A DNA stretch of 64,000 nucleotides from a virus: IMG/VR virus record IMGVR_UViG_3300020456_000005; one strand, 5' to 3'. Position numbers and translations under genes: made by a program. How positions within the stretch are numbered: the first letter of the stretch is position 1; each line of letters opens with the position of its first letter. Positions 1-64,000 of the stretch are shown here, piece by piece. Below the pieces are notes generated by a model. The model was not told where the DNA came from. It did no database searches and worked only from the letters and a program-made list of their open reading frames with translations.

Positions 1-1
1 C

Positions 2-271
2 ACGTATCTTGAGGATAGAGATGGCAAAATCGTCCTATATAGACTAGATTCCTTGACTGGAGAAAAAATTCTCCTTAATGATTCTATTGGTGATATTGAT
101 TATATGCACGGCGAGGTTAAATTATATAATTTCACTATCTTAAAAGGATCGTTCTCAGACAACCGAGTTGAATTGAGAGTTAAACCTGCTAATAAGGATA
201 TTGAAGTAAAACGTGAGGTATATCTAGATGTTGATATATCAAAAAGTACATTTGTAGCATACAAAGAGTAG
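2..271 (+). CDS. gp6: Baseplate wedge subunit gp6, C-terminal fragment (5'-truncated by the window)
   Basis: The frame is open from the window start (TYLEDRDGKIVLYR...IGDIDYMHGEVKL...). It carries the gp6 C-terminal G-x-I-D-Y-x-x-G motif and lies directly upstream of gp7-gp8. Confidence 0.85.
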   Translation, partial: TYLEDRDGKIVLYRLDSLTGEKILLNDSIGDIDYMHGEVKLYNFTILKGSFSDNRVELRVKPANKDIEVKREVYLDVDISKSTFVAYKE

Positions 272-274
272 TAG

Positions 275-3200
275 ATGCTTAAGACTGCTAATAAAATCTC
301 ATTTCTAGTTGAGTCTCAGTTACCAGACTTCATTAATGAAGAGTACGAACTTTTTAGTAAGTTTGTAAGGAAGTACTATGAGCAATTAGAGTTACAGGGT
401 CAACCTGTTGATATTATCACGAATCTTGAAACATATCGTGATATAGATTTTTATGAGAAAAATGTATTAAAGCAGTCAACTACTATTACTGGCAACCTAT
501 CCAGTAATGCAGATGTTATTAACGTAGTAGACGCTGCATCATTTCCAAAAAGTGGATATATCAAAATTGATGATGAAATTTGTTTCTATGGTAATAGAAC
601 AGAGACTTCATTCTTAGAAGTAAGTCGTGGTGTTAGTGGAAACACAACATTAGGAGATCTTTACAAATCTAGTACATTTGTAACTACTCAGTCATCTACT
701 CATGTTAATGGGTCAACTGTACAGAATATCAGTAATTTGTTTCTGTATGCATTAGTCAAAAGTTTTGAAGATCAATACCTTGCAGATTTTCCAGAAGCGT
801 ATTTAAAAGAAGGTGTAGACAAGAGAACTCTTATTAAGAATATCTCTTCTTTTTACAGATCAAAGGGAACTGACAATTCAATCAAATTTCTATTCAAATG
901 TTTGGTTGAAGAGGATCCAAATCCAGAAATTGCATATCCAAGAGATTTTACATTAAAATCATCTGAATCTAATTGGATTCAATCATATGCACTAAGAGTA
1001 AAGATTATTAGTGGCGAACCAAATAATTTAATTGGTAAAAGAATTGTTCAAAACGTAGAAGGTAACTATGCTTCTGCTGTTGTAGATAACGTTAAGTATA
1101 GCGGTACATACGATGGAGAGGCATTGTATGACATTATCTTAAATGAGCAAAGTGTTAATGGAACATTTGAGAAATCGTTAAAAACTGTATTGACTAGTCC
1201 AATTGTTGGATCTTTGACAGTTGGTGATAGAGTAAATGTATTCTCTACTATGGGGTGGGGAAAGAAAGGATCATTCTCTATAGGATTAGAGACATTTACG
1301 TTTGAAGAGAAAAATGTAAATCAATTTATAATTAAGACAAGATCTGGTACGGGATCTCATCAATCAGGAGAATCTGTTACTTATAACCTAGAAGTAACTT
1401 CTGATGATGTCAAATTACAAGTATTTGGAATTTTATATGGATTACAGAATGTTATTGAATCTCCATATTCAAATGTTGGTGAAAGTGTAGAAATTTCTGA
1501 ATCTGGATTCCTAACAGATGATATCAGAATTAACGACACTCAAAATAATCTAAGATGGGTTGATAGCACTGGCGTTGCAGCAATTGCAGACCTTAATCCT
1601 AATGTTTCTGCCATCTTTGAAGATGGTGAAGGATATTACATTGCTTCATCAGGATTTCCATCACATGCTATTGGAACTCTTCCATCTGATGCTCAAGATC
1701 AGAAACTATTAAAGATTATTAGAAAGCATCCTATACAGACTACAGAAGTCTATAAGACATTATATCGTGATATTGGTGTTGCTGTCAATGGTATTCCATT
1801 CTTAAGTTATAAAGACGAAGAAGTAGTTAATAGTGGTGCATTACAATCTGTAGCGATTACATCTAGAGGTGCTGGTTATAATAAACCTCCATTTGTGTTA
1901 ATTGATGGTGTTTCAGATTTAGCAAGAACTAAACTAGCAGGTCAAGTAGTTGAATCAGTTGTTATTGATACTCCTGGTAATTACACTGCAGTTCCTACTA
2001 TAGAAATATTGTCTGGTAGGAATGCTCAGGCAAGAGCAGTTGTTACTAATGGTGAAATTACTAGTATTGTAGTTGAGAATGAAGGTGAGTACTATTCCTC
2101 AGCACCAGAAGTAAGAATTACTGATTCTGCAGGTAGAGGTAGATTTGCAACATATCGTGCAGTTGTTACTACTGCAGGAACTATTGACAGATTTGAAAAA
2201 ATCAATGGTGGTAGTCTATATTCTCAAGAAAATGTACAGGTAGACATTATTGCGGTAGGATCTGGTGCTACTGGAACCGCATCTATTAGACAATGGAGAA
2301 AAGATAAGTTTTATAAGAATGAATCTTCTCTTGATTCTGAAAATGGTTATTTCTTCCCAAATTACGTAACTAACCGTGGTTCTGGGTATGCATACTATGC
2401 TGCACCATCAACTATTAGATCTGGTGATACTGGAGTAAATCATTCTCCTATTATTGGTTTTGCATATGATGGTAATCCAATCTATGGTCCTTTTGGACAT
2501 CAAAACCCACTAGATTCTCAAAGTCTCATTGTGAGAATGACTAGTAGTTATAGTAAAAACAATGTAAGATCTGGTGGTCCATTAGTTAGTCAATACCCTA
2601 TCGGAACATTTATTGATGACTATACTTTTGTTGCTGAGTATGGAAGTCTGGATCAAAACAATGGACGCTATTGCGTAACACCAGATTATCCAGAAGGAAC
2701 TTATGCATATTTTGTAACTTTAGATAATCAGAATGATCCTGTATTCCCATATATTTTAGGTGATAACTATTATTCTCTACCAGTTGATTCTAATTACAAT
2801 TCAGAACTTTCTCAGGATGATATTCCTAAAACTGCAAGAAGACTTAGAACATCTGGTATTACTAGAAATGGTCAGTCTGCATTAGCAAAAATTGCAGATG
2901 TAAAACGAGGTAGTATTAGTTCTGTTTCTATTACTGGTAGCACTAGTAATTTCTCTGTTGGATCTGAGTTAATTATTGATGATTCGGATACTGATGGTTT
3001 TGGAGCAAGTGCAGAAGTCTCTTCAGTAAAGGGAAGACAAGTATCTAGTATTGAATCGCAAGATATTAAATCTCTGTTTATTGAGTTAAAAACAACTGCT
3101 TATTTGTTTGATGGTGATATAATCACTCAATCTAACACTGGAGCTACTGGTCAGATTGTAGGAGATGTATTTTCATCTACCAAATTTGCTTTACGTAATG

Positions 3201-6200
3201 TAATTGGTTCTTTTAATAGTACAGATGTACTATCTTCTAGTACAAAGGTTATTAGTCTATTCCTGAATCAAAACTCTTCATATACTAAAGGGGCTACATT
3301 AGAATTTACAGATGGTCTTGGTGCTCCAGTAGCATCTGGCGAAGTACTAGAAACCACAACAAAACAGAACACTGTAAAGATCAAAGTACTTAATGGTTCT
3401 TTTGTTCCATCAGATACATTCTTCTTGAGAAGTTCTGATTTAATCAATACTACTGGATCTAAAATATTAACAACTATAGAACTGAGTGAAGGACTAGTTA
3501 TTTTTGATTTAAAAGATAATGTTGCTATTTTAAAGACAGCAGATGCTCATGGCGTTGCTGAGACTGATATTATTACTATTGATATTAATCCAGATGATGC
3601 AACAACTACTACAACATATTATGTAAGATCCCGAGTATACCAAGAAGCAGTCCTGAAAACGCCTGGTATCACTAGAGTTTTGACGGACGATGGAATTGGA
3701 AAAGTTAGTATATTAAATGGTGGCGAAGATTATACTGCTAACACATATAATGATATTGCGTTATCTGGAGGTTCTGGATCTGGAGCAAAAGCAAATGTTG
3801 TTGTCTCAGCAGAAGGTAGCGTAACATCTATTACATTAACTGATAAAGGTACTGGATATCAATTATTTGATATTTTAACTATCGGTGATACAGCTCTTAG
3901 TAAGACAGATACTACTACACCTACCGTACAGATCAATATTGATCATATTGGTCTTGCTTTATCTGAGACAGTTGTAAATCTTGACAGTAATGTAGGTATT
4001 AATCCTGGTGATAAATTACGTATTGGAAATGAAATTATTACTGTTCTTTCTAGAGTAGTTAATTCAACTACATCAATTAATGTATCTAGAGGAACTGTTC
4101 CATTAAATCATTTTAATGGTGCTTCGGTATCATCTTACAATGCTGGTTATGTTATTTCTGTGGGTACTACAGTAGGAGATGCTAATATCCTTTCTTATAA
4201 TCCTAATACACAAAAAATTGTATTTACATATGATTATGGACAAACAACTAGTACAATTAATCCAATTGATTTAAGTACAGTATTTTTTGATCAAGAACAG
4301 AGACTTGCAGAGGTTGTTTCTGTAGAAGACCCTATTCGCTGTTTTGAATTTTCTTTAGATAATAACTCTTTTACAAGAAATCAATTAATTGATATTAAAG
4401 AAGGATATCGCTACATCTTTGATAGTTCCCATTCATCAATGAGTGATGTTGAGTTTGCTCTTTCACCTAGTAAGAATTTAAATCTAAAAACATTAGAGGC
4501 AATTAGAGGAAATGATACCCTTGATGTTAAATTTGGATTTGGACCAAGAATTGCTACTAACAATTATAACACAAAAGTAGAATCTCCATTTAAAAAGTAT
4601 TTTTACTTTGATAGGTTAAACAATGTTAATTCTGAAGAGGCATTTATCAATGTAATTAATGATCCTTTACAGGGAGATAAGACTGCACTTTATATTACAA
4701 GTGACAGTATTGTTTATGAAACTGGTATACCTGCTACCAATGATGGAAGTGGCACAATCAATTATATTTCACGATCATTATTCTCAGTTGGAGAAATTAA
4801 TGACATTAGGGTAATCAATATTGGTAATGATTATAAGAAAGTTCCTTCTGTATTAGGAATCATACCAACAAATAAAGCTACAGCAACATCCACTATTTCT
4901 AATGGTGAAGTTGTTGGAGTATCTGTAAAAACTAATGGAAGTGGATATTCCAAACCTATTGTTTATGTTGATGGAGATGCGAAATTAAAGGCGATTATAG
5001 ATCAAGGTAAAATCACAGGTATTCAAATTATCAGTTCTGGTTCTGGATATACTACTGCTCCTGAAGTTAAGATTGCAGAATCTGATGTTCAGTGTCTTAT
5101 TAATAGTGATGGCATTGGAGTTCCTAGAAATGTTAATGTCTTTAATCCAGGCGGATCTTTCCATGGAGATGATACTTTATCATCTACATTTAGATCTAAC
5201 TATATTCTATCACTATCTAATTTTGATCCCGATTCTTTTGCGATTGGAGAGACTATCGTTCAAAGGATTAATGGTGTAGAAGTAGCAAGAGCTAGAATAA
5301 CATTTTTTAGATCTGGTAGATTAAGTGTTGATAGAGTATCTGGAGTTTTTAGGAAGAATAAAGAAATTCAAGGTCTTGCTAGAAATAAAACTGCAATTTT
5401 AAAAAATATTAGTTATACTGAGTTTTCTCCTCAAATTACTACTTACTACGATAATCAAGGATATTTCCAATCTGACAGTGGAAAAGTTAGTGATCAAAAC
5501 CAAAGACTCACAGATTCATTCTATTATCAAGATTATTCATATCTGGTTAAATCAAAGACTTCTATTGATACTTGGAGATCATTAATCAAGTCAACAACAC
5601 ATCCTGCTGGATTTAAAGTTTTTGGTGAGGTATTACTTGAAACTTCATCAAATGCTGCGATGAATAGTAATAGTACATTTACTTCTACAAGTATTGTACA
5701 AGTTTGGAATCCAGATGTAAATAAAGTCTCTGTAATCAGCACTAAGAAAAATATTACTCAAAGTATTGTTCTCATGGATACTTTGAAAGTTGAAAGAGGC
5801 GTTGGTTCTGTATCCAAAGAAACATTTAATACTTCTGAAATTATTTCTGGTGAAGTTTATCTCACAGAATCTTTTGATGGTAATTTTGGAGATAAAGGAA
5901 ATCTACAAGGAAAAACGGTTTTCAATATTGTTGATGTAAATGGTAATAGCATCATACCTTATAATGAGCAGGCATTAACAATTACTCTTGATGGTATATT
6001 ACAAGAACCTGGTATTGCATACACCGTAAATAACGATAAGATTACTTTTGCTGACCCACCTATCGGACCAACTACTAAAGATGGTCAATCTGTTCCTGGT
6101 GTTTTATTCTATGGAAGAAGATTCCAATTTAAGTCAGACACTCTAAATCAGAAATATCTTAAAAAGATTAAAAATATTTTCCAGCGTTCTGGTACATGGA

Positions 6201-9200
6201 TAGACGCTGCAAATCAAATTAATCAAAATAGAAGGTTTATACAATCTGAAACTCTAGGTTATATTAAATCAAGATATACATCAATTCCATGGACTAATTT
6301 AAGTGAAAAGTGTTATCGTGACATTGGTCTCATATTAGACGCATTAGAACATGACTTAAGATTTGGTGGCAATCAGAAAACTTTATTTGCCGTTGAAAAA
6401 TATTTCAATGCTGGAGTTCTTGATTATATTTCTGGAGAACTAGAGGCAACTATTGATGCATTTGATTATGCAGTACGTTTATGTAAACTAGCAGCTAGAA
6501 ATTGGGATTACTCAGATCGTCAAGTATCTTGGACTCCAGGTACTAATAAAGTTACGTTATCTAATACTGACAATGTGGCAATTGGTATGAAGGTAAGTGC
6601 TGGAAGAGCATTCCCTGCAGGAACTATCATTACTGACATCATTGATAAGAGAACTATTCAGGTAAGTAATGAATCTGTAGACATAACACCAGATCCATCT
6701 GGTAATGCAGATATGTCGTTTATTTGGAGTGGATTAAATGTTGGTACTTACTTTGATGCATCAACATTAATTCATAAAAATAAATCAAGTATGATTACAT
6801 CTACAATTGATGCAATCAATACAAAGTATCTTGCTCTTGCTGCTACTAACTATGATACAAAGTGTGCTAGAGATCTTGGGTTATTAGTTGATGCTGTAGT
6901 TTATAGTTTGAAGTACGGCGGCAATAGAAAAATTGTAGAATTTGCTGAAAGTTATTTTATTGATGGAGATCTTAATTTCATTAAGAATGAACTTAATGAA
7001 ACAGTCTATGCACATAAGGTATTGCGTGACCTAATGATTGCTGCAATGAGAAATCAGGGTGATGTAACAGATGATAGTATTCGTATTGATTCATCATCAC
7101 CAGCATGTGCTGAGGTTGCTAGTTCCATTACAACTTATATTGATATTATTGAATCTATTTTAGAAGGTGGTCCTGATAGAGTAGATACTGTTGAACAAAA
7201 TGCAAACTCTACAGGATATTGGACTACGTTTATTTCGTATTCAAATTATAATATTCTTCCAGATCCTTTACTACTAACTGAATTAAAAGAATGTGAAGAA
7301 GTAGCTTCTGCATTAGATTCACTATTTGAAAATGTAAGGCAAACATTAACTACTGGTCCAGAAACTGCGTCTCTATCATATCCAGACTATATTAATGGAG
7401 AAAATACAATATTTGAATTGTATTATGAAGATGGTACACCTGTTGACACTGAAGCAAACGAAAATCTGTTTATTGCACTAAGTGGTGTATTGCAACATGA
7501 TCCTGCGTACACTATTGATAGAACATCTGTACCAAACAAGGTTGTGTTTGATACTCCTCCTATTTGGGGACAAGGAGAGAATACGAAAACTGTTCAGGAA
7601 CCTCTAGCAGTTGAAAAATTCTTTGCACATGGAGTAGGTAACTATCTCAGATGTGAAATTGAAAAGTCTGGTATATTAGATGGTTCTGGGGGACCATTCC
7701 TAATTTTAAATTCTAGTAATAAAAAAGTTCAAACTGTTGATGATCCTAGGTTTGCTTTTGTATTCATAGATGGTATTCTTCAGCGTGATGGTGTTTCTTA
7801 TACAATCACAGGACCTGCAATTAGATTTACTAGAAAAATCTTTAGAGAAAACAATATTGAAATTATACTATTATATGGTAGAGATATTGACCAGACTGTA
7901 ACTCTATTTGATTTCCAGAGAAATACTTATTATAATGAAATTAAATTAACTTGTGATGCAGGATCACCAAATAATTTTATTGATTGGGTTTCTTGGTTCA
8001 ATACTTCATATGATAAATTCCAAGTTGCTTATCAAAAGGTTGGAAATGTTAAGAAGTTTATTGGTAATCTAAAATCCTATACTACAACTGATCAAACCTT
8101 AGTTATTACATTAGCTGGAAATAATCCTGATGTAGATGCTAGTAATATTTTCTTTGCAGGAGATTCTAATTTTTCGGATGAGTATGAGTTATCTGGAACT
8201 ACGAATACTGTAGAAGTTGTTAGAGATTCTGATAACGACTATAGAATGCAAAGAAACTCTGGTAATTGGTTATATGGAACTCCACGTGCAGATGAGTCTT
8301 TCTATGAAAGAAAACGTCTCCTTGCTAATTTAAATGCAAAAGATGTTATTAGAATTGATGGTGAGAAAGAGTTTAGAACTATTAACGAGTTACCAAGATA
8401 CACAAATCCTAAAAATTATAATGCTGGAGAGGATGTATCAAATACTTTCTTTGGTTCTGTAACTACCACTAATTACAATGGTGATGTAAGTGGTGTAGGT
8501 CTTAGTGTTACCTGTGAAATTGAAAATGGTAGCGTTTCTGCATTATTGTGGAATAAAAAGGATTTACAACTGTTATATGATGAAGGAATTATACAACCAA
8601 CTACGGCATATGGTTATGACTCTCCTCCTATTTTACATTTCATTCCTGTAAATCAAGAGGGTGGAGGAGCAAGAGCGGAAGTAGTTGTATCTAATGGTCA
8701 AATTATTGATATTGTACTAACTAAAAAAGGATCTGGATATACTGAACCACCAAGAGTAGTTACTGCAAGGTCTTACGATATAATTAAAGGTACTGGTAGA
8801 AAAATTGATACATTCCATACTCTTGGAATTGGAACTCAAATTGGTCAGAGTTCTCCTGTTGCTGTAGCAACATTTATTGATAAACTCAAAGGAGTTGATT
8901 TACCAGTTGTTACTATTGATCCTTCCGTAACAATTCCATCTGGATATGATGTAACGCTAATAATTCAAAAGAGTATTGATACTGCTCCTCTGTTCAATGT
9001 CTCTCGTGAATATAGATTCTTCAATCCATTTGCAGGATCTTCTTCTATTGCGGGACCTACCACACAGGTAGATGCGGACATTATGCTTATTATTGAACCT
9101 AAATTAGTATCAGATACTATTGTAGTTTCACTTGAAATTGATATAACTGAGTATCTTGAGGTTGGATTCTCTATGTGGTCTCCAGATCTTGAGAACTTAA

Positions 9201-9628
9201 CGTTCTTCAATAATATTAATCATTGGGAGAATAGTATATACATGGATCTTGGAGATATTGTTGCTCCAAGTGGTGATCCAGTGTCGGAAGTTCAACTTGC
9301 TGAACTAGAACCATACGAAATTACTTCTGACGGTTCTTCTTCTTCCGCGTATCCATTTAACCTAGGATACTCCTCAATTAACTATTATATGTCTCAACTA
9401 GATACTTCAGATCTACCTAATATAGGCAATCCTTCGTATCTTGCTACTGGTGAGGTAGTCTATGCAAATACAGCAAGATTCCCGTCATCAGGAACCATTT
9501 TGATTGGTGGTGAAAAGATTTCCTACACCTCTAAGATGGCGGATCGTTTTCTTAATTGCACAAGAGGCGCGGACGGGTCACCCGTTTCATCGCATACAGT
9601 AGGAGACTACTTAAGAAACGCCCTATAA
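275..9628 (+). CDS. gp7: Baseplate wedge initiator gp7, enlarged cyanophage form (3117 aa)
   Basis: N-terminal ISFLVESQLPDFI..Y..F..F...YYE and FYRSKGT..SIKFLF motifs, an internal QDYSYLVKS...THPAGFKVFGE motif, and position between gp6 and gp8. It also holds a YHYH-like region, GxGY..P repeats and helical C-x-R-D modules. Confidence 0.85.
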   Translation: MLKTANKISFLVESQLPDFINEEYELFSKFVRKYYEQLELQGQPVDIITNLETYRDIDFYEKNVLKQSTTITGNLSSNADVINVVDAASFPKSGYIKIDDEICFYGNRTETSFLEVSRGVSGNTTLGDLYKSSTFVTTQSSTHVNGSTVQNISNLFLYALVKSFEDQYLADFPEAYLKEGVDKRTLIKNISSFYRSKGTDNSIKFLFKCLVEEDPNPEIAYPRDFTLKSSESNWIQSYALRVKIISGEPNNLIGKRIVQNVEGNYASAVVDNVKYSGTYDGEALYDIILNEQSVNGTFEKSLKTVLTSPIVGSLTVGDRVNVFSTMGWGKKGSFSIGLETFTFEEKNVNQFIIKTRSGTGSHQSGESVTYNLEVTSDDVKLQVFGILYGLQNVIESPYSNVGESVEISESGFLTDDIRINDTQNNLRWVDSTGVAAIADLNPNVSAIFEDGEGYYIASSGFPSHAIGTLPSDAQDQKLLKIIRKHPIQTTEVYKTLYRDIGVAVNGIPFLSYKDEEVVNSGALQSVAITSRGAGYNKPPFVLIDGVSDLARTKLAGQVVESVVIDTPGNYTAVPTIEILSGRNAQARAVVTNGEITSIVVENEGEYYSSAPEVRITDSAGRGRFATYRAVVTTAGTIDRFEKINGGSLYSQENVQVDIIAVGSGATGTASIRQWRKDKFYKNESSLDSENGYFFPNYVTNRGSGYAYYAAPSTIRSGDTGVNHSPIIGFAYDGNPIYGPFGHQNPLDSQSLIVRMTSSYSKNNVRSGGPLVSQYPIGTFIDDYTFVAEYGSLDQNNGRYCVTPDYPEGTYAYFVTLDNQNDPVFPYILGDNYYSLPVDSNYNSELSQDDIPKTARRLRTSGITRNGQSALAKIADVKRGSISSVSITGSTSNFSVGSELIIDDSDTDGFGASAEVSSVKGRQVSSIESQDIKSLFIELKTTAYLFDGDIITQSNTGATGQIVGDVFSSTKFALRNVIGSFNSTDVLSSSTKVISLFLNQNSSYTKGATLEFTDGLGAPVASGEVLETTTKQNTVKIKVLNGSFVPSDTFFLRSSDLINTTGSKILTTIELSEGLVIFDLKDNVAILKTADAHGVAETDIITIDINPDDATTTTTYYVRSRVYQEAVLKTPGITRVLTDDGIGKVSILNGGEDYTANTYNDIALSGGSGSGAKANVVVSAEGSVTSITLTDKGTGYQLFDILTIGDTALSKTDTTTPTVQINIDHIGLALSETVVNLDSNVGINPGDKLRIGNEIITVLSRVVNSTTSINVSRGTVPLNHFNGASVSSYNAGYVISVGTTVGDANILSYNPNTQKIVFTYDYGQTTSTINPIDLSTVFFDQEQRLAEVVSVEDPIRCFEFSLDNNSFTRNQLIDIKEGYRYIFDSSHSSMSDVEFALSPSKNLNLKTLEAIRGNDTLDVKFGFGPRIATNNYNTKVESPFKKYFYFDRLNNVNSEEAFINVINDPLQGDKTALYITSDSIVYETGIPATNDGSGTINYISRSLFSVGEINDIRVINIGNDYKKVPSVLGIIPTNKATATSTISNGEVVGVSVKTNGSGYSKPIVYVDGDAKLKAIIDQGKITGIQIISSGSGYTTAPEVKIAESDVQCLINSDGIGVPRNVNVFNPGGSFHGDDTLSSTFRSNYILSLSNFDPDSFAIGETIVQRINGVEVARARITFFRSGRLSVDRVSGVFRKNKEIQGLARNKTAILKNISYTEFSPQITTYYDNQGYFQSDSGKVSDQNQRLTDSFYYQDYSYLVKSKTSIDTWRSLIKSTTHPAGFKVFGEVLLETSSNAAMNSNSTFTSTSIVQVWNPDVNKVSVISTKKNITQSIVLMDTLKVERGVGSVSKETFNTSEIISGEVYLTESFDGNFGDKGNLQGKTVFNIVDVNGNSIIPYNEQALTITLDGILQEPGIAYTVNNDKITFADPPIGPTTKDGQSVPGVLFYGRRFQFKSDTLNQKYLKKIKNIFQRSGTWIDAANQINQNRRFIQSETLGYIKSRYTSIPWTNLSEKCYRDIGLILDALEHDLRFGGNQKTLFAVEKYFNAGVLDYISGELEATIDAFDYAVRLCKLAARNWDYSDRQVSWTPGTNKVTLSNTDNVAIGMKVSAGRAFPAGTIITDIIDKRTIQVSNESVDITPDPSGNADMSFIWSGLNVGTYFDASTLIHKNKSSMITSTIDAINTKYLALAATNYDTKCARDLGLLVDAVVYSLKYGGNRKIVEFAESYFIDGDLNFIKNELNETVYAHKVLRDLMIAAMRNQGDVTDDSIRIDSSSPACAEVASSITTYIDIIESILEGGPDRVDTVEQNANSTGYWTTFISYSNYNILPDPLLLTELKECEEVASALDSLFENVRQTLTTGPETASLSYPDYINGENTIFELYYEDGTPVDTEANENLFIALSGVLQHDPAYTIDRTSVPNKVVFDTPPIWGQGENTKTVQEPLAVEKFFAHGVGNYLRCEIEKSGILDGSGGPFLILNSSNKKVQTVDDPRFAFVFIDGILQRDGVSYTITGPAIRFTRKIFRENNIEIILLYGRDIDQTVTLFDFQRNTYYNEIKLTCDAGSPNNFIDWVSWFNTSYDKFQVAYQKVGNVKKFIGNLKSYTTTDQTLVITLAGNNPDVDASNIFFAGDSNFSDEYELSGTTNTVEVVRDSDNDYRMQRNSGNWLYGTPRADESFYERKRLLANLNAKDVIRIDGEKEFRTINELPRYTNPKNYNAGEDVSNTFFGSVTTTNYNGDVSGVGLSVTCEIENGSVSALLWNKKDLQLLYDEGIIQPTTAYGYDSPPILHFIPVNQEGGGARAEVVVSNGQIIDIVLTKKGSGYTEPPRVVTARSYDIIKGTGRKIDTFHTLGIGTQIGQSSPVAVATFIDKLKGVDLPVVTIDPSVTIPSGYDVTLIIQKSIDTAPLFNVSREYRFFNPFAGSSSIAGPTTQVDADIMLIIEPKLVSDTIVVSLEIDITEYLEVGFSMWSPDLENLTFFNNINHWENSIYMDLGDIVAPSGDPVSEVQLAELEPYEITSDGSSSSAYPFNLGYSSINYYMSQLDTSDLPNIGNPSYLATGEVVYANTARFPSSGTILIGGEKISYTSKMADRFLNCTRGADGSPVSSHTVGDYLRNAL

Positions 9629-9641
9629 ATAAATATAAATA
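9624..9641 (+). promoter_or_regulatory. Tandem T4-type late promoters upstream of gp8
   Basis: TATAAATA at 9624-9631 (overlapping the gp7 stop) and at 9634-9641. Confidence 0.8.
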
Positions 9642-9677
9642 ACTCGGATTCAGTCTTACTATACAGGCACTAGTGCT

Positions 9678-11444
9678 ATGGCAGCTATTATTTCAGAAAA
9701 ATTTAGAATCTTCAATGCGAAGCAATTTCTAGAATCTTTAACAGAAGGTACGAACGATGCAGATGCAGCGCGTACCCGAATGTATTTCTTCGTTGGAAGA
9801 TCCTCTAAGTGGGATGCTTACCTAGAAATCTTTAATGTAAGTGGAACATTCCAAGTTGGAGAAACTGTAAGCGGTGGTGGATGGAGTGGCGTAGTTGCTG
9901 CTGTATATTCTAACAGTGTACTGCTTAACACTATCTTACCAACACCAACTACTACTCCAGCGTTTGGAACAACGGTTACTGGCGGAACTAGTGGTGCTAC
10001 TGCTAAGAGTGGTGTATACAGATATGGTACGGAAGATGTACCTCCAATGCCACTAGACAACTTCTCTGAGAAGAGATCTGTATATGAAGAACTGATTGCT
10101 GCCAAGAGAGTCACTGGTCCATTTGCACGCCTTGTAGTTCCCCGTTACAACTGGAACCTTGCGCTGAATCCCAAGTTTGATATGTACCGTCCAAACTACT
10201 CCCCAACTCCAGGTGGTGGCGGAGCTATTGGTGTTGAAACTGCACTAGGATCTAGTTCACTATCTAATTCCAAGTTTTATGTAATGAACGCTACTTACGA
10301 AGTGTTCAAATGCCTATACAACGGCGAATCACCAGCAAATCCAACTGGTCAAAACGCTACTTACGAACCAAAGTCACAACCTTCTGCTGGACAAGGAACA
10401 TTTGATGCTGCTACTGGGTTGTATACCGAACCATCAGGAACTGCTGGTTATATTTGGAAGCACATGTTTACACTTCCTACAGCAGACGTTCTTTCATTCC
10501 TTTCTTCTGACTTTATGCCTATTGCCTCTTCAGGTGATGCATCAAGAACTGCAGTTGAAGCACTTGCTGTTGCTGGTTCCATTAATGTATCAGTAATTCG
10601 TGATGCTGGTGTTGCACTTCCTGCATCATCTACTTTGTATACTGCTGTTCAAGGAGATGGTAACGGAGCAATTGTTAAACTAGAGACTGATGGTTCTGGA
10701 ACTATTACAGGCACCGAAATGTATGCTGCTGGTAGTGGTTATACTTATGCTAACGTTATTCTTCAAACTGGAACAGTATTTACTGACACTGGTCTAACTG
10801 CAGCTGCTGGTGCATTTGCAGGAACTGCATCTATTGAGGCAGTTATTTCTCCAGAAGGTGGTCATGGTTCTCATGCAGAAGATGAGTTGTTCTCTAAGCG
10901 TGTGATGACCAATATTCGTCTTACCTATGATGAAGGTCAAGGAGACTTCCCAGTAGATAACGATTTCCGTCGCATTGGTATCATTCAAGACCCATATGAG
11001 TATGGTACTACTACCTTTGCTTCCGCAAGTACTCTACGTGGTACAAATGTACTAAAAATTAATGGTGCTACTGCTGACTATGTTTCAGATGAGGTAATTA
11101 CTCAAACTGTAACTGGTGGAACTGCGAAAGGAACCGTAGTATCATGGGATGCTACTAATGGTATTCTAAAGTATTATCAATCTGCTTCTACTGACACCGA
11201 TGGCGGTAAAGTTTTAGCGTTTGAATCTAATGCTTCAAATGCTGTTGTTGGTTCTACTTCCACTGCTTCTGGAACCGTAGATACTTCCCAAAATGCAGTT
11301 CTTTCCGATATCTCCTTTACAGGTGGCATGGCAGCGCCAGAATTAGAACCAAACTCTGGAGAAATCGTATACATAGAGAATAGAAGAGAGATTACTAGAG
11401 CTCCTGATCAAATTGAGGACATTAAACTAGTAATTGAATTCTGA
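9678..11444 (+). CDS. gp8: Baseplate wedge subunit gp8
   Basis: MAAIISEKFRIFNA, FYVMN..Y.VFKCLYNG, GYIWK.MF, NDFRRIGII.DP and the C-terminal SGEIVYIENR..I.R..DQIEDIKLVIEF are typical gp8 motifs. Confidence 0.9.
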   Translation: MAAIISEKFRIFNAKQFLESLTEGTNDADAARTRMYFFVGRSSKWDAYLEIFNVSGTFQVGETVSGGGWSGVVAAVYSNSVLLNTILPTPTTTPAFGTTVTGGTSGATAKSGVYRYGTEDVPPMPLDNFSEKRSVYEELIAAKRVTGPFARLVVPRYNWNLALNPKFDMYRPNYSPTPGGGGAIGVETALGSSSLSNSKFYVMNATYEVFKCLYNGESPANPTGQNATYEPKSQPSAGQGTFDAATGLYTEPSGTAGYIWKHMFTLPTADVLSFLSSDFMPIASSGDASRTAVEALAVAGSINVSVIRDAGVALPASSTLYTAVQGDGNGAIVKLETDGSGTITGTEMYAAGSGYTYANVILQTGTVFTDTGLTAAAGAFAGTASIEAVISPEGGHGSHAEDELFSKRVMTNIRLTYDEGQGDFPVDNDFRRIGIIQDPYEYGTTTFASASTLRGTNVLKINGATADYVSDEVITQTVTGGTAKGTVVSWDATNGILKYYQSASTDTDGGKVLAFESNASNAVVGSTSTASGTVDTSQNAVLSDISFTGGMAAPELEPNSGEIVYIENRREITRAPDQIEDIKLVIEF

Positions 11445-11469
11445 TCAGTTGATTTAGAGATCGTGCGAG

Positions 11470-14400
11470 ATGCCCCAAAAGACTAACCTGAACGTAGCAC
11501 CGTTCTACGACGATTTTGACCAGGACAAAAATTTCTACAAAGTTTTATTCCGTCCTGGGTACTCTATTCAGGCGAGGGAATTAACTCAGTTACAATCTAT
11601 TTTACAAAATCAGATTGAACAGTTTGGTAAGTACGCTTTCAAACAAGGCGAACTTGTTATTCCTGGTGAGGTGGGTTTAAACACCAAACTTAATTTTGTT
11701 AAATTATCATCTGTATCAGAAATTCCTGTCAATCAAGACGGTCAAATCGTATACAAGAAATACGACGTAAGCGGTCTTAAAGATCAAACACTTAGAGGAT
11801 TAACCTCTGGTGTAGTTGCAACTGTTGTGGAAGCATATACGGCGTCTGAGACTGCTTCTGATGTAATATATGTCAACTATACTAATAGTGGTGATGCAGG
11901 AAACGAAGAGACTTTTAGACAAGGTGAAACCCTAGAAGTAGTAGACGGGGTTAATGCACCTTTATTAGTTGTTGGAACTGATGGAAGTGTTCTTCCAACT
12001 AGTATTGAAGTTACCAATCCAGACACTTTTGAAACTACATCTCTAGAAAGTCCCGCTATGGGATATGCTTCTGCTGTAAAAGTAGAAGAAGGAATTTATT
12101 TTGTCAATGGTTATTTTGTTAAGAACGATTCTCAATTACTAGTCATTGATCGTTATTATAATAAACCATCTGCAAAAATTGGTTTTAAGATTACTGAAGA
12201 CATCTCAACTCCTGAAGAAGATGAGTCTTTATATGATAATGCTATCGGGTCTAATAATTATACTGCTCCTGGTGCCCATAGATTACAGATTAAGTTAAAT
12301 CTAGTAAATTATTCTTTATCTCAGATTACAGATAAGAATTTTATTCAACTTTTAGCAGTTCGTCTAGGATCTGTACAAAGTATTGTATCTCAAACTGATT
12401 ATAACTTATTAGAGCAGACTCTTGCAAGAAGAACATATGATGAGTCTGGAGATTATGTAGTTGATAATTTCTCATTAGATGTTCGTGAATATTATCAGGA
12501 AGGTGGTAATCTAGGTGTTTATGGTCAAGATGAATTTGGTTTAGTTAATGGTCTTGAGTTACAATCAGCAAAAGAAAAGTTAGTTGCTAGTATTGGACCA
12601 GGAAAAGCATATATTAAAGGATATGAAATTGTCAATAAAGAGACAAAGTATATTACTGTTAATAAAGCAAGAGAAACTTTAAACAGAGACGATATCAGAC
12701 TTAAGACTAAAGGTCTTCCTACTTACAAAGTAACTAATACATTTGGAACAATTCCATTAAATGCTGAGGGTTCTGAATTAACTGCATATCCTAATGTATT
12801 CCTTTGTAGTAATTTTAATGACGGAAGTATTGGTTTAAACAATACTGAAGATGATAATGATTCAAAACAAACTTTAAGTCGCCGCGGCCAGTTCTTTGAT
12901 GTAAATTCTGGTATTAAAACCATTTATATCAATGTTGATACATTCTATGCAAATACATTCTCAACTCTATCTGATGCTAATTTTGAATCAGTTTTGGGAA
13001 CTTTATGGTTTGTTCAGACTAGAACTGATATCGGAGAACCATCTGTAGTTAATTCTGTAAAATCATTAGCATTTTCAAAAGTTAATAGAATTGAAGTAAA
13101 CACAAGTTCAGGTGTAACATTCCTTGAACTTACTATTACTGGAAGAAAGGATTATCTAGATTCATACTTCTTAGAGTATGATACATCTTCTGGATCAAAA
13201 TACAGAGAGCTTTACTTATCTGAGAATGATGCCATTAATGGTAATACTCCTTTTGGTACAATTGTTGATTATAACGAAACGATTACCCCTGTAATTGGTC
13301 TTGCTAAACCAAGTAATTTTACATTACTTGAAAGAGGAAGTGGATTTAATGAAGATTCTGATTCTGTAATTTCTAAAGGTAGATTGGAGAATGGAAGTGC
13401 TGTATATAATACGACATTTGGGTTATCTTATTTTGACCCACAATTCTTCACTAAGATTCTTCTTGATGATGTTATTATCGCAGACGGTAGATTTGCATCT
13501 GGTAAGTATGTCTATGGTTTAGAAAGTGGTGCCTATGGAGTTGTAGAAGGTCCATCTGATGGAATGTTTACCACAAATAAAATTTTGATGGTAAAAACTC
13601 TTTTTGGTAACTTTAAGTCAGGTGAAACTATTAGAGACGAAGACAACTTCTCAGTTAGAGTTGCAAAAGATAATACAATTTCTCACTTTGTTGTTAACAA
13701 TAGAGGTTCTAATTATGTTGACGGTTCAAAGTTAAGAATTGATGGAGTTGAATACGATACTTCTAAGGTAGATTTAAATATTGCTAGTGGTTCTATTATC
13801 AGTGCCACAGTTTCTAATAGAGAATTATTTAATCAAGAATATGCAAAACCTCCTGTTATTACAGTAGTTCAAGGTTCTGGAGGTGGTAATCCAAATGCAG
13901 CTGTTATTACACCTATTCTTGTTAGAAATTCTGTAGTTACATACACACCACAAAATGTTAAGTCATTCTTCTGTCAGTATGGATCTGGAAATGCTAATAA
14001 ATTTACTTCTGACGTAGAATTTAATAAGGAAAAATTTGCAGAAGTTACATCAATTACAGATTTCACTTTTAGTGGAGATCAAGGAAGAAAGTATATTGAG
14101 TGTAATGGATTTGGTGGAGATGCAACTAAGTTTGTTCAGCAAGGAGATTTAATTCAATTTGCTGATGAAGATTCAACGATTGTAAGAGCAATTGTACAAT
14201 ACTCCACAAAACCAGAAGGTGTTTCTAAGTCAAGAATTTATCTTGATAGATCTTTACCAAAAGGTGTAAGTAATGGTAGTGTTGTAAGGGTTCGTCCTTC
14301 TATTTCAAACTTTAATCAGGGAACATTACTTTATAAAACTGGTTCTAGTCAAGTAAGTTCTATTGTTGCAGATAGCGAAGATTCAAAAATTGCTTATTAT

Positions 14401-17400
14401 CTAAGAAGAGATTTTGTTGCAACTGGAGTTGGTGGAGCGGGTGCCATTACATTTGCAGCTCAACTTCCATTCGGAACACAAAGATTCGTTTCTTTCTCTG
14501 AAAGTAATTTTCTTGTCACAATTCTAGATCCTGGCGATGCTCCAGATGTTGTAGAAGGTGATATTGTTTATATCACAGCAGATCAAGTATCAATTAAAGC
14601 TTCAACAGATTCTGCTAGTGGATTAACTTCAGGTAGTGTTACGTTGAATCTACCATCAACATATTTTGGAACTATTCCTACTGGTGGTCAATATCCAACA
14701 CTAAAACTAACATCTACTTTAGAAGTAACTAAGGCAAAACCAAGATTAAAAACAGCAGTAGTCAATAAGAGAATTGTTATTGACTCTCCTGGAGATATGA
14801 TAATTCCTCTCAGAGGTAGTGATTATGATTCTGAAAGTCTTACAGTTTATAGTTATGCTGATGTATACAAACTAAGATATGTTTATGAAGGTTCTTCTTC
14901 AGAACCTCCTGTTGTTGACAGAAATGGAAATCTTGTTAGTGGAATAGATGTAACTAATAGATTTACATTTGATGATGGTCAAAGAGATACTGTTTACGAT
15001 CTTTCACGTATTGTTTTAAAACCAGGATTTGAATCTCCAGCTGGACAATTAGTAATTGCATTTGATTATTTTGAACATACTAAAGGAGATTTCTGTACAG
15101 TTGATTCTTATCTACATGAAGCTGGTGTAGGACAAGAAGAAATTCCATCATTCAACTCACCAACATTAGGTAAAATTTCTTTAAAAGACGTTCTTGATTA
15201 TAGACCAAAGGTAGATAACGATTCTATTATTTCTGGTTTCCAAGATAATGCTTTATTATCTGCTGCCAATACTAGATCTTTCACTGGAACTGGTGGTGTT
15301 ATTACAAGTACTCCTGCTCCAGATTCAAATTTAGAATTTACATTCTCATTTACTCAAACTCAATACCTTGATAGAATTGATGCTCTTTTCTTAGATAAGA
15401 AAGGACAATTTATTATCAAAGAAGGTAATTCTTCTCTTAACCCAACAAGACCTGATCTAATCAGTGATGCAGTACCTTTGTACTACATGTATGTTCCTGC
15501 ATTTACTCAAAGTAGTAAAGATGTAAGAATTACTCCTGTTGACAATCGTCGTTACACAATGCGCGACATTGGCAAGTTGGAGAAACGTATTGAGCGTCTT
15601 GAATATTACACATTGTTAAGTGTTCTAGAGCAACAGGCATTAAACATGCAAATCATTGACTCTTCTGGTGTCAATAGATTTAAGAGCGGTTTCATTGTGG
15701 ACAATTTTGAGACACATAAGATTGGTTCTTTAAGATCGCTTGATTACAAGTGCTCTATTGATACTCAGCAGTCTGTAATGAGACCTCAATCAAAAGAAGA
15801 TTCATTCTCTTTAGTTGAAGTTAATCAAAGAAATGATCAGAGATCTATTTCTGGTTATGTTAAGAATGGTGATCGTGTTACTTTACCATTTACAGAAACA
15901 AAATTACTAGGTAATGAATCTGCTACAAAAACTATTAATCCAAATCCATTTGTTGTTCTCCAATATGTTGGTGATGCATTTATTGGACCTAATGTAGATT
16001 CTTGGTATGATACTAGTGTAGCACCATTGGTAAATGATAACAATACAAATTTATATTCAATTTTCTTAGCTAAGAATGAGTTGAGAGATGCATTCTCAAG
16101 CATTTACAATTCATATAAAGTTAATTGGTTAGGTGCTAGCAGATCATTCTTTAATATTAATTCTTTTGCAAACGTTAATAGTAATATCTCAGATTCTTCT
16201 GTAACTACTGCTTCAGTTGGAAGTTCTTCTAATATTAGTCCAGAAAATAATGAGATCGGAAAAGGTATTTCTACTAAAGGTGTAGGAAGTAATGTGGTAT
16301 CTACTTCGCTATCATTCTTTGCTAGAAGCATTGTAGTTAAATTTAATATCAATAGGTTAAAACCAAATACAAATATCTCAGTCTTCATGGAAGGTAGAGA
16401 TATTGCTAGATGGGTAAATCCTGATTTCAGATATACTGGTATTGCAGGTAATTCACTATCATCTTTTAATAGTCAAGTTAAGACTGATGATAATGGTAAT
16501 GCTAGTGGTATTATTCTAGTTCCAGCTGGTCTTCCACCTAGAGAAAATGCAACATGGACTGGTGATATCAATACTGTTGTATATGACGAAGATGCAGATG
16601 AGATGAGATTTACAACTGGTGTAAAAACTATCAGATTTACATCCAGTGCTACTGATGCACCAAAAGATGAAGTTGATTCATATGCAGAAGTTAAGTTCTA
16701 TGCAACTGGACTTCTCCCTGAAAATCCATCTTCTATTGTATCAACTACACCAGCATTCTTTAAATCAAATGAAGGAATTCAAACTACTGATAGTAATACT
16801 GAAAATCCAATTAAACCAAATCCATTAGCACAAACATTTACTGTAGAAGGATTTGATGGCGGTGTATTTGTAACCAGTGTAGATCTATTCTTCTCTAAGA
16901 AGAGTAGTACAATTCCATTGAGAGTATATCTAACTGATATTCAAAGTGGTAAACCAGGTAAAAATATTATTCCAGGAACTCAAAAGATTCTAAGTCCTGA
17001 AACTTATTTGAGAGTAGTTGCTAGTGAAACTTTAACTATTACTAGAGATGAAAAAGTAACTGGTTCTAAATCTAATGCATCTGGTCCTATTTCAAAAGTA
17101 ATTGATAAGAATAATACAGAAGTTACTCCTTCAACAACAGGAGTATTTACTTTAACTAATGATCAGGTTTATACATTAGTTCTAAGTAATCATAATGGTA
17201 AATCATTCGTTCAAGATGAAAATCTTTCAATTCCATCTTTGACAGAATCTAACAATACAAATAACACAACATCAACTTTAAAAATTGCTAAAGATTCGGG
17301 AAGAGTTACTGATCTAAGAGTTAAGAACACTGGTTCTGATTATGATTCAGCAATTCTAACTATTGAAAGTCCACAACTACCAGGTGGTGGTAATTCAACT

Positions 17401-19587
17401 GCTACTGTAAGAGTTTCTGGTGGTAAAATTTACCACACTGAAATTGTACTTTCTGGATCTGAATATACAGAACCCCCTGCAGTTATTATTAATGGTACTG
17501 GAACTGGTAATGCTGGAGCTGAAATTGAGTCGTTTATTACAATTGACAGTCCTGCTGTTCGTATGGGTATTGCCATTGATGAAGATGGTGTAACTCAGTC
17601 AACTGTTGCAACTAATTTTAAATTTGATTATCCAATTTACTTAGAATCTGATACCGAATATTCTATAGTAGTAGAAACCGATTCAATTGATTATTTAATA
17701 TGGGCATCTAAATTAGGTGAAACTGATATTGCTACTAGTACTACTGTTACTACTCAACCAGCATTAGGATCTCTATTTAAATCTCAGAATACAAATAATT
17801 GGACAGAAGATTTGTTTGAGGATGTTAAGTTCAAACTAAATCGTGCTGAGTTTGATACTAGCAGAACTGCATCTTTACTATTAACAAATAGTGACTTGGG
17901 ATATGAAAAACTAGATCTAAACAGTATTGAAACTAATGCAGAATCAAATACTTCTGCTACTTCAAGTCTGTTTAAAAATAACAACTTTATTATTAAAGTA
18001 AATCATTCTGATAATGGATTTGATTCTGATAAAAAATCATATGTATTCTTCAAGAATTGTTTGGATGTTGGTGGAGTTGCTGCATCACAACTTAATAGTA
18101 GATTATATCAAGTAAGTAATACTGGTATAGATTACTATAACATTGTTTCTAGTAGCAGAGCTTCTTCAAATTCATTTGGTGGAGGAAGTTCTATTCTAGC
18201 ATCATACAATAGAAAATTTGAAAAACTACATGCAATAGTTCCTTACTTATCTTTTGGATCTACTGATGTTAAGAGTTTCATTCAAACAACCAATGTCTCA
18301 CCTGTAGACGATAACGTTAATACATTTACATCATATAGTCAAACTGGATATGAAAAAACATTTTTAAATGAAGATGTATTCTTTATCAATCAAAAGATGA
18401 TTGCATCCAGAGTGAATGAAATTATTAATAATCTAGATAGATCTTTAACATATAAATTAGATTTCTCTAGTTCATCAACACACCTATCTCCAATTGTAGA
18501 TTTATCTCGTGCTACTGTTAAGACTATTACTAATAGAGTAGAGAATGCAACTGGTTCAGAAGATAGATTTGGTAGAAGAAAGCAAATCCTAGAATTCTAT
18601 CCTGTATATAATTTCATTGTTTCTGGAATTGATACTACATCAGAAGTAATTCAATCTGGTCAAACTATTGCTGGATCAACAACTAATGCTTCAGGTGAGA
18701 TTATTAAAGTTGTAGGTACTGCAGTATTTGTTAAGTTAAAAACTACTAATGCATTTACTCCTGGTGAGCAAGTATCTTTCTCAAATCAAACTTTTGCTGG
18801 AACTACTACCGTAGCTCTTACAGGTGCTTCTAAAGTTGTATTCCAAATTCCTAATATAACCGTTCCACCAACATATGTAACAGCAAGAAACCCATCTGTT
18901 CTTGCACAAACATATGATAATAAAATTACTGGTAAAATTGTTTTGTGGAATCAAAAGTCTAGTGAGTTGACTTTGATTAATGATAAGCAACCACTTTCTG
19001 ATGACTATACTGGTGCAATTGTTGAATCTGCAGCATTTACAAGAAACGCTTCCGTTGATGCTCAGAATGAAGATATCTTTAGAGTTGGAGATATTTTATC
19101 ATATCAAGATCAACCAAGTGATGAACACAACTTTATTGAGATTTCTAGAATTACATATTCAGATGGTATTGATTATATCTCTGATAATCAATCCAAGAAT
19201 AGTTCTAGTGTTGCTAAGTATATTACTAAAGAAATCGCAATTCAGAATCCAGGAACTTCCATTGACGTTAAGACTACAGTAAATGTATCTGACATTGAAA
19301 ATATTAAAGTCCTTTACAGAATCAAAAAATCTTCTTCACAAGAGAATTTTGATGATGTTGAATGGGTATATTTTAATGAAACTGGATCTCCAGATGTAGA
19401 GGTAATTGCAACATCCGAAAATTCTATTAGTGGAATTTCAGAAAAGCAAGATTCGTATCAAGAACTATCTTATAGTGTTGAAAATCTCCCAGAATTTTCA
19501 TCATTTGCTATTAAAATTGTTATGAAATCTAATAATCCTGCTTTTGTTCCTAAGGTACAAGATTTAAGAGCGGTAGCATCTTACTAA
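11470..19587 (+). CDS. Large virion structural protein, VrlC-like / DUF4815 family (2705 aa)
   Basis: NLNVAPFYDDFD..KNFYKVLFRPG..IQARELTQLQSILQNQ, RRTYDESGDY, RRYTMRDIGKLEKRIERLEYYT and PLAQTF motifs; usual position after gp8 in cyanomyoviruses. Confidence 0.85.
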   Translation: MPQKTNLNVAPFYDDFDQDKNFYKVLFRPGYSIQARELTQLQSILQNQIEQFGKYAFKQGELVIPGEVGLNTKLNFVKLSSVSEIPVNQDGQIVYKKYDVSGLKDQTLRGLTSGVVATVVEAYTASETASDVIYVNYTNSGDAGNEETFRQGETLEVVDGVNAPLLVVGTDGSVLPTSIEVTNPDTFETTSLESPAMGYASAVKVEEGIYFVNGYFVKNDSQLLVIDRYYNKPSAKIGFKITEDISTPEEDESLYDNAIGSNNYTAPGAHRLQIKLNLVNYSLSQITDKNFIQLLAVRLGSVQSIVSQTDYNLLEQTLARRTYDESGDYVVDNFSLDVREYYQEGGNLGVYGQDEFGLVNGLELQSAKEKLVASIGPGKAYIKGYEIVNKETKYITVNKARETLNRDDIRLKTKGLPTYKVTNTFGTIPLNAEGSELTAYPNVFLCSNFNDGSIGLNNTEDDNDSKQTLSRRGQFFDVNSGIKTIYINVDTFYANTFSTLSDANFESVLGTLWFVQTRTDIGEPSVVNSVKSLAFSKVNRIEVNTSSGVTFLELTITGRKDYLDSYFLEYDTSSGSKYRELYLSENDAINGNTPFGTIVDYNETITPVIGLAKPSNFTLLERGSGFNEDSDSVISKGRLENGSAVYNTTFGLSYFDPQFFTKILLDDVIIADGRFASGKYVYGLESGAYGVVEGPSDGMFTTNKILMVKTLFGNFKSGETIRDEDNFSVRVAKDNTISHFVVNNRGSNYVDGSKLRIDGVEYDTSKVDLNIASGSIISATVSNRELFNQEYAKPPVITVVQGSGGGNPNAAVITPILVRNSVVTYTPQNVKSFFCQYGSGNANKFTSDVEFNKEKFAEVTSITDFTFSGDQGRKYIECNGFGGDATKFVQQGDLIQFADEDSTIVRAIVQYSTKPEGVSKSRIYLDRSLPKGVSNGSVVRVRPSISNFNQGTLLYKTGSSQVSSIVADSEDSKIAYYLRRDFVATGVGGAGAITFAAQLPFGTQRFVSFSESNFLVTILDPGDAPDVVEGDIVYITADQVSIKASTDSASGLTSGSVTLNLPSTYFGTIPTGGQYPTLKLTSTLEVTKAKPRLKTAVVNKRIVIDSPGDMIIPLRGSDYDSESLTVYSYADVYKLRYVYEGSSSEPPVVDRNGNLVSGIDVTNRFTFDDGQRDTVYDLSRIVLKPGFESPAGQLVIAFDYFEHTKGDFCTVDSYLHEAGVGQEEIPSFNSPTLGKISLKDVLDYRPKVDNDSIISGFQDNALLSAANTRSFTGTGGVITSTPAPDSNLEFTFSFTQTQYLDRIDALFLDKKGQFIIKEGNSSLNPTRPDLISDAVPLYYMYVPAFTQSSKDVRITPVDNRRYTMRDIGKLEKRIERLEYYTLLSVLEQQALNMQIIDSSGVNRFKSGFIVDNFETHKIGSLRSLDYKCSIDTQQSVMRPQSKEDSFSLVEVNQRNDQRSISGYVKNGDRVTLPFTETKLLGNESATKTINPNPFVVLQYVGDAFIGPNVDSWYDTSVAPLVNDNNTNLYSIFLAKNELRDAFSSIYNSYKVNWLGASRSFFNINSFANVNSNISDSSVTTASVGSSSNISPENNEIGKGISTKGVGSNVVSTSLSFFARSIVVKFNINRLKPNTNISVFMEGRDIARWVNPDFRYTGIAGNSLSSFNSQVKTDDNGNASGIILVPAGLPPRENATWTGDINTVVYDEDADEMRFTTGVKTIRFTSSATDAPKDEVDSYAEVKFYATGLLPENPSSIVSTTPAFFKSNEGIQTTDSNTENPIKPNPLAQTFTVEGFDGGVFVTSVDLFFSKKSSTIPLRVYLTDIQSGKPGKNIIPGTQKILSPETYLRVVASETLTITRDEKVTGSKSNASGPISKVIDKNNTEVTPSTTGVFTLTNDQVYTLVLSNHNGKSFVQDENLSIPSLTESNNTNNTTSTLKIAKDSGRVTDLRVKNTGSDYDSAILTIESPQLPGGGNSTATVRVSGGKIYHTEIVLSGSEYTEPPAVIINGTGTGNAGAEIESFITIDSPAVRMGIAIDEDGVTQSTVATNFKFDYPIYLESDTEYSIVVETDSIDYLIWASKLGETDIATSTTVTTQPALGSLFKSQNTNNWTEDLFEDVKFKLNRAEFDTSRTASLLLTNSDLGYEKLDLNSIETNAESNTSATSSLFKNNNFIIKVNHSDNGFDSDKKSYVFFKNCLDVGGVAASQLNSRLYQVSNTGIDYYNIVSSSRASSNSFGGGSSILASYNRKFEKLHAIVPYLSFGSTDVKSFIQTTNVSPVDDNVNTFTSYSQTGYEKTFLNEDVFFINQKMIASRVNEIINNLDRSLTYKLDFSSSSTHLSPIVDLSRATVKTITNRVENATGSEDRFGRRKQILEFYPVYNFIVSGIDTTSEVIQSGQTIAGSTTNASGEIIKVVGTAVFVKLKTTNAFTPGEQVSFSNQTFAGTTTVALTGASKVVFQIPNITVPPTYVTARNPSVLAQTYDNKITGKIVLWNQKSSELTLINDKQPLSDDYTGAIVESAAFTRNASVDAQNEDIFRVGDILSYQDQPSDEHNFIEISRITYSDGIDYISDNQSKNSSSVAKYITKEIAIQNPGTSIDVKTTVNVSDIENIKVLYRIKKSSSQENFDDVEWVYFNETGSPDVEVIATSENSISGISEKQDSYQELSYSVENLPEFSSFAIKIVMKSNNPAFVPKVQDLRAVASY

Positions 19588-19796
19588 TGAAACATATAAA
19601 AGTGAAAAACGAAGATCACCTGTATCGCGATTCTGATACAGGTGCAATCATAAATACTGACATATCATCTTTTGAAAAATATAAGAAGTCCAGAAGTAAG
19701 TTTCAAAATATGGAGCAGGAATTAGACTTTGTGAAAGGTGAGATCAGTGAAATAAAATCCTTATTGCACCAGTTGCTGAAGTCCAATGGTTCTTAG
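19587..19796 (+). CDS. Small conserved coiled-coil protein (69 aa)
   Basis: L.RD..TGAIINTD motif plus a heptad C-terminus; start overlaps the upstream stop (TAATG). Confidence 0.75.
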   Translation: MKHIKVKNEDHLYRDSDTGAIINTDISSFEKYKKSRSKFQNMEQELDFVKGEISEIKSLLHQLLKSNGS

Positions 19797-21921
19797 AAAC
19801 GTAGCGAAAACATTTAGTCTAGAACAGCAAAGACAAGAGATTAATTTAATCGCTGCTGATCTACATAATCTTTCTCAAGTAGCTGAGACGGATCCAGTAT
19901 TTGGAGCTTCACCTTCTTCAGGAATAACATCTCAAAAAATTGCTAACTGGGATTTAGCATATAGCTGGGGAAACCATGCTTTATCGGGATATGCAACAGA
20001 GACCTTTGTTATTAATGCATTAACTAATATAAACAATTGGGATACTGCGTACGGTTGGGGTGATCATAGTACTGCTGGATATCTAACAAGTAATGCAATT
20101 GAAGTTTCTGATTCAGAACCAACAACACCTTCTAATGGTGATTTATGGTGGAAGAGTGATACTGGTGTACTAAAAATTTATTATACTGATGTAGATACAA
20201 GTCAGTGGGTAGATGCTAGTCCCACCTCCGCATCTGCTACCAGTCCAAAAGTATTAACTGCAGATGTTCCACCACCAAATCCAGTTAATGGTGATTTATG
20301 GTGGAAGAGTGATACTGGTGTACTAAAAATTTGGTGGGTAGATTCTGATAGTGCTCAATGGGTTGATGCATCTCCTGCAGGTGGTCTTGGTGGAGGTGGA
20401 GGTGGAGGAACACCACCATCAATTTTACATGCTAATGTAGCAGCATTCCCTCCAGTAGGAACATCAGAAAGTATCTTTGCATATGCAGATGATACTGGAT
20501 CCATGTACTATTCCAACGGTGTCAGTTGGACCAGTCAGAGATTAGTAACCACAAATGATGTTACCACATCAGACTTTGCAACCTTACTGGGTGCTACGCA
20601 ATTAACATATACAATTAATGCTTTAGACCATACTGGTAGCACTACTGCAGAAAATGCTGCAAGAAAAGTAATCAGACTTAATGATTCTGGTGGTACTACA
20701 GATCAAATTGTTTTAGTCGCAGGAACTGGACTATCAATCAGTAGAACTGGAGATGAGATTGAATTAACTAATGATGTAACAAATTCTACTTACTCTATCT
20801 CTGCAGAATCTGCTACTGGTAATGCAGATTCAATATTAAGATTGACTGATAATGCTGGTGCTACTGATGATATCACATTTGCTGGTGCAGATGGATTAAC
20901 AGTAGAACGAACTGATGCTAATACAATTACGTTCAGAGCACCTTCTGGTGGTAGTGGTGGAACATATACGGCAGAAGACGCTCAAGATGCTGCGTCTCAG
21001 TTATTTGTTAATGGAACTCATACTGGAATTTCTTTCACATATAATGACGCCAACAACACTATTGATGCAACCGTAACAGGTGGTGGAGGTGGAGGAACCA
21101 CATACGATTTACTTGGTTCAAACACTACTAGTAATAATGCAATTTTAACATTGCGTGATGCTAACAACAATGATGATAGCATTGAATTTATAGGAAGTAA
21201 CGGAACTGATATTGCTTGGGATAGTGTTAACAATAGAATTACGATCAATAGCACTGCACCTGTTCAACCTGACTGGGATGCTACATCAGGTCTCGGTGAG
21301 ATTTTAAATAAACCAACAATTCCTTCAGCATATACATTACCTGTTGCTACAACATCAACTTTAGGCGGTGTCATTCCAGACGGCACTACTATTACAATAG
21401 ATGCTAACGGTAATATTGCTGCAGCTGCGGGTGGATATGTTTTACCTACAGCAAGTGCTACTGTTCTGGGTGGTATTAAAATTGGTAGTGGATTGTCTAT
21501 TGATGGCAACGGTGTAGTCAATGCTACAGGTGGATCAACCGTACCACAGATTCAAGATCTTACTGGAACTACAGGTTCAGTTGCTGATAATAACACCACA
21601 GAACTAAATATTACAGGTTACAAAGCCTACGCATTGTTTAAAATTACAGTTGATACTGAAGCATGGGTAAGAGTATATGTGGATGATGCATCTAGAGATG
21701 CAGATTTAACACGTAGTGAAGGTCAAGATCCTAATCCAGGCAGCGGTGTTATTGCTGAAGTAAGAACTAGTGGAGCAGAATCTATTCTAACCTCTCCTGG
21801 TATTATGGGATTTAACAATGACAATCCTAGAACAGATAACATTTATCTTTCCGTCACTAATAGAAGTGGCAATCCTACCCCAATCACAGTCACTCTAACG
21901 GCACTACAAATCGGAGAATAA
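19786..21921 (+). CDS. Tail fibre-like virion protein (711 aa)
   Basis: Fibre motifs NWD.AYGWGDH, NGDLWWKSDTG (x2), YTLP.A....LGG.K.G (x2) and Gly linkers. Confidence 0.75.
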   Translation: MVLRNVAKTFSLEQQRQEINLIAADLHNLSQVAETDPVFGASPSSGITSQKIANWDLAYSWGNHALSGYATETFVINALTNINNWDTAYGWGDHSTAGYLTSNAIEVSDSEPTTPSNGDLWWKSDTGVLKIYYTDVDTSQWVDASPTSASATSPKVLTADVPPPNPVNGDLWWKSDTGVLKIWWVDSDSAQWVDASPAGGLGGGGGGGTPPSILHANVAAFPPVGTSESIFAYADDTGSMYYSNGVSWTSQRLVTTNDVTTSDFATLLGATQLTYTINALDHTGSTTAENAARKVIRLNDSGGTTDQIVLVAGTGLSISRTGDEIELTNDVTNSTYSISAESATGNADSILRLTDNAGATDDITFAGADGLTVERTDANTITFRAPSGGSGGTYTAEDAQDAASQLFVNGTHTGISFTYNDANNTIDATVTGGGGGGTTYDLLGSNTTSNNAILTLRDANNNDDSIEFIGSNGTDIAWDSVNNRITINSTAPVQPDWDATSGLGEILNKPTIPSAYTLPVATTSTLGGVIPDGTTITIDANGNIAAAAGGYVLPTASATVLGGIKIGSGLSIDGNGVVNATGGSTVPQIQDLTGTTGSVADNNTTELNITGYKAYALFKITVDTEAWVRVYVDDASRDADLTRSEGQDPNPGSGVIAEVRTSGAESILTSPGIMGFNNDNPRTDNIYLSVTNRSGNPTPITVTLTALQIGE
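20133..20332 (+). repeat. Exact 47-nt in-frame direct repeat (20133-20179 and 20286-20332)
   Basis: TAATGGTGATTTATGGTGGAAGAGTGATACTGGTGTACTAAAAATTT occurs twice, 153 nt apart. Confidence 0.9.
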
Positions 21922-21926
21922 TTAAC

Positions 21927-24278
21927 ATGACAGTTGCAACATCAATCATTGACGTAAATAACGGTAATGCAGGTTGGACCAAAGCAAACGTCATGGATGC
22001 TTTGGAGACAGCATTTTCTCAATTAGGTCTTAATGCAGGAACAGAGCAAACTAATGTTCCTCAAGGATGCATTTCACCAAGCGGTAATTTTCATTTGTAT
22101 GGTGCGGTTGATGCAGACTGGTACGATGCCAATGGTGGAGACCAAGGACCAGATTATAATTACGGTGGGGCAATAACTCAATCGTACATAGTTACTGAAG
22201 TTGGCACAGATTATAAACTTGAAAAAGTAATTAACAATAATGCTCCTTATTACGCAGGATTTGTTGATACAACAACGGATGAATTTATCTACACTCGCCA
22301 TGGATTTGAAACAGGAGATGCGGTTAAATATGCAAAAGGTCAGACAGATACAAATTTCAATGTAGGAACAACTGTAACTATTGACACTTTATATTACGTA
22401 ATTAAAACTAGTAGAGATCGTTTTCAGATAGCATCATCTTTAGCAAATGCTAATAATGGAACGCAAATTGATTTAGATGGCAATTCTGGTAGTTCATCAA
22501 CTATTGATGTTTGGACACAAGAAGCACAGCAAGCATCTGATTATATTAATCCCACAATTACCATCTATATGGGTGATACTGTTGAATTTCAAAATGCTGC
22601 TGGAAATAGTACAAATTTAACTGCCTGTATGAATACAGATAGTTTTAATAATAATCAGAGAATTGTTTATCAAGATGCTACATATGGTTCTTATCCAGTA
22701 GATGAAACTAGTATTAGTTATCGCCAAAACGTTACTAACATTAGTTGTGTTCCAGGAGCAAACTTAACTTGGAATACATCTGCTCGTCCTCAAACCGAAG
22801 CGGAACCTACAGTTCCCGCATCAGAATTAAATCCATCATTTACAAATGAACCTGGAGAAGATGGGACAGTAAAATATATTTACTGTAGTGAAGATACCGC
22901 TACAGCAAAAGGAGAAATTGTTTTAATTCCTGGTTTTATAAACCACAGTACTGCATATTATGGATATTGGAAATATACAGTTCCAGCATCTGGTAGTAGA
23001 TCAGAACTCAAATTAAGGATTTGGAGGTATGGATACAATAATGGAAGATTGGGTAATGTAACAATCCATTCTATTGGATCTGGTTGGAATGCTCAGGAAG
23101 TATTTACAATTCCTGGTGAAGCTGTTGGATTTAATGCTACCACAGGAGATATTCGGTTTGGTGTACGTACACCAGAAACTTCTAGTAATGCATATGATGG
23201 AATAGCAGAGATTAATACAACTACTCTAGGTGCTGGTTCTACTATGTTCCAGAAAAATGAAAATTTTGCTGTATTAAAAGTAGAAAACGATTCTAGTAAA
23301 AAATATAGATATGGATATTATTGTCTTACATTGAAAGACGAGGCATCAACTAATTGGAAACTTTTCATAGGTTGTGGTAGTGGATGGGATTGGATGAATC
23401 GTGCAGGAACTGCTTCAAACGTAATTGATGGTACTAATCTTGGAGCGTTCTCTGGATATCAAGGATTAGACTGGCAAAGTAGTCAGAGTGGTCCCACTCA
23501 GAGTACTACTAACTATTGGAATGTTTCAAATAACTCAACACCTACATCATACCCATTACAAATTAGAACTTATAGAGCACAAGCTCCTCAAGATACTAAT
23601 TTTTTCGTAATACAATTTTGTTCTGTCATTAATGGAATTGTTTCAGTTAATTCTACATTTACTCTTTGTGTGGGTGATGGATATGGTGCAGGTACTTTTG
23701 ACTTAGATGATGTATTTTTAGGTGGTGTTGTTAGTTACGAGTCATATGGAGGTAGTGATCTTGAAATTAAAACTTATATGCCTGGATACACTTATGCTTA
23801 TTATAGTAGCAGAAGTTCTCCAAATGAAGAACCAGTTAGTACTCAAAGTCAGGCACGAAGTGCTTTCTATGGATATATGAGAGGATATAATAGTGCTAAT
23901 TATATGTCGGATGTTTATACTCATAATATTAAAACATCTGACACAAATGCATCTTCCGTTTACTATAGAAATAGTACATATGACAAATATAATAACAAAG
24001 GAGTAGATTCAAATGCTGATTGGTTTAAACCAATCAAAACTATTCCATTATCTCAGAAAATGATTCCGTGTCCATATTATATTCCAGATGATTTTACAAT
24101 TTTACAAGTCGCAACAACACCTGGATTGATATCATTTAGACCAGGAGATACAGTTACTATTGACACAAACGAAGTGTATAAGATTATTCTTGCTTCGTAT
24201 GAATCTCAACAAACTGGTTTTGATGGAATTGCTAATAATACAACAACAGGAACATTATTCTTAGCTAGGACTACCTGA
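21927..24278 (+). CDS. Putative virion/fibre-associated protein (783 aa)
   Basis: Beta-rich, T/N/G/Y-rich composition with an HGF.TGD.V.Y module; located within the fibre cluster. Confidence 0.65.
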   Translation: MTVATSIIDVNNGNAGWTKANVMDALETAFSQLGLNAGTEQTNVPQGCISPSGNFHLYGAVDADWYDANGGDQGPDYNYGGAITQSYIVTEVGTDYKLEKVINNNAPYYAGFVDTTTDEFIYTRHGFETGDAVKYAKGQTDTNFNVGTTVTIDTLYYVIKTSRDRFQIASSLANANNGTQIDLDGNSGSSSTIDVWTQEAQQASDYINPTITIYMGDTVEFQNAAGNSTNLTACMNTDSFNNNQRIVYQDATYGSYPVDETSISYRQNVTNISCVPGANLTWNTSARPQTEAEPTVPASELNPSFTNEPGEDGTVKYIYCSEDTATAKGEIVLIPGFINHSTAYYGYWKYTVPASGSRSELKLRIWRYGYNNGRLGNVTIHSIGSGWNAQEVFTIPGEAVGFNATTGDIRFGVRTPETSSNAYDGIAEINTTTLGAGSTMFQKNENFAVLKVENDSSKKYRYGYYCLTLKDEASTNWKLFIGCGSGWDWMNRAGTASNVIDGTNLGAFSGYQGLDWQSSQSGPTQSTTNYWNVSNNSTPTSYPLQIRTYRAQAPQDTNFFVIQFCSVINGIVSVNSTFTLCVGDGYGAGTFDLDDVFLGGVVSYESYGGSDLEIKTYMPGYTYAYYSSRSSPNEEPVSTQSQARSAFYGYMRGYNSANYMSDVYTHNIKTSDTNASSVYYRNSTYDKYNNKGVDSNADWFKPIKTIPLSQKMIPCPYYIPDDFTILQVATTPGLISFRPGDTVTIDTNEVYKIILASYESQQTGFDGIANNTTTGTLFLARTT

Positions 24279-24940
24279 TGGCAGATTTTAATTTTTACGA
24301 ACCAAATTGGTCTGGTATGGTAACTGGAGATATCTCCAGTGGTGAAAGTATTGATAGTATATTTGACAATAATTTAAATACTTTTATATCAGGAAATCCT
24401 GAAGTAACCTTTACCATACCAACAGGACATCCATTCAGAACTTCTATTAATAAACTTAGAATTTATGCCACTAGATATCCAAATGGTGGGGCAGGAGGAG
24501 AGTTAATTGTTAATGGAACTGCTGTTTCTAATGTAAACACAGCAACTAGATCTTGGCATGAAGTAAGTGTCAGTTCTTTGACTGATATTAAATGGACAAA
24601 AGAAGGTGGTACAGATTCTGATTTTGCTAGTAATAGTTATGTCCTAGTTTTTGCTATTGAAATTAATGATTCTGTTCTTATAAATTTACCTCAGTTAACT
24701 GGTGGAACAGTATCGGGATTTAATACAAATCAACTAGTTGGTACTACTAATACACCTTTTGTAAATGTTGTATATTCTAGTATCGCTAGAGCTACGGGAA
24801 CAGCATCTGCCCCTAGTAGTTTTAATATAGAAGAACTTGATGAGGGTACAACTGGAGACCATTCTGCAGAGAGAGGATTCTTACGAGGAAAAAGACCGCA
24901 TAGAGGTTTGCAGTTCCCTAGAGGTTATTATAATAAATAA
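24278..24940 (+). CDS. Putative virion protein with a small jelly-roll/discoidin-like domain (220 aa)
   Basis: Translationally coupled to the upstream gene (TGATG). SIFDNNLNT...KLRIY...FAIEINDSVLI pattern and a basic C-terminal RGFLRGKRP.RGL.FPRG tail. Confidence 0.6.
   Translation: MADFNFYEPNWSGMVTGDISSGESIDSIFDNNLNTFISGNPEVTFTIPTGHPFRTSINKLRIYATRYPNGGAGGELIVNGTAVSNVNTATRSWHEVSVSSLTDIKWTKEGGTDSDFASNSYVLVFAIEINDSVLINLPQLTGGTVSGFNTNQLVGTTNTPFVNVVYSSIARATGTASAPSSFNIEELDEGTTGDHSAERGFLRGKRPHRGLQFPRGYYNK
24932..24939 (+). promoter_or_regulatory. Late promoter-like motif
   Basis: AATAAATA overlapping the upstream stop, about 25 nt before the ATG at 24965. Confidence 0.55.
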
Positions 24941-24964
24941 ATCAGAAGATAGTCTGGTCTAGAA

Positions 24965-27601
24965 ATGGCAATTAATTTCCCTTCAACTACGGGACAAGCA
25001 ACTGATGGTTCTTTTACCCACGCAGTTGGTAATATCACTTATAGGTGGAACGGAGTTAGTTGGTCTGCAAGTATTAGTGGTGGTGGCGGTGGTAGTTCTT
25101 ATGATGATTCCAGTGTTGACGCACATCTTAATAGAGCAACTGCTGCTGACAATGAAGTTCTAAGTTGGAATGGTGCAGATTATGATTGGGTCGCTCAATC
25201 TAGTGGAGGATCATCTCTATCAAATATCGCTGATGCAGGATATGGTGTTGATATTACTGGTAAGGCTGCTCTAACAGATGGTATTGATATTGATATTGGT
25301 GGTAGTATTAATGCAGCAGGAACTTCTATTGACTTTCAAAATACTACTATAAGCTTTAGTGGAGCATCTATTGGTGGACTGCAATCCACTATCAATGATG
25401 GTGTTGATTTCCATCTGAATAATAATAGTATAAGTTCTGGAAAAATTTTAAGTTGGAATGGTTCTGATTATGCTTGGATTGACCAATCTAGCGGTAGTGG
25501 GGGATCAATATACAACACAATTGGTCTTGAGGGTTGGGTTAAAGTACATAATGCACCGATATTGTTCACTCAGGCATTAGATGATACAACAGGTGCTAGC
25601 AACCAACCATTTTGGTTACAAAATTATGTCGCTGCTGTTCAGGGAATATCCTCTAATGCAGCAGCGACTCTTTCAACAGTTGCTACTGGAGGACATAACG
25701 CATTTACATCAGACACTACGCTTCAAGCAGCAATTAGAACTGCTGTTGGATCAAGTAATCCGTCTGGAGCTATTACAAATGCACAGTTCCCTATTGTCCC
25801 TACAGATAATCAAACTCATACTGTAGATGGTGTATCTTATCCAGTTATGGGTAAATTGTATGTTCCTACAGGTCTAACAGAAAATCAAGTTGATGTTGTA
25901 GTTCTATTCCATGGAACTCTTCCTGAAGGTGGTACTTATACTATTGGACAAGCAGCAGTAGATATGCTTGATAGATTTGTAAGTACTGATACTACAAATG
26001 CTAATTATACAACTCTTAATATAAGAGATAAGATTGTTTTTTCTGTAGCATATCCTCAAGATCATATCCCTCAGAATAGACAGTTTAATTTAACAGGTGT
26101 TGGTACAGAACAAGCAGATTTCTTGTTAGGAGATAACCTGCCTTATGCTAGAGCAGCAGTTGGATGGGTTCAGAATTCTTTGGATGCTTATATTGCAGCA
26201 CAGGGTGGTAGTAAAACTATTGGAAATGTTTATCTGTTTGGTCACTCTCAAGGTGGTAAATTAGTTGCCAAGATTAACACTTTAGATACTGGTATTACTG
26301 GTGTTGTTTCAAACTCACCTGGTCCTATTCATCTTGACCAAACTTGTGCAGCACAACCAGGAGGAACATCTTGTTCAAAAATTTCTGCAATTCATGGTTA
26401 TCCTGTTAACGTAACTATCACAGATAGTAGTAGTGGCGGATCATCTACATTTACTGGATTAACAGATACTCCATCCTCATTAACTGCAGATAAATGGTTA
26501 AAAGTAAATTCTGCAGCAAATGCTCTAGAATTTGTTGACTCACCATCTGGTGGATCTGGAACTCTTACAGTTGCAACTTCTAATGCTGCAAGAGAATATA
26601 ATTATAATGATCTTCCTGGAACAGCGACTGCATATGGTTTGAATACTGCTGCAAATGTTGCCCCACAGAATACACCAACATACACAAATACTGATGGGTA
26701 TACTTTTCCAATATCAAATCCAGTAAATCACCCAGATCCAGTTTCTTTAGCATTTGATGGAAGAACTGACACATATATTGCTGTTACTAGTTCTGTTGAT
26801 GATGGTGTAGTTGAATTGGTATTTACAAATCCAATTGCAGTAGGAAATTTAGATAAATTGGTACTTGGATTTGATGGCAATATTGAGTGTGGATTTAATG
26901 GTGGTAATTATGTTACTGCATCAGGAGCAACTGGAAATGTTACAGAATTAACAGTAAGTTCTACAGCAAACCAAACTCTTAATAAGTTAACTTTCAAAAC
27001 CCCAACAGCATCAGGTGCTGTTGGTAACTTATACTATGTTATTGCTTCGTTTGGTGGAAGTCAGAGCAGATTGAGAATTAAAGAAACAGATATTTCTGTA
27101 GGAAGTTCTGGAACAGGTGATAATCAATTGATTATGCATGATAGTAGTGTTGTTATACATCTCACTCCATCAGAAGTAAATAAAGTAGTTGCAGTAAAAA
27201 CTGATATTCCTAGACAAATTATTCTTCCCGCAGGAGCATTGATGACTCCAGGAGATACTGTTACTGTTATTGATGTTGGTCATGGTCCTTACGACAGAGA
27301 CGATACTAATCTGTATCCATTTGCTACTCCAACCATGGGATTCCCTTATTATACGTACAATAGTGGTAATTCATCTTATGCTCCTATTTTGATTTACCCA
27401 GATAGAGATGATGGAGTTCAAGGAACAAATATTCAACCATGGAATTCTGGTAATTCTATTACAGTTTATGGTACAGCACAAAATGGTGGTAAATATGTTA
27501 CAGAACCATTCCACGGTATGCCATTTGCAATCAATAAAAATGGCGGATCTATTAAATTGATGTGGATTGGTCCAAGTTACGGTTGGCGTGTCTTACCATA
27601 A
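24965..27601 (+). CDS. Mosaic fibre protein with a partial alpha/beta-hydrolase domain (878 aa)
   Basis: MAINFP anchor, two VD.HLN...LSWNG.DY.W repeats, internal VVLFHG and YLFGHSQGG motifs, and a C-terminal LPA...GD.V.VID..W fibre/baseplate module. Confidence 0.7.
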   Translation: MAINFPSTTGQATDGSFTHAVGNITYRWNGVSWSASISGGGGGSSYDDSSVDAHLNRATAADNEVLSWNGADYDWVAQSSGGSSLSNIADAGYGVDITGKAALTDGIDIDIGGSINAAGTSIDFQNTTISFSGASIGGLQSTINDGVDFHLNNNSISSGKILSWNGSDYAWIDQSSGSGGSIYNTIGLEGWVKVHNAPILFTQALDDTTGASNQPFWLQNYVAAVQGISSNAAATLSTVATGGHNAFTSDTTLQAAIRTAVGSSNPSGAITNAQFPIVPTDNQTHTVDGVSYPVMGKLYVPTGLTENQVDVVVLFHGTLPEGGTYTIGQAAVDMLDRFVSTDTTNANYTTLNIRDKIVFSVAYPQDHIPQNRQFNLTGVGTEQADFLLGDNLPYARAAVGWVQNSLDAYIAAQGGSKTIGNVYLFGHSQGGKLVAKINTLDTGITGVVSNSPGPIHLDQTCAAQPGGTSCSKISAIHGYPVNVTITDSSSGGSSTFTGLTDTPSSLTADKWLKVNSAANALEFVDSPSGGSGTLTVATSNAAREYNYNDLPGTATAYGLNTAANVAPQNTPTYTNTDGYTFPISNPVNHPDPVSLAFDGRTDTYIAVTSSVDDGVVELVFTNPIAVGNLDKLVLGFDGNIECGFNGGNYVTASGATGNVTELTVSSTANQTLNKLTFKTPTASGAVGNLYYVIASFGGSQSRLRIKETDISVGSSGTGDNQLIMHDSSVVIHLTPSEVNKVVAVKTDIPRQIILPAGALMTPGDTVTVIDVGHGPYDRDDTNLYPFATPTMGFPYYTYNSGNSSYAPILIYPDRDDGVQGTNIQPWNSGNSITVYGTAQNGGKYVTEPFHGMPFAINKNGGSIKLMWIGPSYGWRVLP

Positions 27602-27604
27602 ATA
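27597..27604 (+). promoter_or_regulatory. Late promoter-like motif
   Basis: CATAAATA containing the upstream stop codon. Confidence 0.55.
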
Positions 27605-27627
27605 TAAACATAGAGAACATATAAAAA

Positions 27628-29289
27628 ATGGCAACTACTCCTCAGCAGACAATAGGAATTGAGCAGGAATATTCCTACGCATATCAAGGTGCGGATGGTA
27701 TGTGGGTCATGACCAAAGAAGAGTTTGAAGGTCATTATTCGTTTAATTCTGAGAGAATTGGTTCCATTGGAACATTTTGGGAAATCCCACTTTTAGTGGG
27801 TCAAGATAGATTGACCTTAGGAGAGTGGCCAGGTGGTAATTGGTTAGGATGGACTGGTGCAGCTGTTGCTCAAGATGGAAACATTTATTCTTGTCCAATT
27901 GGAGATGTTGGAGCAAAAAATATAATTCTCAATACTAAGTCAGATATAGGTTATCAATTTTCCAATCACATGCAAGGTATGATTGGTGTTGTATCACACC
28001 CAAATGGAAAACTTTATACTATTCCAGGTTATGGACATATTGTTGAAATTGATCCGACTAACAAAACAAGTTATATGATAAATCCAAATGGGCATACATC
28101 TACCGACATATTTGATGCTAGTGGTAAGTCCAGTGGATTAGGTACAGGATTTCACCGAAACACATTTTGTGCTGGTGTAGTAGCGCCAAATAATAAGTGC
28201 ATTTATTACATTCCAGATGATGCAGATCAAGTTGTAAAATTAAATCCAGCGACAAGATCTATAGAACTTATTGGAACTCAATCTGGTGCTATTGGATATA
28301 CAGGAAATTCATCGTGGAATACTTGGAATAATTCTGGTTCTGGAAAATTCTGTACTGGTGTATTAGGACCAGATGGAATGATTTATATGATTGGGTGTTA
28401 CCATAGAGCTATTGGTAAAATTGATCCATATACTGATACTGTTACTTGGACACATAAAGCAATTACAAATACCGAAACTCTTCCAATTGATGGAGGGGAT
28501 CCAGATCATTGGTATAGAATTGATTCGTATCAAGGTTGGACTGGTTTAATGGGTGATCCGAACAATTCATACATTTCACCAATGCTCAAACCAACGCAAT
28601 CTGCTTGCTTGGCTCCAGATGGTTGGATTTATATTCTCCCATATCAATATCCATGGATTATGAAATATAATCCTCTCTTGAATATTTTCAGAATGCATGT
28701 GGGAGATGCTGATTGGGCTACACTGAATTTAAATGCATTGAAAGAACTTGCTGTAGGAGGTTGGGGTGCAGATACAGATCAATTACAGAATCGTCATAAG
28801 CACACAGGTGCTTTTGTAGCAGCGGATGGCAATGTATATGCTGGTCCAGGTAGACATTGGGTTCACAGAGGTGGTGGATCAACTGACATTAGTGATGCAG
28901 ATACTCCTACAGATAGCACAACTGACAACTATAATTTCAGTATTTTAAAAGTTATCACTGGTGTAAATGCTATCCCTAAAGATTTTACTGATGCAGAAAA
29001 AGCACAGGGTTTCTCAACTCCAGCAATTAAACCACAAGGAAACATGGCAGTAAACTGGTCTAATATGGATGATAATTGGCGTACATGTATTTTGGGTCCA
29101 AATGGACATATGTATTGTATTCCTGGTAAAAATAAAAATGGAACTACCACACTTACTAATGACCAAGATGGTGAGACTTGGAACCTACCACAAGGAGCAC
29201 TTGAAATTCATTTAGGTGTTGTTGCAAAACCAGCAGAAGAGTTGTACGGTCCATATATCACAACTCAGTCATCTGTATCACGCCACTGA
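27628..29289 (+). CDS. Predicted 7-bladed beta-propeller protein (553 aa)
   Basis: Seven repeats of roughly G-x-V/L-x-P-D/N-G-x-I-Y-x-I-P. Confidence 0.65.
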   Translation: MATTPQQTIGIEQEYSYAYQGADGMWVMTKEEFEGHYSFNSERIGSIGTFWEIPLLVGQDRLTLGEWPGGNWLGWTGAAVAQDGNIYSCPIGDVGAKNIILNTKSDIGYQFSNHMQGMIGVVSHPNGKLYTIPGYGHIVEIDPTNKTSYMINPNGHTSTDIFDASGKSSGLGTGFHRNTFCAGVVAPNNKCIYYIPDDADQVVKLNPATRSIELIGTQSGAIGYTGNSSWNTWNNSGSGKFCTGVLGPDGMIYMIGCYHRAIGKIDPYTDTVTWTHKAITNTETLPIDGGDPDHWYRIDSYQGWTGLMGDPNNSYISPMLKPTQSACLAPDGWIYILPYQYPWIMKYNPLLNIFRMHVGDADWATLNLNALKELAVGGWGADTDQLQNRHKHTGAFVAADGNVYAGPGRHWVHRGGGSTDISDADTPTDSTTDNYNFSILKVITGVNAIPKDFTDAEKAQGFSTPAIKPQGNMAVNWSNMDDNWRTCILGPNGHMYCIPGKNKNGTTTLTNDQDGETWNLPQGALEIHLGVVAKPAEELYGPYITTQSSVSRH

Positions 29290-29297
29290 TTATGACA

Positions 29298-29305
29298 CAT
29301 AAATA
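29298..29305 (+). promoter_or_regulatory. Late promoter-like motif
   Basis: CATAAATA followed by a GGAAGGAG Shine-Dalgarno-like sequence upstream of 29330. Confidence 0.6.
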
Positions 29306-29329
29306 GGACGGAAGGAGCACTCTCTAGAA

Positions 29330-31090
29330 ATGGCAATTAATTTTCCTGCAACTTCAGGACAACCAACAGACGGATCGTATACACATACGGTTGGTAATAT
29401 CACATGGTTATGGGATGGAGTTTCCTGGAGATCGGGTGTCTCAACTAGTGTAAATGAAGCCGATCCTATTTTTACTGCTTCTGCTGCGGGTAGCATTTCT
29501 TCAACTCATATCAATAATTGGAATAATGCATACAACTGGGGTGATCATTCTCAAGCAGGTTATTTAACTTCAGTTCCACAGGGTGCTACTGTAACGGTAG
29601 CAGACGATCCACCATCAAATCCAGTTAATGGTGATCTTTGGTGGGAGTCTGATACAGGATTTCTTAAAATTTATTATGAGGATGGAGATTCTAATCAGTG
29701 GATAGATGCTGCTCCTAGCGGAGGTATTACATTATCAGATCTTTCAGTATCAACTGCAGCTGCAGGAACAGCAGGACTCTCATACGATAACACAACAGGT
29801 GTATTAACATATACACCACCAGATTTATCTGGTTATCTAACATCGTTACCATCTCATGGTATTAATGATCATTCCGATGTTGATACTACTACAAATGCAC
29901 CATCTAATAATGATGTATTAAAGTGGGACGGTACTAATAATGAGTGGGTACCTGGAAGTATTGCGTCTTCTGGAGGAGCTCTTGCTTTAACAGATTTTTC
30001 TGTTCAAACTAGTGGTGCTGGGACTCCTTCTTTATTATATGATAATACAAGTGGTGTATTCACTTATACTCCACCAGATCTTTCATCTTATTTGACATCT
30101 TATACAGAGACCAGTACTCTTGCTAATGTTATTTCTAGAGGATCAACTTCAAATGACTCTGCTACCATTGGTGGTGATGGTACTGCAAGCGGTGTCACTC
30201 TTTCTGATGGCAACATTTCACTAAGAACAGGTACTGGAAATGTGGCATCTATTGACCTTTATTGTGAGGTTAACAATGCACATTTTGTAAGTGTAAAAGC
30301 ACCAGCACATGCTAATTTTAGTGGTAATGTCAATTTTACTCTACCAGAAAATAACGGGACTGTAGATCAACTTTTACGTACAGATGGATCGGGAAATACA
30401 AGTTGGGTTGATGCTTCTTCATTAACAGAATCAGATACTCTTGATACTGTAACTGGTAGGGGTGCTATTACTGCTAATGATATTACAGTTGGTAAATTAT
30501 CAATAGGAGATGCTTCTGGTAATACTGGTGCAAATAGTGTAGTACTTGGTAATTCGGATGATGCAAAACTATATTATCTTGGATCAGTAGATACATTACA
30601 AATTCAATCCGATAAAATATTCTTAAGAGCTAAGACAGGATTAGAAGATCCAATTATTTCGGGTGAATACAATGCTGATGTAAAACTTTATTATGCGGGA
30701 ACACCAAAGCTTGAAACTACTTCTGCTGGTATAACAGTTGCGGGGTCTATAATTGATGGATCAGGAAAGACAGTAAGACAATTAGAATGTGTTAGTAAGA
30801 CTGCAAGTTATACTTTGGCATCTGGAGATGCTGGAAAAACTTTTATAGTTAGTGGTAATAATGCAACTATAACTATTCCCAACGCTACTTTTGTTGAGGG
30901 AGACATTATAACAATTATCAATAATACCGCAACGAATATTATTATTGCTCAGGATACAGGATTGAGCATGTATTACACATCAGATGCTACAGGTACTACT
31001 GGTAATAGAACTGCCGCCGCAAGATCTTCTTCTACTATTTTATTCATAAGCGGAACTACTGCTTATCTTTCTGGAACAGGTTTAAGCTGA
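29330..31090 (+). CDS. Tail fibre protein (586 aa)
   Basis: MAINFP anchor; NGDLWW..DTG, LSYDNTTGV.TYTPPDLS.YLTS (x2), LRTDGSGN.SW and KLETTS.G.TV.G fibre motifs; C-terminal YTL..GDAGK...ISG.GLS domain. Confidence 0.8.
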   Translation: MAINFPATSGQPTDGSYTHTVGNITWLWDGVSWRSGVSTSVNEADPIFTASAAGSISSTHINNWNNAYNWGDHSQAGYLTSVPQGATVTVADDPPSNPVNGDLWWESDTGFLKIYYEDGDSNQWIDAAPSGGITLSDLSVSTAAAGTAGLSYDNTTGVLTYTPPDLSGYLTSLPSHGINDHSDVDTTTNAPSNNDVLKWDGTNNEWVPGSIASSGGALALTDFSVQTSGAGTPSLLYDNTSGVFTYTPPDLSSYLTSYTETSTLANVISRGSTSNDSATIGGDGTASGVTLSDGNISLRTGTGNVASIDLYCEVNNAHFVSVKAPAHANFSGNVNFTLPENNGTVDQLLRTDGSGNTSWVDASSLTESDTLDTVTGRGAITANDITVGKLSIGDASGNTGANSVVLGNSDDAKLYYLGSVDTLQIQSDKIFLRAKTGLEDPIISGEYNADVKLYYAGTPKLETTSAGITVAGSIIDGSGKTVRQLECVSKTASYTLASGDAGKTFIVSGNNATITIPNATFVEGDIITIINNTATNIIIAQDTGLSMYYTSDATGTTGNRTAAARSSSTILFISGTTAYLSGTGLS

Positions 31091-31091
31091 T

Positions 31092-34000
31092 ATGATGCAT
31101 TCTCTCCTTTTAGTATATGGAACTCCAGATTCCAGTACTCCACCTACTAATGCTTTGGGATATGAAATTTTTCATCCCGATGATATGGATGACGAGCGTC
31201 AAGGAAAAATTGTTTCTGATGATGCTGGAAATGTTTATGGAATTACATCTACCTCATATTATAAAATTGATTCAAACGGAGATCTTCAATGGGAGAAACT
31301 AATACCATCGGAGTATGGACCAGCAGGTAATAAAGCATTAAAAAATATTGCTGTTTCTCCAAATGGGACATATCTAGCAATTGGTGGATGTGGTGGAAAT
31401 GAAGGATTGAGCGGTTATGGAGAATCTGCAATATTATCTCAGATTAATACTCAGACTGGAGATTCAATCAAACACTATTCAACTTATGATGGATCTGTAA
31501 ATCAGACTGCTAGATACGCACAAGTAAAAGATATTATTGTTGGTAACGATGGATTATGTACTTTAATTGGAGATCTATATGGTATTGGTGGTGCTCCATA
31601 TAATGAATTTTTAAAATTTTTAGTTGATTTTCCTAATCAAACTATCCTTTCGTCAATAGGAGAAACTGACGGTACATATATGGAGCAGTGGTTTGATGTT
31701 GATCAGAATGGTACTGATATTGTTCTCGGTGGTCTTGATGTTGAAAATAATCAGCAAGGATTCCAATGTTATAATTGGACCAAAATGAATAGGACGACCG
31801 ATGCTATTGTATGGTCAAAAACTTGGCAATCAAATAATGGAAATGGTATTGCTGGAAGGGGTGTTTGTATAGATTCAACTGGAGTTGTGTATGCTGGATT
31901 TGATGATCAACCTGCACAAACAAGAGGAATAGTTCGTTTTAATTCAACAACTGGAAATGTTGATACTGCTTTTAAAATACATTATACATCTGGTGATTTT
32001 GATGACATCCAGATGCTACATTTAGCTACGGATGGCACAAATGTATATTTTGTTGGAAATAGTTATCAGATTGTAAGTGGTGAAAATGTTTATGTTATTG
32101 GAGCATATAATATTCAACAAGAGGATATTGGAACTATTGCTTGGGCAAGAACTATAAAGCGTACAACAACTGATACTTGCGTTATTGAAAAGTTGAAGTA
32201 TAACGCAACGAGAAATGAATTAGATATTTCTGGATATTCTTATGAGACAAATCAAGAATTTAGAAATAAATCATTCTTCATGTCATTACCTGCAGATGGA
32301 TCAGGAATTGGAAGTTATGGAAGTTATAGTTATGAATCCATTAGTTTAATTGTTGATGAACACGTTACGTCTTGGAATAGTGGTTCCCCACCAGCATTAG
32401 GTGATTATGAAACTGAAGTAGAAGCAGGAGGTATACAATCAGATTCAACTAAAATTTCTGGTTGGGCTCTACATCCAGGTATTGGTCAAGATGCTTTATT
32501 CCTTAAAAATACTGCGCGTAGTACTCCTACAGGAAGTAATTCTGGTTCTTGGAAATGTCCTCTTAATGTAAATTCAGTATCTGTTGTATGTGTAGGTGCT
32601 GGTGGCATGGGTACTCAAGATAATAATGCAACTGGTGGCGGTGGCGCAGGCGGCGGTGGACTTGGATGGAAATCTAATATTTCAGTAACACCAGGTACAA
32701 ATTATTTTTATTCAGTAGGTGAATTATCAGATCCTCAAGACGGTCAAGATGGTGAAGATTCTTGGTTTGATAACGATGGACTTGTAAAAGGTGGTGGAGG
32801 TAAAGGTCAAAGTAGTGGAACTGCATATCAATGGCAAGACGGTGTAGAAGCTTCTGGATGGTCAGCAAGTGATCTTTCAGACTATATGTTTAATGGAAGA
32901 ACAGATTTATATGCAAAAGCAGAAACTACAAATACAGATTACCTTGGATGGAGTACTGGATCTTCTCAAGGACAAGCAGAATTTACTACAGCAGGAACTT
33001 ATACATGGACTGCTCCTGAAGGAGTAACATCAGTTTCTGTTGTTTGTATTGGTGGTGGAGGACATGGATATGATCAGAATGAAGGGGGATCTGGAGGATC
33101 TAATGTTCCTGGCGGTGGCGGAGGATTAGGTTGGAAGAATAATATTACAGTAGTTCCTGGTCAAACATATACTGTTAAGGTTGGTGGTCAAAGTTTTGAT
33201 AATTTAGGAATTTTTGATGTTGTTGGTGGTCCCACTGGAAATGGTGGTGGTGATTCATATTTTAAAAACGTTTCAACTGTCTATGGTGGCGGCGGTGGCG
33301 TACTTAATTATAAAGGTGGTGGTTATGTAGGAGATGGTGGTGGTAATGGCGGTGGTGTAACTGCTGCTCAACCTGCTGGATTCTGGGGCGGCGGTGGCGC
33401 TGGTGGATATTCTGGAATTGGTGGTAGAGGTGGTTTTAGTAGTGATGGTGAAGATGGATCTGGAGGCGGCGGCGGAGGCGGCGGTGCTTCAGGATTCCCT
33501 GCTGCTGGTGGCGGTGGTGTAGGAATTTATGGTGAAGGATCTAATGGTGCAGGTGGTAGTGGACTTTCTGGTGGTGGCGGTGGTTCTGGTGGTAATGCTG
33601 GTACTGCTGGAACTGGTGGTAATGGTAATGACAGAGGTAATGGTGGACTCTACGGTGGTGGTGGAGGATGCGGAGGTTCAGGAACCCTCGGTGCTGGTGG
33701 CATTGGAGCAGGTGGTGCTGTAAGAATTATTTGGGGTCAAGGAAGAGCATTCCCAAATACATTAACTACCAATCAAACTACTACAACTGGATCTGGTCTT
33801 CCTGAAATGAGTAGTCCTTTAGATATCTACATTAGATATGCAGATACTGCAAATTATACGTATGAAGTAAATGGTTCATCTGTCAGTCCAACTGTAACTG
33901 GAGCAGGTGAATCTGGTGGTTGGGTTAATATTTCTTCTACGGGAGATGTTTCGCAATTTAGAGTTACAGCTCCTTCTTCTGCTGCTAATGTTCAAATTAG

Positions 34001-35966
34001 TGCTGTTAGATCTAATGGAGTAGTATTGACTTCATATGCTGGCACTATTGGTGGCGCTGGTGGAGATTATGTTGGAGATGGTGGAGGTAATGGCGGTGAC
34101 GGCGGATCTGGTGGACCATCATACGAAGGTGGCGGCGGTGGCGCTGGCGGATATTCAGGTGATGGTGGTAACGGTGGAAGTGGAGATGGAACAACTGGTC
34201 CTGCTGCTACTGGTTCTATTAGAAAAGGTGGTGACGGCACTGGAGGTTCTGGTGGTGGCGGAGGATATGGCGGAACCTATACTGGTGGTGGTGTAGGTAT
34301 TCTAGGTTCTGGGACCAGTGGTCTTGGCGGAGAGTATCTTGGAAATCCATTTGGATCTGGAACTGCTGGATCGGATGGATTAGGTGTTGAATATGGAGGA
34401 GGTAGTTCTGGAGCTACTAGTCCTGGATTAGGAACTAGTGGACAGGGTGGTCATGGAGCTATAAGAATTATTTGGGGTGATGGAAGAACATATCCATCCA
34501 CCAATACAAACAATCATGATTCAATAGGTACTCCACCGCCTCAACCAGATAATTGGATGTTGTTCGTTGGAGATAATTATACAACCGATGCTTCTCCAGC
34601 AAATCCTGGATATTTCTATGGAAGTGCTAGTTATATGGCCATGGATATGGATAATCAAAATAATTATCTATTAGGTGGAATTAGGTACGTAGATGCTGGA
34701 GTTTCAAATACAATATTCATTACTAAAGTTAATAGATATGGAAATTTAGTATGGGAAAGATCTCTTACTGGTACTCGTACAGGTGCTACAAATACCAGAA
34801 CTTATATTGAAGATATTAAAGTAGACATTAATGATAATATCTACGTTACTGGTTCAATTGTTACTGATGGTGCTTTGAATGGATTTTTAGAAAAATTAAA
34901 TTCTGACGGTAACACCCAATGGCAAAATCATTGGGCATATCCAAATACAAGTTACACAAATACTGGACATTCAATCCAATTTAATGATAGTAGTGCAGAT
35001 GATAGCGGAAACCCTGTTGTATTTGGAACATATAATTATACAAGACCATATGAAAATGGTGGTCACTTACAACATGGTATTTGTTACACCTTTGATGCAG
35101 GTACTGGTGCAAGACAGACAGATAGAATGTTTAGTGGTAGTTCTGGTGGATTAGGATCTTGCTATTTCTATGACTCTATAAAATTATCAAATCACTTCTT
35201 CATTCGTATGGCTGGATATTACACGGGAAGTCCATATGTTGGTGGAAGTCATCAGTCTGCAATTATTAAAACTAATTTGGCTTGCGATTCTTTAGTAGCA
35301 ATTCAAAATACATATCTTGGACAGAACACTAATGTATACACTTACGAAGGTATTCAAACTGATGGATCGGATGTCATAGTTGCAACAAGATTAATTGATG
35401 GTACTTCAAACCCAGAAGGTCATTTCCATAAATTTAATACAGATTTGACATGGCAACTTGGATGGAAGTTAACTAATGCGGCAGCTACAGTTCGTGGAAG
35501 TTACAATCGTAATTGGTGTGTTGATGGAAACTTTGTTTATGCAGCAATTTCAACCAATGATGAAACAATACACTTCGTTAAATTCAACATGACTGATGGT
35601 ACTATAGTATGGCAGAATAAGATGGTTGGTGATGTCAATAACAAACTTTCTAGTTCAGAATATAATGAAGGTTATTTACAGAAGGATGCACAGGGTTACT
35701 TGGTGTATCTAAACACAACCAATAAAACTCAACTTTATGCTAATGCTCATATTCTAATATCCTTCCGTTTAGCAGAAGATGGTAGTGGAACTGGAACATT
35801 TGGAAATTATACTTATTCTACATCAACCGATATATCTTTAACTTCTACAACTGCACCAACAGGATCTAACCCAGCAGTAGCTGCTGGAGCTGCTGCTCCT
35901 ACAGATTATGGTAATCCAAATGTAACGGTGGTAGATCCAAATATTCCTCAACTAAGAACTTCCTAA
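31092..35966 (+). CDS. Glycine-rich adhesin-like protein flanked by two beta-propeller regions (1624 aa)
   Basis: Two W..P..V.SVSVVC.G.GG...GA.RIIWG.GR.[FY]P glycine-rich domains, and propeller-like K.D..G.L.W repeats at both ends. Confidence 0.75.
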   Translation: MMHSLLLVYGTPDSSTPPTNALGYEIFHPDDMDDERQGKIVSDDAGNVYGITSTSYYKIDSNGDLQWEKLIPSEYGPAGNKALKNIAVSPNGTYLAIGGCGGNEGLSGYGESAILSQINTQTGDSIKHYSTYDGSVNQTARYAQVKDIIVGNDGLCTLIGDLYGIGGAPYNEFLKFLVDFPNQTILSSIGETDGTYMEQWFDVDQNGTDIVLGGLDVENNQQGFQCYNWTKMNRTTDAIVWSKTWQSNNGNGIAGRGVCIDSTGVVYAGFDDQPAQTRGIVRFNSTTGNVDTAFKIHYTSGDFDDIQMLHLATDGTNVYFVGNSYQIVSGENVYVIGAYNIQQEDIGTIAWARTIKRTTTDTCVIEKLKYNATRNELDISGYSYETNQEFRNKSFFMSLPADGSGIGSYGSYSYESISLIVDEHVTSWNSGSPPALGDYETEVEAGGIQSDSTKISGWALHPGIGQDALFLKNTARSTPTGSNSGSWKCPLNVNSVSVVCVGAGGMGTQDNNATGGGGAGGGGLGWKSNISVTPGTNYFYSVGELSDPQDGQDGEDSWFDNDGLVKGGGGKGQSSGTAYQWQDGVEASGWSASDLSDYMFNGRTDLYAKAETTNTDYLGWSTGSSQGQAEFTTAGTYTWTAPEGVTSVSVVCIGGGGHGYDQNEGGSGGSNVPGGGGGLGWKNNITVVPGQTYTVKVGGQSFDNLGIFDVVGGPTGNGGGDSYFKNVSTVYGGGGGVLNYKGGGYVGDGGGNGGGVTAAQPAGFWGGGGAGGYSGIGGRGGFSSDGEDGSGGGGGGGGASGFPAAGGGGVGIYGEGSNGAGGSGLSGGGGGSGGNAGTAGTGGNGNDRGNGGLYGGGGGCGGSGTLGAGGIGAGGAVRIIWGQGRAFPNTLTTNQTTTTGSGLPEMSSPLDIYIRYADTANYTYEVNGSSVSPTVTGAGESGGWVNISSTGDVSQFRVTAPSSAANVQISAVRSNGVVLTSYAGTIGGAGGDYVGDGGGNGGDGGSGGPSYEGGGGGAGGYSGDGGNGGSGDGTTGPAATGSIRKGGDGTGGSGGGGGYGGTYTGGGVGILGSGTSGLGGEYLGNPFGSGTAGSDGLGVEYGGGSSGATSPGLGTSGQGGHGAIRIIWGDGRTYPSTNTNNHDSIGTPPPQPDNWMLFVGDNYTTDASPANPGYFYGSASYMAMDMDNQNNYLLGGIRYVDAGVSNTIFITKVNRYGNLVWERSLTGTRTGATNTRTYIEDIKVDINDNIYVTGSIVTDGALNGFLEKLNSDGNTQWQNHWAYPNTSYTNTGHSIQFNDSSADDSGNPVVFGTYNYTRPYENGGHLQHGICYTFDAGTGARQTDRMFSGSSGGLGSCYFYDSIKLSNHFFIRMAGYYTGSPYVGGSHQSAIIKTNLACDSLVAIQNTYLGQNTNVYTYEGIQTDGSDVIVATRLIDGTSNPEGHFHKFNTDLTWQLGWKLTNAAATVRGSYNRNWCVDGNFVYAAISTNDETIHFVKFNMTDGTIVWQNKMVGDVNNKLSSSEYNEGYLQKDAQGYLVYLNTTNKTQLYANAHILISFRLAEDGSGTGTFGNYTYSTSTDISLTSTTAPTGSNPAVAAGAAAPTDYGNPNVTVVDPNIPQLRTS

Positions 35967-36139
35967 TGTTAATACCAGTCCCAGATGAAATTTTAAAAAA
36001 AGTAGATGAGATATGTGCTGAACATCAGTACAAACCTGGATTAATTGATGGATTTCATGCTGCAGAAATTTATGCTGCTAATCCAGATTTTGATACCTGC
36101 GTTGCTTTGTTAGTAGAAGAAGCAAAACTAGCTGAATAA
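35966..36139 (+). CDS. Small hypothetical protein (57 aa, not in the ORF track)
   Basis: MLIPVPDEILKKVDEICAEH...EEAKLAE*; coupled to the upstream stop (TAATG) and fills the gap. Confidence 0.6.
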   Translation: MLIPVPDEILKKVDEICAEHQYKPGLIDGFHAAEIYAANPDFDTCVALLVEEAKLAE

Positions 36140-36166
36140 ATAATATTATAATTATGTTTAATCATT

Positions 36167-36337
36167 ATGGATCCCGCTACTCTTAAGTCTGAATTTGAAG
36201 GTCAGCTCAAAGATGCAGAAGCAAAGATTGCTGCAGCAGAAGAGCAACTTACTAAATTGAAAGAATATAAAACTAAACTAGTTGGTGGTTTAGAGACTTT
36301 AGATCTACTTTCAAAAGAAGAACCAAAAGAAGAATGA
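36167..36337 (+). CDS. Small coiled-coil protein (56 aa, not in the ORF track)
   Basis: MDPATLKSEFEGQLKDAEAKIAAAEEQLTKLKEYKTKLVGGLETLDLL...; preceded by AATAAATA at 36135-36142. Confidence 0.7.
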   Translation: MDPATLKSEFEGQLKDAEAKIAAAEEQLTKLKEYKTKLVGGLETLDLLSKEEPKEE

Positions 36338-36344
36338 TTCCATC

Positions 36345-36680
36345 ATGGCAGCAATCCCACTAAATCTATTACTGGAAAAAGGAACGGACTTTGATGCCAC
36401 CTTTAATATCCAGAATGAAGATAACACAACTCCTCTTAACCTGACTGGTTATACAGCAGAAGCTAAGATGCGTCGTAGTTATTATTCTTCAGCTGCAACA
36501 GATTTTACTGTTGGGTTTGTTGATCGTTATAATGGAATATTAAAGATCTCAATGACTAATAACACAACTTCTGGATTAGATCCAAGACGTTATGTTTATG
36601 ATATTGTTTTAACATCTCCACAAGGAATTAAAACTAGAGTTATTGAAGGTATTTTGGAAGTAACACCTGGAGTGGTATAA
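36345..36680 (+). CDS. Small virion/baseplate-associated beta-sandwich protein (111 aa)
   Basis: NL..EKGTDF..TF...PLNLTGY...AKMRR...RYVYDIV.....TRVIEG...VTPGV pattern common in T4-like cyanophages. Confidence 0.7.
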   Translation: MAAIPLNLLLEKGTDFDATFNIQNEDNTTPLNLTGYTAEAKMRRSYYSSAATDFTVGFVDRYNGILKISMTNNTTSGLDPRRYVYDIVLTSPQGIKTRVIEGILEVTPGVV

Positions 36681-37405
36681 TGCCAAATTATAACGTCTCA
36701 GTTAAATCATCAAATTATAACGTACTTTCTGATCCTCAGAAAAAATATAATGTAGGTGTTAACTATGAGATTCCCAGTAAGTACTTACAATATGGTAATG
36801 AAATTCTCAATACTACTAACTGGGTATTTGACGGTACGACAACTGGTTATCCTTTAATTGATCAATCAGGAGATCCATACACTCCTATTAATGACCAACA
36901 ACTTATTGTTGCTATTAATGGGTTGGTTCAAGTTCCTGGCATTGACTATACTACAAGTGGTACGGATATTGTTTTTGTAACAGCACCTAATTCAGGTGAC
37001 AATGTGTATGTTGTTGGTCTTTCAACAACAGCTGATTTAACTAGAACAATTAATTTTGTTATTGATGCTGGATCTGCTCCAATGTCTTCTGGAATTAAAG
37101 GAGAGATGACATTAGATGTTACAGGAGAGATACAGTCTTGGACTATCATTGGTGATCAAGATGGTCAGATTCAACTTGATATTGGAAAGGTTGACTATGC
37201 AAACTTTCCAAATTTTGCATCTATATGCGGCACTGAAAGACCGCAGTTAGGAGATATTACAACTAATTCTCTACAAAGAAAGAACACAAATACGACAATT
37301 TCATCTTGGAACAAAGCATTAAATGCTGGAGACCTACTACAGTTTGAAGTTGTCTATGCTATAAATATACAGAGGTGTATGGTTTCCTTGAAACTGGCAC
37401 TCTAA
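36680..37405 (+). CDS. Virion structural protein (241 aa)
   Basis: FDGTTT.Y.L...LIVAINGLVQ.PG.DYT..G..I.F..AP module (also present in gp7); coupled start. Confidence 0.65.
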   Translation: MPNYNVSVKSSNYNVLSDPQKKYNVGVNYEIPSKYLQYGNEILNTTNWVFDGTTTGYPLIDQSGDPYTPINDQQLIVAINGLVQVPGIDYTTSGTDIVFVTAPNSGDNVYVVGLSTTADLTRTINFVIDAGSAPMSSGIKGEMTLDVTGEIQSWTIIGDQDGQIQLDIGKVDYANFPNFASICGTERPQLGDITTNSLQRKNTNTTISSWNKALNAGDLLQFEVVYAINIQRCMVSLKLAL

Positions 37406-37411
37406 GCTTTG

Positions 37412-37419
37412 TATAAATA
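37412..37419 (+). promoter_or_regulatory. T4-type late promoter
   Basis: Consensus TATAAATA; TAAGGAG Shine-Dalgarno before 37460. Confidence 0.8.
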
Positions 37420-37459
37420 ACAATATCATAGGTAAGAAACTCATAAGGAGATCGTTTAG

Positions 37460-38872
37460 ATGGCACTTCTAGTCACAGACCAGGGTGAAATTGATTCGCT
37501 ACGTACACTACTGAATGCGACTCATAAGATTCCCAGGAACTTAGTTCTAAAACTATACACCAGTAATACAACTCCTGCTGAATCGGACGTTCCATCGGCA
37601 GCGAATTATTACGAACCATATAACGCAAGTAATGCGTCTGGATATGGTACTGCACCTTCAACTGGTTATCCAGAAGTGAAGAATAATCGTACCGAAGAAG
37701 ATCAAGACTTTACTGAGCAGTATGGTATTTTACTTAACGGTAACCGTTGGGCAGTTAGCACTACAGTAAATGCTGTTGCTACTACAACGGCAACTGGAAC
37801 CGCTGGAACTTATGCAATTGCTGTTGCAGATGCATCCGACGTTAAAAAAGGAGACTATGCCGAAGGCGCTGGTATTCCTACAAATACTTATGTTGTAGAT
37901 ATTCAAGGAACTGACTTTGAATTGAGTCAGCAACTTTCTGCAGATATGAATACAACTGCAGTATCATTCGGTCGTGGTAGAACCACTGCTTCTTACCCTG
38001 AGCAAGTTTTCACATTCTCCTCCGCTGCTGGTAGCGTTTACGGATATTACCTATCTCGTGCAAACAATATGCCTGTAACTGTACAGGGTGTTGTTGATGG
38101 TGGATCAGTTGCTGCTGGTGCTCAAATCACTAAGTCTGGTTGTAAAGGTGTTATCGGTAATAACTACATCAACCTTCTTGATGTTGATGTAACTCCAAGC
38201 ATTACTTCAGGTGTTTCTGGAACATACGAAATTGCAGTTGACTCTGCAACTAACGTTGCAATTGGTCAAAGAGTTTCTGGTACTGGTATTGCACCACAGA
38301 CTCGTGTTGTTGGTATCTCTGGAACAAACATCTATCTAGATAAAGCACTTACTGGTGCTGCTTCTGGTACTGCAACTTTCAAAGTTAATGTTGCTGAGAA
38401 TCTAACTGTTGGAATGACAGTTTCTCAGACTGCATCTCCAAATGGTATTGCAGCATCTACAACTATTGTTGGTATTGACTTTGAAACTAAGACTGGTGAA
38501 ATCGGTCCTCGTGTATATCTAAGCGAACTACTAGTTGACAACATTCAGGTATCTAACGGTAACGACGCAGTTCTATTTGACTTCTCTATCGTTACTTCAG
38601 ATCCAGGCGGTTCTGCTGTTGATCACAACCTAAATCCTGGTGATGTCATCTACATCGCACAAGGTACTAGCAGCTCTATTCCTGCTGCACACTACACCGT
38701 ATTTGAGACTCCAACGTCTTCAACCTTCACCACAACTCCTGCTCTACAGGGCACTGGTGATGCAACTCTCTATAGCAGCATCTTCTTTGCTGAGAGATTT
38801 ACGAATGGTCCATACGCTATTCAAAACAACGGTGACCAAATCAAAGTTACTCTAAATGTCAGCCTAGACTGA
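37460..38872 (+). CDS. Virion structural protein, probably abundant (470 aa)
   Basis: Strong SD, own promoter and terminator. L.LKLY.SN.TP.E.D and FAERF..GPY...NNGDQIKVTLN motifs frame repeated G..V.G.GI...T.V modules. Confidence 0.7.
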   Translation: MALLVTDQGEIDSLRTLLNATHKIPRNLVLKLYTSNTTPAESDVPSAANYYEPYNASNASGYGTAPSTGYPEVKNNRTEEDQDFTEQYGILLNGNRWAVSTTVNAVATTTATGTAGTYAIAVADASDVKKGDYAEGAGIPTNTYVVDIQGTDFELSQQLSADMNTTAVSFGRGRTTASYPEQVFTFSSAAGSVYGYYLSRANNMPVTVQGVVDGGSVAAGAQITKSGCKGVIGNNYINLLDVDVTPSITSGVSGTYEIAVDSATNVAIGQRVSGTGIAPQTRVVGISGTNIYLDKALTGAASGTATFKVNVAENLTVGMTVSQTASPNGIAASTTIVGIDFETKTGEIGPRVYLSELLVDNIQVSNGNDAVLFDFSIVTSDPGGSAVDHNLNPGDVIYIAQGTSSSIPAAHYTVFETPTSSTFTTTPALQGTGDATLYSSIFFAERFTNGPYAIQNNGDQIKVTLNVSLD

Positions 38873-38911
38873 CCCTATATACTAAAGACCCAATCTTTAG
38901 TTATCTTTTTG

Positions 38912-38941
38912 TGGGGGTTGCAATTTGCAATCCCCATTTTT
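38912..38941 (+). terminator. Rho-independent terminator
   Basis: TGGGGGTTGCA-ATT-TGCAATCCCCA hairpin followed by TTTTT. A second, weaker hairpin CTAAAGA-CCCAA-TCTTTAG lies at about 38882-38900. Confidence 0.75.
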
Positions 38942-38952
38942 AATGCTGCGTT

Positions 38953-41900
38953 ATGGCCGTTTATTCCTATAGTACAACAGGAATATTTCCATCAATCATT
39001 CGTTTTAACACGAATGTTGGATTAGGCAGCTTTTCTTATGTTTATGAACCAAGTATTATAGATCTCTATTCAGAGATAGACTATGGTACGTTATCATTTA
39101 ATCCAACTCCAGTAACTACAACCGAAACTGTTGATGTTGATAGTTTAAATGCTACTTTATCAAATACTGTCCTGTCGGATACTGGAACAGGAACAGGAAC
39201 TACTGGTGGATTTAATATTGGTAGACATATTAGATTTAACAGCACAAATTCCCCTAGAACGGTAGAGTTCAGTTTACCAAACGATATCAATTCTTCACTA
39301 ACCTTTGAAGTAATTAGAGGTAATGATACTAACGGTGGAGAAGATCCAGATACTGGAACAGAAAGTTTAAACCTAGAGTATTATGATGGAAGTTCGTGGA
39401 TTTCTATTGATATTGTAGTAGAATACAATGATGCTTCATTCAATACTTTAAAATCTGTAGAGATAACAATTCCTTCTGTAGCGAGAACAGCGGGAACACA
39501 ATTCAGGTTAATTCAACCAGCTCATAGTGGTAACAACTGGGATCATTATGGTTTCAAGTCTCTTACATATACTTACACATATACACCAACACTATCAACA
39601 ATAAATCTTGGTAGTATTACAGATCTCAACGCTACGATAGAAGATCGCGGTAGAGTTGTTTATGTAACTAATGTAGAATCCTTCGGATTTGTTAAGGTTG
39701 TTAGCGAAGCGTCTTGGAAGGCGACTAACACATACGAAGGTACAGGTATTGCGTTTACCTTTGGTAGACAGACTTCACCAGCAGTATACGGTTATATCGT
39801 TGACGGAAAAGTCAAAGGTCTTGGCGGTACAAGTCTGGGGGTATTTTCTGGCAAGCACGATGGTGCGGGAACTACCTCCATACTTGGACAATCGCCTATC
39901 GGTATTGGTGTTGGTATCTTTGGTTCAGGTAATCTATTTACGATTGCAAGTGCAGACGATGCATTCTTGCCAACATGGACCAGTCGCGGATATATTAGTA
40001 AGATTACAGGTGCTGCAAGAGATATTACTCTTGTACACGAAACAGGATTTGGAAATCTATTCACCTTCTCTGGCGGACAGCAACGCGCTACAAATGCGTT
40101 CGCTGGATCAGGTGGACTCAAACTAGTTAGTAGAAAACCAGAACTTTCAGAACTTTCTGATGAGAAACATACTGAAAGATATATCAATGACAGTATTGTT
40201 GAATTCTCCAAGGCTGATTATGGTTATCTAACCATATGTCATCCAAGTGATATTGAAGATGTATCAGGAACATTAGATGGTGAATCTTCTGGATGTATTG
40301 TACGTGTAGGATCAACTGCGAGTGTTGATCTTGGAACAACTTATAGTGTATCTCAAGGTGCTAATTCTCCTAGCAACTTTATTGATTACGGTCTGGTCTC
40401 AGAACCTGCAGCTCCTCAGATAGACTTCGGTCATATCTTAACGACAAGCAATCTTATTCCATTCGGATTATTCACGTTTGATCCACATAATGGTGCAGCA
40501 TATGCATTCAATCCAACGTGGACCAGTCGTGGATATATCAGTAAGCTTACTGGTGAAGCAAGTGTTCCTCTGGATGTATCCGTATTTGGTACAGGAACCA
40601 TCAGGAAACTTGGTGGAGACTCCATCACCAACTTCGCACTGCTGCAACCAGGAGATGGTCTATTTGGATTCCACAGTGAATCTCAGATTGGAATCGGTGT
40701 TGGTATCTTTGGTGATGGATCTATTCCAACTCTCAGTGGTGCTGCAGATTCTGTTACCTATAACCCAGAAGAAAAAGATCTCCTATTCTCTTTCAATGGA
40801 GAAGCAACATCTGCATTCAATCCTAATTGGGTTGGTAGTGGTGTTCTATTCACACTTCAGTCTGCAGTTGAAAGAACTGTATATGACTATGTTGGATCTG
40901 GAAGAATCTTCGGATTTAATAATCTTGAAGAGAAGAAAGTATACGATTACAACTGCAGTTCTATCGTTCCTTTCCCAGAAAACGATTATGGATTCATCAT
41001 CAATACATCAGCAATTACATGTGTTGATGTTGATGGTGTCATTTCATCTAATGAGACACCAACTTCTGGATGTATTAAGGTACTCAATTCATTAACAATT
41101 GATCAAGGTGTTACTTATTCAGTAAGACCTCAGAATACTATTGCAGCAAATACTATAGATTATGGATTAGTACCAGAGAATGCATCTCCTCTTGCAGACT
41201 TTGGACATATTCTTGGTACTCCACGTCTTGGATTACCAGGATGTATTTACGGTCAGATTGATGTATTTGGTGAAGCTCAAGTTGCATTCACACCAAATTA
41301 TATCACTCGTGGATTTATTCATCTCAGTGGAGAAGGAAGAGTTCCATTATTTGCAAGTGAAATTGGTGGTGGTACTATCAAAATTGGAGGAGAAAGTAAG
41401 ACTAACTTCAGTCTTCTCTCTCCTGGTGATGGTCTATTCAGACTTGTTAGTGATATCACTGTTGGTATTACAATTGGTATTAAAGGATCTGGAAATCTAT
41501 TTGCATACTCTGGCGGTGCAGAGTCTACTACTTCAGTTCCTCCAACCGAAGAACCAATCTTCACATTCGTTGGTACATCTGGAGATCCAGGAATTCGTCT
41601 TGCACATGAAGGATCTGGTTCTCTATTCGCAATTAGCGGTGGAGATCTTAGAGTTCAGTATGCATACGAGACTACTGGATCTATTAGTCTCTGTTCCAAG
41701 AAACCAGAACTTAGTGAGCTATCGGAAGAGAAGCATACTGAAGTCTACAGTATGGATCTCTGCATTGATCAACCAGAACTTGATTATGGCAGAATTGTTG
41801 ATCTTAGTGCAACTGTTGTTTGTGTTGATGTTGACGGAAATATCAGCACAAGTACTTCAGCAGGAACTGGATGTACAAGAGTTACACAAGGATCAACCTT

Positions 41901-44700
41901 ATCAATTGATCCTAATGTAACGTATACTTTACCTGCATTTGCAACTGTACCAACATTATTTGAAGATTACGAAGATGTATCAGATCCACAAGATGGATTT
42001 GCTGACTACGGACATATTCTTGATACTACTGGTCTTGTCTGTCCATTCGGTCAACTTGATTCACTCAAGGGTACATTGGTTGAGAAGTATGTACGTAATA
42101 CTTCTATCTTCACTGAAAGTACAGTTATCAAGATTGTTGGAGAAGCATTCATTGTTGTTCCACCTCAATGGAACAATATCTCTCCGCCAATCCCAGTCAG
42201 AGGTTCTGCAGAGACTCCATTTGCTCTACGTACATTTGGTGGTGGATCACTATTCGGATTCTCTAGTGCTACCGAGAGTGTCAGATACTCACCAGACGAA
42301 GTACAACTTCTATTCAAAGTATCTCCTGGTCCTTTCAGCAGATTTGTTACCTACGACTGGCAACCTTCTTGGGTATCCGAAGGTACAATTCCAGTTACTG
42401 GAACTGCAGAACCAATTATCAGAACCAGAGCATTCAATGGATCTGGTTCACTATTTGCAATCAACGGTGCAGCGGAATCAGTATCGTTCAACCCACCAGA
42501 TATCACTACGGATATCAAACTATCTGGTGTTGTCGCAGAGAGCTTTACTATTCCTTATGCAGGAACAGGTAGTCTATTCACACTCAATAATCTGGTTGAG
42601 CGTGTACTTGTTCATCACTTCACTACAGGAACAATTCAAGTTTCTGGTGTTGCAGATACTGATAGAACCAGAGCATTTGTTGGTACTGGTACACTCAGGA
42701 AGTTTGCTGGTGCTTCTGAATCTCTTACTGTTAATCCAGAAGAGAAGCAGATGCTCTTCTCCTTTACTGGAGAACTCAAAGAAGCATTCATTGCAAATCC
42801 ACCAGAAGAAGGAACAGAGATCAAACTTTCTGGAACTACAGAACCAGAAATTCTCACATTTGCAGAGCAACCATTCGGTACAATCTCTGTATTTGGAGTT
42901 GCCAAAACTCATTATGTTCCAAGTGTTGTTGGTACTGGTACATTCAGGAAGTTCTCTGGTGCATCCGAATCTCTCACTGTCAACCCAGACGAGAAGCAGA
43001 TGCTCTTCTCCTTTACTGGAGAAGGAAGCGAGACTCATACCGAGAACTATGTCGGTATTGAGAAGGCAATCAGAATTCGCAGAGGTGCGCTATCTGACTT
43101 TGAGACCTTTGACTGGCAACCATCTTGGGTTACTTCTGGTACTATCCCAGTCAGTGGAGAAGCAAAGACAAACTTCAGTCTACTACACAATGGTTCTGGT
43201 TCACTCAGAAAACTATCTGGAGCAGCAGAATCTCTTACTGTCAATCCAGAAGAAAGACAGATACTCTTCTCGTTCACTGGAACAAGAATTGCAGAGACTA
43301 CATCTGTTGTTGAATTTAGTTCTGGTACTCTATTCGGAATCGGTGGTCTATCCGAATCCTTCGCTGCATCGCCAGAATCACTTGTTAACCTGAAAGTTTC
43401 TGGTGAAGTATTCATCAGATTCGTTCCTAACAATGTTGGATTTGGTAATATCTTTGCTATCAGTGGTGCTGCTGAATCCATCACCTTTAATCCTGATGAG
43501 AAACAGATGCTCTTCTCCTTCACTGGAGAAGCATCCGAATCCTTCAGTGTTGCTGAAGTTAAACAGGTTGAGATTGATATCACTGGTGATGGTGAAGAAG
43601 TCTTCTCCGCAATTTACACAGGTTCTGGATCCGCTAAGGTATCTGGTGATGTATTTGAAAGATTTGTACCAAACTACGTTGGTTTTGGTACACTCAGAAA
43701 GATTTCTGGTGCATCGGAATCTCTTACTGTCAATCCAGAAGAGAAGCAAATGCTATTCTCCTTTACAGGAGAAGGTACAGAAAGAGTTCTCGTCAGAGAA
43801 ATCAGCAAGGGTGGAACATTTACTTTCTCTGGTACATCTGGAGATCCTTTACTATCATTTGCGGAACAACCATTTGTTCAAACAAAGATCAGTGGCAAGG
43901 TATTCTTTACCACTCACCGCAGTATCTTTGGTACTGGTTCACTCTTTGGATTTGGTGGAGCAGCAGAATCTCTTGGAGTTACACCACCTACAGAACAAGT
44001 TCTGTTCAAGGTGTCTGGAGATTCTATCAACAAAATCTCCGTATTGCATGTTGGTTCTGGTTCATTCAGAAAACTATCTGGTGCAGCAGAATCTGCTACC
44101 TTCAACCCCGACGAGAAGCAAATGCTCTTCTCGTTCACTGGAGAAGGAACAGAAAATACTACTGCAAGAGAAGTCAGTCAAGGCGGACTATTCAAGGCAT
44201 CTGGAGAAGCAGGTGTTCTCGTCAGATTTGCACACACTGGAGAAGGAACTATCTCTGTCAGTGGGGATGCACACACTACAAGAGCGAGAGACTTTGTTGG
44301 ATTCGGTACTATTCCAACTCTGTCTGGTTCAGCAGAATCTCTTACTGTCAATCCAGACGAAACTCAGATGCTCTTCTCCTTCCACGGAGAAAGAATTTCC
44401 GAGAAAATTACTGCAAGAGAACTTGGAGTTCCTGGCAAGTTTACAATTCAAGGAACTTCAGGAGATCCATTACTCACATTTGCGGAACAACCATTTGTTA
44501 AGATTGACGTTTCTGGTATTAGTACAATTACCAGAGTCCGCGCATATGATGGATATGGTGTTCTATTCGGATTCCTTAATGGAGATGAAGCATTCGCTCC
44601 TGCTCCACATGTTTCTTCTGGAACAATTAGTATTTCTGGACGCGCACTTGTACAAGTCCAGTTGTTCCAACCACCACGCACTTATGTCTGGATGATTTAA
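38953..44700 (+). CDS. Large repetitive virion protein (1915 aa)
   Basis: Many GxGxL.x.SGA.ES...NP.EKQMLFSFTGE repeats, DYG/DFGHIL repeats and an N-terminal inserted jelly-roll domain. Confidence 0.75.
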   Translation: MAVYSYSTTGIFPSIIRFNTNVGLGSFSYVYEPSIIDLYSEIDYGTLSFNPTPVTTTETVDVDSLNATLSNTVLSDTGTGTGTTGGFNIGRHIRFNSTNSPRTVEFSLPNDINSSLTFEVIRGNDTNGGEDPDTGTESLNLEYYDGSSWISIDIVVEYNDASFNTLKSVEITIPSVARTAGTQFRLIQPAHSGNNWDHYGFKSLTYTYTYTPTLSTINLGSITDLNATIEDRGRVVYVTNVESFGFVKVVSEASWKATNTYEGTGIAFTFGRQTSPAVYGYIVDGKVKGLGGTSLGVFSGKHDGAGTTSILGQSPIGIGVGIFGSGNLFTIASADDAFLPTWTSRGYISKITGAARDITLVHETGFGNLFTFSGGQQRATNAFAGSGGLKLVSRKPELSELSDEKHTERYINDSIVEFSKADYGYLTICHPSDIEDVSGTLDGESSGCIVRVGSTASVDLGTTYSVSQGANSPSNFIDYGLVSEPAAPQIDFGHILTTSNLIPFGLFTFDPHNGAAYAFNPTWTSRGYISKLTGEASVPLDVSVFGTGTIRKLGGDSITNFALLQPGDGLFGFHSESQIGIGVGIFGDGSIPTLSGAADSVTYNPEEKDLLFSFNGEATSAFNPNWVGSGVLFTLQSAVERTVYDYVGSGRIFGFNNLEEKKVYDYNCSSIVPFPENDYGFIINTSAITCVDVDGVISSNETPTSGCIKVLNSLTIDQGVTYSVRPQNTIAANTIDYGLVPENASPLADFGHILGTPRLGLPGCIYGQIDVFGEAQVAFTPNYITRGFIHLSGEGRVPLFASEIGGGTIKIGGESKTNFSLLSPGDGLFRLVSDITVGITIGIKGSGNLFAYSGGAESTTSVPPTEEPIFTFVGTSGDPGIRLAHEGSGSLFAISGGDLRVQYAYETTGSISLCSKKPELSELSEEKHTEVYSMDLCIDQPELDYGRIVDLSATVVCVDVDGNISTSTSAGTGCTRVTQGSTLSIDPNVTYTLPAFATVPTLFEDYEDVSDPQDGFADYGHILDTTGLVCPFGQLDSLKGTLVEKYVRNTSIFTESTVIKIVGEAFIVVPPQWNNISPPIPVRGSAETPFALRTFGGGSLFGFSSATESVRYSPDEVQLLFKVSPGPFSRFVTYDWQPSWVSEGTIPVTGTAEPIIRTRAFNGSGSLFAINGAAESVSFNPPDITTDIKLSGVVAESFTIPYAGTGSLFTLNNLVERVLVHHFTTGTIQVSGVADTDRTRAFVGTGTLRKFAGASESLTVNPEEKQMLFSFTGELKEAFIANPPEEGTEIKLSGTTEPEILTFAEQPFGTISVFGVAKTHYVPSVVGTGTFRKFSGASESLTVNPDEKQMLFSFTGEGSETHTENYVGIEKAIRIRRGALSDFETFDWQPSWVTSGTIPVSGEAKTNFSLLHNGSGSLRKLSGAAESLTVNPEERQILFSFTGTRIAETTSVVEFSSGTLFGIGGLSESFAASPESLVNLKVSGEVFIRFVPNNVGFGNIFAISGAAESITFNPDEKQMLFSFTGEASESFSVAEVKQVEIDITGDGEEVFSAIYTGSGSAKVSGDVFERFVPNYVGFGTLRKISGASESLTVNPEEKQMLFSFTGEGTERVLVREISKGGTFTFSGTSGDPLLSFAEQPFVQTKISGKVFFTTHRSIFGTGSLFGFGGAAESLGVTPPTEQVLFKVSGDSINKISVLHVGSGSFRKLSGAAESATFNPDEKQMLFSFTGEGTENTTAREVSQGGLFKASGEAGVLVRFAHTGEGTISVSGDAHTTRARDFVGFGTIPTLSGSAESLTVNPDETQMLFSFHGERISEKITARELGVPGKFTIQGTSGDPLLTFAEQPFVKIDVSGISTITRVRAYDGYGVLFGFLNGDEAFAPAPHVSSGTISISGRALVQVQLFQPPRTYVWMI
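42690..44400 (+). repeat. Degenerate coding tandem repeats (GASESLTVNPEEKQMLFSFTGE core, about 7 copies)
   Basis: For example GAGAAGCAGATGCTCTTCTCCTTTACTGGAGAA is identical at 42742 and 42991; related copies lie near 43250, 43500, 43740, 44110 and 44360. Confidence 0.85.
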
Positions 44701-44703
44701 TTA

Positions 44704-44711
44704 GATAAATA
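44704..44711 (+). promoter_or_regulatory. Late promoter-like motif
   Basis: GATAAATA upstream of 44739. Confidence 0.55.
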
Positions 44712-44738
44712 CATTTTAGAAAAACTGTGCGTTAAATA

Positions 44739-45197
44739 ATGACCACTCAGGTACAATTTAGAAAAGGCACGACTTCCGAACACGCTCTGTTTACTGGAGC
44801 GAATGCTGAAATTACAGTTGATACTAAAAAGAAGACAGCTGTTGTACATGATGGTAGTGATATTGGAGGTTTTGAACTCCAAAGAGCAAGGTGGGAAGTC
44901 ATCAATACAGATCAACAATTAGTCTGTGGTATTAGATATCTTCTTGATACTTCGTCAGCTCCACTTGCTTTGACCATGCCATATGAGTCTGCAGGTGTTG
45001 TTCCTCATGTGGGAGATATGCTAGAAGTCGTTGACTTCAAAGCAAACTGGGCTATAAATAATGTTACGTTAACAGCTAGTAGTGGACAGCTATTCTTGAA
45101 CAAGTTTGGAAATACGGATAGTGAATTTATTCTGGACGTTGCTGGTTTATATGTTCAGTTTATCTGGGACGGAACTTACTGGAGGATCTTAGCATGA
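44739..45197 (+). CDS. Fibre adaptor with an Mtd/hyaluronidase-type N-terminal anchor (152 aa)
   Basis: TQVQFRKGTT.EH..FTGA..EITVDT.K.T.VVHDG...GG, followed by a DTS..P..LT.P...GD..EVVD...W...N.T module. Confidence 0.7.
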   Translation: MTTQVQFRKGTTSEHALFTGANAEITVDTKKKTAVVHDGSDIGGFELQRARWEVINTDQQLVCGIRYLLDTSSAPLALTMPYESAGVVPHVGDMLEVVDFKANWAINNVTLTASSGQLFLNKFGNTDSEFILDVAGLYVQFIWDGTYWRILA

Positions 45198-45562
45198 GTT
45201 TATATCTCAGCGCAAGTACTGCAACGCAAGAACAAGCAGTTGCAAATTCTAATGACTTTACCGTACACGCTCTGCGAAGAGATAAAGACGGAATGCTTCA
45301 TTATACAAAAGCAAGATCAACGGAGGATAACGTTGTTTTTGATTTCCATAGAACTGATGGAGAAGAATATGAAGATTTTCTCCAAGGAAAAGAGTATGTC
45401 CTTGCTGATGCAGGTGACAAAAAATACACAAACGACCCTGATGATAAATACCAGCAGTTCAGGTTTGACTTCAGACGTATCACCTATTTTATAGATGGTG
45501 ACGGTTACTTAGTCGCAAGGCTAAATAAAGAATATGATCATAACACTCAAGGACCTAAGTAA
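45194..45562 (+). CDS. Hypothetical virion-associated protein (122 aa)
   Basis: HALRRD.DGML.YT ... YQQFRFD...I.YFID.DG.LVAR; ATGA overlap with the upstream gene. Confidence 0.65.
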   Translation: MSLYLSASTATQEQAVANSNDFTVHALRRDKDGMLHYTKARSTEDNVVFDFHRTDGEEYEDFLQGKEYVLADAGDKKYTNDPDDKYQQFRFDFRRITYFIDGDGYLVARLNKEYDHNTQGPK

Positions 45563-45573
45563 GGATTTAAAAA

Positions 45574-48500
45574 ATGGCAGATTTTAGACTCGGCAGACTG
45601 AAGTTTAAGTGGCGCGGTGATTGGGCGGCGTCTACTGCATATGTCATTGACGATATTGTCAAGTACGGTGCAAATGCGTACGTCTGTACCACCAATCACA
45701 CTTCCGCAACTTCGGAGAATTCTTTTTATTCTTCCGACTTAGGGAATTGGGATCTTCATACAGAAGGTCTTAGAAATCGTGGTGACTATCAAACCACTGG
45801 TGTTTGGTACGCTCTAAACGATCTTGTCAAGTATGGCAATACCGTATATCGTGCTACTACGGCACATGTCGGTCCTGCTACCTTTGACTTCACTAAGTGG
45901 GCAGTATATTCTGAAGGTCTGAACTTTGAAGATACTTGGTCCTCCGCAACTGTTTACCAGAAAGGTGACATTGTAACATTTGGTGGTTACACCTACGTAG
46001 CTCAGCAAAACTCTACGAACGTAGCACCAAATACGGACGAACTATATTGGAAGGTTCTTACGACTGGTTTCTCACCACAAGGTGACTTCGTTGATTCTGA
46101 AGTATACGAGCCAGGTAACCTTGTTAAGTATGGTGGTAATACTTACTCTTGTAAAGTAACCACTACTCCCGAGTCATACGCAATTGATAGCATCAGCGGC
46201 GACGGTAGCGAAGTAACCGTTGTATTTGATGTTGCTCAACCTACCGCACCATTTGGTGTTGGTGATCTAGTAACCCTTGCTGGTACATCTGCTGCTCAGT
46301 ATAACACTTCTTTCCGTGTTAAGGCATGTACAACTACTGGGTTTACAATTGAAAGCACTGAAACTGCTGGCGCTACTGGTGGTACTATTGCTTATATCCC
46401 TTATCCAACTAACACAAGATTCTGGGATCTAGTTCTTGAAGGTCTGAACTGGAACGCTGCATGGAACAATGCTAGCGTTTATCAACTAGGTGATGTCGTT
46501 AACAGAAACGGTAACTCCTACGTTTGTATTAGATCCAATACTACTGGTGCAGCAACTGCTCCAGAACTTGATACCAACGCAGTCTATTGGAACTATGTCT
46601 CCCAAGGTGGTGACGCTGCTCAGGTACTACAAGAAACTGGTGACCTACTTTATCAATCTGCTTCAGGTATTAACAGAATTGCACTACCTGCAAACCCAAA
46701 TACTGCAACTGCAGCGGAACTCCGCGAAGCAAGTGGTCAAATCCTAACTGTTGGTGGTTCCCCAATTCTACCAAGATGGGAAAGCAACAACGTATCTAAT
46801 GCTGTTTATTACGTAACCAAAGAAGGTTCTGATTCAAACAGTGGTAGATCAATCTCCAGAGCATTTGGTTCACTAAAATATGCTTGCGATCACATTGCAG
46901 GACTAACTGGTGCTGATGCTGCTTCTGCATCAAACCCAATTGCAATCTATATTAAAGCAGGTGTCTATGAAGAGACACTTCCTATTGTAGTTCCTGAGTT
47001 TGTATCTCTTGTAGGTGACAACCTAAGAACTTCAATGATTAAGCCTAAGTCAGGCTTTAATTCTGAAACTCAAAATATTACACTAGCAACCGCTGCTGAT
47101 AATTTCCAGTATGGTGATATTGTTTTCAACGGTGCTAGAACTAAGAGTGCTAAGGTCCTTGAGTCCGAATCAAATGTAATCACAATCCAACAGGTTACTG
47201 GTGGTGCGTGGAATAGTGCAGATACGTGGACAAATACTCTTTCCAACTCATCTGCTGATGCTGCAAATTTACTTGTAAGCAACAAAGATTTCCTTGCACA
47301 TTATGCATACTATAAGTTTGTTCTTGATCAATCTGCTAATCCAACTGGTGCTGGTGCAGACATCAGAGCAAGACTTGCAGAATTTGTCGTAGAACTTGCT
47401 GCTCAAGTAAGATCTGGTGGTAACGATAGAGTTCATGCATTTGCTGTAGATGTAATTGCTGGCGGTGCTAATGCTATTACTACTGTTGGTTCGGAAGATA
47501 AGACATTACTTGATACTCTCCGTGATGCTGCTGTTAAAGTAGTTAAAAATGAAACTGTAGGAGCTGTTGCTGGTAATACAGAAAACCAAGTTATTGACAA
47601 TACAATTACTCAAGATCCTGCTTTCTGTGCAACTCAAACTGCCGCAGTTGCAACTTTATGTGACTTAGCTGCAGGTTCAATCCTTGCTGGATCTCCTACT
47701 ACAACAGTTAATCAAAATGCTTATATTGCAATAACAACTGCTGCTGGTATTCCTAACCAGGAATCCACAATGTTCTTCCTGTCTTCACACAATACCGTTA
47801 AGGATATGGTATTTGAAGGCATGTCTGGATTCGTTCCTTATGGTCCAGATGATAAGAACACTGATCATGGAACTCTCAAAGGTGTCTACTTCAGACTTAA
47901 TCCAAATTCCCCAATTACCAAGTCACCTTATGTACAGAACTGTGCCGCTATCGGTGGTGCTGCTGTAGGTGTCGTTCTTGATGGTGGTACTCACGAGAAG
48001 TATGACAATGATACAGTCAAGTCAAACAAATCAATGGTGTTTGACTCCTACACCCAGATCCTTGATGGTGGTATTGGTTTCTATGTAACCAGAGGTGCTG
48101 CAACTGAAATTGTTTCTTCCTTCACATACTATTGTCACATTTCTTACACCTCTACACGAGGCGGTAGAATTCGTGCTGTTTCTGGTAACTCTTCTTACGG
48201 TAAGTATGGTTGCGTATCTAGAGGATTTGACGCTAATGAAGTTACCGTTGATGGTAAGGTCAAGGGTGGTCGCTTAGAACTCAACCCTGCTGCTGCTAAA
48301 GATGGCGGATTTACTCCTGGTGAGAGAATCATCGGTGGTACTTCAGGTGCAGTTGGTGAGTTGATCAGTGATCAATCTCCTTCCAACTACCTCTATTACT
48401 TCCCAGTTAAGGGAACCTTCGTACAGAATGAAGTTGTCACTGGACAAACTTCATCTGCATATGTAACTCTCGTTAATAACACTGATGCAGTCACTGGACA

Positions 48501-50265
48501 GAAAGGTTTCGTACTTACTGTTGTTGATCTTGCTGCTGGTCCTGACCAAGGTGGTTCTGTTGAATTGCAGGACAACGGAGTTAATGATGACGCTGGTTCA
48601 TACGTTATCTCCAACTCCAGCTACACTGCTCCAGATGGTAGAGGTTCTCTAACCGTCAACAGAGGTGCTCTAGGATCTACTGCAGCAGCTCATGATGGTA
48701 CTACATCTATTACACACTATCCAGAGAACGCAACTGCTGTAACAACTACATTGAGTGGTGCTATCAACTCAACCTCAACAGGTACTGAAGCAGCACCATA
48801 CATCATGGGTGTTGATAGTGTTACTGGAATGATTGCAAATGGTTACGTTGTTGTTAATCAGGAACTCTTTAAGGTTGTAGCAATTATCGCTGCAGACCAG
48901 ATTGAGGTTGCTAGAGCACAAGACGGAACGATTGCACAAAACCACGCACAAGGCGATGCGGTAACAATTTATCAGACAAAGGTTACTTCTCAGGATGAAC
49001 TGATTGAAGATACAACTGATGCTCAATTGGCCCTTCGTGTTAAGCGTGCAGACCTCAACTTTGAGGCAAATGATTATGTCAAGATTGACAATGAATTCTT
49101 CCTTATCTCTGCAGTAACTCCTGATACTACTGGTATTACTACACTTCTCTTCTCTGATGAGAAAGTAATTGCTGCAGGCGATGGACAAGACTTTAAGATT
49201 CGCTATCGTTATTCACAGGTCAGACTAACTGCTCACGACTTCCTAGACGTTGGTACTGGAAGCAAAGCAAATACTAATTGGCCTGGTCTACCTCTATCAC
49301 CAAACGTTCCTTCATACGAGACTGATGAATCCCGTCCAGGTCGTGTTTACTACGTATCCACGGACCAAGATGGTAACTTCGCAGTTGGTAAGTACTTCAG
49401 AGTTGAACAGGCAACTGGTAAAGCAACTCTAGACGCTTCCGCGTTTGACCTATCTGGTCTATCAAGTTTGAGACTTGGTTCTATCGGTGCTCAGTTGGGT
49501 GCTGCTATTAACGAGTTCTCAACTGACGGCACGATGGCGCAGAACAGTAACGAGAAAGTTCCTACTCAGGCAGCAGTCGTTACTTACATCAGCAATCTAA
49601 GCGGTGTTGATTCTGACTTTAGCATTGGTGGTAACCTCACTGTTAAGGGAACTACAACAACAGTTTCTTCTGTTACTGTTACTTCAAAAGACCGTAACAT
49701 TGAACTTGGTACTGTTGCTTCTGGATCTTTCACTGGTGATATTGCTGCTGGTTCAACTGATATTACAAACGTTAGTGACACCACAAACCTCGCACCAGGA
49801 GTTGCTATTTCACTAACCAGTGGTGGTGGCACAGTTACCATGTCTGGTTCTTATACAGTATCTTCTATCTCAGGAACTACAGTTACTCTAAGTGCTGTAT
49901 TCCAAGGTAGTGGTAGTGCAACTGGTGCATCATTCACTGCTGGTGGACCTTCAGATGTCACTGGCGACGGTGGTGGTATTACTGTAAAAGCTGGTAACGA
50001 CAAGTCTATTTCTTGGTCTGCATCTGGTGATAAGTGGGTGCTTTCCGAGCACGTTGATATTCCTGCTTCTAAGGAATACCACATTGATGGAACCTCTGTT
50101 CTATCTGCAACTGCTGTACTAGGTAAGTCATTTGACAATGATACAACCCTTGGCGCTGGATCTGCGGATGATGCATCTGTTCCTACTCAATTAGCAGTTA
50201 AGACATACGTTGACAGTCAAACTCAAGAAGTAACTGCTATCGGTTATTTCATTGCAGCAATGTGA
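45574..50265 (+). CDS. Long tail fibre/tailspike with CBM5/12-like repeats and a pectin-lyase-like beta-helix (1563 aa)
   Basis: Five W....Y...D.V.YG...Y repeats; VYYVTKEGSD.N.G, I.IKAG.YEE.LPI.VP..VSLVGD.LR and SPYVQNC beta-helix motifs; VPTQ.AV.TY fibre motifs. Confidence 0.8.
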   Translation: MADFRLGRLKFKWRGDWAASTAYVIDDIVKYGANAYVCTTNHTSATSENSFYSSDLGNWDLHTEGLRNRGDYQTTGVWYALNDLVKYGNTVYRATTAHVGPATFDFTKWAVYSEGLNFEDTWSSATVYQKGDIVTFGGYTYVAQQNSTNVAPNTDELYWKVLTTGFSPQGDFVDSEVYEPGNLVKYGGNTYSCKVTTTPESYAIDSISGDGSEVTVVFDVAQPTAPFGVGDLVTLAGTSAAQYNTSFRVKACTTTGFTIESTETAGATGGTIAYIPYPTNTRFWDLVLEGLNWNAAWNNASVYQLGDVVNRNGNSYVCIRSNTTGAATAPELDTNAVYWNYVSQGGDAAQVLQETGDLLYQSASGINRIALPANPNTATAAELREASGQILTVGGSPILPRWESNNVSNAVYYVTKEGSDSNSGRSISRAFGSLKYACDHIAGLTGADAASASNPIAIYIKAGVYEETLPIVVPEFVSLVGDNLRTSMIKPKSGFNSETQNITLATAADNFQYGDIVFNGARTKSAKVLESESNVITIQQVTGGAWNSADTWTNTLSNSSADAANLLVSNKDFLAHYAYYKFVLDQSANPTGAGADIRARLAEFVVELAAQVRSGGNDRVHAFAVDVIAGGANAITTVGSEDKTLLDTLRDAAVKVVKNETVGAVAGNTENQVIDNTITQDPAFCATQTAAVATLCDLAAGSILAGSPTTTVNQNAYIAITTAAGIPNQESTMFFLSSHNTVKDMVFEGMSGFVPYGPDDKNTDHGTLKGVYFRLNPNSPITKSPYVQNCAAIGGAAVGVVLDGGTHEKYDNDTVKSNKSMVFDSYTQILDGGIGFYVTRGAATEIVSSFTYYCHISYTSTRGGRIRAVSGNSSYGKYGCVSRGFDANEVTVDGKVKGGRLELNPAAAKDGGFTPGERIIGGTSGAVGELISDQSPSNYLYYFPVKGTFVQNEVVTGQTSSAYVTLVNNTDAVTGQKGFVLTVVDLAAGPDQGGSVELQDNGVNDDAGSYVISNSSYTAPDGRGSLTVNRGALGSTAAAHDGTTSITHYPENATAVTTTLSGAINSTSTGTEAAPYIMGVDSVTGMIANGYVVVNQELFKVVAIIAADQIEVARAQDGTIAQNHAQGDAVTIYQTKVTSQDELIEDTTDAQLALRVKRADLNFEANDYVKIDNEFFLISAVTPDTTGITTLLFSDEKVIAAGDGQDFKIRYRYSQVRLTAHDFLDVGTGSKANTNWPGLPLSPNVPSYETDESRPGRVYYVSTDQDGNFAVGKYFRVEQATGKATLDASAFDLSGLSSLRLGSIGAQLGAAINEFSTDGTMAQNSNEKVPTQAAVVTYISNLSGVDSDFSIGGNLTVKGTTTTVSSVTVTSKDRNIELGTVASGSFTGDIAAGSTDITNVSDTTNLAPGVAISLTSGGGTVTMSGSYTVSSISGTTVTLSAVFQGSGSATGASFTAGGPSDVTGDGGGITVKAGNDKSISWSASGDKWVLSEHVDIPASKEYHIDGTSVLSATAVLGKSFDNDTTLGAGSADDASVPTQLAVKTYVDSQTQEVTAIGYFIAAM

Positions 50266-50266
50266 T

Positions 50267-50274
50267 TATAAATA
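50267..50274 (+). promoter_or_regulatory. T4-type late promoter
   Basis: Consensus TATAAATA; AAGGAG SD before 50319. Confidence 0.8.
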
Positions 50275-50318
50275 ATCAAAACACTCTAAAGTCCGATCAT
50301 AACAAGGAGAATTAACCA

Positions 50319-50633
50319 ATGGCATCAGGAGTATATGGAAAGGCGGACTTAACCGCCTCTACTTGGACGACACTAGTCGCCGCACCTACATCTGGAACTA
50401 AAGTTTGTACTGTTAACCTATCTAACAGAACAGGATCTAACATTACCGTAAGAATTGCACTCGCATCAACTACTACTGTAACTGATGCTGATTATATTGA
50501 ATATGAAGTAACTCTTCCAGCAAATGGTGTTTTAGAAAGAACGGGTATTGTTCTAGATACCTCAAACGGTATTCAAGTATATGCAGGTGGAACTGGCATT
50601 AGTGCAGTTTCATACGGTATTGATGGTAATTGA
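50319..50633 (+). CDS. Small fibre connector/adaptor-like protein (104 aa)
   Basis: V.TVN..NR....TVRIA...DYIEY...L.ANGVLERTGIVL...YGI pattern seen downstream of phage fibres. Confidence 0.65.
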   Translation: MASGVYGKADLTASTWTTLVAAPTSGTKVCTVNLSNRTGSNITVRIALASTTTVTDADYIEYEVTLPANGVLERTGIVLDTSNGIQVYAGGTGISAVSYGIDGN

Positions 50634-50671
50634 TTCATCATATTGATAACGAACTATAATAGGAAAAACTA

Positions 50672-52219
50672 ATGGCTCGCAGATTAACAACAGCTGGAAC
50701 TGCACTTCAACAGAAAACAATTAATCCATTTTCTCAACCGTGTTTTACAGCATACACCATGAACCACTCTCATGGTGGTGGGTACTATCAGTACGATCAC
50801 AATTTTAACCTAATTGCTGCGGACCATGGTACTGGCGACGGTAGTGGATATGGTACGTTTAGAACGTATACTACTTCTGCTACTGAATTCTTTGAGAGTT
50901 CATCTAGTTATAGTAGTACTCAAACAAACGAAACTTCTAGTACTAACGGTGGTTGGTATGTATCTCATACTCCTATGGTCGGATATTTGGGGCATATGAG
51001 TCATACTCAAAGTGGCGGATCTTCAGGAAATATGGGTGGTTGGATTGCTGCTGGACGTGATAATGGTACTTCCTATAGAGCATATGCTTTCAGGGAATGT
51101 GTTCCCATTGTAGGTGAAACTTCCCAAGACTACGCACTGTTTTTCCCTAACGGTCATAATCAATCAAAACAAGAATTAATCTTAGGTCAAAGATCTGCTA
51201 CAAATTATTATTCATTAAGACGTAACGGTAGATATACTGGAAGAACTTATATCCCAAACACTTGGGAAGACCGTGATGGAAACAGTACAAATTTCTACAC
51301 CACATATGGCGGTGGTTGCTATAACAAGAAACAGAATAAGTTTCTTATTATGTACACGACTACTGATGGACGTTTCAAACCAGTAGTTTATAATAACGTT
51401 CCTGATCTTAGAGAATTCTCCCATAACGCTCAAGCGTTATACAATAATAATTTCACTTCCAGTCAGGATGAGGATAGTAATGCAAACAAATTATACGAGT
51501 ATTTCCACAATACTGCTAATGCTACTGAATATCAGCAGATAACTGGTTGGACTCCTTATAACAATCTTTCTAGTACTAATGAATCTAGATATAGACCTGT
51601 TCCTTTTCTATGTGACAATGGAGACATTCTACTCTTCTCAATGAATCCTAGTTATGGATATAGTATTTGGAAATGGGATGGAACTACAAAAGAGCAAGTA
51701 AGAATAAGTAGTAACGAAAATAATCTTAATCAAAACGGCGAATATTATCATGCATATAATTGGACTACTAACTATGGTCATGAGCAAGCTCATCAATGGG
51801 GTTCAAGATGGCAAGTAAGTACTGATGGTAAATATGCTTGGGCATACTGTGCTTCATACTATTATGGTGCTGGTGCATACTTTATGGTAGTTAGAATATC
51901 TGACGGTAAAATTCTTAAATTTGAAAATACTGATAGTACTTATGGAAGACAACCATGTCCCGTAGGTACTAGTTCTATGGGATGGTTAGAATGTTATAAC
52001 ACAGATGGTGGAGCAGGACTTTATTTCTCATGTCATGATTTAGAATATGAATTTGAGAGAAGAGGTAATGGACAGAACCTTTCTTTAGATGGTAACTACA
52101 TTCATACCCATTTTGAAGCTGGTACTTACAGCACTTCATATCCATGTATTATTCCAGCACATTATGATACTTCACTATTCAATAGTGAACCACACATGCC
52201 CAACTTAGATAACGTATAA
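50672..52219 (+). CDS. Putative receptor-binding/tip protein, paralogue A (515 aa)
   Basis: Y/N/S/G-rich; similar along its length to 52759..54240. Confidence 0.6.
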   Translation: MARRLTTAGTALQQKTINPFSQPCFTAYTMNHSHGGGYYQYDHNFNLIAADHGTGDGSGYGTFRTYTTSATEFFESSSSYSSTQTNETSSTNGGWYVSHTPMVGYLGHMSHTQSGGSSGNMGGWIAAGRDNGTSYRAYAFRECVPIVGETSQDYALFFPNGHNQSKQELILGQRSATNYYSLRRNGRYTGRTYIPNTWEDRDGNSTNFYTTYGGGCYNKKQNKFLIMYTTTDGRFKPVVYNNVPDLREFSHNAQALYNNNFTSSQDEDSNANKLYEYFHNTANATEYQQITGWTPYNNLSSTNESRYRPVPFLCDNGDILLFSMNPSYGYSIWKWDGTTKEQVRISSNENNLNQNGEYYHAYNWTTNYGHEQAHQWGSRWQVSTDGKYAWAYCASYYYGAGAYFMVVRISDGKILKFENTDSTYGRQPCPVGTSSMGWLECYNTDGGAGLYFSCHDLEYEFERRGNGQNLSLDGNYIHTHFEAGTYSTSYPCIIPAHYDTSLFNSEPHMPNLDNV

Positions 52220-52221
52220 CC

Positions 52222-52719
52222 ATGGCTTTCGTAGGATATAATAAAGAATTTGGCAATGCCACAGGTGTTTATGACACCGAAGCAGAAGCCCTTAAACGTG
52301 GGGGAGCTCGCCCAGAAGATTATATTGTAGTAGAATATGATTGGCAGGAAACCGATTACCTACCGTCAATGACGGTATCAGATGCTGGTGTCATGTCAAA
52401 TAGATTTCCTGGTAAAACAATTGATGAGCAACGTGCTTTAATTGAAGCAGAATCTGAACAAAGACAAATTGACACTGAAATCAAATTCAAAACTGAAGCA
52501 ATTAAACTGCATGCCAGAGTATTACTAGAAGAAATGCAATGGATGGAAACACGAGCTCGTGATACCGATTTAGTTAATGGTAATAATGATGCGATGAATG
52601 CTTATCGTGCAAAAAGAAATTTAGTTAGAACTGAATCAAACGAAGCAGAAGTGAAATTGAATGCATTAACGACTATTGAAGAACTAAGAGCATTTCAAGC
52701 TAAAGACCAATTCAGCTAA
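52222..52719 (+). CDS. Tail fibre assembly chaperone-like protein A (165 aa)
   Basis: NRFPGKT..EQ.AL, W...RA, AYR...R...N..E helical C-terminus; paralogue of 54271..54804. Confidence 0.55.
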   Translation: MAFVGYNKEFGNATGVYDTEAEALKRGGARPEDYIVVEYDWQETDYLPSMTVSDAGVMSNRFPGKTIDEQRALIEAESEQRQIDTEIKFKTEAIKLHARVLLEEMQWMETRARDTDLVNGNNDAMNAYRAKRNLVRTESNEAEVKLNALTTIEELRAFQAKDQFS

Positions 52720-52722
52720 ATA
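52715..52722 (+). promoter_or_regulatory. Late promoter-like motif
   Basis: GCTAAATA containing the upstream stop codon. Confidence 0.5.
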
Positions 52723-52758
52723 TAGTTGATTGATATCCCAAGATACTGAGTATTCCCA

Positions 52759-54240
52759 ATGGCAAGAAGTATTAGCACAAAACCCGCAACGGTTAAATCA
52801 AAAACTCAAAATCCATATACACAACCATGTTTTGCTACGTATGCATGCGAACATAGTGTATATGGATGTGGGTATATTTTATTTGATCATAACCTTGAAG
52901 CAATTGGAAAATACGTTGGTGATGGAAACTATCACCAAAATCAATTCAGAACTTATACTTCGTATTCTCCAGAATTTTGGAATAACTATGCAGGTTCTGC
53001 TTACATGGAGACGCAAGGTCATGCAGGTAGTAGCGAGAATTATGGTTCTAATACCTGTAATAATGGTTACTTAGGACATATGGGTCATTATAGCGTGACT
53101 GAATTTGCTAAAACTGCAGGATATAACCGTGGTTGGCCATCAGCACACAATTATAATGCATATGGATTTAGAGATGTTAATTCTATTGTAGGTGATATCA
53201 ATCAAGATTGGGCATGGTTTACTGACAGAGATGGAAGTGGACACAGAATGTTGTTTGGTCAAAGAAGTGCTGCTAAGTATTATCAGAATAGGGTTAGAGA
53301 AGGGATGAACATGGTTAATGTCCCAATTCAATCTCAAGAAGGTCCTACTAGTAGTACTGGAACTACGGATAATAGATTCTATGGTGGTTCCTGCATCAAT
53401 ACCAGAGCTAATAGAGTTTGCTTGATGCAAACAGATGGCAGTGGTTATAAGCAACCCATTGTTTATAACAATGTAAAAATGGATTGGAGAGCATACGCTC
53501 TTCATAATAATCATTTTGCAGGAACAACAGAAGCAAGTGCTGCTAAATCAGATAGTGATTCAAAGATCTATCAGTTCTTTAACAACAGTGCAAACTATAC
53601 TGCATATGATAGAGCAAATCATTCTAATGCAGCATCTTACTCAGGTTCAGGAGAATCTTATTGGAGAACTCAATCTTGTATCTGTGATAATGGAATGGTA
53701 TATACCTTCTCAATGACACCTGGCAACGGTTGTTCATTTGAAAAGTGGAATACGGACGGAACATACGCTGGTGTACAATGGAACGGAACTTGGACCACAT
53801 CATATGGTTATGAGCAAGGTCATCGCTTTGGTTCTAGATGGCAAGTAAGTAGCGATGGTGAGTATTGGTGGGCATACTGTCCTTCATACTATTATGGTGC
53901 TGGTATTTACTTTGCAGTGGTTAGAGTCAGTGATGGTAAGTGGTTGTATTTCCAATCAAATGATAGTACTCATGGAAGATCTTTGGCACCATTAGGTAAA
54001 CATAAAATGGTGTATACATATTCCACCAACAAAGATAATCCTGGTACTTACTACAGAATTATGGATTTTGATTATGAATTCAGAAGAAGACCTAATGGAG
54101 ACAATATCGGTGACTGGGATAGTAACTATTCCGCTTACTTACTTGATACTGCAGGAAACAGTACTGGATATCCATTCATTATTCCAGCGATGTACAACAC
54201 TTCCCTGTTTACTTCTCAGTTAGAGAGTAACGTAGAGTAA
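52759..54240 (+). CDS. Putative receptor-binding/tip protein, paralogue B (493 aa)
   Basis: Shares NP..QPCF, GYLGHM, GQRSA..YY, WTT.YG.EQ, GSRWQVS.DG.Y.WAYC.SYYYGAG and YP.IIPA.Y.TSLF with 50672..52219. Confidence 0.6.
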   Translation: MARSISTKPATVKSKTQNPYTQPCFATYACEHSVYGCGYILFDHNLEAIGKYVGDGNYHQNQFRTYTSYSPEFWNNYAGSAYMETQGHAGSSENYGSNTCNNGYLGHMGHYSVTEFAKTAGYNRGWPSAHNYNAYGFRDVNSIVGDINQDWAWFTDRDGSGHRMLFGQRSAAKYYQNRVREGMNMVNVPIQSQEGPTSSTGTTDNRFYGGSCINTRANRVCLMQTDGSGYKQPIVYNNVKMDWRAYALHNNHFAGTTEASAAKSDSDSKIYQFFNNSANYTAYDRANHSNAASYSGSGESYWRTQSCICDNGMVYTFSMTPGNGCSFEKWNTDGTYAGVQWNGTWTTSYGYEQGHRFGSRWQVSSDGEYWWAYCPSYYYGAGIYFAVVRVSDGKWLYFQSNDSTHGRSLAPLGKHKMVYTYSTNKDNPGTYYRIMDFDYEFRRRPNGDNIGDWDSNYSAYLLDTAGNSTGYPFIIPAMYNTSLFTSQLESNVE

Positions 54241-54270
54241 TAAATAATAAGAGGAAACTAGAGTAATCAC

Positions 54271-54804
54271 ATGGCACACATCTTTTTTACCACAGAAGCA
54301 GGGGTGATTAAACCAAAAAATATTTGGGATTTAAAACCATTTGAGGACGAGACACTAGAATCTGGTGATTATCTTGTTGAGTATGATTTTGATCCTACTG
54401 TTGAGGAATTTCTATCTTTATCATTGAATGATGCCAAAGATACTGTTGTTAATCGTTTCCCTGGTAAAACATTAGCAGAACAGAAAGCGTTGCTGGCAGA
54501 AGAAACTAAAGCAGAAAGAATTGCATTAGTTAAGGATGTTAAAACTAGAAGAATTAAATCTTTAGTTGCGGATGCTATTGAACCAGTTGAGTGGAGAGCA
54601 GAAAGAGCAATAGAACTAGATGCTATAGAAGGTGATGGTGTTACTACCAGACAAGCAAAAGTTGCTGCATATAGAAAAGCAGCACGTGATGCTAATAATG
54701 CACACGAAGCGGCTTTACTAGCTCTTACTGAAGAAGAAGATATAGTAGCATTTGATCCTAATTGGGTTCCTGCATTTCAGGCAGCAAATCCAATTGATTT
54801 CTGA
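54271..54804 (+). CDS. Tail fibre assembly chaperone-like protein B (177 aa)
   Basis: DY.VEYD, NRFPGKTL.EQKAL, W..ERA and AYRKAARDA.N motifs; AATAAATA at 54239-54246 upstream. Confidence 0.55.
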   Translation: MAHIFFTTEAGVIKPKNIWDLKPFEDETLESGDYLVEYDFDPTVEEFLSLSLNDAKDTVVNRFPGKTLAEQKALLAEETKAERIALVKDVKTRRIKSLVADAIEPVEWRAERAIELDAIEGDGVTTRQAKVAAYRKAARDANNAHEAALLALTEEEDIVAFDPNWVPAFQAANPIDF

Positions 54805-54818
54805 TCATCATTAGCAAT

Positions 54819-54826
54819 TATAAATA
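54819..54826 (+). promoter_or_regulatory. T4-type late promoter for gp13
   Basis: TATAAATA overlapping the 5' arm of the hairpin below. Confidence 0.75.
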
Positions 54827-54852
54827 CCCTTAGGAAACTAGGGGTATTTTTT
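54822..54852 (+). terminator. Rho-independent terminator-like hairpin
   Basis: AAATACCCTTAG-GAAA-CTAGGGGTATTT (12-bp stem with one G-U pair, GNRA loop), with a T run up to the gp13 ATG. Confidence 0.75.
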
Positions 54853-55656
54853 ATGGCTCAACCTTCTAGCAGGTCCGAGCTAAGGGACTACTGTTTAAGA
54901 CAATTAGGGTTCCCAGTTCTGGAAATCAACATAGATGACGATCAAATTGACGATGCAATTGATGATGCATTGCAATATTATCGTGAGCGTCATTATGATG
55001 GTGTAGAACGTATGTACCTAAAGCATCTGTTTACTGCTGCAGATGAAACTAAATTTGAAACTTCAAATACCACTACAACAGTTAATGGAGATACATGGGA
55101 AGAAAGAAATAGATACATTTCTATCCCTCCTCACGTCATGGGTATTTCCAGAGTTTTTGGACTTGCAAGTAATGCGATTAGAAATAACCTGTTTGGCATT
55201 GAGTATCAGATTTTTCTAAATGATCTTTATGCTGTTGGTTCACTTGATATGCTTAACTACTTCATGGTTAAGCAGTGGATGGAAACCATTGATATGGTTT
55301 TAAATAATGGTTCTTTTGTTGAGTATAGATTTAATTTACGTCAGGATAGATTATACCTAGATGTAGGTAAAGACATGCTTGATGAAGATGTATATGTGAT
55401 TATTGATTGCTTTAGAGCTCTTGATCCAGATACATTTACTCAAGTTTATAACGATACTTTTGTTAAAAAGTATACAACCGCATTGATTAAAAGGCAATGG
55501 GGTCAGAATCTTATTAAGTTTAATGGTATTCAACTTCCTGGTGGAGTAAGTATGAATGGCAGACAGTTATATGATGATGCAGAAAAAGAAATTGCTGCAC
55601 TAATGGAAAAATCTAGCAGCACATTTGAACTTCCCCCAATGGATATGATCGGATGA
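54853..55656 (+). CDS. gp13: Neck protein gp13
   Basis: EL.DYCLR.LG.PV.EIN.DDDQIDD.IDDALQ...E.H.DG ... K.Y.TALIKRQWGQNL.KF.G.QLPGGV..NG. Confidence 0.93.
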   Translation: MAQPSSRSELRDYCLRQLGFPVLEINIDDDQIDDAIDDALQYYRERHYDGVERMYLKHLFTAADETKFETSNTTTTVNGDTWEERNRYISIPPHVMGISRVFGLASNAIRNNLFGIEYQIFLNDLYAVGSLDMLNYFMVKQWMETIDMVLNNGSFVEYRFNLRQDRLYLDVGKDMLDEDVYVIIDCFRALDPDTFTQVYNDTFVKKYTTALIKRQWGQNLIKFNGIQLPGGVSMNGRQLYDDAEKEIAALMEKSSSTFELPPMDMIG

Positions 55657-57062
55657 AAAAGGTATACTTTCCTCAGTACGGTGGTAATAAGACTGAACAA
55701 AATCTTGTACAAGATTTAGTAGACGAACAGATTAAACTGTTTGGTCAGGATGTCTATTATATTCCTAGAGTTCAAATTAAAGATAGAACGTTAGGAGAAG
55801 TTATTCAATCTGAATTCAATCAAAGTTATATGATTGAAATGATGATGGTTAACGTAGAAGGTTTTGGAGCAGGCAATGAATTTATCAGTAAATTTGGTCT
55901 TAGGATTACTGATGAAATTACATTTGTTGTTTCAAGAAGAAGATGGGAACAGTCTGCAAATCCTGCTTTAAATTTAGCAGTAGATGGTAGACCCAATGAA
56001 GGAGATTTAGTTTACTTTCCATTAACTGAAGATACATATGAAATAAAGTATGTTGAAAGAGAACAACCTTTCTTCCAGTTGGGGAAACAGTATTTTTATG
56101 TTCTTACTGCTGAGCTCTACGAGCAAGGAGCAGACAAATTTGACACGGGAATTGACGAAATTGACGGTATTGAAAGAGATTTCAGTAACATCACAACCCT
56201 TAATCTTGGTCTTACTACCAGACAGCAAGCAACTGGAACAGTTACCGTTGATTCTAGCGGCAGTATATCTGGAGCAACTGTAACACTAGCAGGCACTGGA
56301 TATAACACTGCTCCAAATGTAACGATAACTAATGCTGGAAATGCATCTGGTGGAATTATTGAATCAACTATTTCTGATGGAGGTGTAGTATCTTTATCGG
56401 TTGTAAATGGTGGTATTAATTTTGATCCATCTAATCCACCAACAATTGTGATTGATGCCCCACCAGAAGGAATTCAATTTATTGCAGATGAGCATGTTGT
56501 TATTGGTGGGATGGTACAGCAGAGTGGTAGTAGAACATGGACATCATCTAATGGTGTCATTGAAGTAACTGCACTTGGTGGATTTGATCCTAACTATGCA
56601 ACTACCACACAGAAAAAATATTACTATTGGAAATTTGAAGATAGTAGAATTTCTTATGTGTACACATTTAATGGTACAGATGCAACAACTGTACCAGGAC
56701 ATTTTTATTATGATTCAACAAATTTAAAGTATGTAATCAATGCATACACTGAGACTGTTACTAGCGGTCAAAGAGCGCAGATGTTTGACCTAGACAGTGC
56801 AACTATTGCTGAGGTTGCAGATTGGAATGGTTCTACTTACACATTAGAAGTTATGAACCGTACTGGAAACTTTATTGATGGTGATTTGGTTCGTGGTGTA
56901 GAATCAAATGCGATATATACAGTTGGATCGTTCTCTACGATTGACAACACAAGCACCGAGTTTGATCAAAATCAATCAATAGAAAGTGGTGCGGATGACA
57001 TTATTGATTGGGGTGAGAAAAACCCATTCGGTGAATTTGGTAATTTTACAGGTAGCTTCTGA
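55653..57062 (+). CDS. gp14: Neck protein gp14 with an internal insertion (469 aa)
   Basis: EQ.L.QDLV.EQIK.FG.DVYY.PR, SKFGL..TDE, RPNEGDL.YFP, PFFQLGK and a C-terminal E.NPFG. Confidence 0.92.
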   Translation: MKKVYFPQYGGNKTEQNLVQDLVDEQIKLFGQDVYYIPRVQIKDRTLGEVIQSEFNQSYMIEMMMVNVEGFGAGNEFISKFGLRITDEITFVVSRRRWEQSANPALNLAVDGRPNEGDLVYFPLTEDTYEIKYVEREQPFFQLGKQYFYVLTAELYEQGADKFDTGIDEIDGIERDFSNITTLNLGLTTRQQATGTVTVDSSGSISGATVTLAGTGYNTAPNVTITNAGNASGGIIESTISDGGVVSLSVVNGGINFDPSNPPTIVIDAPPEGIQFIADEHVVIGGMVQQSGSRTWTSSNGVIEVTALGGFDPNYATTTQKKYYYWKFEDSRISYVYTFNGTDATTVPGHFYYDSTNLKYVINAYTETVTSGQRAQMFDLDSATIAEVADWNGSTYTLEVMNRTGNFIDGDLVRGVESNAIYTVGSFSTIDNTSTEFDQNQSIESGADDIIDWGEKNPFGEFGNFTGSF

Positions 57063-57859
57063 TGTTAGGAACACAATTTTATAACGAGGCAGTTAGAAAA
57101 ACTGTCATATCATTTGGAACATTATTCAATAATATTGAATTGAAAAAAACTGTTGATGGTCAAGTACTTGAGACAGAAAAAGTTCCTTTAGCTTATGGAC
57201 CTAAACAAAAATTTCTTTATAGACTTCAAGGCAATCCAACTGACGGAAGAAAAGTAGCAATTACTTTGCCAAGACTTTACTTTGAAATGTCTAGTATTGA
57301 ATATGATGGGTCTAGAAAAACAACAGCATTACAAAAATATAGAACCGTAATTGATGATAACGGCACAGAAGTTAAGACACAGTATGTTCCAGTTCCATAC
57401 AATATCGGATTTGAATTAGGAGTTATTGCAAAGTCTCAAGATGATGGACTTCAGATTCTAGAACAAATTTTACCATTCTTCCAACCATCATTGAACGTAA
57501 GTATTAAATTTATTCCTGATATGGATGAGATTAGGGATGTTTCTATTGTACTAAACAATATAAATTTTGAAGATGATTGGGAAGATGATTTTACTACAAG
57601 AAGATCTATAACTTATACATTATCATTTACTGCAAAGTCTTACATCTATGGTCCTTACACCAAGGCAGATGTCATTCGTAAGTCACGAGTTATTGAGACT
57701 ATTGGTGATCTTAATGTTAATAAGAGGCATGTTGAATTAAACTATACTCCTAAGGCAACTGTTGATTATAATCAAGATGGACAAGTTGATGCTGCAGACG
57801 ATGCATTTGTAACTGCAGATGATGATTTTGGATTTAACGAAGGAGTTGAATTCTTATGA
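57062..57859 (+). CDS. gp15: Tail sheath stabilizer/completion protein gp15
   Basis: FY....RK...FGTLFN.I, VPLAYGPKQKFL, TLPR..FE, PVPYN..FEL and QILEQILPFFQP. Confidence 0.93.
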   Translation: MLGTQFYNEAVRKTVISFGTLFNNIELKKTVDGQVLETEKVPLAYGPKQKFLYRLQGNPTDGRKVAITLPRLYFEMSSIEYDGSRKTTALQKYRTVIDDNGTEVKTQYVPVPYNIGFELGVIAKSQDDGLQILEQILPFFQPSLNVSIKFIPDMDEIRDVSIVLNNINFEDDWEDDFTTRRSITYTLSFTAKSYIYGPYTKADVIRKSRVIETIGDLNVNKRHVELNYTPKATVDYNQDGQVDAADDAFVTADDDFGFNEGVEFL

Positions 57860-58269
57860 GTAGTCTAGAAGAAAATATGGAAGACATCCTCAACATAGAT
57901 GCTGAGGTAGTAGAAAGTAAACCAAGTAAACCAGTTCCACCTAAAGTGGACAAGGACGACCGCACAAAAGACTATGAGTATACTCGTGGAGAATTGTACT
58001 CACTCATAGATCAGGGTCAGGAGGCGGTCAGAGGTGCCTTAGAGGTTGCTCAGGAAAGTGGGCACCCAAGAGCATACGAGGTTGCTGTAGCGGCAATGAA
58101 GCACGTTGCAGACATGACTGAGAAACTACAAGACCTTCATAAGAAGATGAAAGATTTAGATGCTGAAGCAAAGAAAGGTCCAAACAGCGTCACTAATAAT
58201 GCTATGTTCGTTGGCAGTACAGCAGAACTACAAAAAATGCTAAAGGAAATGGGCGGTGGTAAACGGTAA
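57856..58269 (+). CDS. gp16: Terminase small subunit gp16
   Basis: DYEY.R..LY.LI..GQEA....LEVA.ES.HPRAYEV ... NN..FVGST.ELQK.L. Confidence 0.93.
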   Translation: MSSLEENMEDILNIDAEVVESKPSKPVPPKVDKDDRTKDYEYTRGELYSLIDQGQEAVRGALEVAQESGHPRAYEVAVAAMKHVADMTEKLQDLHKKMKDLDAEAKKGPNSVTNNAMFVGSTAELQKMLKEMGGGKR

Positions 58270-58296
58270 ATAAATATCATTGTGAGCAACTAAATT

Positions 58297-59010
58297 ATGG
58301 AATTTCAATATCCAAATGAATTTGATTTTATGGAAGGCATAGATGCCTTTCCTGCATATGTCTATAAAACAAAATTTGATTTTAATTTTAAATCATTTCA
58401 ATCTAAAGTGGATGAATACTTAAAAGCATCAAAAGAACTTTCTACAGAAAGAGGTTGGAAAGATCCTGAGCATGGTGATGCTATTACTGGGGTTCATTTC
58501 AATAACACTGAAGAATTTAAAGTAGAAACAGATTGGGATGTTCCACATAATTGGAAAGAATTTAAAGAATTTTTTGACTTTGTTGAGTACGTAACTCCAT
58601 TCTTAATGAATACATGGTTCAAAGCTCCGCCATGCCATATGCATGTTTCGGAATCTTGGATTAATGTACATAGAAAAGGAGGGTGGACAGAACCACACCA
58701 TCATCAAAATGCATGTATTGCTATTGCAGCTTATCTAGAAGTTCCAGAAAAAAGTGGGAACCTTCTAATTGAAAATCCACTAAGACCATATAAATGTTCA
58801 GAACCTCTAGCTCAAAATAGTACTGATCTTATCTGGGGACCTATTGAAGTAGAGACAAATGATGTTTTATTTTTTCCTGGTTGGTTAACTCACAAAACTG
58901 AATCAAATCCTATTGACAATCCTCGCTATGTTCTTTCAACTAATCTAGCAGTATTGAATGGTTTGAAGAGCAAACCTACTTGGCATTACGAAGGTAGGAG
59001 AGATAAATAA
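58297..59010 (+). CDS. 2OG-Fe(II) oxygenase superfamily protein
   Basis: SW.N......G....H.H, ..YL..P..SG.L, ...FP.WL.H....N....R..LS.N motifs; TAAATA motifs at 58267-58276 upstream. Confidence 0.8.
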   Translation: MEFQYPNEFDFMEGIDAFPAYVYKTKFDFNFKSFQSKVDEYLKASKELSTERGWKDPEHGDAITGVHFNNTEEFKVETDWDVPHNWKEFKEFFDFVEYVTPFLMNTWFKAPPCHMHVSESWINVHRKGGWTEPHHHQNACIAIAAYLEVPEKSGNLLIENPLRPYKCSEPLAQNSTDLIWGPIEVETNDVLFFPGWLTHKTESNPIDNPRYVLSTNLAVLNGLKSKPTWHYEGRRDK

Positions 59011-59030
59011 TTAACGGTGCGGTTATGGAA

Positions 59031-59201
59031 ATGAGATTAAATACTTGCGACATTTATCGTCTTAAGCAAGCATGTAAATTGTATCAAGAGAAGACTGGAT
59101 CTGAATGGATGTGGGAACAATATGATGATCTGATTCAAAAACTTCATGTATATCATGAGGAATATTGCGCGGATCAGGAGTGTATGAGGAAAATCTGTTA
59201 A
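59031..59201 (+). CDS. Small hypothetical protein (56 aa, not in the ORF track; alternative start 59025)
   Basis: MRLNTCDIYRLKQACKLYQEKTGSEWMWEQYDDLIQKL...; preceded by GATAAATA at 59002-59009. Confidence 0.65.
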   Translation: MRLNTCDIYRLKQACKLYQEKTGSEWMWEQYDDLIQKLHVYHEEYCADQECMRKIC

Positions 59202-59425
59202 ATCAATTAAACGCAGAGTGTACTAAACTTTGGTGGAAGTGGCATGAATTGTATTCAAACCCAGAAACCAGAAGATCTTCTGATGAAAAAGAAGCACGAA
59301 AAAACTGGTGTAAATCAGTTGACATACTGAGCGAAGCACTTAGTCTTGAATTCCTAACAAATCCACGGTACGATAATATAAAAGAACAAGAAAGTAGGGT
59401 AAATAGAGATAGATATAATAGTTGA
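59180..59425 (+). CDS. Hypothetical protein (probable GTG start at 59180)
   Basis: Open frame between neighbouring genes; C.KLWWKW...ARK.WC pattern. The start position is uncertain. Confidence 0.55.
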   Translation: MYEENLLNQLNAECTKLWWKWHELYSNPETRRSSDEKEARKNWCKSVDILSEALSLEFLTNPRYDNIKEQESRVNRDRYNS

Positions 59426-59434
59426 ATAATTTTG

Positions 59435-59758
59435 ATGAAATTTATTATTACTTTTCTAGCTACACTATTGTTTGCTGTTCCTGCATGGGCAGTAGATGTA
59501 ACCATGGGTTCAAATGGTAATCTAGTTTTTGAACCTAGCGACATTTCAATTAAAGCGGGAGATACTATTCACTTTGTAAATGGTATGCTTCCACCACACA
59601 ATATTATTGTTGAAGGAAGAGAAGACCTTTCTAGGGAGTCACTTATGTTTTCACCTGGAGAATCACAAGATATTACTTTTGCAGATGCTGGCGACTACGA
59701 ATTCTATTGTGCCCCACATAAGGGTGCTGGAATGGTAGGCACCATTCATGTAGATTAA
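59435..59758 (+). CDS. petE: Plastocyanin
   Basis: Signal peptide ending AWA; MG....LVFEP, HN and C.PH.GAGM.G supply all four type-1 Cu ligands. Confidence 0.96.
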   Translation: MKFIITFLATLLFAVPAWAVDVTMGSNGNLVFEPSDISIKAGDTIHFVNGMLPPHNIIVEGREDLSRESLMFSPGESQDITFADAGDYEFYCAPHKGAGMVGTIHVD

Positions 59759-59762
59759 AGTC

Positions 59763-59987
59763 ATGGCTATAGGTCATCGTTTCAAGAAATTACCACCACC
59801 ACCAAATTATGTAACTCGCGAAGAGGTACAGGAGATGATAGATGATGCAATACGACAACATAATCGTAACGCTTCAATTATCAGTTTTTGTGTTGGTTGG
59901 GTTGTTCTTGCACTTTTTGCTGAGGGTCTTCTTAGACTTATTGGAGTGATACCTCCCTTACTTCCATGGCTGAAAATCACACTATAG
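59763..59987 (+). CDS. Small membrane protein (74 aa)
   Basis: EVQEMIDDAIRQHNRNASIIS followed by a hydrophobic helix. Confidence 0.7.
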   Translation: MAIGHRFKKLPPPPNYVTREEVQEMIDDAIRQHNRNASIISFCVGWVVLALFAEGLLRLIGVIPPLLPWLKITL

Positions 59988-60148
59988 AATGGATATGGGT
60001 TATAACCCTATTCATTATTGGTATAAGTTTATTATGCCAAGGATATTTTATTATGACTGGTAAACATGGATACATCCATCACGAGCGTGAAAAACAAAAA
60101 ATGTATAATGCTCGTAAACAAATTGAAAATTTATTAAAAAACAAATGA
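59966..60148 (+). CDS. Small single-TM protein (60 aa)
   Basis: Hydrophobic N-terminal helix; ATGA overlap with gnd. Confidence 0.6.
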   Translation: MAENHTIEWIWVITLFIIGISLLCQGYFIMTGKHGYIHHEREKQKMYNARKQIENLLKNK

Positions 60149-61194
60149 AAGTAGGATTAATTGGGTTAGGTCGCATGGGCGAGGGAATGTCTCGTCGTAT
60201 GATTAAGAAAGGGATTGAAGTACATGGGTATCGCAACAACTATACAAAAGCTCAAGAACAATATGAGAAGGGTTATATCAGTGGATGTACCACTTCTTTG
60301 GAAAACCTTGTTCAAGTAGTACACACTGCAACAGGTGTATTTACTGATACAGCGAAAGTACCAGGAATCTTCATGATGGTTGTTCCTGCAGAAACCGTAG
60401 AGGAAACACTCAATGAGTTATTACAATTTTGTGTGGAAGGCGATATTATTATTGATCATGGCAATTCCAATTTTAAAGACTCTAGACGCAGGGCAGAAAG
60501 GCTTGCTAAACTTGGCATCCAATATCTTGACTGTGGTACTAGTGGTGGTGTTTACGGTCTGGAGCGTGGATACTGTCTTATGGTTGGTGGTGCAAATCAT
60601 GCAGTACAAACCTGTGCTCCAATCTTTAGGGCACTCGCACCAGGCATTGGATCTGCCCCTCGCACAGACCCGCTTAGTCATGAGACATCTTCCGAGTATG
60701 GTTGGTTACATTGCGGACCACCTGGTGCTGGTCACTTTGTAAAGATGGTTCATAACGGAGTAGAGTATGGAATTATGCAAGCGTATGCAGAAGGTTTCAA
60801 CATACTTCATGAGGCTAATGCAGGAAGAGCTTATGTGGCTGAGGGTGATGCCGAAGTGGCTCCCATGGAACACCCCGAAGATTATTGTTACGACATTGAT
60901 ACTGTTGAGGTTGCTGAGTTATGGAGGCGTGGTTCTGTTGTTGGCAGTTGGTTACTTGATCTTACCGCTGATGTACTACGGCATGATCATGACGATCTCA
61001 ACAAATTTGACGGCGGTGTTAGCGATAGTGGTGAGGGTCGTTGGACTCTTCACAGTGCTGTGGATCTCGGTGTTCCCACTCCTGTTATCTCTGCCGCCTT
61101 ATTTGAGAGATTTAATTCTAGGAGACTTGGAAAATATGCCAACAAAATATTGAATGGAATGCGTTATATGTTTGGGGGGCATCATGTTAGGTGA
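60145..61194 (+). CDS. gnd: 6-phosphogluconate dehydrogenase (short type)
   Basis: GLIGLGRMG, IIDHGNS, DCGTSGG, GAGHFVKMVHNGVEYG and DSGEGRWT. Confidence 0.96.
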   Translation: MKVGLIGLGRMGEGMSRRMIKKGIEVHGYRNNYTKAQEQYEKGYISGCTTSLENLVQVVHTATGVFTDTAKVPGIFMMVVPAETVEETLNELLQFCVEGDIIIDHGNSNFKDSRRRAERLAKLGIQYLDCGTSGGVYGLERGYCLMVGGANHAVQTCAPIFRALAPGIGSAPRTDPLSHETSSEYGWLHCGPPGAGHFVKMVHNGVEYGIMQAYAEGFNILHEANAGRAYVAEGDAEVAPMEHPEDYCYDIDTVEVAELWRRGSVVGSWLLDLTADVLRHDHDDLNKFDGGVSDSGEGRWTLHSAVDLGVPTPVISAALFERFNSRRLGKYANKILNGMRYMFGGHHVR

Positions 61195-61312
61195 ATTTCT
61201 ATTATGGATTGCAGCGCCCTTTGTATGTGCCACCCTCGCATTTGGACGACTTAAAGGTGAAAATAACTACTACGAGACAGACAAATATGATGGAAACGGA
61301 ACCGCTCACTAG
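61184..61312 (+). CDS. ndhP: NdhP-like small subunit of photosynthetic complex I (42 aa, not in the ORF track)
   Basis: MLGEFLLWIAAPFVCATLAFGRLKGENNYYETDKYDGNGTAH: one TM helix, FG, then N.YY.TD.Y.GNG.AH, matching the NdhP C-terminal signature (FG..NGFYD.D.YHGNGSAH, recalled). Confidence 0.8.
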   Translation: MLGEFLLWIAAPFVCATLAFGRLKGENNYYETDKYDGNGTAH

Positions 61313-62630
61313 ACGCATAGTTATATTTGGTGCTACTGGAGACCTATGTAAAAAGAAATTAATCCCCGCTCTCTACAAACTTTGGCAGAAAGATCTTTTA
61401 CCAAAGGATATTTTAATAGTTGGTGCTTCTCGTAGAGAACACACTAGAGAATCGTGGTTAAATCATCTTGGTGATTATCCAATAGAATTTACTCATTGGT
61501 TAGACTTTAGATCTTGTGATTTGGATAACCAAGATAGTTTGCATATTCTTCATGATGGAAGTGTAGATACAACTTACTTTTTATCAGTTCCACCAGAAAG
61601 ATATGAAAATGCAATTATCAATCTTAAAGAAGCTGGGTTCTTGGATGACCCAGATCACTCCCGCGTGGTTATTGAAAAACCCTTTGGGCGTGATTATAAA
61701 TCTGCTGATCATCTACAGTCTGTGGTGGAGCGACATCTACGCGAAAAACAAGTTTATCGCATTGACCATTATCTTGGCAAAGATACTGTTAATAGTATAC
61801 TTGCTACTAGGTTTGGTAATATTCTTCTTGAACCACTTTGGAACAGGCAATACATAGAAGAGATTCAAATTTATGCAACTGAGACTATCACATGCGATGG
61901 TCGTTCTCAATACTATGAGACTGCTGGTGCAGTTCGTGACATGCTACAGAACCACATTCTTCAGGTTCTTGCACTCATTGCAATGGAAGCACCCTGTCGT
62001 ATGAATGCTAGGGAAATCAGACGTGAGAAGACAAAAGTTCTTGCTGCGACTAGACTAGGTACAAATATTATTTTGGGGCAATATGATTCTTACCGTACTG
62101 AGCAGGGTGTTGATACTAAGTCTCACACTCCTACCTATTTTGCTGGTTCTCTGTTCGTTGATAACTGGCGTTGGGAAGGAGTACCTTTTAACGTCATGAC
62201 AGGTAAAGCGATGCCTTATGGTTGCGTTGAAGTTGTTATTAAATTAAGAGAACCACCGCTAAAATTATATGAGGGAGAAGTCAAAGATCGTATCGTTATG
62301 CGTTTACAGCCTAATCCTCATCTTGACATCCGTATTGATATCAAATCTCCTGGCTTATCTGATAATCTTGAACGCGCTACACTCACTCACCCGTATCCAG
62401 AAGACAGAGCAATTGACGGATATGAAAAACTTCTCCACGATTCAATCAATGGAAACCAATCCCACTTTGTCCACTCCGAGGAAGTAATGGAATCTTGGAG
62501 AATTGTAGAGGATCTTTTATGTGTAGGTGATCATTGTCCTGTAAGGACGACTCCATACTTATACAAAGAAGGGGTTTGGGGACCATCGCATAAAACGCAA
62601 TTCATAACAAAATGGGATTATCCAGCATAA
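61287..62630 (+). CDS. zwf: Glucose-6-phosphate dehydrogenase (start probably 61287/61290, not 61191)
   Basis: IVIFGATGDL, EKPFG, RIDHYLGK, RDMLQNH and RW.GVPF. Confidence 0.96.
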   Translation: MMETEPLTRRIVIFGATGDLCKKKLIPALYKLWQKDLLPKDILIVGASRREHTRESWLNHLGDYPIEFTHWLDFRSCDLDNQDSLHILHDGSVDTTYFLSVPPERYENAIINLKEAGFLDDPDHSRVVIEKPFGRDYKSADHLQSVVERHLREKQVYRIDHYLGKDTVNSILATRFGNILLEPLWNRQYIEEIQIYATETITCDGRSQYYETAGAVRDMLQNHILQVLALIAMEAPCRMNAREIRREKTKVLAATRLGTNIILGQYDSYRTEQGVDTKSHTPTYFAGSLFVDNWRWEGVPFNVMTGKAMPYGCVEVVIKLREPPLKLYEGEVKDRIVMRLQPNPHLDIRIDIKSPGLSDNLERATLTHPYPEDRAIDGYEKLLHDSINGNQSHFVHSEEVMESWRIVEDLLCVGDHCPVRTTPYLYKEGVWGPSHKTQFITKWDYPA

Positions 62631-62791
62631 AATTTTTTGTTAGAACAGTAATGGAAACTCCTTGGTGCTTAGGTATCATGGGGTTTCTTCTTGTGTTTGT
62701 ACCAATTATTGGTATCAGTTTGATACATAAATATGGTTGGGAACATTGGGAACCTTTTAGTAATGAATCTCATTCTAAGACCCCTAAATGA
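62612..62791 (+). CDS. Small single-TM protein (59 aa, not in the ORF track)
   Basis: ...LGIMGFLLVFVPIIGISLIHKYGWEHWEPF...; overlaps the zwf end. Confidence 0.6.
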   Translation: MGLSSIKFFVRTVMETPWCLGIMGFLLVFVPIIGISLIHKYGWEHWEPFSNESHSKTPK

Positions 62792-62909
62792 TGTCAACGA
62801 TGTAACATGGAGCATTGTTCTGTGTTTGTTGATACTGTTAGCAGGGGTTACGTTTTACATATATACCATCATGCAATACGCTTTCAAGGAATTAGAAGAT
62901 GATACCTGA
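62763..62909 (+). CDS. Small single-TM protein (48 aa, not in the ORF track)
   Basis: MNLILRPLNDVNDVTWSIVLCLLILLAGVTFYIYTIMQYAFKELEDDT. Confidence 0.65.
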   Translation: MNLILRPLNDVNDVTWSIVLCLLILLAGVTFYIYTIMQYAFKELEDDT

Positions 62910-63102
62910 AGATCAAGAATGGAGTTGTCATCTGGATTTAGGAATTCATGACATTCGCGCATTGTATCAGGTGATTGATTACGCTCTTCAAACATGGCCA
63001 GGATCTCCTGCAAGACCTCCTGAGGAACAGGAATATCTTCATTACATGAAAAAGCAATTGTTTGCCATGATTGCAGACTACACGTTTACAAACGTAAAAT
63101 AA
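62899..63102 (+). CDS. Hypothetical protein (67 aa)
   Basis: WPG.PARP.EEQE.L motif; fits the gene packing. Confidence 0.65.
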   Translation: MIPEDQEWSCHLDLGIHDIRALYQVIDYALQTWPGSPARPPEEQEYLHYMKKQLFAMIADYTFTNVK

Positions 63103-63169
63103 TTCTTATACTTTTGTTACACTTTTTTTACCTACATACGGTATAATATGGTTACCAAGAGTTTTATAC

Positions 63170-63463
63170 ATGGATAACGAATTCTCAGATTTTAAGTTAG
63201 AGAGGAAGGAGTGTGAGAAGTGTGGTGCCACATGGATTAATGGCAAACATGTTTTTCGTGGCACTGGAGCTTCATCTGAAAATAGTGAGCTTGATCTTGC
63301 TGGTCTTGTATGCAATAAGTATGGTAATGAACAATGTATAAATCCCAAGAAAGGGCAAGAGGGTGGTCAGACTTGGGAATACCGTGCTGGATACATTGAT
63401 GGTGTCTTTGCAGAAAAGAAAAAGCAAATGGAAGATATGCGTGATAAATTTGGAGACCTCTAA
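63170..63463 (+). CDS. Hypothetical protein with a possible Zn-binding motif (97 aa)
   Basis: CEKCGATWING.H ... DLAGLVCN...CINP. Confidence 0.7.
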   Translation: MDNEFSDFKLERKECEKCGATWINGKHVFRGTGASSENSELDLAGLVCNKYGNEQCINPKKGQEGGQTWEYRAGYIDGVFAEKKKQMEDMRDKFGDL

Positions 63464-63466
63464 ATA
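63460..63466 (+). promoter_or_regulatory. Late promoter-like motif for gp17
   Basis: CTAAATA containing the upstream stop, followed by a short ACTAG...CTAGT inverted repeat. Confidence 0.55.
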
Positions 63467-63488
63467 CTAGTAGTGAACTAGTTTTGTT

Positions 63489-64000
63489 GTGTCATCCAAC
63501 GATATTTACTTGGGGAACCCGAACCTAAAGAAAGCGGGAACCCCAATACAATTTACACAAAAGCAAATTAACGAGTGGATCAAGTGTAAGAATGATCCCA
63601 TTTATTTTGCAATGAATTATATTAAGATCATCTCGCTGGACGAAGGTTTGGTTCCCTTCAGCATGTATGATTTTCAAAAGGACATCCTTAGAGATTTTCA
63701 CAACAACAGATTTAACATTGCAAAACTCCCAAGACAGACAGGAAAGTCAACCACCGTTGTTGCTTATCTACTTTATTACGCTATCTTTTACGACAGTGTT
63801 AACATTGGCATTCTGGCTAACAAGGCTTCAACAGCTCGTGAACTCCTAGGAAGATTACAACTTGCCTATGAGAACTTGCCTAAGTGGATGCAACATGGTA
63901 TCCTAGTATGGAATAAAGGTAATGTTGAACTTGAAAACGGATCAAAGATTCTGGCTGCTTCTACGTCTGCAAGTGCTGTCCGAGGTATGTCCTTTAATAT
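63489..64000 (+). CDS. gp17: Terminase large subunit gp17, N-terminal part (3'-truncated; not in the ORF track)
   Basis: GTG start, YLGNPNLKK, KC..DP.YF..NY, Walker A PRQTGKST, ILANK..TARE.L and STS.SAVRG.S. Confidence 0.95.
   Translation, partial: MSSNDIYLGNPNLKKAGTPIQFTQKQINEWIKCKNDPIYFAMNYIKIISLDEGLVPFSMYDFQKDILRDFHNNRFNIAKLPRQTGKSTTVVAYLLYYAIFYDSVNIGILANKASTARELLGRLQLAYENLPKWMQHGILVWNKGNVELENGSKILAASTSASAVRGMSFN

Follow-up and report, generated by a model that had tools for sequence, protein, structure and literature searches.

A phycobiliprotein-like module with one candidate bilin site in the tail fibre of a cyanomyovirus

Phycobiliproteins, related folds and cyanophage adsorption

Many cyanomyoviruses carry cpeT, a gene for a T-type bilin lyase, and the reason for this has long been an open question. 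In the beta subunits of phycobiliproteins (CpcB, CpeB, and the beta chains of cryptophyte phycoerythrin and phycocyanin; PF00502), which are free antenna proteins of 170 aa, the site at Cys153/155 is the one served by T-type lyases, and the X/Y hairpin is the element through which alpha and beta subunits pair. ApcE, the core-membrane linker, is a host protein of the allophycocyanin core in which a phycobiliprotein-fold domain likewise lies within a large multidomain protein; it keeps the N-terminal helices, and its bilin is bound at another cysteine by autocatalysis. Globin-coupled sensors (DosC, HemAT and GsGCS) hold haem by a proximal histidine.

The bilin at the beta-155 site of phycocyanin is in contact with Asp39, Asn35 and Thr149, Asp39 being hydrogen-bonded to its pyrrole nitrogens, and in real phycobiliproteins the neighbouring alpha subunit keeps ring D of this bilin in place (PMC6614406). 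Among cyanophages, P-HM1, P-HM2 and S-PM2 adsorb only in the light, independently of host photosynthesis, and P-SSM2 adsorbs in the dark (PMC6628666).

The fibre insert and its relatives in virion proteins

The window analyzed here is a stretch of 64,000 nucleotides (IMG/VR virus record IMGVR_UViG_3300020456_000005), in which one gene encodes a tail fibre of a T4-like virus of marine cyanobacteria. The protein matched phrog_9851 (tail fiber protein, E 0) and Pfam CBM_5_12 (E 1.3e-21), and a database search yielded 407 fibre orthologues. It consists of CBM_5_12 repeats at the N-terminus, a beta-rich middle in which the insert lies, and a long fibre part at the C-terminus, with the following residues as landmarks: GDNLRTSMIKP from 481, DAANLLVSNKD from 562, the cysteine of CATQTAAV at 685, and MFFLSSHNT from 733. 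The gene and the two units described below are located as follows.

45574..50265, plus strand: tail-fibre gene, 1563 aa (ORF list and translation)
47047..47232, plus strand: small beta subdomain, residues ~492–553, directly before the helical module (strands at model residues 97–154 in an AlphaFold model of residues 400–900)
47233..47721, plus strand: phycobiliprotein-like module of predicted globin fold, residues ~554–716, with a profile envelope of 554–709 (profile matches, AlphaFold, Foldseek and VIA)

The sequence-only reading had placed a helical insert at 47250–47695, i.e. residues 560–707, which agrees with the profile envelope, and AlphaFold predicted a six-helix domain there with a pLDDT of 91. 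That reading had the insert interrupting a beta-helix; an insertion it is, but one that follows the small beta subdomain, and the flanks can be assigned to a beta-helix only tentatively. The ~250 aa between the flanking motifs thus comprise two units, the small beta domain and the helical module. By alignment, the beta subdomain is common to the fibre orthologues of S-CAM1 and P-SSM2, and the helical module is an insertion relative to those of S-CAM1, S-CAM3 and P-SSM2, all three of which are without it.

The insert had been proposed to resemble two modules of a gp7-like protein encoded in the same window. A profile was built from 21 database matches to the fibre insert, with zero gp7 sequences among them, and searched with Z = 1e5. 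Both gp7 modules were found by this gp7-free profile with significant values, over residues 1974–2076 for module 1 and 2159–2294 for module 2, so that the resemblance is not due to chance. They are arranged as follows.

6194..6514, plus strand: gp7-like protein, N-terminal part of module 1, residues 1974–2080, with C2013-Y-R-D (profile domain E 5e-9, then 3e-24; Pfam PF00502 E 0.016; phycocyanin alpha alignment)
6746..7156, plus strand: gp7-like protein, module 2, residues 2158–2294, with C2197-A-R-D and a second cysteine in P-A-C-A-E-V (profile domain E 1e-16, then 3e-35; sequence)
7265..7348, plus strand: gp7-like protein, closing helix of module 1, residues ~2331–2358, with C2340, after the nested module 2 (sequence)

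Module 1 is thus interrupted by the nested module 2. In a related genome, the stretch orthologous to the closing helix of module 1 matched profile positions 106–159, and some gp7 orthologues carry a single uninterrupted module. The motif C-x-R-D occurs only twice in the proteins of the window, at C2013 and C2197 of gp7, and the fibre is without it.

To call the fibre insert a third module was an undercount, since the comparison genome, a complete, 89%-identical IMG/VR relative, has eight modules in three virion proteins. The module family is scattered through the baseplate and fibre proteins of cyanomyoviruses; P-HM1, P-HM2 and S-PM2 carry modules and P-SSM2 has none. The two-cysteine modules (those in gp7 of the window, in a 3336-aa protein of the related genome, and in giant proteins of S-PM2, P-HM2 and S-CAM1) belong to the same family as the fibre module, with domain E-values of 1e-16 to 1e-60 against a shared profile, and have in common with it the Asp39 equivalent, the G-G-N motif and the cysteine of the last helix. 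They differ in that they keep C-x-[DR]-D, which the fibre type never does (0/87), and in being tandem or nested, whereas the fibre module is a single copy at a fixed site. A recent origin of the fibre module by copying from gp7 of the same phage was rejected, as the fibre type forms a separate, old, long-branch clade beside the array type with C-x-D-D.

Relationship to phycobiliprotein beta subunits

When the family profile was searched against 177,635 PDB sequences, the best E-value was 2.5e-4 and phycobiliproteins, as beta chains, made up nearly all of the best 60 matches listed. These alignments were in register, with D-A-x-N-x-x-x-x-N falling on Asp39/Asn42/Asn47 and C-x-x-D on Cys82/Asp85. 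Pfam PF00502 was matched by 7 of 26 modules (best E 1e-5), and one module of the related genome passed the cut-off of this family (24.2 bits vs 22.2). In a profile-profile comparison (hhalign) with CpcB, with plasmid pREB3 of Acaryochloris marina as the source of true phycocyanin genes, an E-value of 5e-6 was obtained over 132 columns, and C685 of the fibre was aligned with Cys153.

Searches with narrower queries gave the following results. The fibre module itself had no match to PF00502 at E-values up to 1 and so does not reach the family threshold; the insert matched DUF6712 alone in Pfam, below threshold; and phmmer with the insert alone against PDB returned only chance matches to sugar-binding proteins (E 0.07). 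A profile of the fibre type only was not significantly similar to CpcB by hhalign (Prob 1%, P 0.05), and a profile of the C-terminal half had zero matches in PDB at E-values up to 10. Since the C-terminal-half and fibre-only profiles miss the phycobiliproteins, the equivalence with Cys155 is transitive, resting on the alignment of the whole family and on fold topology. Membership of the fibre module among the phycobiliproteins, as judged from alignments and models, is likewise transitive, via the other modules and the fold.

Predicted structures pointed in the same direction. The best 48 Foldseek matches listed for the module model were all phycobiliprotein beta chains (TM up to 0.71, E 6e-3), and the best VIA match was phycoerythrin beta (Z 15.7, rmsd 3.3, 147 residues aligned); identity to phycobiliproteins in the structural matches was only 11–20%. 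A second AlphaFold model, made from an alignment of fibres only, had the same fold and again matched phycobiliprotein beta chains best. ApcE gave VIA Z values of 12.1–13.8 against the module. The globin-coupled sensors have a similar helical core (VIA Z 9 to 12), but no sequence similarity to them was detected.

The module is predicted to be a globin-type core that comprises helices B to H and lacks the X/Y hairpin; alignments by structure and by profile begin at phycobiliprotein residues 23–35, and the module starts directly after the beta subdomain. In the absence of this hairpin, pairing of the alpha-beta type is not expected; for this reason, and because the module sits within a fibre protein, it is unlikely to assemble into (alpha-beta)3 rings or phycobilisome rods. 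With the beta subunits the module shares the helix order B-E-F-G-H and an extended G-H loop that leads into the final helix, and their Asp39/Asn42/Asn47, Gly100 and Cys153/155 are matched by its helix B motif, the glycine of G-G-N and the cysteine with which the final helix begins, respectively. It differs from them in i) a G-H loop ~12 residues longer than that of CpcB, ii) the replacement of Cys82/Asp85 by Ile/Arg, iii) the family-specific invariant residues N617 and N659, and iv) being embedded in a 1563-aa virion fibre. Profiles and models together indicate that the insert, an old domain, descends from a phycobiliprotein beta subunit and is as such a true, if distant, relative of the host pigment proteins.

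Bilin sites, the cpeT link and possible functions

Conservation of the two bilin sites was assessed in 87 non-redundant fibre orthologues that are 33–82% identical, and in 172 non-redundant modules of all types. The positions concerned in the fibre are given below.

47257..47259, plus strand: D562, aligned with beta-Asp39 (hhalign and HMMER alignments; Asp in 87/87 fibre-type and 163/164 of all modules)
47362..47373, plus strand: I597 to R600, in place of the lost Cys82-x-x-Asp85 site, which is C-x-R-D or C-x-D-D in other modules (family alignment and hhalign)
47416..47424, plus strand: G-G-N motif, G615 to N617, with G615 on phycobiliprotein Gly100 (G615 in 159/160 and N617 in 161/161 among the 172 modules)
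47626..47628, plus strand: C685, aligned with beta-Cys153/155, in the first turn of the last helix (hhalign to CpcB Cys153; Cys in 87/87 fibre-type and 126/128 of all modules)

The sequence-only reading had proposed that the fibre copy lost C-x-R-D and retained an Asp39/Cys155-like pair, and both proposals were borne out. The Cys82 position is V or I in all 87 fibre-type modules, never Cys, and the Asp85 position is R or K; the putative pair, D562 and C685 by profile-profile alignment, is invariant in the same 87. In the family as a whole, Cys82 is accompanied by Asp85 in 62/62 modules, and where Cys82 is absent Asp85 is absent as well in 95/99. By these alignments, the fibre subfamily has lost the central bilin site as a pair and has kept the peripheral, beta-155-type site invariant. 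C685 is the sole invariant column in the C-terminal half of the module; the second cysteine in the fibre string quoted by the earlier reading, C696, is not conserved. An intradomain disulfide cannot explain the conservation of C685, because it is the only cysteine in 65 of the 87 fibre-type modules.

In the related complete genome, two cpeT genes lie 1.2 and 3.2 kb upstream of the largest module-bearing gene. The same gene order was seen in all 13 informative IMG/VR loci and in S-PM2 and S-CAM1, and cpeT adjoins the main module gene in three genera. Among 16 genomes, the 8 cpeT-positive phages all have modules, the 5 module-free phages are all without cpeT, and three phages (S-SKS1, S-B43 and ACG-2014f) have modules without cpeT (Fisher one-sided 0.013, with relatedness not corrected; ~0.09 at the genus level). 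The related genome was also searched for bilin reductase and haem oxygenase, neither of which is present.

These observations raise the possibility, which we rate at close to an even chance, that a T-type lyase attaches a bilin at the putative C685 site; that the lyase targets C685 is suggested circumstantially, by the co-occurrence and synteny of cpeT. In such a scheme, late in infection, a T-type lyase (the phage's own CpeT where encoded, otherwise that of the host) would join one bilin, host phycoerythrobilin or phycocyanobilin, to C685 by a thioether bond, with its pyrrole nitrogens held by D562. Every subunit of the fibre would thereby display a single pigment, located on a helical knob that is exposed next to the beta-rich shaft. 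This could plausibly serve a light-responsive change of fibre or baseplate that gates adsorption; a structural role stabilized by the pigment is also possible. In favour of the proposal, the phages that need light to adsorb (P-HM1, P-HM2 and S-PM2) bear modules, and P-SSM2, which does not, bears none. A bolder form of this proposal, which we consider unlikely, is that the virion is a photoreceptor, phage CpeT placing one bilin on C685 of each fibre subunit and others on the equivalent cysteines of the remaining seven modules, in the baseplate and the giant fibre, with light shifting the conformation of fibre or baseplate. A literature search found no report of pigmented cyanophage particles or of a chromophore on these proteins, and no paper describing such phycobiliprotein-like modules in fibres or baseplates. 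The lack of X/Y helices and of an alpha partner for the module, and the longer G-H loop, are points against a pigment. So are the transitive equivalence with Cys155, the three module-bearing phages without cpeT, and the absence of bilin reductase and haem oxygenase from the related genome.

It is also quite conceivable, although we would not call it probable, that the module carries no pigment and descends from a captured fragment of an ancestral host phycobiliprotein gene, reused in fibres and baseplates as a compact helical spacer, decoration or adhesin. D562, C685, G-G-N and the conserved Asn would then owe their conservation to folding or to contacts with adjacent domains, not to a bilin. 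The invariant G-G-N, N570 and N659, which are not hallmarks of phycobiliproteins, fit such a purely architectural role, as does the occurrence of modules in giant structural proteins as tandem and nested arrays, much like other phage decoration domains. The module has neither the X/Y helices nor the alpha partner by which the beta-155 pocket is completed, the central site was lost several times with the domain retained, three module-bearing phages do without cpeT, and the literature yielded no pigmented virion. Packing alone, however, hardly explains a lone cysteine that is invariant in the fibre type, and nearly so in the family, at an overall identity of 15–30%. By alignment, moreover, both conserved cysteines and their partner Asp residues fall exactly at the two bilin sites of the beta subunit, each Cys-Asp pair is kept or lost together, and cpeT is confined to module-bearing phages and adjoins their main module gene in three genera.

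The cysteine might serve some other chemistry, C685 forming an intermolecular disulfide or other covalent link with a virion protein or a host surface molecule, or binding a metal or another tetrapyrrole. Its being the single invariant Cys at the start of a helix, after a long conserved loop (Q672, T679 and D681), would suit such a role, and globin-coupled sensor domains are the next-best structural matches (Z ~12). We nevertheless regard this as improbable, because one Cys per subunit cannot close a symmetric three-fold disulfide and the residue co-conserved with C685 is the Asp whose counterpart in phycobiliproteins binds the nitrogens of the bilin. A haem globin was rejected as well: no His column reaches 70% conservation in the 87 fibre-type modules, which makes haem ligation of the globin-sensor type unlikely. 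That the match is one of convergence or chance between generic helical bundles, the shared motifs being without evolutionary meaning, seems very improbable. The low identity to phycobiliproteins, the modest E-values of the profile and Foldseek searches, and the middling Z scores that are common for helical models would be in keeping with it. Against it stand the in-register phycobiliproteins filling nearly all of the best PDB matches listed, the independent matches of seven modules to PF00502 with one above the cut-off, the hhalign result with CpcB, and the uniform run of beta chains among the best Foldseek matches listed, with phycoerythrin beta above the globin sensors in VIA.

The retention of bilin-attachment residues in baseplate and fibre modules offers one testable answer to the questions of why so many of these phages carry cpeT and why adsorption of some of them depends on light. 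The fibre module, having kept the outer site and lost the central one, is a clean test case for pigment on virus particles: it has exactly one candidate site, of the kind served by T-type lyases, and usually one cysteine in all, so that one recombinant domain plus one C-to-A control suffices to decide whether pigment is bound. If the virion were a photoreceptor, the long-sought cause of light-dependent cyanomyovirus adsorption and the real substrate of phage CpeT would both be found, and the fibre-type module would be the natural single-site variant for proof. Should the module prove pigment-free, it would nonetheless stand as an uncommon example of virion architecture derived from an antenna protein of the host.

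The fibre gene and its inserted module

The window is a structural-gene block of a T4-like cyanomyovirus, with every gene on the + strand, and Synechococcus phages are its only DNA-level relatives among sequenced phages. Helical modules were found in two of its products:

275–9628, +, gp7-like protein of 3117 aa, holding two modules
45574–50265, +, fibre ORF of 1563 aa, PHROG tail-fibre family 9851 (E 0)

All landmarks quoted in the sequence-only reading were in place in the fibre translation: GDNLRTSMIKP from residue 481, MFFLSSHNT from residue 733, D562 as the first residue of DAANLLVSNKD, and C685 as that of CATQTAAV. That reading also placed an insert in the fibre beta-helix. Using tblastn with residues 400–900, both flanks were matched at 48% identity in the S-CAM1 and S-CAM3 fibres, with about 165 aa less in length, and the P-SSM2 fibre likewise lacks the module. 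A small beta subdomain (residues 492–553) is the common part, and the inserted part is the module proper (about 554–716). The segment is thus an insertion relative to these three phages, but the likeness of its flanks to beta-helix enzymes and tailspikes is weak (BT_1002, E 2.4e-4; K1 lyase; LKA1 gp49). The P-SSM2 orthologue (NC_006883 228248–230353; locus L163) has other extra segments in the same region, about 60 aa ahead of the small beta subdomain and about 65 aa beyond an F-x-P motif; extra sequence is apparently tolerated here. Five CBM_5_12 carbohydrate-binding repeats (E 1.3e-21) occupy the N-terminus (residues 1–330; window 45574–46560). Unlike the window's fibre, some orthologues have a C-terminal Peptidase_S74 chaperone domain.

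Kinship with the gp7 modules and with phycobiliproteins

Fibre residues 541–730 gave 21 matches at E <1e-3 among 1.84 billion representative proteins, all to virion-type proteins that are either giant or incomplete; several of these have copies in tandem. A first module profile, made from these matches alone, detected two modules in the gp7-like protein (domain E 5e-9 and 1e-16), which one further round scored at 3e-24 and 3e-35. Since this profile was independent of gp7, the proposed homology of the fibre insert and the gp7 modules holds. The gp7-like baseplate protein (window 275–9628) also contains a YHYH domain (PF14240, E 8e-31; residues 669–817), as do its orthologues P0016 and P0021.

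When a profile of 26 modules of all types (A1) was compared with all PDB sequences, phycobiliprotein chains made up nearly all of the 60 matches listed, the best being phycoerythrin beta (E 2.5e-4). Profile positions 5–64 fell on phycobiliprotein residues 34–100, with D-A-x-N-x-x-x-x-N aligned with Asp39/Asn42/Asn47 and C-x-x-D with Cys82/Asp85. Against CpcB (genuine phycocyanin genes from Acaryochloris plasmid pREB3), hhalign with A1 gave E 5e-6 and a probability of 86% over 132 aligned columns spanning CpcB 29–171. The C-terminal half alone found no match in PDB, and a fibre-type-only profile reached none with CpcB. Scanned singly against Pfam, 7 of the 26 modules matched PF00502 (best E 1e-5) and the window's fibre module did not; the gp7-like protein gave a sub-threshold match (E 0.016), and three database relatives carry faint precomputed ones.

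The AlphaFold model from A1 is confident and has six helices (pLDDT 91, pTM 0.88). In Foldseek, its rows 1–48 were phycobiliprotein beta chains without exception (TM up to 0.71). In VIA-align, which works independently of Foldseek, the top match was phycoerythrin beta (Z 15.7 over 147 residues, model 1–153 on chain 23–184), then came allophycocyanin and ApcE, then globin sensors at Z about 12. Phycobiliprotein beta chains again matched the helical domain of a second model (residues 400–900, alignment limited to fibre orthologues) at TMt 0.64. Profile search, profile–profile alignment and fold bear out the suggested phycobiliprotein likeness. In BFVD the same fold occurs in tail/structural proteins of many cyanophages, none of them named phycobiliprotein. 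Full-text literature searches turned up no description of such domains in cyanophage virions.

Loss of the central bilin site and retention of the beta-155-type pair

The A1/CpcB alignment pairs D562 with Asp39, N558 with Asn35 and C685 with Cys153 (the peripheral beta-155 site), and I597 with Cys82 and R600 with Asp85 (the central site). In phycocyanin, Asp39 holds the pyrrole nitrogens of the beta-155 bilin, which Asn35 and Thr149 also hold (PMC6614406). The module is carried by all 120 of the best fibre orthologues (best 120 of 407). In 87 non-redundant fibre-type copies, 33–82% identical to the window's module, D562, N570, G615, N617, Q672 and C685 never vary (100%), V or I fills position 597 throughout, and 65 copies have no cysteine other than C685. 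A motif scan of the window's proteins found C-x-R-D at C2013 and C2197 of the gp7-like protein only, not in the fibre. The fibre module has lost C-x-R-D and kept the Asp39/Cys155-like pair, as had been read from the sequence. When modules of every type are pooled (172 non-redundant), 163/164 have D at the position equivalent to Asp39, and 126/128 have C at the one equivalent to Cys153. The central residues are coupled: Asp85 is present wherever Cys82 is (62/62) and absent in 95 of the 99 modules without it. Most of these absences trace to a single loss in the fibre clade.

Module copies, cpeT genes and possible roles

Eight modules were counted in a complete related genome from IMG/VR (192,818 bp; gp7 89% identical): one in the 1564-aa fibre orthologue, two plus one closing helix in gp7, and five in a giant 3336-aa protein, where isolated closing helices come after them. 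Calling the fibre module the "third" was therefore an effect of the window's edge, not a property of the phage. The giant protein of this genome (3333 aa at locus L144:2966–12967; G001 94965–104966) shows four module N-parts ending ahead of the last helix, then one complete module, and after it three closing helices, each on its own and bearing the cysteine motif; each module looks as if it were nested in the G-H loop of its neighbour. Six to eight copies occur in relatives (also P0003 in L031; L148–L160). Nesting of the gp7 modules is supported by gp7 orthologues with one uninterrupted module (L018–L026).

The module had been thought mobile between virion proteins. It does occur in gp7, the giant protein and the fibre, but when 36 modules were placed in a tree, those of the fibre type grouped as a single clade on a long branch, next to the array type with C-x-D-D and not adjacent to this phage's own gp7 modules, which fits one old insertion rather than recent shuffling. 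The S-SKS1 tail fibre (NC_020851 15531–18317, L177; 928 aa) has a single two-cysteine module (residues 177–340; N-C-A-D-D and S-C-A-N-V) and shares a beta-rich region with the window's fibre; S-SKS1 lacks cpeT. In S-B43 (MN018232 137343–137789) a module match lies in a 2184-aa frame with one in-frame TAA; the gene may be split or a pseudogene, or the sequence may be in error there.

The related genome encodes two CpeT-family (T-type bilin lyase) proteins of 161 and 162 aa, in the order cpeT, three small genes, cpeT, a 203-aa 2OG-Fe(II) oxygenase and the giant module-bearing gene; the cpeT pair and oxygenase (L144:13108–16616) lie directly upstream of the latter on the same strand. This order recurs in 13/13 IMG/VR loci long enough to show it, as well as in S-PM2 and S-CAM1. 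In L031, the gene next to P0003 on its upstream side is again the oxygenase. Bilin reductase and haem oxygenase were not found in the related genome. Short contigs in bins labelled archaeon and Rhodopirellula (L054, L055) carry zwf 76–79% identical to the phage's and are probably mis-binned cyanophage DNA.

Modules and cpeT in 16 genomes
Both present: 8/16
Modules present, cpeT absent: 3/16 (S-SKS1, S-B43, ACG-2014f)
Modules absent, cpeT present: 0/16
Both absent: 5/16 (P-SSM2, P-SSM5, S-SSM7, Sf-FS3, S-SRM01)

The co-occurrence gave a one-sided Fisher P of 0.013, which rises to about 0.09 if genomes are pooled by genus. P-HM1, P-HM2 and S-PM2 adsorb in light only and P-SSM2 adsorbs in the dark (PMC6628666); modules are present in the former three and absent from P-SSM2, which amounts to three or four related data points rather than a test.

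That a T-type lyase attaches a bilin to C685 is inferred, as is any part the module plays in light sensing. We regard it as nearly an even matter that the fibre module bears pigment; a pigment-free structural role of the same module is somewhat less likely. The particular point of the fibre module is that it is a natural single-site variant.
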